From: a virus
Lineage: Duplodnaviria > Heunggongvirae > Uroviricota > Caudoviricetes
DNA: 16,588 nucleotides
Virus record (IMG/VR): IMGVR_UViG_2529293142_000008
Reading direction: 5' to 3' (one strand)
In this document: one piece after another, positions 1 through 16,588 of the stretch
How the letters are laid out: every line of letters starts with the position of its first letter
How positions within the stretch are numbered: the stretch's first letter is position 1
The notes under the pieces: model-generated
Told to the model about the DNA's origin: nothing
Databases searched by the model: none
What the model saw: only the letters and a program-made list of their open reading frames with translations
Made by a program: the position numbers and the translations under genes

Positions 1-248
1 GTATGGCCATCGATGGTCTGAAAGAAGTACAGGAAGCGGTGATGCTGATAGAAGCCGGACTGAGCACCTACGAGAAAGAGTGCGCGAAACGCGGTGACGA
101 CTATCAGGAAATTTTTGCCCAGCAGGTCCGTGAAACGATGGAGCGCCGCGCGGCTGGTCTTAAACCGCCCGCCTGGGCGGCTGCGGCATTTGAATCCGGG
201 CTGCGACAATCAACAGAGGAGGAGAAGAGTGACAGCAGAGCTGCGTAA
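1..248 (+). CDS. B: portal protein gpB, C-terminal fragment (5' end outside window)
   Basis: ORF enters from the window start in the frame of ORF 3..248 and stops at 246-248. It sits immediately upstream of C and overlaps it by 20 nt, as B/C do in lambda. Confidence 0.8.
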   Translation, partial: MAIDGLKEVQEAVMLIEAGLSTYEKECAKRGDDYQEIFAQQVRETMERRAAGLKPPAWAAAAFESGLRQSTEEEKSDSRAA

Positions 249-1548
249 TCTCCCGCATATTGCCAGCATGGCCTTTAATGAGCCGCTGATGCTTGAACCC
301 GCCTATGCGCGGGTTTTCTTTTGTGCGCTTGCAGGCCAGCTTGGGATCAGCCGCCTGACGGATGCGGTGTCCGGTGACAGCCTGACTGCCGGAGAGGCAC
401 CCGCGACGCTGGCGTTATCCGTTGATGATGACGGACCACGACAGGCCCGCAGTTATCAGGTCATGAACGGCATCGCCGTGCTGCCGGTGTCCGGCACGCT
501 GGTCAGCCGGACGCGGGCGCTGCAGCCGTATTCGGGGATGACCGGTTACAACGGCATTATCGCCCGTCTGCAACAGGCTGCCAGCGATCCGATGGTGGAC
601 GGCATTCTGCTCGATATGGACACGCCCGGCGGGATGGTGGCGGGGGCATTTGACTGCGCTGACATCATCGCCCGTGTGCGTGACATAAAACCGGTATGGG
701 CGCTTGCCAACGACATGAACTGCAGTGCAGGTCAGCTGCTTGCCAGTGCCGCCTCCCGGCGTCTGGTCACGCAGACCGCCCGGACAGGCTCCATCGGCGT
801 CATGATGGCTCACAGTAATTACGGTGCTGCGCTGGAGAAACAGGGTGTGGAAATCACGCTGATTTACAGCGGCAGCCATAAGGTGGATGGCAACCCCTAC
901 AGCCATCTTCCGGATGACGTCCGGGAGACACTGCAGTCCCGGATGGACGCAACCCGCCAGATGTTTGCGCAGAAGGTGTCGGCATATACCGGCCTGTCCG
1001 TGCAGGCTGTGCTGGATACCGAGGCTGCAGTGTACAGCGGTCAGGAGGCCATTGATGCCGGACTGGCTGATGAACTTGTTAACAGCACCGATGCGATCAC
1101 CGTCATGCGTGATGCACTGGATGCACGTAAATCCCGTCTCTCAGGAGGGCGAATGACCAAAGAGACTCAATCAACAACTGTTTCAGCCACTGCTTCGCAG
1201 GCTGACGTTACTGACATGATGCCCGCGACGGAGGGCGAAAACGCCAGCGCGGCGCAGCCGGACGTGAACGCGCAGATCACCGCAGCGGTTGCGGCAGAAA
1301 ACAGCCGCATTATGGGGATCCTCAACTGTGAGGAGGCTCACGGACGCGAAGAACAGGCACGCGTGCTGGCAGAAACCCCCGGTATGACCGTGGAAACGGC
1401 CCGCCGCATTCTGGCCGCAGCACCACAGAGTGCACAGGCGCGCAGTGATACTGCGCTGGATCGTCTGATGCAGGGTGCACCGGCACCGCTGGCTGCAGGT
1501 AACCCGGCATCTGATGCCGTTAACGATTTGCTGAATACACCAGTGTAA
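229..1548 (+). CDS. C: head maturation protease / minor capsid protein C (S49 ClpP/SppA-like family)
   Basis: GTG at 229 preceded by GAGGAGAAG (221-228), in frame with ORF 94..1548. It gives 439 aa, the lambda gpC length. The 94 start of the ORF track is an upstream in-frame Met inside B and is unlikely to be the real start. Confidence 0.88.
   Translation: MTAELRNLPHIASMAFNEPLMLEPAYARVFFCALAGQLGISRLTDAVSGDSLTAGEAPATLALSVDDDGPRQARSYQVMNGIAVLPVSGTLVSRTRALQPYSGMTGYNGIIARLQQAASDPMVDGILLDMDTPGGMVAGAFDCADIIARVRDIKPVWALANDMNCSAGQLLASAASRRLVTQTARTGSIGVMMAHSNYGAALEKQGVEITLIYSGSHKVDGNPYSHLPDDVRETLQSRMDATRQMFAQKVSAYTGLSVQAVLDTEAAVYSGQEAIDAGLADELVNSTDAITVMRDALDARKSRLSGGRMTKETQSTTVSATASQADVTDMMPATEGENASAAQPDVNAQITAAVAAENSRIMGILNCEEAHGREEQARVLAETPGMTVETARRILAAAPQSAQARSDTALDRLMQGAPAPLAAGNPASDAVNDLLNTPV
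943..1548 (+). CDS. nu3: capsid scaffolding protein Nu3, nested in-frame in the 3' third of C
   Basis: Internal in-frame ATG at 943 shares the C stop at 1548 and gives 201 aa, the lambda Nu3 length. Nested C/Nu3 organisation is known for lambda. No clear ribosome binding site seen, so the start is by analogy. Confidence 0.65.
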   Translation: MDATRQMFAQKVSAYTGLSVQAVLDTEAAVYSGQEAIDAGLADELVNSTDAITVMRDALDARKSRLSGGRMTKETQSTTVSATASQADVTDMMPATEGENASAAQPDVNAQITAAVAAENSRIMGILNCEEAHGREEQARVLAETPGMTVETARRILAAAPQSAQARSDTALDRLMQGAPAPLAAGNPASDAVNDLLNTPV

Positions 1549-1557
1549 GGGATGTTT

Positions 1558-1908
1558 ATGACGAGCAAAGAAACCTTTACCCATTACCAGCCGCTGGGCA
1601 ACAGTGACCCGGCTCATACCGCAACCGCGCCCGGCGGATTGAGTGCGAAAGCGCCTGCAATGACCCCGCTGATGCTGGACACCTCCACCCGTAAGCTGGT
1701 TGCGTGGGATGGCACCACCGACGGTGCTGCCGTTGGCATTCTTGCGGTTGCTGCTGACCAGACCAGCACCACGCTGACGTTCTACAAGTCCGGCACGTTC
1801 CGTTATGAGGATGTGCTCTGGCCGGAGGCTGCCAGCGATGAGACGAAAAACGGACCGCGTTTGCCGGAACGGCAATCAGCATCGTTTAACCTTACCCTTC
1901 ATCACTAA
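1558..1908 (+). CDS. D: head decoration protein D, C-terminus altered by an apparent 1-nt deletion in an A-run
   Basis: ATG 1558 ([12 protein letters not shown]...). After the A5 run at 1846-1850 the +1 frame encodes [13 protein letters not shown] then TAA at 1887-1889, which would give the canonical 110-aa gpD. The observed frame instead reads [19 protein letters not shown] and stops at 1906-1908. Confidence 0.8.
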
Positions 1909-1910
1909 AG

Positions 1911-1931
1911 GCCGCCTGTGCGGCTTTTTTT
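1911..1931 (+). terminator. hairpin GCCGC-CTGT-GCGGC followed by T7, between D and E
   Basis: Read directly from the sequence. It lies inside the operon, so it is more likely an attenuator or mRNA-stability element than a full terminator. Confidence 0.4.
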
Positions 1932-1944
1932 ACGGGATTTTTTT

Positions 1945-2969
1945 ATGTCGATGTACACAACCGCCCAGCTGCTGGCGGCAAATGAGCAGAAATTTAAGTT
2001 TGATCCGCTGTTTCTGCGTCTCTTTTTCCGTGAGAGCTATCCCTTCACTACGGAGAAAGTCTATCTCTCACAAATTCCGGGACTGGTAAACATGGCGCTG
2101 TACGTTTCGCCGATTGTTTCCGGTGAGGTTATCCGCTCCCGTGGCGGCTCCACCTCTGAATTTACGCCGGGATATGTCAAACCCAAGCATGAAGTGAATC
2201 CGCAGATGACCCTGCGTCGCCTGCCGGATGAAGATCCACAGAATCTGGCGGACCCGGCTTACCGCCGCCGTCGCATCATCCTGCAGAACATGCGAGACGA
2301 AGAGCTGGCCATTGCTCAGGTCGAAGAGATGCAGGCCGTTTCTGCCGTGCTTAAGGGCAAATATACCATGACCGGTGAAGCCTTCGATCCGGTTGAAGTG
2401 GATATGGGCCGCAGTGCGGCGAATAACATCACGCAGTCCGGCGGCACGCAGTGGAGCCAGCGTGACAAGTCCACGTATGACCCGACCGACGATATCGAAG
2501 CCTACGCGCTGAACGCCAGCGGTGTGGTGAATATCATCGTGTTTGATCCGAAAGGCTGGGCGCTGTTCCGTTCCTTCAAAGCCGTCAGGGATAAGCTGGA
2601 TACCCGTCGCGGCTCTCATTCCGAGCTGGAGACAGCGGTAAAAGCCTGGGCAAAGCGGTGTCCTATAAGGGAATGTATGGCGATGTGGCCATCGTCGTGT
2701 ATTCCGGACAGTACGTGGAAAACGACGTCAAAAAGAACTTCCTTCCGGACAACACGATGGTGCTGGGGAACACTCAGGCACGCGGTCTGCGCACCTATGG
2801 CTGCATTCAGGATGCGGACGCACAGCGCGAAGGTATTAACGCCTCTGCCCGCTACCCGAAAAACTGGGTGACCACCGGCGATCCGGCGCGTGAGTTCACC
2901 ATGATTCAGTCAGCACCGCTGATGCTGCTGGCTGACCCTGATGCATTCGTGTCTGTACAACTGGCGTAA
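1945..2969 (+). pseudogene. E: major capsid protein E, frame interrupted by a 1-nt deletion near 2644-2645
   Basis: ATG 1945 (MSMYTTAQLLAANEQKFKFDPLF...). The N-terminal ORF runs to 2871 with an aberrant tail. The E C-terminus (SYKGMYGDVAIVVYSGQYVEN...FVSVQLA) is in the +1 frame as ORF 2658..2969. The span is 1025 nt against 1026 nt for 341 aa plus stop. Confidence 0.85.
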
Positions 2970-2971
2970 TC

Positions 2972-2998
2972 ATGGCCCTTCGGGGCCATTTTCTCTCT
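2972..2998 (+). terminator. hairpin ATGGCCC-TTCG-GGGCCAT (UUCG tetraloop) followed by TTTCTCTCT, just after the E stop
   Basis: Read directly. 7-bp GC-rich stem with a partial U-tract; candidate attenuator between E and FI. Confidence 0.35.
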
Positions 2999-3010
2999 GT
3001 GGAGGAGTCC

Positions 3011-3409
3011 ATGACGAAAGATGAACTGATTGCCCGTCTTCAGGTGCTGGGTGAGCAACTGAACCGTGATGTCAGCCTGACGGGGACGAAAGAAGAACTG
3101 GCACTCCGTGTGGCAGAGCTGGAAGAGGAGCTTGATGACACGGATGACGCTGCCGGTCAGGACACATCTCTCAGCCCGGAAAATGTGCTGACCGGGCATG
3201 AAAATGAGGTGGTATCAGCGCAGCCGGATACCGTGATTCATGATACGGCTGAACTGGTCACGGTAGTGGCACTGGTGACGCTGCATACCGATGCACTTCA
3301 CGCCACGCGGGATGAACCTGTGGCATTTGTGCTGCCGGGAACGGCGTTCCGTGTCTCTGCCGGTGTGGCAGCCGAAATGACAGAGCGTGGCCTGGCCAGA
3401 ATGCAATAA
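3011..3409 (+). CDS. FI: DNA packaging / head assembly protein FI
   Basis: ATG 3011 preceded by GGAGGAG. Gives 132 aa (MTKDELIARLQVLGEQLNRDVSLTGTKEELALRVAEL...). Acidic N-terminal half and position match lambda FI. Confidence 0.9.
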   Translation: MTKDELIARLQVLGEQLNRDVSLTGTKEELALRVAELEEELDDTDDAAGQDTSLSPENVLTGHENEVVSAQPDTVIHDTAELVTVVALVTLHTDALHATRDEPVAFVLPGTAFRVSAGVAAEMTERGLARMQ

Positions 3410-3420
3410 CGGGAGGCGCT

Positions 3421-3795
3421 GTGGCTGATTTCGATAACCTGTTCGATGCTGCCATTGCCTGCGCCGATGAAACGATACGCGGGTACATGGGAACGTCAGC
3501 CACCATGACATCCGGTGAGCAGTCCGGTGCGGTGATACGTGGTGTTTTTGATGACCCTGAGAATATCAGCTATGCCGGACAGGGCGTGCGCGTTGAAGGC
3601 TCCAGCCCGTCCCTGTTTGTCCGGACTGATGATGTGCGGCAGCTGCGGCGCGGCGACACGCTGACCATCGGTGAGGAAAACTTCTGGATAGACCGGATTT
3701 CGCCGGATGATGGCGGAAGTTGTCATCTCTGGCTTGGCGGGGGGGGACCGCCTGCCGTTAACCGTCGTCGCTTGAAAGGGGGGGTATGGCCATAA
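3421..3795 (+). CDS. FII: head-tail connector protein FII, apparent stop-codon loss extending it 7 codons into Z
   Basis: GTG 3421 preceded by GGGAGG (3411-3416). The first 117 codons end in ...PPAVNRRR at 3771, the canonical gpFII length. Codon 118 is TTG (3772-3774) where a stop is expected, and the ORF reads LKGGVWP to TAA at 3793-3795. Confidence 0.8.
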   Translation: MADFDNLFDAAIACADETIRGYMGTSATMTSGEQSGAVIRGVFDDPENISYAGQGVRVEGSSPSLFVRTDDVRQLRRGDTLTIGEENFWIDRISPDDGGSCHLWLGGGGPPAVNRRRLKGGVWP

Positions 3796-4364
3796 AAGGT
3801 CTTGAGCAGGCCGTTGAAAACCTCAGCCGTATCAGCAAAACGGCGGTGCCCGGTGCCGCCGCAATGGCCATTAACCGCGTTGCTTCATCCGCGATATCGC
3901 AGTCGGCGTCACAGGTTGCCCGTGAGACAAAGGTACGCCGGAAACTGGTAAAGGAAAGGGCCAGGCTGAAAAGGGCCACGGTCAAAAATCCGCAGGCCAG
4001 AATCAAGGTTAACCGGGGGGATTTGCCCGTAATCAAGCTGGGGAATGCGCGGGTTGTCCTGTCCCGACGCAGGCGTCGTAACAAGGGGCAGCGTTCATCC
4101 CTGAAAGGTGGCGGCAGCGTGCTTGTGGTGGGAAACCGTCGTATTCCCGGCGCGTTTATTCAGCAACTGAAAAATGGCCGGTGGCATGTCATGCAGCGTG
4201 TGGCCGGGAAAAACCGTTACCCCATTGATGTGGTGAAAATCCCGATGGCGGTGCCGCTGACCACGGCGTTTAAACAGAATATTGAACGGATACGGCGTGA
4301 ACGTTTGCCGAAAGAGCTGGGCTATGCGCTGCAGCATCAACTGAGAATGGTAATAAAGCGATGA
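3786..4364 (+). CDS. Z: tail assembly / tail completion protein Z
   Basis: ATG 3786 after a G-rich Shine-Dalgarno. Gives 192 aa, the lambda gpZ length, in the expected position. Confidence 0.9.
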   Translation: MAIKGLEQAVENLSRISKTAVPGAAAMAINRVASSAISQSASQVARETKVRRKLVKERARLKRATVKNPQARIKVNRGDLPVIKLGNARVVLSRRRRRNKGQRSSLKGGGSVLVVGNRRIPGAFIQQLKNGRWHVMQRVAGKNRYPIDVVKIPMAVPLTTAFKQNIERIRRERLPKELGYALQHQLRMVIKR

Positions 4365-4757
4365 AACATACTGAACTCCGTAGCAGCCGTACTGGATGCA
4401 CTGGAGAAGCATGACACCGGGGCGACGCTTTTTGATGGTCGCCCCGCTGTTTTTGATGAGGAAGATTTTCCGGCAGTTGCCGTTTATCTCACCGGCGCTG
4501 AATACACGGGCGAAGAGCTGGACAGCGATACCTGGCAGGCGGAGCTGCATATCGAAGTTTTCCTGCCTGCTCAGGTGCCGGATTCAGAGCTGGATGCGTG
4601 GATGGAGTCCCGGATTTATCCGGTGATGAGCGATATCCCGGCACTGTCAGAGTTGATCACCAGTATGGTGGCCAGTGGCTATGACTACCGACGCGACGAT
4701 GATGCGGGCCTGTGGAGTTCAGCCGATCTGACTTATGTCATTACCTATGAAATGTGA
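4361..4757 (+). pseudogene. U: tail terminator protein U, frame interrupted by a 1-nt insertion near 4382
   Basis: ATG 4361 (MKHTELR) runs into TGA at 4412-4414 after 17 codons. The rest of U (...[59 protein letters not shown]) is in the next frame and ends at 4757. The span is 397 nt against 396 nt for 131 aa plus stop. Confidence 0.85.
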
Positions 4758-4764
4758 GGACGCT

Positions 4765-5505
4765 ATGCCTGTACCAAATCCTGTAATGCCGGTGAAAGGT
4801 GCCGGGACCACCCTGTGGGTTTATAAGGGGAGCGGTGACCCTTATGCGAACCCGCTTTCAGACGTTGACTGGTCGCGTCTGGCAAAAGTTAAAGATCTGA
4901 CGCCCGGCGAACTGACCGCAGAGTCCTATGACGACAGCTATCTCGATGATGAAGATGCGGACTGGACTGCGACCGGGCAGGGGCAGAAATCAGCCGGAGA
5001 TACCAGCTTCACGCTGGCGTGGATGCCCGGAGAGCAGGGGCAGCAGGCGCTGCTGGCGTGGTTTAATGAAGGTGATACCCGTGCCTATAAAATCCGCTTC
5101 CCGAACGGCACGGTCGATGTGTTCCGTGGCTGGGTCAGCAGTATCGGTAAAGCGGTGACGGCGAAGGAAGTGATCACCCGCACGGTGAAGGTCACCAATG
5201 TGGGACGCCCGTCGATGGCAGAAGATCGCAGCACGGTCACAGCGGCAACCGGCATGACCGTGACGCCTGCCAGCACCTCGGTGGTGAAAGGGCAGAGCAC
5301 CACGCTGACCGTGGCATTCCAGCCGGAAGGCGCAACCGACAAGAGCTTCCGTGCGGTGTCTGCGGATAAAACAAAAGCCACCGTGTCGGTCAGTGGTATG
5401 ACCATCACCGTGAAAGGTGTTGCTGCAGGCAAGGTCAACATTCCGGTCGTATCCGGTAATGGTGAACTTGCTGCGGTTGCAGAAATCACTGTCACCGACA
5501 GTTAA
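4765..5505 (+). CDS. V: major tail tube protein V with C-terminal Ig-like domain
   Basis: ATG 4765 preceded by GTGAGGA. Gives 246 aa ([22 protein letters not shown]...), intact. The C-terminal Thr/Val-rich beta-rich segment fits the known Ig-like domain of gpV. Confidence 0.92.
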
Positions 5506-5520
5506 TCCGGAGAGTCAGCG

Positions 5521-5943
5521 ATGTTCCTGAAAACCGAATCATTTGAACATAACGGCGTGACCGTCACGCTTTCTGAACTTTCAGCCCTGCAGCGTATTGA
5601 GCATCTCGCCCTGATGAAACGGCAGGCAGAACAGGCGGAGTCAGACAGCAACCGGAAGTTTACAGTGGAAGACGCCATCAGAACCGGTGCTTTTGTGGTG
5701 GCGATGTCCCTGTGGCATAACCATCCGCAGAAGACAAAGCAGCCTTCCATGAATGAAGCCGTTAAACAGATTGAGCAGGAAGTGCTTACCACCTGGCCCA
5801 CAGAGGCAATTTCTCATGCTGAAAACGTGGTGTACCGGCTGTCCGGTATGTATGAGTTTGTGGTGAATGATGCCCCTGAACAGGCAGAGGACGCCGGGCC
5901 TGCAGAGCCTGTTTCTGCGGGAAAGTGTTCGACGGTGAGCTGA
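5521..5943 (+). CDS. G: tail assembly chaperone G
   Basis: ATG 5521, 140 aa, ends in ...SAGKCSTVS. The slippery heptamer lies 6 codons before its stop. Confidence 0.9.
   Translation: MFLKTESFEHNGVTVTLSELSALQRIEHLALMKRQAEQAESDSNRKFTVEDAIRTGAFVVAMSLWHNHPQKTKQPSMNEAVKQIEQEVLTTWPTEAISHAENVVYRLSGMYEFVVNDAPEQAEDAGPAEPVSAGKCSTVS
5919..5925 (+). other. programmed -1 ribosomal frameshift slippery heptamer GGGAAAG (G to G-T)
   Basis: Heptamer G GGA AAG read directly in the G frame near the 3' end of G. It is the known lambda G-T slip site. Confidence 0.8.
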
Positions 5944-6358
5944 GTTTTGCCCTGAAACTGGCGCGCGAGATGGGGCGACCCGACTGGCGCGCCATGCTTG
6001 CCGGGATGTCATCCACGGAGTATGCCGACTGGCACCGCTTTTACAGTACCCATTATTTCATGATGTTCTGCTGGATATGCACTTTTCCGGGCTGACGTAC
6101 ACCGTGCTCAGCCTGTTTTTCAGCGATCCGGATATACATCCGCTGGATTTCAGTCTGCTGAACCGGCGTGAGGCTGACGAAGAGCCTGAAGATGATGTGC
6201 TGATGCAGAAAGCGGCAGGGCTTGCCGGAGGCGTCCGCTTTGGCCCGGACGGGAATGAAGTTATCCCCGCTTCCCCGGATGTGGCGGACATGACGGAGGA
6301 TGACGTAATGCTGATGACAGTATCAGAAGGGATCGCAGGAGGAGTCCGGTATGGCTGA
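5919..6358 (+). pseudogene. T: tail assembly chaperone T (G-T frameshift extension), interrupted by a 1-nt deletion in a T-run near 6056-6058
   Basis: The -1 frame from the slip site reads VFDGELSFALKLAREMGRPDWRAMLAGMSSTEYADWHRFYSTHY and then hits TGA at 6093-6095. The rest of T (HFSGLTYTVLSLFFSDPD...IAGGVRYG) is in another frame (ORF 6077..6358), overlapping the H start as expected. Confidence 0.75.
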
Positions 6359-15460: not shown

Positions 15461-16588
15461 ATGGCAGTAAAGATTTCAGGTGTACTGAAAGACGGCACAG
15501 GAAAACCGGTAGAGAACTGCACCATTCAACTGAAAGCCAGACGGACCAGCAGCACGGTGGTGGTGAACACGGTGGCCTCTGAAAATCCGGATGAAGCCGG
15601 TCGTTACAGCATGGACGTTGAGTACGGTCAGTACAGCGTCATTCTGTTGGTGGAAGGATTCCCGCCGTCACATGCCGGGACCATCACCGTGTATGAAGAT
15701 TCTCAACCCGGTACGCTGAATGATTTTCTCGGTGCCATGTCGGAGGATGACGTCCGGCCGGAGGCACTGCGTCGTTTTGAACTGATGGTGGAAGAAGCGG
15801 CGCGTCACGCTGAGGAGGCGAAGAAGAATGCCGGAGAGGCGGAGACGTCCGCGAGGAATGCTGGCATATCAGCCAGTCAGGCAGAAGAGAGCGCTGCAAA
15901 TGCTGACACTTCAGCAGGGGATGCATCGGAGTCAGCCCGACAGGCGGCAGAAAGTGCAGCCTCTGCAAAGCAGTCAGAGGAAGCGTCCTCGTCCTCGGCC
16001 TCTGAGGCCGCTCAAAAAGCCAGTGAGTCATTACAAAGTGCAACAGATGCTGAGTTGTCAAAAAAGATGGCAGAAAGTGCAGCCGGTAATGCAGCCAGGG
16101 ATGCAACGACCGCAACAGAAAAAGCCCGGGAGTCAGCAGAAAGCGCACAGTCAGCGGAACAAAGCAGGATAGCGGCGGAAGAGGCCGTAAACCGAATCCC
16201 CACCGTGGTGGGACCTCCCGGGCCAAAGGGGGAACAGGGGCCCGCGGGTCCTCAGGGGCCGAAGGGTGATAAGGGAGAGCGCGGTGACACCGGCCCTGTC
16301 GGGGCAACCGGCGAACGGGGACCGGCAGGTGATGCTGGTCCGGCAGGCCCGCAGGGGCCGAAAGGCGACAGGGGAGAGCGGGGAGAGACCGGTCTGACGG
16401 GAAATGCAGGTCCACAGGGTCCAAAGGGAGATACCGGTGCGGCAGGCCCGGCAGGCCCACAGGGACCGAAAGGAGAAACAGGTGCGGCTGGCCCGGTGGG
16501 GGCAACCGGACCTCAGGGACCGAAGGGCGACCCGGGGGAGACACAAATCCGTTTTCGTCTGGGGCCGGCGAGCATTATTGAGACAAAC
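15461..16588 (+). CDS. stf: side tail fibre protein, N-terminal portion (3' end outside window), with collagen-like region
   Basis: ATG 15461 (MAVKISGVLKDGTGKPVENCTIQLKARRTSSTVVVNTVASENPDEAGRYSMDVEYGQYSV...). Open frame with no stop to the window end, which is why the ORF track omits it. The N-terminus matches the lambda Stf (orf-401) N-terminal domain as I remember it. Confidence 0.85.
   Translation, partial: MAVKISGVLKDGTGKPVENCTIQLKARRTSSTVVVNTVASENPDEAGRYSMDVEYGQYSVILLVEGFPPSHAGTITVYEDSQPGTLNDFLGAMSEDDVRPEALRRFELMVEEAARHAEEAKKNAGEAETSARNAGISASQAEESAANADTSAGDASESARQAAESAASAKQSEEASSSSASEAAQKASESLQSATDAELSKKMAESAAGNAARDATTATEKARESAESAQSAEQSRIAAEEAVNRIPTVVGPPGPKGEQGPAGPQGPKGDKGERGDTGPVGATGERGPAGDAGPAGPQGPKGDRGERGETGLTGNAGPQGPKGDTGAAGPAGPQGPKGETGAAGPVGATGPQGPKGDPGETQIRFRLGPASIIETN
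16211..16543 (+). repeat. collagen-like Gly-X-Y triplet repeat, 37 uninterrupted triplets, within stf
   Basis: Translation in the stf frame gives GPPGPKGEQGPAGPQGPKGDKGERGDTGPVGATGERGPAGDAGPAGPQGPKGDRGERGETGLTGNAGPQGPKGDTGAAGPAGPQGPKGETGAAGPVGATGPQGPKGDPGET. The unit GPQGPKG recurs five times. Confidence 0.88.

Follow-up and report, generated by a model that had tools for sequence, protein, structure and literature searches.

The closest described counterpart of the gene considered here is gene D of phage λ (J02459 D), whose 110-aa product, the head decoration protein gpD, forms trimers, binds expanded capsids and is represented by several solved structures (PDB 1C5E, 1VD0, 7VII). Each head contains about 405-420 copies of the protein, which has been called essential for morphogenesis and tolerates both N- and C-terminal fusions (PMC6260602). 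Frameshifted forms of D are also on record: RefSeq lists pseudogenes named 'head decoration protein, frameshifted' in E. coli (AVR72_RS06905 in SaT040 and P6O79_RS02105 in USVAST219). As to the effect of losing gpD, Sternberg and Weisberg reportedly found in 1977 that in D-defective (D amber) λ full-length genomes are not stably packaged and only shortened ones are tolerated.

The window, by which we mean the whole stretch of 16,588 nucleotides that was analysed (IMG/VR record IMGVR_UViG_2529293142_000008), is a head-tail morphogenesis module of the λ/434 type, as seen from its ORFs and from BLAST. The order of genes is the end of B, C/Nu3, D, E, FI, FII, Z, U, V, G-T, H, M, L, K, I, J, lom and the start of stf, an arrangement shared with phage 434, λ and many E. 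coli prophages, to which the window is ~96-97% identical. No match to the whole window above ~97% was found among complete RefSeq E. coli genomes or deposited phages; the best match to the 501 bp around D is 99.6%. D lies between C/Nu3 and E, as it does in λ, 434 and the E. coli A25 prophage, and has the same terminator downstream as λ D. Unlike in λ D, the A6 run near the end of the gene is one A short, and the 13-residue tail is swapped for 19 other residues. The features of the D region are as follows.

1558..1908, + strand: gene D, head decoration protein; 116 aa as read, the frame being shifted from codon 98 on, and HDPD at residues 3-97
1846..1850, + strand: A5 run, where the 1-nt deletion lies; all intact relatives have A6
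1848..1889, + strand: remnant of the canonical D C-terminus, out of frame; 13 residues and TAA
1911..1931, + strand: D-E intergenic hairpin and T7; rho-independent terminator according to the phage 434 annotation

The run reads AAAAA, with G (1845) on its 5' side and C (1851) on its 3' side, and a homopolymer scan finds no other run of five or more bases in D. Because the run is A5 instead of A6, the D frame reaches the TAA at 1906-1908. The normal stop is thereby bypassed and the conserved final 13 residues give way to 19 unrelated ones, the ORF being 116 aa long from 1558, or 118 aa if an upstream ATG is used (1552-1908). The canonical 13 codons remain at 1848-1886, followed by TAA at 1887-1889. 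An earlier note on this DNA, made from the letters alone, had proposed that a 1-nt deletion in the A run replaces the C-terminus, and that its reversal would restore a 110-aa gpD with the canonical C-terminus ending at that TAA. Both proposals are borne out: λ, 434 and the A25 prophage have A6, and putting one A back gives a 110-aa gpD that is 2 residues apart from λ gpD. The frame of the remnant, which the note called +1, is in fact -1 (equivalent to +2) relative to the upstream D frame. The TAA of the extended frame sits immediately 5' of the D-E hairpin and T7; a consensus terminator scan did not flag this hairpin (1911-1931).

The Pfam profile HDPD (PF02924) matches D as read with 69.8 bits, the cut-off being 29.1. 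The match extends over residues 3-97 and ends at profile position 104 of 116; after restoration of the A it extends over residues 3-107 and ends at position 113. As read, D lacks the complete domain with its conserved C-terminal segment, profile positions 105-113 being lost. Solved gpD chains in the PDB match D at E = 9e-60, with the alignment stopping at residue 98, and residues 1-97 differ from λ gpD only by Q13L and S44T. Since other residues take the place of the conserved final 13, instead of being added to them, the product of the A5 allele is expected, on the basis of profile conservation, to have lost its function if the lesion is real. The loss of capsid stabilisation predicted in that case is the same as in λ D amber mutants, although here it would be masked by the lesions in E, U and T described below.

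Counting the A residues in λ D and in prophage D genes, a comparison that the earlier note had proposed, gives A6 in λ and in nearly all of the prophage genes, and A5 here. All 12 intact loci of the panel used for comparison have A6. The segment occurs in 3,203 complete E. coli records, and 22 of them contain an exact match to the A5 47-mer, a query that excludes position 1839, where the window carries a rare T. Another 3,179 fall at 95-99% identity, and among the matches listed all span 48 bases, which corresponds to A6. The A6 form is present in ~99% of E. coli D genes, and in every phage genome record among those listed for the D region.

The deletion in D is the first of five isolated 1-nt indels located within 1846-6056, at D 1846, E 2644/2645, FII 3772-3773, U 4382 and T 6056-6058. 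The other four genes affected are the following.

1945..2969, + strand: gene E, major capsid protein; one A lost between 2644 and 2645, giving 308 aa instead of 341
3421..3795, + strand: gene FII; an extra T at 3772-3773 and loss of the stop, giving 124 aa instead of 117
4361..4757, + strand: gene U, tail terminator; an A inserted at 4382, the ORF ending after 17 aa
5925..6358 (start and end approximate), + strand: T-frame portion of the G-T tail chaperone; T4 shortened to T3 at 6056-6058

Three of the five indels are outside base runs. In E, GAC has become GC, a change outside any run and absent from the panel loci aligned there. In FII, CGCTGA has become CGCTTGA, so that the stop in CGC TGA is read as CGC TTG A and the protein is 7 residues longer than in the closest haplotypes (L026/L029/L031). 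Near the end of FII there is also a private C to G change at 3739, which converts C plus G7 into G8 and Arg into Gly. The A inserted in U copies neither adjacent base, and the extra base is absent from all 23 panel loci aligned there. In G-T, the slippery site GGGAAAG (5919-5925) is intact. In all five genes, restoring one base per site yields the full-length canonical product with no further defect.

The lesions in E, FII, U and T appear to be peculiar to this record. Lesion-centred 47-mers, which leave no 28-base megablast seed free of the lesion, gave zero matches for these four in 5,426 complete E. coli genomes, and lesion-spanning tags were not found in GTDB representatives, IMG/VR or JGI metagenomes. 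The truncated E product (E-308) and the orphan T fragment occur on no contig of the assembly gene index. A protein identical to J of the window is likewise not on record, and the contigs that encode its exact I, Z and 118-aa D proteins are all distinct from the source of the window. Other 308-aa E proteins were considered as possible carriers of the same E lesion and rejected, as their frames shift at different codons and merely run into the same out-of-frame stop.

In the remainder of the module, full-length proteins are encoded by C, Nu3, FI, Z, V, G, H (853 aa), M, L, K, I, J (1137 aa) and lom. The region from H to lom (6351-15396) is undamaged, and H, J and C together account for 7.3 kb of untouched sequence. 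Further frameshifts, premature stops, large deletions and insertion elements were looked for in the genes compared over the 16.6 kb, and none was found. There are 25 substitutions that are absent from the 31-locus panel, 19 of them at codon position 3 and 15 synonymous. This distribution indicates a lineage under purifying selection with little neutral decay, and is that of ordinary phage polymorphism. The marks of relaxed selection, namely substitutions at random with respect to codon position, nonsense mutations and deletions, were not seen. FII, U and T have one private non-synonymous change each. None of the window's longest runs (G8, A7, G7 and two T7) is affected.

The A5 allele of D has been found in other genomes. 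At least 24 other contigs, from NCBI, ENA and Logan assemblies, code for an identical 116-aa protein, and other 116-aa variants exist on different D backgrounds. Over 1 kb around D, the A5 carriers form at least five haplotype groups. The nearest neighbour of the window over this distance is an intact A6 haplotype (L028) with 5 differences, the nearest A5 carrier having 14. According to the earlier note, homologues from related prophages with the same extended C-terminus would speak against a lesion. Such homologues were indeed encountered many times, but they are pseudogenes of defective prophages or come from assemblies rich in errors, and the shared tail is no evidence of a functional variant.

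The complete-genome carriers that were inspected, six of six, share a single remnant prophage adjoining sitD and iss. Four are from the USA (SaT040, USVAST219, KE21 and CU568-3, O25:H4) and AF4 is from the UK; SK1144 is presumably from Japan, the record itself naming no country. The proteins flanking D have identical accessions across the six, which come from different laboratories and countries. PGAP/RefSeq label D there as "frameshifted", and the two RefSeq pseudogenes mentioned at the outset have the identical A5 47-mer and the shifted tail. A5 in the O25:H4-type remnant is thus clearly a real, inherited allele. D is the only broken head-tail gene of the remnant (L014, L016, L032-L035) besides a truncated tail-fibre gene, whereas in the window four more genes are hit. 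Integrase, repressor and replication genes were absent from the examined stretch of the remnant, which carries iss. Since the remnant is only ~89-95% identical to the window, the A5 event of the window is independent of that of the remnant. In a second lineage (L004/L009/L036/L037), independent assemblies share both A5 and a split terminase gene A. Most A5 carriers have additional broken structural genes.

Some of the remaining carriers differ in being rich in errors. FELIX_MS516 (L015, NZ_CP163516.1), a RefSeq "complete genome", has A5, and nearly every one of its λ-prophage genes is flagged as frameshifted; it is evidently an indel-rich assembly, which calls for caution with allele counts in that collection. 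Both FELIX_MS516 (CP163516) and ENA ERZ1714329 contig_2073 resemble the window in having the same A5 and scattered 1-nt indels that also fall outside long runs. Their density is far higher, however: one such locus (L006) has 26 private indels in 6.7 kb and FELIX_MS516 has them in nearly every gene, as against 5 in 16.6 kb of the window. In E. coli DEC8D (EHW30160.1, P0014), the A5 tail is accompanied by residues 6-17 that resemble the outcome of paired compensating frameshifts, which suggests that this assembly may contain extra errors or lesions. The carriers thus span several haplotypes and include inherited alleles as well as error-rich assemblies, from which it follows that the change from A6 to A5 arose repeatedly, both as real mutation and as error.

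An unrelated feature was noticed in two of the loci. In L006 (~10593) and L022 (~8399), at points corresponding to 2154-2182 of the window, E is interrupted by a shared integrative element, 96.7% identical over 6.4 kb. Its genes are those for an integrase, AlpA, a D5_N primase, SSB, an E-like protein (346 aa), a D-like protein (113 aa), GmrSD and HEPN. The element looks like a capsid-encoding phage satellite with gene E as its putative attachment site.

The lesions of the window could be errors or real mutations, and on this point the earlier note, which left room for sequencing error as well as for a slippage mutation, was right to take no side. We are somewhat inclined to favour indel errors of sequencing or assembly in the source record over real recent decay, because there are five 1-nt indels in 4.2 kb, each repairable with one base, in a module that has kept its signature of purifying selection. 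The change from A6 to A5 in D would then belong to a group of closely spaced indel errors made in base calling or assembly, and would not be a biological property of the phage. An artefact of this kind should leave several isolated 1-nt indels, each reparable to a canonical ORF, and these are seen at five sites. It should also leave lesions that are reproduced nowhere else, which is true for four of the five; the D lesion recurs, but on other haplotypes. In the 31-locus panel, private indels number zero in intact phages and prophages, 0-2 in real decaying prophages (all in base runs, and beside 21-180 private substitutions) and dozens in error-rich assemblies. The window, with 4 private indels plus the A5 versus about 27 substitutions, falls between the decaying and the error-rich groups. 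The indels outside runs, and the insertion at 4382 that duplicates no neighbour, are atypical of replication slippage. All five indels are in 1846-6056 and none is in the other 10.5 kb, an arrangement whose chance under a uniform rate we estimate at ~0.01-0.02; their crowding into 4.2 kb would suit sequence of locally poor quality. However, a decaying prophage assembled by Logan (L010) has a similar ratio of indels to substitutions, and the untouched G8, A7, G7 and T7 runs do not fit the classic homopolymer errors of 454 or Ion Torrent. Nanopore error at Dcm motifs was also considered, given that the E deletion abuts CCTGG, and was rejected, since just one of the five sites fits and the record seems to be older than nanopore sequencing. 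Two neighbouring UniParc identifiers, of E-308 and Z, suggest that it was deposited around 2011. If instead the lesions are real, the window would represent a recent pseudogenisation, in which slippage took one A from D of a defective lambdoid prophage and four spontaneous 1-nt indels followed after selection for virions was lost, leaving a gpD without its conserved C-terminal segment and a module making neither capsids nor tails. This is a possibility to be taken seriously, even if we would not bet on it. A real mutation is entirely plausible here because A5 is real and inherited in other lineages, both in the O25:H4-type remnant (6/6 checked) and in L004/L009/L036/L037. The change is a recurrent real event, found in at least five haplotype groups; the nearest neighbour of the window has A6, and most A5 carriers have further broken structural genes. 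The intact long homopolymers are in keeping with real mutation as well, and the private non-synonymous changes in FII, U and T could reflect relaxed selection. What such decay does not readily explain is the composition of the lesions. In spontaneous mutation of E. coli, indels and substitutions stand at ~1:10. Five indels versus a handful of plausibly neutral substitutions are far from this spectrum, and far from what is seen in the real decaying prophages of the panel. Nor does decay account easily for the lack of premature stops, large deletions and insertion elements in the genes compared, for the 7.3 kb of H, J and C without a scratch, or for four lesions that turned up in this record only, whichever collection was searched.

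Two further readings would give the A5 allele a function. The 116-aa protein might itself work, or a -1 ribosomal slip on ACG AAA AAC might regenerate wild-type gpD, and we regard either as extremely improbable. In favor of a working allele are its recurrence in many genomes and the state of the O25:H4 remnant, where D stands broken among head and tail genes otherwise sound except for the tail fibre. Also, a -1 slip at the site would read T-K-K-R-T-A-F..., which by the sequence is exactly wild type. However, every phage record among those listed has the extra base of A6, the lost segment belongs to the conserved HDPD profile, and the A5 carriers are otherwise decaying or error-rich. The features of a programmed -1 frameshift of the dnaX or λ G-T type, that is, a heptamer, a downstream structure and a conserved split arrangement, were searched for and none was found. 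Read in the zero frame, G AAA AAC departs from the X XXY YYZ pattern of a slippery heptamer, since its first position does not re-pair; the RNA downstream is no more structured than shuffled sequences (-10.2 kcal/mol, z = -0.54); and the split arrangement of D is not conserved, ~99% of prophage copies having D in one frame with A6. A slip of low efficiency would also be unable to supply the ~405-420 copies of gpD needed per head (PMC6260602). A related and more speculative proposal, which we consider very unlikely, is that the A6 run is a recurrent and possibly selected, reversible slip-strand switch by which lysogens silence capsid stabilisation, or through which a -1 slip provides a low level of wild-type gpD. 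If this were true, shortened remnants such as the O25:H4 one would keep an otherwise intact head-tail module. In λ genetics, a genome below 82% of full length is packaged without gpD.

The consequences for the phage depend little on D itself. Were the lesions real, the limiting defect would lie elsewhere than in D because E, U and G-T are also broken, and the module would make neither heads nor tails whatever the state of D. The remark in the earlier note that a real lesion in D would matter is therefore moot here, with E, U, the G-T chaperone and the FII stop also hit within the next 4.2 kb. As it stands, the window codes for no viable head or tail, since FII has lost its stop and D, E, U and G-T are broken, and unless it is resequenced it should not be taken for an inducible phage or for a source of variant proteins. 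A homopolymer frameshift in a structural gene of a prophage is routine, and the A5 allele is already known as an annotated RefSeq pseudogene. The cluster of five indels points to sequence quality or to a dead prophage, both of which are ordinary, and the biological weight of the finding is small. The A6 run of D has been hit repeatedly, and its length can serve as a quick marker for defective λ-type prophages or poor assemblies.

Follow-up and report, generated by a model that had tools for sequence, protein, structure and literature searches.

Four single-base frame lesions in a lambda-type structural gene block and their probable origin as residual assembly errors

Gene content and relatives of the window

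The window, by which we mean the whole stretch of 16,588 nucleotides that was analysed, carries genes in the order B' C D E FI FII Z U V G/T H M L K I J lom stf', which is that of a collinear lambda-like late operon. The closest phage record, lambda h434 imm21 (OM418627.1; genus Lambdavirus), covers 100% of the window as a single collinear stretch at 96.7% identity, and comparison with its annotation places the canonical order of morphogenesis genes, from portal or protease to side tail fibre, within the window. As a structural module of the lambda type, the region is a textbook case. Gene order and a conserved GGGAAAG slippery site are shared with the phage lambda late operon, from which the window differs by private indels in D, E, U and T, by a 124-aa form of FII and by an L-K spacer that is 1 nt shorter (Table 1). 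Full-length open frames were found for V, H (853 aa), M, L, K (247 aa), I, J, lom, C, FI, Z and G, which confirms an earlier sequence-only reading in which H (at 853 codons), M, L, K, I and V read through cleanly. A 1-nt indel at 9935, considered as a fifth error outside the lesion span, was rejected, as it is common to 22 panel loci and represents a harmless natural polymorphism.

To place the module among its relatives, we compared the window segment by segment with 5,426 complete E. coli genomes by megablast. No near-identical prophage was found among these genomes, the nearest relatives being 97-98.6% identical, with up to 98.6% identity to E. coli prophages over 1500-6400. At a fine scale the window is mosaic, and its nearest relative switches every 0.5-4 kb; positions 1-8.5 kb share 98-100% identity with alleles from various E. 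coli prophages, and 8.5-16.6 kb are approximately 97% identical to their nearest relatives. Places that match this module number a median of 2-3 per E. coli genome, with a maximum of 17. In a collection of 15 billion proteins, the exact H, J, M, L and K proteins, FII (with either a V or an M start) and the repaired E protein were not on record. As that collection contains no exact copy of H, J, M, L, K or repaired E, we conclude that no true sister of the window is on record. The exact Z and I proteins are on record, only on prophages that are at most 99% identical locally and that are without the lesions.

Table 1. Positions of the lesioned, variant and intact features of the window
Feature	Position	Strand	State	Basis
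D, head decoration gene	1558..1908	+	1-nt deletion, A6 to A5, at 1846-1850	Alignments
E, major capsid gene	1945..2969	+	1-nt deletion at 2645	Alignments; lesion k-mer absent everywhere searched
FII	3421..3795	+	124-aa allele overlapping the Z start	Same length and overlap annotated as intact in STEC1585
U, tail terminator gene	4361..4757	+	1-nt insertion, A at 4382	Alignments; lesion k-mer absent everywhere searched
G, tail assembly chaperone	5521..5943	+	Intact, 140 aa	Exact G protein on record, about 1000 contigs
T frame of the G-T fusion	5925..6358	+	1-nt deletion, T4 to T3, at 6056-6058	Alignments
H, M, L, K (247 aa, from 9941), I, J	6351..14727	+	Intact	Open reading frames; no private indels vs 101-locus panel
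L stop and L-K spacer	9933..9940	+	1 nt shorter than lambda	Junction k-mer in 22 panel loci

Frame changes in D, E, U and T

When the window was aligned pairwise with lambda h434 imm21 and with the STEC1585 prophage, four frame-changing 1-nt indels were identified, which lie in D, E, U and T. The broken D product of 116 aa keeps 97 of 110 residues and then runs into a novel tail of 19 aa. In E, the change at 2645 converts AAAGACCTGG to AAAGCCTGG with the loss of an A directly 5' of a CCTGG Dcm site; 233 of the 341 residues are kept before the frame is lost, and a stop follows at 2871. The U change at 4382, from CCGTGCAG to CCGTAGCAG, adds an A within CGT^GCA, such that only 7 of 131 residues are kept and a stop is reached after 17 codons, with the remainder of U open in the +1 frame. 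In the lesioned G-T fusion, 45 T residues are followed by a stop at 6095, and what is left of the T frame forms an open reading frame at 6077..6358. Reversal of a single base restores exact proteins that are on record in the 15-billion-protein collection for three of these genes: D with its base restored occurs on at least 1000 contigs, T with its base restored on 117 contigs, and U with its extra base removed on 5 contigs. Beyond its lesion, E contains 0 private nucleotides.

The sequence-only reading had counted five lesions, with FII as the fifth. The alignments uphold D, E, U and T, but FII drops out, as other E. coli prophages carry its 124-aa form with an annotation as intact. Relative to lambda FII (117 aa), the window carries a +1/-1 indel pair at 3773 and 3784 around the stop codon. 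The resulting 124-aa form is annotated in STEC1585 (NZ_CP129252.1) as an intact head-tail joining protein (WP_000752961.1). Furthermore, about 14 of the 50 panel loci that cover the FII site show neither the 3773 nor the 3784 indel relative to the window and therefore carry the same FII allele. We take FII to be an intact allele that is common in E. coli prophages, rather than a lesion.

The G-T region requires a similar distinction. The slippery heptamer GGGAAAG is intact at 5919-5925 and in register with the G frame, and the T frame opens at 5925; this heptamer is the predicted programmed -1 frameshift site by which G would be extended into T. The T lesion is distinct from this programmed G/T frameshift, and it leaves the slippery sequence intact.

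Rarity, sequence context and placement of the lesions

The lesions in E, U and T are private to the window. Their k-mers returned 0 matches in the 5,426 complete E. coli genomes, in 50,697 phage records, in IMG/VR and in the 101-locus panel of relatives; those of E and U also returned 0 matches in GTDB species representatives, and that of U returned none in JGI metagenomes. The D lesion differs in that its junction recurs, and only in 22 of the 5,426 complete E. coli genomes. One of these, the ST131-type SaT040 (NZ_CP014495.1), shows the same A6-to-A5 loss in a D gene annotated as a frameshifted pseudogene, and the E, U and T lesions of the window are unique by comparison. In SaT040, which is the one genome of the 22 that was examined, the lesion lies on a different D allele that is 84% identical around the site, whereas the window is identical at 500 of 501 nucleotides to the intact L008 allele. 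On these grounds, recombination with an ST131-type frameshifted D was rejected as the source of the D lesion. Recurrent loss of a base from the A6 run close to the 3' end of D, on alleles that are unrelated, makes this run probably a slippage hotspot, either in vivo or in sequencing.

The lesions are accompanied by little other change. Across the lesion span (1846-6056), we found four private indels and one private substitution (at 3561), and private substitutions number about 4-5 over 15 kb. Because the span holds so few substitutions relative to indels, the changes are indel-only and extremely young. Spontaneous mutation in bacteria yields 4-23 substitutions per small indel (PMC6330053), and the probability of at least four indels among eight events is 0.056 at a ratio of 1:4, 0.005 at 1:9 and 0.00016 at 1:24. 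No larger deletions, IS elements or nonsense codons were found in the window, and all four lesions are changes of +/-1 nt. Related loci include some with larger frame-breaking indels (-8, -10, -22 and +25).

We also considered the sequence contexts of the lesions. Runs of at least four bases make up 5.2% of the window, and two of the four lesions (D and T) are homopolymer shortenings. The E lesion, strictly not a homopolymer event, adjoins one of the 18 CCWGG sites in the window, and the U lesion lies in neither a homopolymer nor a Dcm context. In Enterobacteriaceae, nanopore consensus errors fall into two main classes, those at Dcm motifs and those in homopolymers (Wick et al. 2019, PMC6591954), and long-read errors are known to pseudogenise genes (Lorv & McConkey 2025, PMC12007338). 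Like those errors, the private differences of the window are indel-only, at about 0.02-0.03% of bases, and comprise homopolymer shortenings and a Dcm-adjacent deletion for which a one-base fix yields known intact proteins; the added A at 4382 differs in that it fits neither typical context. The same contexts, whether homopolymer or Dcm/Dam motif, also favour real slippage.

The sequence-only reading had described the lesions as confined to 1.8-6.1 kb. Indeed, none was seen beyond 6.1 kb, but their clustering is marginal and no stronger than chance. Four uniformly placed events span 4210 nt or less of the 16,588 nt with a probability of 0.053. The probability that all four fall upstream of H is 0.021, a value that depends on a post hoc partition. 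The H-I segment occupies 29.6% of the window, and the probability that it receives no lesion is 0.704^4, or approximately 0.25.

Origin of the lesions

We favour the explanation that the indels are residual consensus errors in the assembly, which is probably their origin, although the choice between error and real mutation is one that we infer. This explanation is favoured because the lesions are private, the broken genes are otherwise undamaged and the private changes are dominated by indels. The window differs from the closest intact alleles in the lesioned genes by single-base indels only, and a one-base fix restores known proteins. Under this explanation, the starting point would be an otherwise intact, recently functional lambda-type head-and-tail block that acquired four isolated single-base indels on paper. 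An indel-prone, long-read-like sequencing and assembly workflow could have introduced homopolymer length miscalls and a methylation-motif error, and polishing would have left these indels in place. Their location in the first 6 kb would be due to chance or, at most, to a locally less well polished stretch. In this respect the evidence leans toward one option of the sequence-only reading, a poorly polished or low-coverage stretch, in that the changes are indel-dominated, the repaired D, U and T proteins are exact and the contexts fit; that these are errors is still a judgement from the sequence. Lambda-like prophages with multiple frameshifts are common in public assemblies, such as EC12 and L076 (four singleton lesions). 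STEC1585 likewise carries a single-base frame lesion, but in H, within an A7/A8 run and flagged 'frameshifted', and EC12 (NZ_CP070229.1) likewise contains late genes flagged 'frameshifted', but these are portal, J and lom.

Several considerations weigh against sequencing error. The U lesion and, strictly, that in E do not fall in homopolymers. The marginal clustering (P of approximately 0.05) and the rate of approximately 0.024% would also fit four real events of recent date. Errors at such a rate would be expected in the other 10.5 kb too, and the probability that all four precede H is 0.02. Finally, the presence of the D junction in 22 separate complete assemblies suggests a real, inherited mutation in those genomes, which makes the A6 run probably a genuine slippage hotspot as well.

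The main alternative, which we consider possible but clearly less likely than error, is that the frameshifts are real and very recent, and that a freshly acquired lambda-like prophage is starting to decay. Four independent slippage or indel hits would have occurred, no particles would be possible, and the lack of hits in H-J would be due to chance. Consistent with this alternative, the loss of an A from the D run is found in the 22 complete E. coli genomes, in SaT040 on a different D allele; mononucleotide runs, on which replication slippage usually acts (PMC6330053), hold two of the four lesions; and about 13 of 97 related prophage loci (~13%) carry singleton frame lesions, spread over all genes, with 2-4 of them in approximately 6 loci. 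In contrast, the private indel-to-substitution ratio is at least 4:4 overall and 4:1 in the span, against an expected 1:4 to 1:23. Moreover, no amino-acid change has built up downstream of the frameshifts in D, U and T, and neither larger deletions nor IS insertions accompany them. The accompanying decay that characterises a cryptic prophage was thus absent from the span, given its one private substitution and the match of repaired D, U and T to known proteins. The loss of structural genes would also bring no obvious benefit, because induction would still lyse the host, as we infer from lambda biology.

A mis-assembly, in which the consensus is a chimera of co-resident lambdoid prophages within a segment that they share, appears improbable. 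The several matching places per E. coli genome, the mosaic structure of the window and the exact proteins that are not on record would each fit such a chimera. However, lambdoid phages are normally mosaic at this scale, and the single collinear alignment to lambda runs through the window without any rearrangement or junction, which leaves the mis-joined contig proposed in the sequence-only reading without support. Collapsed alleles should furthermore show up as substitutions or mixed haplotypes, and not as clean 1-nt indels within sequence that is otherwise identical to single known alleles.

Even less plausible is selective decay, in which the head and proximal tail genes were lost while the distal H, M, L, K, I, J, lom and stf genes were kept for a benefit to the host. 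The bare pattern, with no frame lesion at 6.1-16.6 kb, is what favours it, and chance suffices for that pattern (P of approximately 0.25 for H-I and 0.05 for the span). Among related loci, singleton lesions are as frequent in H, I, J and lom as in head genes, and the lesioned genes show no signature of relaxed selection relative to H-J, with repaired D, U and T being known intact proteins. Assembly of the lambda tail needs U, the tail terminator, and G-T, the chaperone of the tape measure. Both are broken here, and therefore H-J cannot form a tail or a tailocin; with no other decay in evidence, the cryptic prophage with a maintained distal tail that had been suggested earlier is not supported. 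An F-type tailocin or domesticated tail module was likewise rejected, as U ends after 17 codons and the G-T product is cut short. Tailocins usually lack head genes, whereas the head genes of the window are full length apart from one base each in D and E.

It is similarly far-fetched that four real indels arose in one localised burst of frameshift-prone DNA synthesis, a 4-kb 'mutation shower' of almost nothing but +/-1 indels in a freshly acquired prophage, such as might follow if a Pol IV-type polymerase carried out error-prone repair of a double-strand break within or close to the head genes, although such a burst, if true, would explain both the marginal clustering and the absence of accompanying substitutions without sequencing error.

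Lesions of the kind described here are routinely seen in public assemblies and carry little biological weight, and the lesion-free H-J segment provides no evidence for a maintained tail module. For curation, FII should not be recorded as frameshifted, the T lesion needs to be kept apart from the programmed G/T frameshift, and D, E, U and T are best regarded as genes with probable assembly errors of one base each or as pseudogenes of very recent origin.

Gene content of the window and its frame lesions

Phage lambda h434 imm21 aligns with the 16,588-nt window in one collinear alignment over its full length at 96.7% identity, and matches at 95-98.6% exist in thousands of E. coli prophages. Gene order, the G/T slippery heptamer and high identity were each tested and are all shared with the lambda late operon family; the window is a standard lambda-type morphogenesis module. 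Using base-level alignment to lambda and to the STEC1585 prophage (NZ_CP129252.1), the closest complete-genome relative over the lesion stretch, we found four indels of one base, each disrupting a reading frame. Because the slippery heptamer is intact, the T lesion is separate from, and additional to, the programmed frameshift.

Features and frame lesions of the window
Feature	Position	Strand	Detail
B	window start	+	3' end
C/Nu3, D, E, FI, FII, Z, U, V, G with T frame	after B	+
FII	3421..3795	+	124 aa, overlaps Z
Z	3786-4364	+
G/T slippery site	5919-5925		GGGAAAG, intact
H (853 aa), M, L		+	full-length ORFs
K	from 9941 (ATG)	+	247 aa
I, J (1137 aa), lom		+
stf	window 3' end	+	5' part only
stf Gly-X-Y repeats	~16200-16560	+	N-terminal region
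Spurious open frame	15684-16544	-	286 aa
D lesion	1846		A6→A5; 97/110 aa kept, then 19-aa novel tail
E lesion	2645		AAAGACCTGG→AAAGCCTGG; 233/341 aa kept
U lesion	4382		CCGT^GCAG gains A; 7/131 aa kept
T-frame lesion of G-T	6056		T4→T3; G intact; fusion stops at 6095 after 45 T residues

The sequence-only reading had counted a fifth lesion, in FII, which proved to be a natural allele. Compared with the 117-aa FII of lambda, FII in the window carries a +1/-1 indel pair around the stop codon. The STEC1585 FII has identical architecture and is annotated as an intact protein, and this form occurs in about 14 of the 50 loci covering the site in our panel of 101 related prophage loci. Among E. coli lambdoid prophages, FII occurs naturally in two forms: lambda's, which is followed by a short spacer, and the form present in the window, where the stop codon is preceded by an extra T and a G run is one base shorter, which adds 7 aa (LKGGVWP) and creates a 10-nt overlap with the start of Z.

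The observation that H through I is free of lesions was borne out (H and K are 853 and 247 aa), and the window has no private indels, meaning indels absent from panel relatives, other than the D, E, U and T lesions. At 9935, in the L-K spacer, the window also differs from lambda by 1 nt, a harmless polymorphism that it has in common with 22 related loci; the length of this spacer (9933-9945) varies between 4 and 5 nt in relatives. In the lambda record K is annotated as a shorter protein of 199 aa, and Pfam assigns Prok-JAB and NLPC_P60 to the 247-aa K homologues of related loci. The stf repeats are G+C-rich and collagen-like, and the spurious frame on the opposite strand is a by-product of them; this stretch of stf matches lambda h434 and O55:H7-type stf, not STEC1585 stf. 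One relative, L002 (GCA_044268625.1, contig DBAOGX010000015.1, 1-9000), shares the exact Z protein, and its upstream head region is replaced by genes for a D5_N/DUF5906 primase-like protein, SSB, a second capsid E/D pair, AlpA, and HEPN_RiboL-PSP with GmrSD_N, an arrangement resembling the insertion of a satellite or defence island into a lambda-like late region.

Rarity and age of the lesions

We searched for the lesions with concatenated 45-mers centred on each, a query that can seed only on a lesion-bearing junction. The E, U and T junctions had no match in 5,426 complete E. coli genomes, and none of the four matched in 50,697 phage records. Exact junction scans were empty in IMG/VR, in GTDB species representatives (E, U) and in JGI metagenomes (U), and the four junctions were present in 0 of the 101 related loci. 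The sole exception was the D A6→A5 junction, which lies near the 3' end of the gene and was found in 22 complete E. coli genomes, among them an O25:H4 strain and SaT040 (NZ_CP014495.1). In the latter, the one genome examined, the A run is at ~6020-6026 of the locus; D is flagged there as a frameshifted pseudogene and its allele is only 84% identical to that of the window, while the window D region is identical to an intact allele at 500 of 501 positions, which indicates that the A run loses a base recurrently and independently.

When the lost or gained bases were corrected in silico and the products searched by exact sequence among ~15 billion proteins, repaired D matched on at least 1000 contigs, repaired T on 117 and repaired U on 5; the intact neighbours FI, V and G also had exact matches. 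Repaired E as a whole had no exact match in that collection; it has zero nucleotides private relative to the panel and is, by this comparison, a new combination of known variants. Private substitutions number ~4-5 in the well-covered 15 kb, with a single one, synonymous, at 3561 within the lesion span (1846-6056). The exact matches and the few private changes indicate that nothing accumulated in the genes after they were broken.

For H, J, M, L and K, the same collection had no exact protein match, which suggests that the source assembly lies outside the widely indexed ones. For the head and proximal-tail genes (repaired D, FI, Z, V, G, repaired T), the encoded proteins match common alleles exactly, and the distal tail segment at 8500-14000 (H end, M, L, K, J) is ~97% identical to the nearest of the 5,426 complete genomes. 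The lesion-free genes are therefore rarer, less sampled alleles.

Distribution of the lesions

Confinement of the lesions had been read as not obviously random; against chance placement it is only marginally unusual. Four uniform events would span at most 4,210 of 16,588 nt with P = 0.053, and would spare H through I with P≈0.25, because that interval makes up 29.6% of the window; for all four to fall upstream of H, a post hoc partition, P = 0.021. Among 97 related loci (~0.9 Mb aligned), ~13 have one or more singleton indels that break a frame, and ~6 have two to four of them; these indels fall in D, E, FII, Z, U, H, K, I, J and lom and show no head-proximal bias. The lesion pattern of the window is within the ordinary range. 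In the STEC1585 prophage (locus 15351-17913), H has its own single-base frameshift, an A8 run compared with A7 in the window and lambda, and portal, J and lom are flagged as frameshifted in the EC12 prophage (NZ_CP070229.1). Both reside in 'complete' RefSeq genomes, which indicates that public assemblies of this module commonly carry such lesions.

Origin of the lesions

Lesions of this kind are known from two settings, assembly indel artefacts (PMC6591954, PMC12007338) and early prophage decay, with the data leaning towards artefact. Mutation accumulation in bacteria yields 4-23 base substitutions per small indel (PMC6330053), whereas among the private changes of the window the ratio of indels to substitutions is at least 4:4. 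The probability of at least four indels among eight private events is 0.056 at a ratio of 1:4, 0.005 at 1:9 and 0.00016 at 1:24; within the span alone (four of five events), it is 0.007 to 0.00001. All four lesions are ±1 nt, and some related loci have larger frame-breaking indels (-8, -10, -22, +25). Two of the four shorten homopolymers (runs of at least 4 bases make up 5.2% of the window), and one removes the base directly 5' of a CCWGG (Dcm) site, of which the window has only 18. Nanopore consensus errors in Enterobacteriaceae fall mainly into two classes, those at Dcm motifs and those in homopolymer length (PMC6591954), and residual long-read errors at <0.05% of bases pseudogenise many genes (PMC12007338). 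Because of the indel-heavy spectrum, the ±1 sizes and these contexts, which favour real slippage as well, we consider that the D, E, U and T lesions are probably uncorrected indel errors of sequencing or assembly. The earlier suggestion of a poorly polished stretch thus survives as to the type of error, and the clustering of the lesions is only marginal.

The main alternative, real and very recent pseudogenisation, is possible but doubtful. In its favour, the insertion at 4382 lies outside typical error contexts, and the shortened D run in the 22 other genomes suggests a hotspot in real genomes too; the excess of indels over the expected spectrum argues against it. That all four indels arose from one localised burst of frameshift-prone repair synthesis is very improbable, and would be of moderate interest if true. 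A cryptic prophage with maintained distal tail genes, another earlier proposal, is very improbable: U encodes the tail terminator and G-T the tape-measure chaperone, both tail assembly genes, and because both are broken the intact H–J could give neither a tail nor a tailocin; nor does the gap in H–I call for it. A mis-joined contig finds no support, since the window is collinear with lambda end to end. The switching of its nearest relative, a fine mosaic, is normal for lambdoid phages. The module and its lesions are both of known kinds, with nothing new in either.

Follow-up and report, generated by a model that had tools for sequence, protein, structure and literature searches.

The closest described counterparts of the locus considered here come from lambda and the lambdoid prophages of Escherichia coli. 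In lambda, the major capsid protein gpE (PF03864) is encoded in the order C/Nu3-D-E-FI, and the same head and tail module contains the programmed −1 frameshift of G-T, in which two overlapping frames are joined by a −1 shift at a slippery heptamer that is conserved in all relatives. Lambdoid prophages with multiple lesions are real and common, and most of those in O157 Sakai carry frameshifts together with other defects, including deletions, IS insertions, and lesions common to clade-mates (PMC2669165). Apparent frameshifts can also be technical, and in nanopore assemblies Dcm motifs and homopolymers have been reported to be the dominant sites of consensus error (PMC6591954).

The stretch of DNA analysed here (16,588 nt, hereafter the window) resembles each of these in part. 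With lambda it shares gene E, the position of that gene, and, after repair of a single base, its length (341 aa) at 97% identity, but codon 234 is one base short, leaving a 308-aa product with 75 residues out of frame. As in G-T, two overlapping frames in the same module would be joined by a −1 shift; unlike G-T, the overlap has no heptamer and is unique to the window. The Sakai Sp prophages likewise have a lambda-like module in which head and tail genes carry frameshifts, whereas the window has 1-nt indels alone, and those in E and U are found nowhere else. Consensus errors of indel-prone sequencing are similar in that all lesions are single-base indels, two of the four being homopolymer shortenings and one abutting CCTGG, yet an insertion in U lies in neither context, and the window record may date from about 2011 (as judged from a UniParc number), before nanopore sequencing.

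The Head and Tail Module

The window aligned end to end and in one piece with the morphogenesis region of Escherichia phage Lambda h434 imm21 (96.7% identity), and it represents a lambda-type head and tail module that is complete and collinear. It is matched as well by many lambda-type prophages of complete E. coli genomes, at 96%–97% for the best full-length matches; no whole-window match above ~97% was found among phage records or complete E. coli genomes. Annotations of lambda h434 imm21 and of E. coli A25 were mapped onto the window and corresponded one to one, giving the gene order end of B, C/Nu3, D, E, FI, FII, Z, U, V, G, T, H, M, L, K, I, J, lom, and start of stf. Of the 17 window genes, 13 are complete, from a normal start to a normal stop, the exceptions being D, E, U, and T. 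No IS element, deletion, or nonsense codon is present in the window genes. Exact look-ups of the window's J, H, L, M, K, lom, and FII proteins returned no match.

Gene E and Its Reading Frames

Gene E lies at positions 1945–2969, between D and FI. An earlier note on this DNA, made from the sequence alone, had recognized in it the lambda major capsid gene, split into two ORFs in different frames by a 1-nt deletion near 2644–2645, and alignment bears out each part of that description. This is an ordinary lambda-type major capsid gene E (PF03864) at its usual place, not a chance pattern of ORFs. Its span is 1025 nt, as the note had counted, against 1026 nt in every relative examined. The 5′ reading frame (1945–2871, + strand) begins with the ATG of MSMYTT and runs for 308 aa to a stop at 2869–2871; its product consists of 233 native gpE residues followed by 75 that are out of frame (AWAKRCPIRECMAMW...). 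Counted from an upstream GTG, the same ORF covers 1918–2871 (317 aa). The 3′ reading frame (2595–2969, + strand) supplies native residues 235–341 and ends in FVSVQLA. It had been listed as 2658–2969, yet the open stretch of this frame begins at 2595, and GTG 2658 is merely the first start-like codon in it. The two frames overlap by ~275 nt. As written, the gene cannot be read as one ORF of ~341 codons, since the frame changes at 2644/2645, and the early stop of the 5′ ORF agrees with the note's statement that no full-length gpE can be made from it.

Both pairwise and multiple alignments place the lesion at 2644–2645 (+ strand), where the pairwise alignment to lambda h434 imm21 has a single gap. 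The missing base is nucleotide 701 of the gene, the A of codon 234 (GAC, Asp), which is absent between G2644 and C2645 and turns GAC into G-C. In its context, the window has GTA AAA G^CC TGG GCA where relatives have GT(A/G) AAA GAC CTG GGC; positions 2644–2652 of the window are GCCTGGGCA, and the corresponding codons 234–236 of relatives are GACCTGGGC, which includes the Dcm motif CCTGG. The site follows AAAAG (AAAAG^CCTGGG) and is not a homopolymer, but it directly abuts the Dcm motif, at 2645–2649. Re-insertion of the A yields an uninterrupted 341-codon E with ten amino acid differences from lambda gpE (97% identity), and the top database matches of the repaired protein all belong to PF03864 (96%–98% identity). 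A 16-bp hairpin at 2659–2713, inside the E coding sequence (MYGDVAIVVY region; −26.1 kcal/mol, z = −2.1), appears to be incidental.

A P4-like integrative element (L038, 10593–11385; L022, ~5229–9169; L023, ~4236–8399) interrupts the lambda-type E gene of some relatives at codon ~70–79 (window equivalent 2154/2180). The genes of this element include an integrase, AlpA, a D5_N primase, SSB, an E-like capsid protein of its own (346 aa), and a D-like decoration protein (113 aa), and in L023 also GmrSD-type and HEPN-domain genes. It represents a satellite within a helper-type capsid gene, an arrangement reminiscent of the chimeric lambdoid/P4-like Sp7 of O157 Sakai.

Other Frameshifts in the Window

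Compared with lambda and a 12-sequence alignment, the window has four private 1-nt indels (in D, E, U, and T), none of them shared by those relatives, and each throws a gene required for virion production out of frame. In gene D (1558–1908, + strand), a run of six A residues is reduced to five at 1846–1850, which results in a 116-aa product with an altered C-terminus. Gene U (4361–4757, + strand) has an inserted A at 4382, in codon 8 (CGT^A^GCA), so that the frame stops at codon 18; the extra base is absent from all relatives compared (42/42). Gene T, the frameshift part of G-T (5925–6358, + strand), has three T residues instead of four at 6056–6058, and its frame stops at codon 57. The lesions of D (A6) and T (T4) are in homopolymers, that of E abuts CCTGG outside any run, and that of U is in neither context. 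All four fall within the first 6.1 kb of the 16.6 kb, the remaining 10.5 kb being free of frameshifts. If placement were uniform, such clustering would have a probability of ~0.02; it is not accounted for by simple random error.

Two of the lesions are seen elsewhere. The A5 allele of D is listed in 27 blocks of a public collection, including assemblies with contigs above 1 Mb; ten of these places were fetched, and they span several D haplotypes, with carrier contigs that themselves differ by indels only. The truncated 56-aa T product is annotated also in E. coli DEC5B, where the surrounding sequence has only 96.4% identity with the window. The recurrence of the D and T lesions on unrelated haplotypes fits systematic length miscalls, and it fits real replication slippage too.

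Three further candidates were considered and rejected as lesions. FII (3421–3795) runs seven codons beyond the usual stop (124 aa versus 117) and overlaps the start of Z, but the 124-aa length is annotated in E. coli CD45, and this stop-loss is thus a natural allele and not a fifth lesion. A 1-nt indel at ~9935, in the L/K spacer, is polymorphic among relatives (13 versus 12). A cluster of substitutions in J (12054–12087) is neither a compensated frameshift nor an error but an in-frame patch found also in three IMG/VR contigs (L033–L035), which have differing head modules. This patch (~codons 247–258) encodes EKRT where lambda has QTRQ, and it is absent from the 8,865 J places found in complete E. 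coli genomes (best match 96.3%).

Rarity of the E Lesion

The intact sequence GACCTGGG is present in all 43 of the fetched relatives that cover the E site (43/43). A 91-nt query centred on the lesion matched 2,042 places in 1,403 complete E. coli genomes, as well as 35 phage records; the A is retained throughout, no match in either set reached 100%, and in the best (98.9%) the gap is the only difference. A 31-mer across the deletion had no hits in GTDB species representatives, IMG/VR, or JGI metagenomes. Across five collections, there was no DNA match that would place the E deletion in an independently sequenced relative.

At the protein level, the exact 308-aa truncated E is archived as UniParc UPI0002243774, a single archive entry that has no associated contig. 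An identifier only 582 numbers apart from it, UPI00022439BA, represents the exact I protein of the window. Numbering in UniParc is sequential, and the protein with accession AEZ38943.1, which we take to have been deposited early in 2012, is UPI00024C0748. From this numbering and that deposition date, the record with the truncated E would date to ~2011. A single annotated record of about that year therefore appears to hold both the truncated E and the I protein, and it may well be the window's own.

Substitutions versus Indels

A total of 56 related loci were fetched by way of BLAST hits and exact look-ups of intact window proteins. The closest of these are only ~96%–98% identical to the window; because the module is a fine-scale mosaic, there is no near-identical relative, and for this reason the comparison of indels with substitutions was made by counting private alleles against the 56 loci. 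Over all 16.6 kb, at most 11 substitutions are private to the window; seven are at codon position 3, and no more than four private changes affect codon positions 1 and 2. Private substitutions are lacking altogether in E, D, and U, where every nucleotide other than the indels is found in at least one of the 56 relatives. The nearest haplotypes of each affected gene are intact, and three loci have the D haplotype of the window save for the gap. The pattern of private substitutions indicates standing variation under purifying selection, not neutral decay.

In mutation-accumulation experiments with E. coli, base substitutions are roughly ten times as frequent as indels. With four real neutral indels, tens of unselected substitutions would thus be expected, and probably one or two nonsense codons. 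Signs of relaxed selection beside the frameshifts (unselected substitutions, nonsense codons, or larger damage) were looked for in the window, and none was seen.

Public contigs of the same module diverge in a similar manner. For instance, L040 and L044 are 99.9% identical and differ by seven single-base gaps and one mismatch in 7.4 kb, while L037/L039 and L036/L041 show one gap and no mismatches per pair. In L037/L039, a frameshift in Z is called in just one contig of the pair. As near-identical contigs differ almost solely by 1-nt indels, many of the apparent frameshifts of this gene family in public data are therefore assembly-dependent.

Single-Base Deletions around Codon 234

The 90%-identity cluster around the window's truncated E protein has 34 members. 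In nine of the 13 that were read, the frame changes within codons 234–236, at differing bases of GACCTGGGC, and the 308-aa truncated E proteins among those read have at least five distinct 1-nt deletion junctions. This concentration is partly built in, because the 90% cluster identity, the fixed stop, and an upstream stop at 2639 confine junctions to about codons 233–260. The varied junctions around the Dcm motif CCTGG suggest a hotspot of either error or mutation, in a sample biased by the way in which the cluster is constructed.

One possible reading is that GACCTGGGC is a genuine mutational hotspot that recurrently knocks out E in lambdoid prophages, with the window as a real case of this, perhaps leaky because of −1 slippage on the adjacent A4 run. 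If so, the varied 1-nt deletions in public assemblies would reflect biology and not basecalling. We consider this very unlikely.

Consensus Error, Decay, or Recoding

The earlier note had offered two alternatives, a defective phage or an indel in the assembly, and these are the two explanations that survive. It had also pointed out that the E site is outside any long homopolymer and had taken this to make a trivial error somewhat less likely than for D or T. The position is as it described, but the evidence on balance points in the opposite direction. The four private 1-nt indels come with almost no private substitutions, near-identical public contigs of the module differ almost solely by 1-nt indels, and many independent assemblies have 1-nt deletions at differing bases of GACCTGGGC, with its Dcm site; each of these favours an error of consensus. 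The same reading is favoured by the finding that one added A restores a 341-aa protein 97% identical to gpE, by the intact state of the nearest haplotypes of the affected genes (with no more than 11 private substitutions beside four frameshifting indels), and by the lack of other damage among the window genes. It is further favoured by the D and T homopolymer lesions, which recur on unrelated haplotypes as systematic length miscalls would. From the observed identity of the gene, the position of the lesion, its uniqueness to the window, and the indel-only pattern, we infer a technical rather than a mutational cause, and we put at about 0.6 the probability that the missing A of codon 234 is a consensus indel error of indel-prone sequencing or assembly. 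Such a process would have dropped this base as one of four single-base errors (in D, E, U, and T), possibly because reads of several similar lambdoid prophages were merged; the true gene would be a normal 341-codon E, and no defect of the phage head genes would be implied. Several observations go against this. The E and U lesions are outside homopolymers, and all four indels are crowded into the first 6.1 kb (~0.02 under uniform placement). The truncated E product is archived in UniParc, so that at least one annotated record, perhaps the window's own, carries it. Recurrence at A6 and T4 is expected also from real replication slippage, and real lambdoid prophages often have multiple lesions (PMC2669165).

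These last points bear also on the alternative that the E frameshift is a genuine recent mutation in a defective prophage gathering single-base frameshifts in the morphogenesis genes D, E, U, and T, which we regard as possible, at appreciably less than even odds. No gpE would then be made, each lesion alone would block or cripple virion production, and the prophage would spread only through complementation by, or recombination with, other lambdoid prophages. The state of most O157 Sakai lambdoid prophages, with frameshifts and other defects (PMC2669165), is in keeping with this, as are the occasional single lesions of RefSeq relatives (a lom frameshift in DCE7, a K frameshift in 2013C-4974, and an internal stop in C in CD45), the 27 blocks with the A5 allele of D (some in assemblies with contigs above 1 Mb), and the exact truncated E protein in UniParc (UPI0002243774). 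Other features of the window are harder to reconcile with decay. No relative has the E or U lesion in common with it, and there is no excess of unselected substitutions, nonsense codon, IS element, or deletion. Four indels against at most four private changes at codon positions 1 and 2 are far from the expected mutation spectrum. After the first lethal hit, there would be no selection for three more, and slow accumulation should have left other scars.

It is also conceivable that the E deletion is real but bypassed, with tRNA-Lys slipping by −1 on GUA AAA G; the AAA at 2641–2643 would re-pair with 2640–2642 and reading would continue on AGC CUG GGC AAA, giving full-length gpE with D234S. A run of four A residues is located exactly at the lesion, the predicted product differs from repaired E at residue 234 only, GGAG is found 8 nt upstream, and a 16-bp hairpin follows downstream (−26.1 kcal/mol, z = −2.1). 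However, the zero frame has no X XXY YYZ heptamer, just GUA AAA G with its four-A run; the hairpin starts 15–26 nt past the slip site, farther than the usual 5–9 nt spacing of stimulators, and every relative has it as ordinary E coding sequence. None of the 43 fetched relatives and none of the 2,042 complete-genome places conserves the two-frame arrangement (0/43 and 0/2,042), and a capsid requires ~415 copies of gpE, beyond what background slippage would supply. We regard recoding as the least probable of the explanations, extremely unlikely to account for the gene.

Implications

A cluster of single-base frameshifts in an otherwise conserved module, unaccompanied by substitutions, should be treated first as a signal about data quality. 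Neither outcome, consensus error or prophage decay, is novel; the locus is ordinary either way. If the indels are real, the window would add another example to the defective lambdoid prophages whose head and tail genes are inactivated, a well-documented state. If they are errors, the record, in which D, E, U, and T need to be repaired or flagged, understates what is apparently a complete lambda-type prophage.

Follow-up and report, generated by a model that had tools for sequence, protein, structure and literature searches.

Loss of the FII stop codon at the FII-Z junction of a lambda-type head and tail gene block, with one-base indels in neighbouring morphogenesis genes

The best described counterpart of the gene considered here is FII of phage lambda (J02459, 7612-7965), whose product, the head-tail joining protein gpFII, is represented by the structures 1K0H and 8K37. 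In the virion, the C-terminal loop of gpFII (residues 108-117) touches the O-loop of gpU electrostatically (PMC10721106). The typical arrangement in the lambda family is an FII gene of 117 codons with its stop codon located 10-11 nt upstream of the Z start codon, and in all seven of the phage relatives that we aligned, lambda included, the FII-Z junction reads CGC TGA AAGGGGGATGT ATG. The locus described below departs from this arrangement, as its FII gene has TTG in place of the stop and runs into Z.

The sequence analysed, referred to as the window, is a 16,588-nt stretch of a Caudoviricetes record in IMG/VR (IMGVR_UViG_2529293142_000008). It contains a lambda-type head and tail block consisting of the end of B, C/Nu3, D, E, FI, FII, Z, U, V, G-T, H, M, L, K, I, J, lom and the start of stf; the features given below all lie on the plus strand. 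The window is colinear with lambda h434 imm21 at 96.7% identity, and the order C-D-E-FI-FII-Z-U-V-G-T-H is shared with that phage as well as with ten other loci, all of them colinear. Full-length genes in the window include C, H (853 aa), M, L, K, I, J (1137 aa) and lom. Within J, a patch at 12054-12087 (codons about 247-258) differs densely from all eight aligned relatives and includes a compensated pair of 1-nt gaps; with the 1137-aa ORF still open, this patch looks like a small recombinant or diversified tail-tip segment.

FII of the window occupies 3421-3795, starts with GTG at 3421 and comprises 124 codons instead of 117. Its product matches the Pfam family PF05354 (Phage_attach) at 70 bits against a cut-off of 26, its residues 1-117 are colinear with residues 1-117 of 1K0H (E=1.8e-72), and the gene lies between FI and Z as it does in lambda. 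Codon 117 is CGC (Arg, 3769-3771), followed by TTG at 3772-3774, where the relatives carry TGA, and by six further read-through codons at 3775-3792 (AAA GGG GGG GTA TGG CCA, encoding KGGVWP), which cross the Z ribosome-binding region and the Z start. The extended frame closes at 3793-3795 with a TAA that is made of Z codons 2-4 (GCC ATA AAA) read in the FII frame. Z itself (tail completion protein, 3786-4364, ATG at 3786) is intact with 192 aa and matches PF06763 at 273 bits; only its first 10 nt are overlapped by the extended FII. The reading frame thus agrees with the initial annotation, which had described 117 codons, TTG, the tail LKGGVWP and the TAA, together with an overlap of the Z start and its G-rich Shine-Dalgarno sequence, and the alignment of the junction to lambda and related phages that it had proposed returned TGA in every phage relative. 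The Z ribosome-binding site is annotated at the place homologous to window 3778-3784 in L008, a lambda-type record.

Compared with lambda gpFII, which ends at TGA after R117, the window reads TTG and adds seven more codons. The two proteins also differ by R107G, which is private to the window, and by V109G, which is common to the natural allele described below, both at the beginning of the gpU-contacting C-terminal loop. The spacers differ as well (GGGGGGGT in the window, GGGGGATGT in lambda), whereas in both cases 14 nt separate codon 117 from the Z ATG. The loss of the FII stop is a real difference from the relatives and not a product of chance. Its consequence is largely predetermined: because the next in-frame stop sits in the conserved codons 2-4 of Z (GCC or TCC ATA AAA), any loss of the FII stop yields an ORF of 124 codons.

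The closest relative of the junction is not lambda, but a natural allele with a run of seven G residues, hereafter the G7 allele. A Z protein identical to that of the window is encoded on 24 public contigs, and among ten such contigs in which the junction was read, three carry the G7 allele (...CTTGGGCGGGGGGGACC...CGTCGTCGC TGA AAGGGGGGGT ATG), with a 10-nt spacer and an FII gene of 117 codons. Two of these carriers, L015 (GCA_043607745.1) and L018 (GCA_014888715.1), are NCBI draft genomes and the third, L020, is from an ENA metagenome; the FII protein of the allele (P0121) is present on 11 contigs. The allele was not found in complete E. coli genomes, in IMG/VR or in JGI metagenomes, and is therefore rare. 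Other natural spacer variants are GGGGGGTGT in L021 and GGGGGTGT in L023. With the G7 allele the window shares the G7 Shine-Dalgarno run, CGTCGTCGC and the Z protein, and it differs from it in lacking the TGA stop and the 117-codon FII, and in reading GGCG8 (LGGGG) instead of GGGCG7 (LGRGG). Over 3680-3840 these differences amount to just two events. One is a single extra T (3772 or 3773), which appears as one 1-nt gap in the alignment and turns TGA into TTGA. The other lies at 3736-3746, where the window has GGCGGGGGGGG and the natural allele GGGCGGGGGGG, a shift in the position of C relative to G that is equivalent to the loss of one G followed by the gain of another; this shift replaces R107 by G and is confined to the window, and no copy of an FII protein with this change was found in the protein collection. 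By contrast, the G7 run at 3778-3784, in the Shine-Dalgarno region of Z, is identical in L015, L018 and L020 and belongs to the natural allele, so that it is no anomaly.

The FII-Z junction of the window is thus derived from the G7 allele. The initial annotation had attributed the extension to a small local rearrangement or substitution around the stop and the adjacent G-runs. The change is indeed small and local, but the G-runs are natural and the stop loss itself is one inserted T; the notion that both G-runs were part of the lesion was accordingly dropped once the G7 allele had been found among loci with the identical Z protein. The same annotation had called the FII-Z spacing lambda-like, and the 14 nt are as in lambda, but this is a coincidence, since the allele has 1 nt less than lambda here and the inserted T makes up for it. 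As a separate observation, L022 (the E. coli YDC107 chromosome) and a 76-member protein cluster (P0011) have lost one G from the GGG of CTTGGGCG in FII, which gives a 127-aa frameshift product ending in ...MYGHKRS. Because this loss hits the run in which the window has GG rather than GGG, the FII GGG run is a recurrent hotspot of slippage or error.

FII genes of 124 codons are not confined to the window. The RefSeq protein WP_000752961.1, named 'head-tail joining protein', has 124 aa because its TGA is changed to TGG, and it ends in ...NRRRWKGDVWP. It resides in a prophage remnant of STEC (O26, O103, O111 and others) that lies beside tRNA-Arg and upstream of ompT and that is the closest relative of window 1500-6400 among complete genomes (98.6%). 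As in the window, the gene has 124 codons in the same frame, ends at the same TAA in Z codons 2-4 and overlaps Z by 10 nt; it differs in that a substitution on the lambda-type 11-nt spacer produces the tail WKGDVWP, whereas the window has the extra T and the tail LKGGVWP (TTG AAA GGG GGG). The window junction is four substitutions away from the STEC TGG allele and one insertion away from the G7 allele. The TGG allele is abundant: its 71-nt junction is matched at 99% or more in 198 records among 5,426 complete E. coli genomes, and the protein is encoded on at least 1000 contigs, while none of 86 phage isolate records contains it. The remnant, represented by L024 and by L026 (15586-27106, E. coli O111 RM9322), is interrupted by IS3 and IS1203 elements. 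In RM9322 its integrase is truncated and IS elements lie in FII and H; C has lost its N-terminal part and H its end, and the genes from M to J are missing, so that there are no tail-tip genes. In the window, by contrast, C, H, M, L, K, I, J and lom are all full-length. Since the allele sits in a dead prophage remnant, its abundance reflects clonal inheritance and is no evidence that the extension works. We consequently rejected the STEC 124-aa FII as a sign of a functional extension, as it comes from a truncated, IS-interrupted remnant and is carried by no phage isolate.

A further example is L025 (a Logan assembly, SRR16828820; protein P0070), a distant lambdoid whose FII is 62% identical and also has 124 codons. 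Its stop position is occupied by CAG, and the frame closes at the TAA within Z codons 2-4 (ATG TCC ATA AAA). It differs from the window in belonging to another lineage, in its tail QGGMLCP and in being a single contig; judged by the gene calls, the head and tail module around it seems intact. Counting the additional T of the window, the FII stop has been lost at least three times, by TGG in STEC and by CAG in L025 besides, and this always leads to the same TAA in Z. The 124-codon FII is already known in RefSeq, and the feature as such is ordinary. The initial annotation had allowed that homologous FII genes with the same 124-codon ORF would speak against a lesion; in kind they exist, as both WP_000752961.1 and the L025 gene end at the same TAA, but neither has the window sequence.

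The window's own version was sought in several collections. Its junction has no copy among 4,601 homologous places in 5,426 complete E. coli genomes; the nearest of these places reaches 95.7% identity over 161 nt. It is also absent from 91 phage records. When IMG/VR viral contigs, GTDB species-representative genomes and JGI metagenomes were scanned for the junction as an exact pattern, neither the form with the extra T nor the one lacking it was present. A collection of 15 billion proteins contains no copy of the 124-aa window FII, and the best matches in the protein collections have 117 aa or are products of frameshifts or truncations. Exact-protein look-ups for H, J, L, M and the truncated E of the window likewise returned none on record, and the window as a whole is absent from the phage, plasmid and complete E. 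coli collections. Two unrelated observations were made among the FII homologues. Firstly, a 169-aa lambda-type homologue (P0001) is labelled 'Bacillus thuringiensis Sbt003' by both NCBI and UniRef, probably as a result of contamination or a mislabelled record. Secondly, in L011 (GCA_044268625.1) the region directly upstream of FI-FII-Z (1-8242) encodes a D5_N/DUF5906 primase, SSB, a second Phage_cap_E and HDPD pair, AlpA, and GmrSD and HEPN genes in place of the usual Nu1-A-W-B-C-D-E genes; this block resembles a satellite or defence island that borders on a truncated lambdoid prophage.

The interpretation of the FII stop loss is changed by private indels in three neighbouring genes, E, U and T, all of which are known from lambda genetics to be essential. 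Window-specific indels were identified by global alignment with three full-length relatives and the frames were checked by translation. In E (major capsid protein, 1945-2969), one A is missing between 2644 and 2645, where AAAGACCTGG of the relatives has become AAAGCCTGG (AAAGACC to AAAGCC); this shifts the frame after residue 233 and leaves the remaining 108 codons intact in the other frame. The deletion lies directly before a CCTGG site, the Dcm methylation motif. In U (tail terminator, 4361-4757), an extra A at 4382 (CGTAGCAG versus CGTGCAG in the relatives) shifts the frame after residue 7. In the T part of the G-T tail assembly chaperone (5925-6358), a run of four T residues in the relatives is reduced to three at 6056-6058, with a frameshift after about residue 45, while G is identical to that of the STEC relative. 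All three changes are private: no exact match was found in 2,034 (E), 4,077 (U) and 4,174 (T) homologous places of complete E. coli genomes, and the best matches in each case differ only by the respective gap.

A fourth frameshift behaves differently. In the ORF of the head decoration gene D (1558-1908), a run of five A residues at 1846-1850 replaces the run of six present in most relatives, shifting the frame after about residue 97 to give a 116-aa product. The exact 116-aa protein is encoded on at least 24 public contigs (NCBI, ENA and Logan) from diverse backgrounds, whose lambdoid modules otherwise look intact and share about 97% identity with the window. The change from A6 to A5 was therefore rejected as a private sign of error, and the D frameshift is a recurrent or recombining natural allele. 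In D, E, U and T alike, the frame downstream of the frameshift is still open and matches the relatives. A homopolymer context fits the shift in the FII G-run, the change of T to TT and that of T4 to T3, whereas the indels of E (GAC to GC) and U (TG to TAG) lie outside homopolymers, that of U also without a Dcm-like context.

The balance between indels and substitutions in this part of the window is unusual. Against about 16 relatives, the segment 1500-6400 has only two private substitutions, one synonymous (3561) and one M to I (6136), versus four to five private indels (one each in E, U and T and one or two in FII). With indels taken to account for 10% of neutral events, the probability of such an excess is about 1e-3 to 2e-4. 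The crowding of five indel events into 3.4 kb of the 16.6-kb window has a probability of about 0.0075, a post hoc figure. Between 6400 and 11300 the window has 27 private substitutions, most of them synonymous (19, versus seven non-synonymous and one non-coding), and no private frameshift was found in the window outside 1500-6400. The segment is also multi-copy among lambdoid prophages, occurring at a median of two and up to nine places per genome.

Taking these observations together, we consider it the most plausible reading, with a probability of roughly 0.6, that the extra T and the C/G shift in FII as well as the private indels of E, U and T are uncorrected insertion and deletion errors of assembly in this stretch. 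In the recorded sequence, one T more than in the G7 allele turns TGA into TTGA at the end of FII, and translation continues in frame through the Z ribosome-binding site to the first stop, the TAA of Z codons 2-4, adding LKGGVWP and creating the 10-nt overlap. A plausible source of the errors would be unpolished long reads in a segment that is repeated among the lambdoid prophages of one genome; in hybrid assemblies, short-read polishing is generally known to fail in such repeats. On this reading, the real phage would encode a normal 117-codon FII with TGA. Several points favour assembly error. Three further private indels break otherwise conserved structural genes. The ratio of four to five private indels to two substitutions is very unlike neutral decay, and the indels are clustered; the frames downstream of the frameshifts are untouched; elsewhere the window has the look of a phage module that evolves normally and under selection; apart from two local events, the window equals the natural G7 allele over 3680-3840; and the junction is missing from every collection searched. 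Furthermore, the loss and gain of a G within a few nucleotides of one G-run look more like one base-calling shift than like two mutations. Against assembly error, the indels of E and U, being outside homopolymers, are less typical of platform errors, and the D frameshift, which had seemed private and yet is real elsewhere, illustrates that apparent privacy can mislead. In addition, real prophages do gain frameshifts, with RefSeq marking frameshifted FI, FII and H in relatives, and the remainder of the window is clean, which speaks against poor quality of the assembly as a whole.

The main rival is a less probable reading, in which the indels would be genuine mutations of a very recently inactivated, defective prophage. 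They would have accumulated in E, FII, U and T after selection for particle production had ceased, and the FII stop loss would be one neutral lesion among them, without function. Lambdoid morphogenesis genes that are frameshifted or interrupted are common in complete genomes, the other FII stop loss, from TGA to TGG, has become fixed in a defective remnant present in 198 of them, and both the D allele that is real elsewhere and the two indels outside homopolymers would be accommodated as well. However, neutral decay should yield far more substitutions than indels, which is the reverse of what 1500-6400 presents. Nonsense substitutions, IS elements and deletions are likewise lacking, the genes C, H, M, L, K, I, J and lom are intact, and selection is still visible outside 1500-6400 in private changes that are mainly synonymous. 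Finally, a loss and a gain of G that compensate each other in FII would mean that the function of FII was still selected for in a phage without E, U and T.

It is very improbable that the 124-codon FII is a genuine functional variant, in which the FII-U interface would accept the tail or profit from it, or the overlap would tighten the translational coupling of Z to FII. If it were real and tolerated, the tail or the FII/Z overlap might represent a recurrent viable state that alters head-tail joining or Z coupling. Consistent with such a variant, an FII of 124 codons with the same TAA has arisen at least three times by different mutations, in L025 within a module whose gene calls look intact, and Z, its G7 ribosome-binding site and the spacing are unaltered by the insertion. 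However, the TGG allele occurs in a truncated remnant riddled with IS elements and in none of the 86 phage isolates, and L025 and P0045 are singletons. The tail LKGGVWP and R107G would both lie at the FII-U interface, where a hydrophobic addition following RRR is more likely to interfere than to help, and with E, U and T frameshifted in the window no particle could form anyway. Mismatch-repair deficiency, which favours indels in long homopolymers and gives many transitions, was rejected as a source of the changes, given the two indels outside runs and the mere two private substitutions in 1500-6400. Programmed recoding, whether by stop-codon readthrough or by frameshifting, can practically be dismissed: nothing beyond the C-terminal extension itself speaks for it, the relatives simply terminate at TGA, and with the sense codon TTG at 3772-3774 there is no stop to read through, which excludes programmed readthrough.

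If the indels are errors, as we favour, then FII, E, U and T of this record are miscalled as extended or frameshifted, and the phage wrongly seems to be defective. Conversely, if they are real, the FII stop loss marks a dead prophage in which FII is made with seven extra residues and ribosomes stop 7 nt past the Z ATG, not 10-11 nt before it. Judging from the unchanged Shine-Dalgarno run and spacing, Z expression would in that case probably persist by coupling or reinitiation. A 124-codon FII is by itself no oddity, as every loss of the FII stop gives that ORF and one such allele is widespread in RefSeq, and the biological weight of the FII stop loss is small.

Follow-up and report, generated by a model that had tools for sequence, protein, structure and literature searches.

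In phage lambda, the tail terminator protein gpU ends polymerisation of the tail tube and renders tails competent for joining to heads. The gene that encodes it (U; NP_040591) lies between Z and V, and its start codon overlaps the stop codon of Z as ATGA. In the neck-tail structure of lambda, gpU forms a hexameric ring that sits between the stopper, gpFII, and the tail tube of gpV, with its O-loop (residues 25-37) binding gpFII and its E-loop (residues 45-58) binding gpV (PMC10721106). Here we describe a U locus in a 16,588-nucleotide stretch of viral DNA (IMG/VR record IMGVR_UViG_2529293142_000008; "the window" below refers to this whole stretch). The window contains the late morphogenesis block of a lambda-like prophage and is collinear with lambda and with E. 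coli prophages, its genes running from the end of B through C-D-E-FI-FII-Z-U-V-G-T-H-M-L-K-I-J-lom to the start of stf. The locus is an unexceptional ortholog of lambda U, and it sits where this tail terminator gene normally does in the late operon of a lambda-like prophage, between Z and V. It is a gpU gene by descent and synteny, but it does not encode gpU as written, owing to a single extra nucleotide near its start. Lambda and 30 related loci share this layout, with the start of U placed on the stop of Z.

Two relatives of the window serve as intact references. The prophage of E. coli A25 (NZ_CP028750.1) matches it over the full 16.6 kb, collinearly and at 96.6% identity, and AFDY02000111.1 (GCA_000225185.3) matches positions 1-6507 at 99.5% identity. 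Both have the same gene order as the window and carry full-length D (110 amino acids), E (341 amino acids), U (131 amino acids) and T (144 amino acids) genes, whereas the window has a one-nucleotide indel in each of these four. The 13 other complete genes of the window are intact, including H (853 amino acids) and J (1137 amino acids), and no IS element, large deletion, nonsense codon or nonsense substitution was found across the 16.6 kb. We considered whether FII might be a fifth damaged gene. An extra T at position 3772 removes its usual TGA, so that the reading frame (3421-3795) extends to 124 rather than 117 amino acids and then overlaps the start of Z. The same 124-amino-acid form is called in several complete E. 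coli genomes, however, and it is a common natural allele, not damage.

The features of the Z-U-V region are as follows.

3786-4364, plus strand: gene Z, 192 amino acids, intact, with its stop codon TGA at 4362-4364
4361-4414, plus strand: the U frame as written, a 17-amino-acid peptide (MKHTELRSSRTGCTGEA) made of seven correct codons and ten out-of-frame codons and ended by TGA
4382, plus strand: the inserted A, in the context CGT-A-GCA, in codon 8 of U
4383-4757, plus strand: the intact body of U, codons 8-131 followed by TGA, shifted by +1 into the frame of Z and with no further lesion
4765-5505, plus strand: gene V, the major tail tube protein, 246 amino acids, intact, the downstream neighbour of U

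The initial annotation had described U as interrupted by a one-nucleotide insertion about 21 nucleotides into the gene, and direct reading and translation bear this out. The ATG at 4361, which overlaps the stop codon of Z as ATGA, opens a frame that begins MKHTELR, runs on out of frame as SSRTGCTGEA and meets TGA at 4412-4414. No continuous open reading frame of about 131 codons runs from the authentic U start, since translation from it stops after 17 codons. The extra A at 4382 is nucleotide 22 of the gene and falls in codon 8. The span from 4361 to 4757 is accordingly 397 nucleotides long, as the annotation had it, in contrast to the 396 nucleotides expected from lambda and found there and in every relative. 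A comparison with lambda U had been proposed along with a prediction of its outcome. We ran it, and it gave ctccgtgcagccgtactgg in lambda and ctccgtagcagccgtactgg in the window, just as predicted; at the site itself, lambda reads ctccgtgcagcc and the window reads ctccgtAgcagcc, which becomes CTCCGTGCAGCC once the extra A is taken out. A whole-window alignment against the best-matching E. coli prophage likewise places a one-nucleotide insertion exactly at 4382. The inserted A lies outside any homopolymer, does not duplicate an adjacent base and has no methylation motif close by.

Beyond the insertion, the rest of a normal U protein was said to be intact in the next frame through 4757, and translation together with matches to Pfam and PDB confirms it. 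Frame 0 stays open from 4365 until it reaches TGA at 4755-4757, and it encodes gpU residues 8-131 from 4383 onwards. Its translation (4365-4754) matches the Pfam family PF06141 (Phage_tail_U) at 194.4 bits (E=1e-57; profile positions 8-130 of 130; the curated cut-off is 25 bits) and the PDB entry 1z1z at E=5e-78. All three solved gpU structures (1z1z, 3fz2 and 3fzb) are matched at E of about 1e-78. The matches to PF06141 and 1z1z show that the shifted frame is not a chance pattern of open reading frames. With the extra A removed, the gene encodes a protein of 131 amino acids that differs by one residue from the closest prophage alleles and by three from lambda gpU. Lambda U and the corrected gene both have 131 codons, are identical at 128 of 131 residues and share about 98% of their nucleotides, the three differences (F23L, A34E and D97E) being conservative allele differences. 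The difference that matters is the extra A in codon 8, which gives the window its 397-nucleotide span and, as written, its 17-amino-acid product.

How common is this insertion? We aligned a 75-nucleotide query centred on it to 4,100 places spread over 2,996 complete E. coli genomes and to 86 phage records. The insertion was found at none of the 4,100 E. coli places and in none of the 86 phage records, and the best identity in each set was 74/75, the one difference being the gap. An exact 34-mer spanning the insertion had no match in GTDB (one genome per species), in IMG/VR or among JGI metagenome contigs. Where the window has GTAGC, each of the 27 fetched loci whose flanks match has GTGC, and a 131-amino-acid U is present in all 30 related loci (fetched by an exact match to Z, V or D). 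Exact-protein look-ups give the same picture from the protein side. The Z and V proteins of the window are widespread on record and always adjoin an intact U, whereas no record was found for the broken products of E, U and T, none for the exact J and H proteins of the window, and no second copy of the window's prophage. Among the phage records, MW057783.1 ("Campylobacter phage CJLB-4"; 48,361 bp) uses lambda gene names and matches the Z-U-V region at an identity equal to that of lambda; it looks like lambda DNA under a different deposited name.

The insertion in U has companions, which the initial annotation overlooked, along with the excess of indels over private substitutions described below.

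1846-1850, plus strand: lesion in the head decoration gene D (1558-1889), a run of six A reduced to five in codon 97, giving a 116-amino-acid product with a changed C-terminus
2644-2645, plus strand: lesion in E (gene 1945-2969), an A deleted (aaaag[A]cctgg) in codon 234, so that the frame ends at codon 309 of 341
6056-6058, plus strand: lesion in T (gene frame 5925-6358), a run of four T reduced to three in codon 44, so that the gpT/gpGT tail assembly chaperone frame ends at codon 57 of 144

Downstream of the indel, none of the four broken genes (D, E, U and T) shows further damage, and the G-T slippery site GGGAAAG at 5919 is intact. The deletion in E lies directly before a CCTGG Dcm site. 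None of 2,035 places in complete E. coli genomes carries it, and no copy in those genomes has the lesion in T either. The lesion in D behaves differently. We had considered it private to the window, but an identical 116-amino-acid D product occurs in 27 blocks of the public collection, from independent assemblies, which rules this out. The A5 alleles of D are flanked by GAC in the other assemblies and by GAT in the window. These differing SNP backgrounds indicate a recurrent allele at a homopolymer hotspot rather than shared descent.

The balance between private indels and private substitutions bears directly on the origin of these lesions. In an alignment of 22 sequences over 6.1 kb, the window has three private indels against six private substitutions, whereas 18 of its 21 relatives, with as many as 48 private substitutions, have no private indels at all. 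In the first 8.6 kb, the part of the window where close relatives exist, comparison with 22 loci gives only two private substitutions (both in FII) against four indels; the FII segment that holds them is a rarer allele, whose best match in complete genomes is 97.8%. Against the fetched loci, 33 of 35 private substitutions lie beyond position 8600 (8600-11500: the end of H, then M, L, K, I and the start of J), a region in which no indels were found. The distribution suggests that 8600-11500 is a mosaic segment that has been sampled less. The near absence of private substitutions from 1-8600 speaks against a uniform in-silico mutation of a real sequence, although deliberate placement of the indels is conceivable.

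Only one sequence in the 22-sequence alignment exceeds the window in private indels, and it belongs to a near-identical pair that is likewise rich in indels. L027 (Logan ERR10114900) and L031 (Logan SRR30949717) represent the same prophage, assembled from independent runs, both with a short Z (81 amino acids) and a split H. They differ from each other by one mismatch and seven single-base indels in 7.3 kb, and L031 is the one that exceeds the window. At least one of the two therefore carries many indel errors, and their differences establish that indel-type assembly errors are present in public records of this prophage family. The pair shows near-identical DNA whose single-base indels are mostly deletions, inside and outside homopolymers, and fragment the late genes. 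While its two independent assemblies can be compared directly, no second copy was found for the window.

We consider, with a confidence a little better than even, that the extra A in U entered the sequence record as an indel error, along with three others in D, E and T. We favour this over a real, recently decayed prophage, inferring the technical cause from the pattern of the indels. The four would be of the kind left by long-read or homopolymer-prone assemblies, and the U gene of the underlying phage is probably intact. Homopolymer contractions and indels next to Dcm sites are typical of long-read error, and here two of the four indels shorten a homopolymer and a third borders a Dcm site. 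The same two contractions, however, are also the usual product of replication slippage, which is what one would expect if the mutations were real and the window came from a defective prophage whose late operon is gathering inactivating frameshifts (in D, E, U and T). U would then be a recent pseudogene and the element would make no functional virions; to this we give a somewhat less than even chance. Defective lambdoid prophages are common, and four essential or near-essential morphogenesis genes are frameshifted in the sequence as written. The only canonical in-frame restart in U, GTG at 4575, would yield a 60-amino-acid fragment lacking both the O-loop and the E-loop. The A5 allele of D, moreover, is found in several independent assemblies on public record, apparently clean in other respects, so that lesions of at least this type exist in nature. 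Several features of the four indels also fit poorly with error. Length is unchanged in the longest homopolymers of the window (G8, T7 twice, A7, and G7 twice), and because these would be expected to be affected first, they count against a strongly homopolymer-driven error. All four indels fall within the first 6.1 kb, leaving the other 10.5 kb free of them. Of the four, the insertion in U looks least like an error, lying neither in a homopolymer nor near a methylation motif.

Insertion of an A between T and G, on the other hand, is not a slippage product either, and the counts also weigh against decay. Neutral decay reportedly yields about ten substitutions per indel in E. coli mutation-accumulation studies, and in the window the private indels equal or exceed the private substitutions. 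Given this excess of indels over what the few private substitutions would predict, a record error is no less likely than a biological lesion. A cryptic prophage would show lesions of mixed kinds and accumulating substitutions; what we find are four one-nucleotide indels, with two to six private substitutions against three to four indels, and no secondary lesions, nonsense codons, IS elements or deletions in 16.6 kb. The window is thus without the hallmarks of a long-decayed cryptic prophage. In addition, the lesions in E, U and T are common to none of the thousands of sequenced copies, and neither the complete E. coli genomes nor the fetched relatives include a clonal relative that shares them.

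Could the frameshift be real but bypassed during translation, so that some terminator activity is still supplied? We regard this as very unlikely, even though the reading frames are arranged in a way that invites the question. The body of U (4365-4757) is open in the frame of Z, the TGA at 4362-4364 is the only stop between them, and UGA is the leakiest stop codon in E. coli. Read-through at this codon is one conceivable route; the others are +1 frameshifting within codons 2-17 and a non-canonical start in frame 0 (ATA at 4368 or CTG at 4371). Programmed recoding would be marked by conservation and by a slippery codon context, and neither is found. The frameshifted arrangement occurs in no relative (0/4,100 E. 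coli places, 0/86 phage records, 0/27 fetched loci and no exact match in the three contig collections), and this lack of conservation gives no suggestion of a selected recoding site. None of the 17 codons in 4361-4414 lets a P-site tRNA re-pair in the +1 frame, the same interval has no CUU-UGA motif of the prfB type, and an Rfam search returned no known RNA element. Frame 0 has no ATG, GTG or TTG from 4365 until the GTG at 4575. Read-through is predicted to give a Z-U fusion of about 324 amino acids, and a U moiety fused to the 192-amino-acid Z would probably be unfit for the gpU hexamer ring. The capsid gene E is broken regardless. We conclude that the read-through arrangement of the Z and U frames is a by-product of the insertion, not a feature. 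It is extremely improbable, in our estimate, that a real extra A combined with occasional UGA read-through yields a Z-U fusion, or a low level of shifted product, and with it a trickle of terminator activity. If this were true, the read-through would be an accidental step towards a fused tail-completion and terminator protein.

To return to the reading that we favour, an error in the record, its consequences differ sharply from those of a real lesion. Translated as written, the locus is predicted to make no gpU, only a 17-residue peptide. If the lesion is real, the tail tube would go uncapped without gpU and tails could not join heads, and without gpE there would be no capsid. The initial annotation had stated that a true lesion in U would block virion assembly. 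Its conditional wording was well placed, as was its call for resequencing, but U would not be the sole block to assembly, because the major capsid gene E is also broken. With E, D and T broken too, the element as written would make neither heads nor tails.

For annotation, then, the lesion in U should not be taken in isolation but read together with those in D, E and T. None of this is of a new kind: gpU and its role are textbook knowledge, and both frameshifted prophage genes and assembly indels are routine. The biological significance is accordingly small, and the practical value lies in annotation. Real indels would mean a prophage that is dead on several counts, without capsid, decoration protein, tail chaperone or terminator. 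If they are errors, an inducible lambda-like prophage has probably been wrongly scored as defective.

What the first reader, a model, noticed from the sequence alone, without database searches (positions are those of the whole stretch)
5919..6358. G-T programmed frameshift site is conserved, but the T extension is broken by a 1-nt deletion in a T-run
The slippery heptamer GGGAAAG (5919-5925) sits at the known position near the end of G. The -1 frame then runs for about 57 codons into TGA at 6093-6095, while the rest of T is in another frame (ORF 6077..6358). The break is at a T3 run (6056-6058) where lambda, as I remember it, has T4. The G-T fusion is required for tail assembly on the tape measure protein.
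Basis: partly seen in the sequence, partly recalled or inferred. Interest (0 to 1): 0.6.

Follow-up and report, generated by a model that had tools for sequence, protein, structure and literature searches.

The report
Broken lambda tail chaperone gene T
This is the textbook lambda G-T tail-chaperone frameshift site, intact, followed by a T reading frame broken by a one-base deletion; it is one of four frameshifts in this prophage-like head-tail module, so it is an ordinary dead gene (or a sequence error), not a new mechanism.

Summary
GGGAAAG lies at 5919-5925 in the register G GGA AAG, six codons before the G stop. The -1 frame stops at TGA 6093-6095. The rest of T lies in a third frame (ORF 6077-6358). 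The only difference from lambda and other relatives here is T3 (6056-6058) instead of T4.

The T3 allele appears nowhere else: 0 of 134 panel loci, and no hit in 5,426 complete E. coli genomes, 50,697 phage records, IMG/VR, JGI metagenomes or GTDB representatives. The T4 form is everywhere. Adding one T restores a 279-aa gpGT with Phage_TAC_2 and Phage_tail_T domains. As written, the 191-aa product has no T domain.

D (A6 to A5, about 1846), the major capsid gene E (deletion at 2644/2645) and U (insertion at 4382) are also frameshifted. The E and U changes are also unique to this window.

All 62 other homopolymers of 5 nt or more have the consensus length, which argues against homopolymer-type sequencing error.

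Most likely this is a defective lambda-like prophage decaying by mutation (about 0.6). Residual sequence error is the main rival (about 0.3). Interest is low.

The parts
5521..5943 (+). Gene G, tail assembly chaperone, 140 aa, intact
   Evidence: ORF and translation. Pfam Phage_TAC_2 covers residues 1-125, E = 1e-58. The exact protein is very common in public assemblies.
5919..5925 (+). Slippery heptamer GGGAAAG, read as G GGA AAG in the G frame; site of the programmed -1 shift
   Evidence: Sequence. Identical in lambda. GGGAAAG is present at the homologous site in 135 of 136 related loci. Lambda slippery sequence is given in PMC3296357, Table 1.
5925..6095 (+). N-terminal part of T in the -1 frame: 45 native T residues, then 11 out-of-frame residues (MMFCWICTFPG) and a premature TGA at 6093-6095
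   Evidence: Translation.
6056..6058 (+). T3 run, the site of the one-base deletion (T4 in all relatives)
   Evidence: Alignments. 0 of 134 panel loci share T3. No seed hit in complete E. coli genomes or phage records. The exact 38-mer is absent from three contig collections, while the T4 38-mer gave at least 120 hits in viral contigs.
6059..6358 (+). C-terminal 99 codons of T, now out of frame with the N-terminal part (listed as ORF 6077-6358); carries a private M-to-I substitution at 6136
   Evidence: Pfam Phage_tail_T matches only partially and below the cut-off. Private substitution.
6351..8912 (+). Gene H, tape measure protein, 853 aa, intact; its start overlaps the canonical T stop
   Evidence: ORF. 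Same layout as annotated relatives.
1558..1908 (+). Context: gene D (head decoration) with A6 to A5 at 1846-1850, giving a 116-aa protein with an altered C-terminus
   Evidence: The same allele is in 22 complete E. coli genomes and the exact protein is on record in 27 blocks.
1945..2969 (+). Context: gene E (major capsid protein) broken by a one-base deletion between 2644 and 2645
   Evidence: 0 of 84 loci share it; no hit in E. coli genomes.
4361..4757 (+). Context: gene U (tail terminator) broken by a one-base insertion (A) at 4382, after codon 7
   Evidence: 0 of 106 loci share it; no hit in E. coli genomes.

Best explanation
The window is the head-tail morphogenesis module of a lambda-like (Lambdavirus/Jouyvirus-type) temperate phage, most likely a prophage. 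It carries the canonical lambda G/GT tail-assembly-chaperone unit.

Normal mechanism, from the literature: most ribosomes finish gpG. About 4% slip -1 on G GGA AAG and continue into T to make gpGT. The G part binds the tape measure protein gpH, and the T part recruits the major tail protein gpV.

Here the slippery site and G are intact. A one-base deletion (T4 to T3 at 6056-6058) throws the T frame off 45 codons into T. The frameshift product is therefore a 191-aa gpG with a short junk tail and no T domain. It cannot link gpV to gpH, so tail tubes should not be nucleated.

Shown: the anatomy, the uniqueness of the lesion, the loss of the T domain, and restoration by adding one base.

Inferred: the lesion is a real mutation. 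It appears to be one of several inactivating frameshifts (D, E, U, T) accumulating in a defective prophage whose morphogenesis genes are no longer under selection. T is thus a recent pseudogene rather than a new recoding arrangement.
For: Anatomy and repair:
- The anatomy is confirmed.
- One added T gives a 279-aa GT with Phage_TAC_2 (1-125) and Phage_tail_T (164-239). The product as written keeps only Phage_TAC_2.

Uniqueness and conservation:
- T3 was not found anywhere else.
- Full-length T is the rule: 139 of 145 relatives have a 146-codon -1 frame.

Other broken genes:
- Three more frameshifts lie in essential morphogenesis genes of the same window.
- The D lesion is a genuine natural allele. 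It is in 22 complete E. coli genomes and in 27 collection blocks from independent assemblies.
- All six D* loci fetched also carry other broken phage genes (terminase, Z, H or L). This is what a decaying prophage family looks like.
- Other T lesions exist in relatives, 5 of 145.

Sequence quality:
- 62 of 63 homopolymers of 5 nt or more, including T7, T7, A7 and G7, have the consensus length. The single exception is the natural D allele.
- Two of the four indels are not in homopolymers.

Mechanism of G/GT: PMC5009743 and PMC3296357.
Against: - No reads are available, so a sequencing or assembly error cannot be excluded.
- Private substitutions are few and mostly synonymous: 24 synonymous to 14 non-synonymous overall, and 7 to 5 in the well-covered first 11 kb. 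The module was therefore under purifying selection until very recently.
- Three private indels against 12 or fewer private substitutions in that 11 kb is a higher indel-to-substitution ratio than the roughly 1:10 expected from neutral mutation in E. coli (my own knowledge of mutation-accumulation data). That pattern fits indel-type error as well as very recent decay.
- No IS element, large deletion or nonsense mutation accompanies the frameshifts in the 16.6 kb.
- The source genome could not be found. The exact H and J proteins are not on record, so the host and prophage status are inferred.
Confidence: 0.62

Rival explanations
1. Sequencing or assembly artefact: the real DNA has T4 and an intact T. 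The E and U frameshifts would likewise be base-calling or consensus errors.
For: - T3, the E deletion and the U insertion are each unique to this window among thousands of related sequences.
- The indel-to-substitution ratio on the private branch is high, and the private substitutions look selected, being mostly synonymous.
- The flanking G-T region is 99.7% identical to many E. coli prophages, differing by two substitutions plus this gap.
Against: - There is no homopolymer-error signature. All other 62 runs of 5 nt or more, including four runs of 7 nt, have the consensus length where this could be tested. The hit here is a run of only 4, and two of the other indels are at non-repeat sites.
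- The D frameshift is a verified natural allele.
- By contrast, an error-ridden relative (L180) shows 7 indels in 470 nt.
Confidence: 0.3
2. Compensated recoding: after the normal -1 shift at GGGAAAG, a second -1 slip of tRNA-Phe from UUC to UUU at U UUC (6055-6059) would read ...Y F H D V... and regenerate the exact wild-type gpGT. On this reading T would still be expressed at a very low level.
For: - The sequence allows it. TAT TTC ATG re-read as TAT TT(T) CAT gives the wild-type peptide.
- Low-level compensatory frameshifting at indels is a known phenomenon (PMC5009743).
- The downstream T frame is still open to the canonical stop, with only one private amino-acid change.
Against: - T TAT TTC is not an X XXY YYZ heptamer, and the P-site tRNA-Tyr cannot re-pair.
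- No stimulatory element is known or was looked for.
- Unstimulated slippage is below about 5e-5 per codon (PMC3296357). Multiplied by the roughly 4% first shift, the yield would be far below the 1:30 GT:G ratio that tail assembly needs (PMC5009743).
- No relative has this arrangement.
- E and U are broken as well, so T expression would serve no particle.
Confidence: 0.03
3. A functional shorter T variant: the 191-aa product, or a separately initiated 93-aa C-terminal fragment from ATG 6077, would be a working alternative chaperone.
For: ORF 6077-6358 begins with an ATG that lies 16 nt upstream of the premature stop, so termination-reinitiation is conceivable.
Against: - The 191-aa product has no Phage_tail_T match, and the 93-aa fragment scores below the Pfam cut-off.
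- There is no Shine-Dalgarno sequence before 6077.
- The arrangement is not found in any relative.
- The function described in the literature depends on the G and T parts being in one chain, linking gpH to gpV (PMC5009743).
Confidence: 0.02

Closest known systems
Bacteriophage lambda G / G-T tail assembly chaperone with programmed -1 ribosomal frameshift (Levin, Hendrix and Casjens 1993; Xu, Hendrix and Duda 2004, 2013, 2014, as cited in PMC5009743)
   Same: - Same gene order V-G-T-H.
- Same slippery heptamer GGGAAAG in the same register, six codons before the G stop.
- The DNA aligned around the slippery site and the break (window 5900-6110) differs from lambda at only four columns in 212, one of them the gap.
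- Same Pfam domains once repaired.
- T stop overlaps the H start.
   Different: One base is missing from the T4 run, so the -1 frame ends after 58 codons instead of 146 and the T domain is lost.
Defective (cryptic) lambdoid prophages of E. coli and Shigella, whose morphogenesis genes carry frameshifts, nonsense mutations and IS insertions (for example the O157 Sakai Sp prophages, Asadulghani et al. 2009, and Bobay et al. 2014; both cited from memory)
   Same: - Several independent inactivating one-base indels in essential head and tail genes (D, E, U, T).
- Relatives show other lesions: an IS66-family (ISCro1) element in C and an internal stop in K in the O26 prophage, and split terminase, Z, H and L genes in the D* loci.
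   Different: - No IS element or large deletion within this 16.6-kb window.
- The substitution pattern still looks selected, so any decay is very recent.
- Integration in a host chromosome is not shown, because the window holds phage genes only.

Membership tests
Lambda-type G/GT tail assembly chaperone with -1 PRF | Two overlapping ORFs located between the major tail protein gene and the tape measure gene | tested here: met
   V 4765-5505, G 5521-5943, T to 6358, H 6351-8912. The order is the same as in annotated relatives.
Lambda-type G/GT tail assembly chaperone with -1 PRF | Upstream ORF encodes a gpG-type chaperone (Phage_TAC_2) | tested here: met
   Pfam PF06894, residues 1-125, E = 1e-58.
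Lambda-type G/GT tail assembly chaperone with -1 PRF | [quoted passage not shown] | tested here: met
   G GGA AAG at 5919-5925, six codons before the stop. Conserved in 135 of 136 relatives.
Lambda-type G/GT tail assembly chaperone with -1 PRF | The -1 frame stays open for about 144 more codons and encodes the T domain (Phage_tail_T), ending at the start of the tape measure gene | tested here: not met
   The -1 frame ends after 58 codons at TGA 6093-6095, and there is no PF06223 match in the product. The feature is met only after one T is inserted at 6056-6058.
Lambda-type G/GT tail assembly chaperone with -1 PRF | About 4% frameshifting giving a G:GT ratio of about 30:1, with both products required for tail assembly | not testable with these tools
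   Known for lambda (PMC3296357, PMC5009743). Testing it here needs expression experiments.
Defective prophage (pseudogenised morphogenesis module) | Several independent inactivating lesions in essential phage genes | tested here: met
   Frameshifts in D, E, U and T relative to all relatives.
Defective prophage (pseudogenised morphogenesis module) | Signature of relaxed selection (private substitutions with dN/dS near 1) | tested here: inconclusive
   Private substitutions are 24 synonymous to 14 non-synonymous. That is still biased towards synonymous changes. The numbers are small and the panel is thin over J.
Defective prophage (pseudogenised morphogenesis module) | Integrated in a bacterial chromosome and unable to produce particles | not testable with these tools
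   The window holds only phage genes, and the source record was not found in any collection.

The most novel reading that the evidence does not exclude
The T3 allele is tolerated because a second, low-level -1 slip of tRNA-Phe on U UUC (6055-6059) restores the authentic T frame. On this reading gpGT would be made by two successive -1 shifts, a 'savior indel' that sharply lowers GT dosage.
Probability: 0.02. Interest if true: 0.5.

Novelty: already known. Interest (0 to 1): 0.1.

Why it matters
It matters little beyond annotation. The G-T frameshift is textbook. A T gene broken by a one-base deletion, in a module where D, E and U are also frameshifted, should be annotated as a pseudogene in a defective prophage, or corrected if reads show an error. 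The practical consequence is a prediction: this element cannot make tails or capsids by itself. It should therefore not be counted as an inducible, transducing phage.

Tried and rejected
- Finding the source record. Exact-protein look-ups found nothing for the 93-aa T fragment, J, H or the truncated E. The G protein is too common to help. Whole-window BLAST gave at best 96.6-96.7% identity in E. coli genomes and phages. A J-based scan of GTDB representative genomes gave no closer relative, 95% DNA identity or less over J. The host therefore remains unknown.\n- Finding the T3 allele elsewhere. The exact 38-mer is absent from genome, viral and metagenome contigs. An 81-nt BLAST had as its best result a single-gap match. 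A 41-nt seed-only BLAST found nothing.\n- Shared descent of the D lesion. I tested whether the D A5 allele marks a lineage shared with the window. It sits on at least three different D haplotypes, and the carrier prophages are only about 97% identical to the window. Shared descent is not shown, and recurrence at the A6 run is as likely.\n- Homopolymer-error hypothesis. I audited 63 runs and found no signature.\n- Solved structures. No PDB relative of G or GT was found by sequence, so the break was not mapped onto a structure.\n- Chance. The heptamer count alone is not significant; the argument rests on register and conservation.

Full report
**What the window is.** ORF listing and comparison with annotated relatives show the head-tail module of a lambda-like phage.
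- The gene order is: portal C-terminus (to 248), C/S49 protease (229-1548), D, E, FI, FII, Z, U, V (4765-5505), G (5521-5943), T (to 6358), H (6351-8912), M, L, K, I, J (11314-14727), lom (14797-15396) and the start of stf (15461 onwards).
- The best whole-window matches are only 96.6-96.7% identical: E. coli A25 prophage and lambda h434 imm21.
- The G-T region alone is 99.7% identical to prophages in many EHEC genomes.

**Checking the observation.**
- GGGAAAG occupies 5919-5925 and is read in the G frame as G GGA AAG, six codons before the G stop.
- The -1 frame from 5919 gives GK plus 56 residues, then TGA at 6093-6095.
- The remaining T sequence is open in the third frame, listed as ORF 6077-6358. 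It ends at the normal T stop inside ATGGCTGA, which also holds the H start.
- Alignment with lambda NC_001416 and two E. coli prophages shows one gap in 212 columns: CATTA-TTTCATG in the window against CATTATTTTCATG.
- There is no compensating indel between 5400 and 6500.
- The heptamer alone is not beyond chance: 2 found, 2.3 expected. At the homologous site it is GGGAAAG in 135 of 136 related loci.
- The -1 frame is 146 codons long in 139 of 145 relatives, against 58 here.

**How unusual the T3 allele is.**
- Every phage and E. coli hit to 5400-6500 spans 1102 bases against the window's 1101.
- An 81-nt query centred on the run hit 3,495 records (4,174 places). None was identical; the best was 81/82 with a single gap.
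- I then used a 41-nt query, which can only seed megablast if the T3 junction is present. It found nothing in 5,426 complete E. coli genomes or in 50,697 phage records.
- The exact T3 38-mer is absent from GTDB representative genomes, IMG/VR and JGI metagenome contigs.
- In a local panel, 134 of 134 aligned loci have T4.

**Consequence for the protein.**
- Adding one T gives a 279-aa GT: 135 residues through the slip site plus 144 of T. It carries Pfam Phage_TAC_2 (1-125) and Phage_tail_T (164-239).
- The product as encoded is 191 aa with only Phage_TAC_2.
- The detached 93-aa ORF scores below the Pfam cut-off.
[quoted passage not shown] The G:GT ratio of about 30:1, set by about 4% frameshifting, is needed for tail assembly (PMC5009743, PMC3296357).
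- A GT without its T domain should therefore behave as extra gpG and fail to nucleate the tail tube. This last step is inference.

Alignment of the whole window to three relatives shows three more single-base frameshifts.
- Gene D: A6 to A5 at 1846-1850. The last residues of the head decoration protein are replaced.
- Gene E: a deleted A between 2644 and 2645. The major capsid protein breaks at about residue 233 of 341.
- Gene U: an inserted A at 4382. The tail terminator breaks after codon 7.
- Translations confirm all three.
- In the panel, 0 of 84 loci share the E lesion and 0 of 106 share the U lesion. Seed-only BLAST finds neither in complete E. coli genomes.
- The D lesion is different. 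The same A5 allele is in 22 complete E. coli genomes, where it is annotated simply as head decoration protein. The exact 116-aa protein is on record in 27 collection blocks from independent assemblies. It sits on at least three D haplotypes.
- All six D* loci fetched also have other broken phage genes: split terminase, Z, H or L.

**Real mutation or sequence error?** This cannot be settled without reads. I looked for indirect signs.

For a real mutation:
- Of 63 homopolymer runs of 5 nt or more in the window, every run with testable flanks has the consensus length. These include two T7 runs, an A7 and a G7. The only exception is the natural D allele.
- Two of the four indels are not in repeats.
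- At least one of the four lesions is a proven natural allele.
- Other T lesions occur in relatives, 5 of 145.
- A truly error-ridden relative looks quite different: 7 indels in 470 nt in L180.

For an artefact, or for very recent events:
- Private substitutions are few and mostly synonymous: 24 to 14 overall, and 7 to 5 in the well-covered first 11 kb. The module shows no long neutral decay.
- Three private indels against 12 or fewer private substitutions is more than the roughly 1:10 ratio expected from neutral mutation (my own knowledge).

I put a real lesion in a defective prophage at about 0.6 and an artefact at about 0.3.

**Other readings considered.**
- A second -1 slip of tRNA-Phe from UUC to UUU at 6055-6059 would regenerate the exact wild-type peptide (…YFHDV…). 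However, the site is not a tandem slippery heptamer and no relative has it. Unstimulated slippage, below about 5e-5 per codon (PMC3296357), on top of a 4% first shift would give far too little GT. With E and U broken there is also no particle to serve.
- A functional short T, or a reinitiated 93-aa fragment, is not supported by domain content, by any Shine-Dalgarno sequence or by conservation.

**Comparison with what is known, and verdict.** This is the lambda G/GT unit. Every defining feature is met except the open T frame, which fails by one base. It should be filed as a pseudogenised member of a textbook system inside a module with four frameshifts. Nothing here is new in kind, and interest is low. 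The source genome could not be identified, so host and prophage status are inferred.

Noticed in passing
window 1558-1908 (A5 run at 1846-1850): Head decoration gene D has A5 where most relatives have A6. This gives a 116-aa protein with a different, longer C-terminus. The same allele is in 22 of 5,426 complete E. coli genomes, where it is annotated as a normal head decoration protein. It occurs on at least three D haplotypes, so it is a recurrent or spreading natural variant. Whether it is functional is unknown.
   Followed up: partly
window 1945-2969 (deletion between 2644 and 2645): Major capsid gene E is frameshifted by loss of one A (AAAAG[A]CCTGG), at about residue 233 of 341. The lesion is private to this window: 0 of 84 panel loci share it and there is no hit in E. 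coli genomes.
   Followed up: yes
window 4361-4757 (insertion at 4382): Tail terminator gene U is frameshifted by one inserted A after codon 7 (CCGT[A]GCAGCC). The lesion is private to this window: 0 of 106 panel loci share it and there is no hit in E. coli genomes.
   Followed up: yes
window 6136: A private G-to-A substitution changes Met to Ile in the out-of-frame C-terminal part of T. All 135 aligned relatives have G.
   Followed up: no
window about 16150-16560 (stf, side tail fibre N-terminal part): The side tail fibre ORF contains a long collagen-like Gly-X-Y repeat (GPPGPKGEQGPAGPQGPKGDKGERGDTGP...). The ORF runs off the end of the window.
   Followed up: no
window 3739-3746 and 3778-3784 (end of FII): G8 and G7 runs sit at the end of FII. 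The window has the 124-aa FII form (3421-3795) that overlaps Z, as in the O26 prophage, rather than the 117-aa form. Relative to the 117-aa relatives it differs by a compensated pair of one-base indels at about 3773 and 3783.
   Followed up: partly
L143-L146, L150-L158 and others (genome-contig hits): Near-lambda J genes sit on short contigs of about 1x coverage in assemblies of unrelated organisms (Neobacillus, Desulfosporosinus, Shewanella, Pseudomonas, Kitasatospora, Bradyrhizobium and others). These look like lambda DNA contamination of those assemblies.
   Followed up: no
L072, L073, L081, L105, L180 (T region): Five of 145 relatives have a -1 frame of abnormal length through other lesions: loss of homology, a 2-nt deletion, or an alternative 3' end. 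L180 (Shigella flexneri SFBU0723) has 7 single-base indels in 470 nt, which looks like assembly error or heavy decay.
   Followed up: partly
L002 3125-7151 and 15544-16287 (E. coli O26:H11 11368 prophage): The closest G-T relative is itself defective. An IS66-family element (ISCro1) splits the C/S49 protease gene, and the K (C40 peptidase) gene is annotated with an internal stop.
   Followed up: no
window 10029-10035: A second GGGAAAG lies inside gene K. Two copies in the window match the chance expectation of 2.3, so no meaning is attached to it.
   Followed up: yes

Follow-up and report, generated by a model that had tools for sequence, protein, structure and literature searches.

A collagen-stalked side tail fibre gene of the EPclA type in a lambda/434-type head and tail module

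The closest described protein is EPclA (EHEC prophage collagen-like protein A), a polypeptide of 437 aa in which PfN is followed by the PCoil (116 aa), the collagen domain (111 aa) and PfC (Ghosh et al. 2012, PLoS One 7:e37872, PMC3368898). Seven to eight copies are found in each of the Sakai and EDL933 genomes, for example ECs2717, ECs2941 and Z0982, and the collagen length of 111 aa is the modal one for EPclA and is also that of Sakai and EDL933 genes (PMC3368898). Recombinant EPclA is a trimer with an Ala-core coiled coil and appears as a hinged dumbbell of ~55-62 nm, with PfC acting as a trimerisation module that re-nucleates the triple helix (PMC3368898). The triple helix of this protein, near-identical to the one described here, was established by its collagen CD spectrum, its melting at 42 C and EM (PMC3368898). 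EPclB, the tail fibre protein of the short-tailed Stx2 phages 933W/Sp5 (ECs1228, Z1483), also contains PfN, PCoil, collagen and PfC modules, but it is 645 aa long, has two collagen domains split by a Pf2 repeat and belongs to podovirus-type tails. In the Ur-lambda virion, residues 1-94 of Stf form a 12-copy collar at the gpV/gpM junction, where each three Stf chains merge to give four trimeric fibres (PMC12617516). The Ur-lambda Stf has 774 aa, its gene also follows lom, and an Ala/Ser-rich trimeric coiled coil lies past the linker. Past codon ~117, the lambda protein comprises a coiled coil of 290 aa, a hinge, a gp37-like coiled coil in its distal part and a receptor-binding domain that recognises OmpC (PMC12617516). 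Lambda has neither collagen nor PfC, and the tail fibre assembly gene orf-194 is annotated downstream.

The window, i.e. the whole stretch of 16,588 nucleotides that was analysed, is a lambda-type head/tail module over its entire 16.6 kb. It is collinear at full length with phage 434 and the lambda h434 hybrids, with 96.6-96.7% identity, and the products of C, D, E, FI, FII, Z, U, V, G, H, M, L, K and I are 92-99% identical to those of lambda in their aligned parts (98% for gpV and 92% for gpM). The gene order at its end, J-lom-stf, is that of lambda-type tail modules. The features considered below are the following:

11314-14727: J (central tail fibre), 88% identity to lambda J overall
14797-15396: lom, protein 46-47% identical to lambda Lom
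15423..15449, plus strand: intrinsic terminator hairpin after lom, just 5' of the stf ribosome-binding site; 8-pair stem (7 G-C pairs) followed by TTTTT (terminator scan)
15461..16588, plus strand: stf, EPclA type, 5' 376 codons; ATG at 15461 and no in-frame stop to the window end
15461..15739, plus strand: collar domain for tail attachment, aa 1-93, corresponding to the beta-sheet portion of Pfam phage_tail_N
15761..16201, plus strand: PCoil, Ala/Ser/Glu-rich coiled coil predicted to be trimeric, ~21 heptads over aa ~101-247, with the hinge RIPTVV at its end; from heptad periodicity and composition
15801..15813, no strand: mosaic junction, end of the lambda-type similarity, codons ~114-118; from blastn ends, sliding identity and relatives
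16211..16543, plus strand: collagen triple-helix domain, 37 Gly-X-Y triplets, 111 aa (aa 251-361); longest uninterrupted run, Pfam Collagen
16547..16588, plus strand: start of PfC, first 14 residues IRFRLGPASIIETN, cut by the window end; in frame and identical to JLK-2012

Upstream of stf, the identity of J to phage 434 goes down to 93-95% in the distal part (12500-14500); given also the 88% to lambda, the host-range determinant of the window is an exact match to neither phage. The lom gene is a mosaic too, its last ~135 nt lying inside an 88%-identical lambda block that runs into stf, and no record of the exact window Lom protein was found in a large protein collection. The terminator which follows lom is annotated at the equivalent position in the phage 434 record, and its sequence is invariant in the three-way alignment.

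The initial annotation had read the last gene of the window as a side tail fibre gene with the Stf N-terminal domain. This identification is borne out by the position of the gene after J and lom and by its domain matches, and the coordinates given for the parts of stf were all correct. Pfam phage_tail_N (PF08400) covers aa 1-133 with an E of 4.6e-69, and aa 1-93 align with residues 1-93 of the Ur-lambda Stf (PDB 9e7m/9mgh) with an E of 3.5e-53, 86 of the 93 residues being identical (92%, 7 mismatches). Over 1289 nt around stf, the window is 97.7-98.4% identical to the tail fibre genes of many phages, among them Stx1a/Stx2c-converting phages, 2851, JLK-2012 and VT1-Sakai; the VT1-Sakai (Sp15) gene is 97.8% identical to the window stf at the nucleotide level, and the best identity of the fragment among the fetched relatives is 98.5%. 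The phage 434 stf (OL657226, CPT_434_23) also encodes 437 aa with 37 triplets; it is 94.9% identical in nucleotides to the fragment, and over the 376 shared residues there are 21 differences. The copy is readable to 16588, and in relatives 61 codons and the stop lie past the window end. In comparison with EPclA, the order and the sizes of the domains are the same (PfN, 116-aa PCoil, 37 triplets, with the start of PfC visible); no architectural difference is seen in the part inside the window, and the two are separated by a few percent of sequence and by the cut at the window end. In contrast to EPclB, the window stf has one collagen domain and stands in a lambda-type long-tail module. The region thus very probably encodes, from the N-terminus on, 86% of a homotrimeric side tail fibre that is short, has the EPclA architecture and belongs to a siphophage of the lambda/434 type.

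We located the point at which the similarity to lambda stops. By blastn, lambda and the window share 88% identity over 15262-15810, a stretch running from the last part of lom through the terminator to stf codon 117, and nothing significant past 15810; the sliding identity to lambda falls at the junction from 0.83-0.95 to 0.45-0.65. The matches of five lambda-like phages (PhiR26_1, PhiR29_1, Perceval, ev099 and PhiR49_1; seven records) end at 15801-15813. In the related contig L071, the N-domain is as in the window up to ELMVEEVAR and then diverges into a lambda-Stf-like fibre of 986 aa with Pf2-type repeats and a His-rich C-terminus. The proposal that stf is a mosaic is therefore upheld: the ends of the lambda and phage matches, together with the joining of the same N-domain to another fibre in L071, show a conserved attachment module joined to interchangeable stalks and tips within the first coiled-coil heptads. 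Lambda orf-401 aligns with the window protein over aa 1-160 only, in agreement with the earlier statement that collagen is absent from the lambda Stf. Lambda-type Pf2 repeats, a gp37-like distal domain and Tfa were not encountered, and there is no similarity to lambda past aa ~160; from this and the PfC ending of the relatives, only the attachment module is shared with lambda Stf.

The segment that follows had been described as an acidic Ala/Ser/Glu-rich stretch of low complexity. The composition was confirmed, residues 111-250 containing 42 Ala, 24 Ser and 22 Glu with a net charge of -12, but the description as mere low complexity does not hold. The autocorrelation of Ala peaks at lags 7, 14 and 21 (0.37-0.40) and the Fourier power is 4.9 at a period of 3.5 vs at most 0.5 at other periods, so that the heptad repeat of the segment has no break. 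Set out seven to a row, residues 101-247 stay in one heptad phase for ~21 heptads. Since the phage_tail_N profile has 134 positions and the collagen run begins at aa 251, the PCoil counted in the manner of the EPclA domains is aa 135-250, which is 116 aa. Past the same point, the lambda Stf has its own proximal Ala/Ser-rich coiled coil (residues 102-393); this class of segment is therefore common to both proteins, and only its sequence and the collagen differ.

The exact count of 37 uninterrupted Gly-X-Y triplets, first made in the initial annotation, and their coordinates, 16211-16543, were reproduced, and the search for a triple-helix domain returned Pfam Collagen with an E of 2.9e-18. Pro occupies 18 of the 37 X positions, there are six GPK and five GPQ triplets, and the G+C content reaches 71% in the collagen part vs 57% in the window. 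The heptad coiled coil flanks the collagen directly upstream, and the collagen is a single domain without interruption. DNA repeats do exist but are inexact: a 43-nt unit encoding G-x-x-GPQGPKG(D/E) occurs five times, its copies sharing 61-79% identity at spacings of 99, 63, 45 and 54 nt, two 45-nt units lie in tandem at 16406-16496, and the longest exact repeat in the collagen part is only 11 nt.

The last 15 residues of the window, QIRFRLGPASIIETN, depart from the collagen repeat. In the full gene of JLK-2012, which codes for 437 aa, Phage_fiber_C (PF06820) covers aa 363-426 with an E of 4.6e-35; PfC begins at aa 363, and so inside the window. The distal receptor-binding part had been placed past the window, but the 61 further codons of the relatives hold the PfC knob only and no long distal fibre. 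Nor do relatives carry a lambda-type tail fibre assembly gene downstream; in place of tfa they have a PfC paralogue of 89 aa. This ORF (at 7475-7744 in relative L001 and 2168-2437 in L102) is intact in all 50 evaluable intact loci. It starts 1 nt past the stf stop and is preceded by AGGAG within the last stf codons, from which the two genes look translationally coupled. Its product matches Phage_fiber_C (E 7e-36, Pfam) and phrog_576, and over residues 29-88 it shares 37% identity with the PfC of the fibre itself. It is labelled "tail fiber assembly chaperone" in the 434 record and "phage tail fiber C-terminal domain-containing protein" in RefSeq; no experimental basis was found for the chaperone label. 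Type III secretion effector genes adjoin the fibre genes downstream in relatives (L001 7857-11864, L102 2615-5701 and L104 3917-4844), including DUF1076/NleG-like, NleA, EspV, NleB-like, NleC, NleH-like and EspW. Several of these effector genes are fragments or pseudogenes, and classical phage 434 has effector genes too.

With a 67-nt word taken from the N-domain, 97 loci were collected in IMG/VR, 51 of which are intact genes ending in PfC; in a collection of genome contigs, an N-domain word of this length had no match. The collagen domain has 37 triplets in 39 of these 51 copies and, in the rest, 15, 20, 21, 27 or 36 triplets or a Gly substitution. In-frame length differences among the IMG/VR copies are of 9, 90, 144, 153 and 198 nt, all multiples of 9, with 2-11 nt of exact homology at the indel junctions; the complete E. 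coli genome CP148334 shows a 45-nt deletion that gives a 422-aa protein. These in-frame indels in relatives agree with the view, taken from the window, that the repeats are prone to slippage and recombination. Some loci were set aside in the course of this comparison. Contig L014 (IMGVR_UViG_2695420699_000004), a candidate for a two-collagen gene of the EPclB kind, has an N-gap in its collagen followed by a duplicated PCoil and collagen, and this double structure is probably a scaffolding artefact between prophage copies. In L057, stf seemed to be naturally fused with the ORF downstream, but what it has is a frameshift inside PfC. Among the IMG/VR contigs that have a 69-nt PCoil word in common with the window, the closest, L003, is a distinct, frameshifted copy.

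To assess selection, 37 distinct relative genes of 437 aa were aligned. In each of the four domains the variable sites cluster at third codon positions, the collagen domain having 12, 20 and 51 of them at codon positions 1, 2 and 3, and 1366 of the 1369 Gly positions retain Gly. The stf gene is under purifying selection in these relatives, and the excess at third positions supports the plus-strand frame. An antisense ORF of 286 aa (15684-16544, minus strand) was rejected as a gene on this pattern of variation: by their coordinates, the third positions of the plus frame are second codon positions of the antisense frame. This ORF, which covers the coding parts of the coiled coil and the collagen, seems to be a side effect of the GC-rich codons for Ala, Gly and Pro; in the lambda record a comparable antisense frame, 'orf206b', is annotated within orf-401. 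The 378-nt segment from the collagen to the end of the window is present in 718 of 5426 complete E. coli genomes (13%), at 5876 places, with a median of 9 per genome carrying it.

The initial annotation had raised the possibility that the repeat is an artefact of assembly. Regions of this kind are troublesome, as the N-gap and the duplicated PCoil/collagen stretch of L014 illustrate, and the 37 triplets might have come from expansion or collapse of the repeat. However, 37 triplets is the modal number among the intact independent copies (39/51) and is found also in the genes of phage 434, Sakai and EDL933; the 378-nt segment has a best match of at least 99% identity in 484 complete-genome records and a match covering at least 80% of it in 706; and an exact repeat of 11 nt is far under read length. 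An assembly artefact is therefore extremely improbable, and the occurrence of the segment in 718 of the 5426 genomes argues against a chance origin of the run as well. A surface collagen-like adhesin of the Scl-like kind, used by the host cell and not part of the virion, would be in line with the collagen-like proteins of other pathogens that act as adhesins, and Ghosh et al. 2012 leave possible a role for the bacterium itself (PMC3368898). We regard it as very unlikely here, as the N-terminus has no signal peptide or anchor and is instead a Stf collar domain 92% identical to a virion-bound structure, stf has its place in the late tail operon, behind J and lom, and known expression is tied to phage induction.

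More weight, but still a low probability, is given to the gene being a decaying pseudogene in a defective prophage, whose open frame would be the remnant of a fibre no longer made. Relative to both 434 and lambda, uncompensated single-base indels occur at 1846 (D), 2645 (E), 4382 (U), 6056 (T) and 9935 (L/K junction). The first four break the reading frames for the head decoration protein (D), the major capsid protein (E), the tail terminator (U) and the T portion of G-T, the tape-measure chaperone; phage 434 lacks those in D, E, U and T. About a quarter of the related IMG/VR copies are themselves frameshifted (18 of the 69 evaluable relatives, with premature stops), often directly past the collagen domain. 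Yet all 376 visible stf codons are in frame, and the frameshift hot spot past the collagen, 16550-16580, reads in the window as it does in intact genes. Some of the indels elsewhere, at 1846 and 6056, sit in homopolymer runs and may be sequencing errors. The window thus comes either from a defective prophage or from an assembly with indel errors; with 1-nt indels in D, E, U and T, the prophage may be defective and the fibre may never have been assembled in this host.

As a side tail fibre of the EPclA type, the protein can be given a likely build by analogy, the trimer, the coiled-coil and collagen conformations and the dumbbell being taken from the literature on near-identical proteins and the docking of the collar from the lambda homologue. 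Residues 1-93 would fold as the Stf collar domain and presumably dock the fibre of this phage at the gpV/gpM junction, just above the tail tip, so that 12 Stf copies would give 4 trimeric fibres. [quoted passage not shown] The tip is predicted to be a small trimeric PfC knob of ~64 aa, mostly past the window, which would nucleate the folding of the triple helix from the C-terminus and presumably contacts the host surface; no receptor for the PfC knob of EPclA-type fibres was found in the literature searched. In this scheme stf is a recombinational mosaic, in which the stalk and tip that follow the conserved attachment module from codon ~114-118 onward can be exchanged, and the length of the collagen stalk would shift in whole triplets via recombination between the imperfect repeats. 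It is a speculative and rather unlikely extension that the fibre assembly partner, the 89-aa product, is a new kind of chaperone or cap, which might template the fibre tip or co-trimerise with it, unlike lambda Tfa; separately, and as tentatively, changes of the collagen by whole triplets might tune the reach of the fibre to the thickness of the surface polysaccharide.

A collagen-stalked stf is already known, common and experimentally characterised. A paper of 2012 described its architecture and characterised it biochemically, classical phage 434 has it as well, and it occurs about nine times per genome in 13% of the complete E. coli genomes; the locus therefore carries little weight as a discovery. 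Its value is for annotation: the gene should be labelled as a collagen-stalked side tail fibre (EPclA type) and its Ala/Ser part as a coiled coil, and a short PfC knob, not a long receptor-binding domain, is to be expected downstream.
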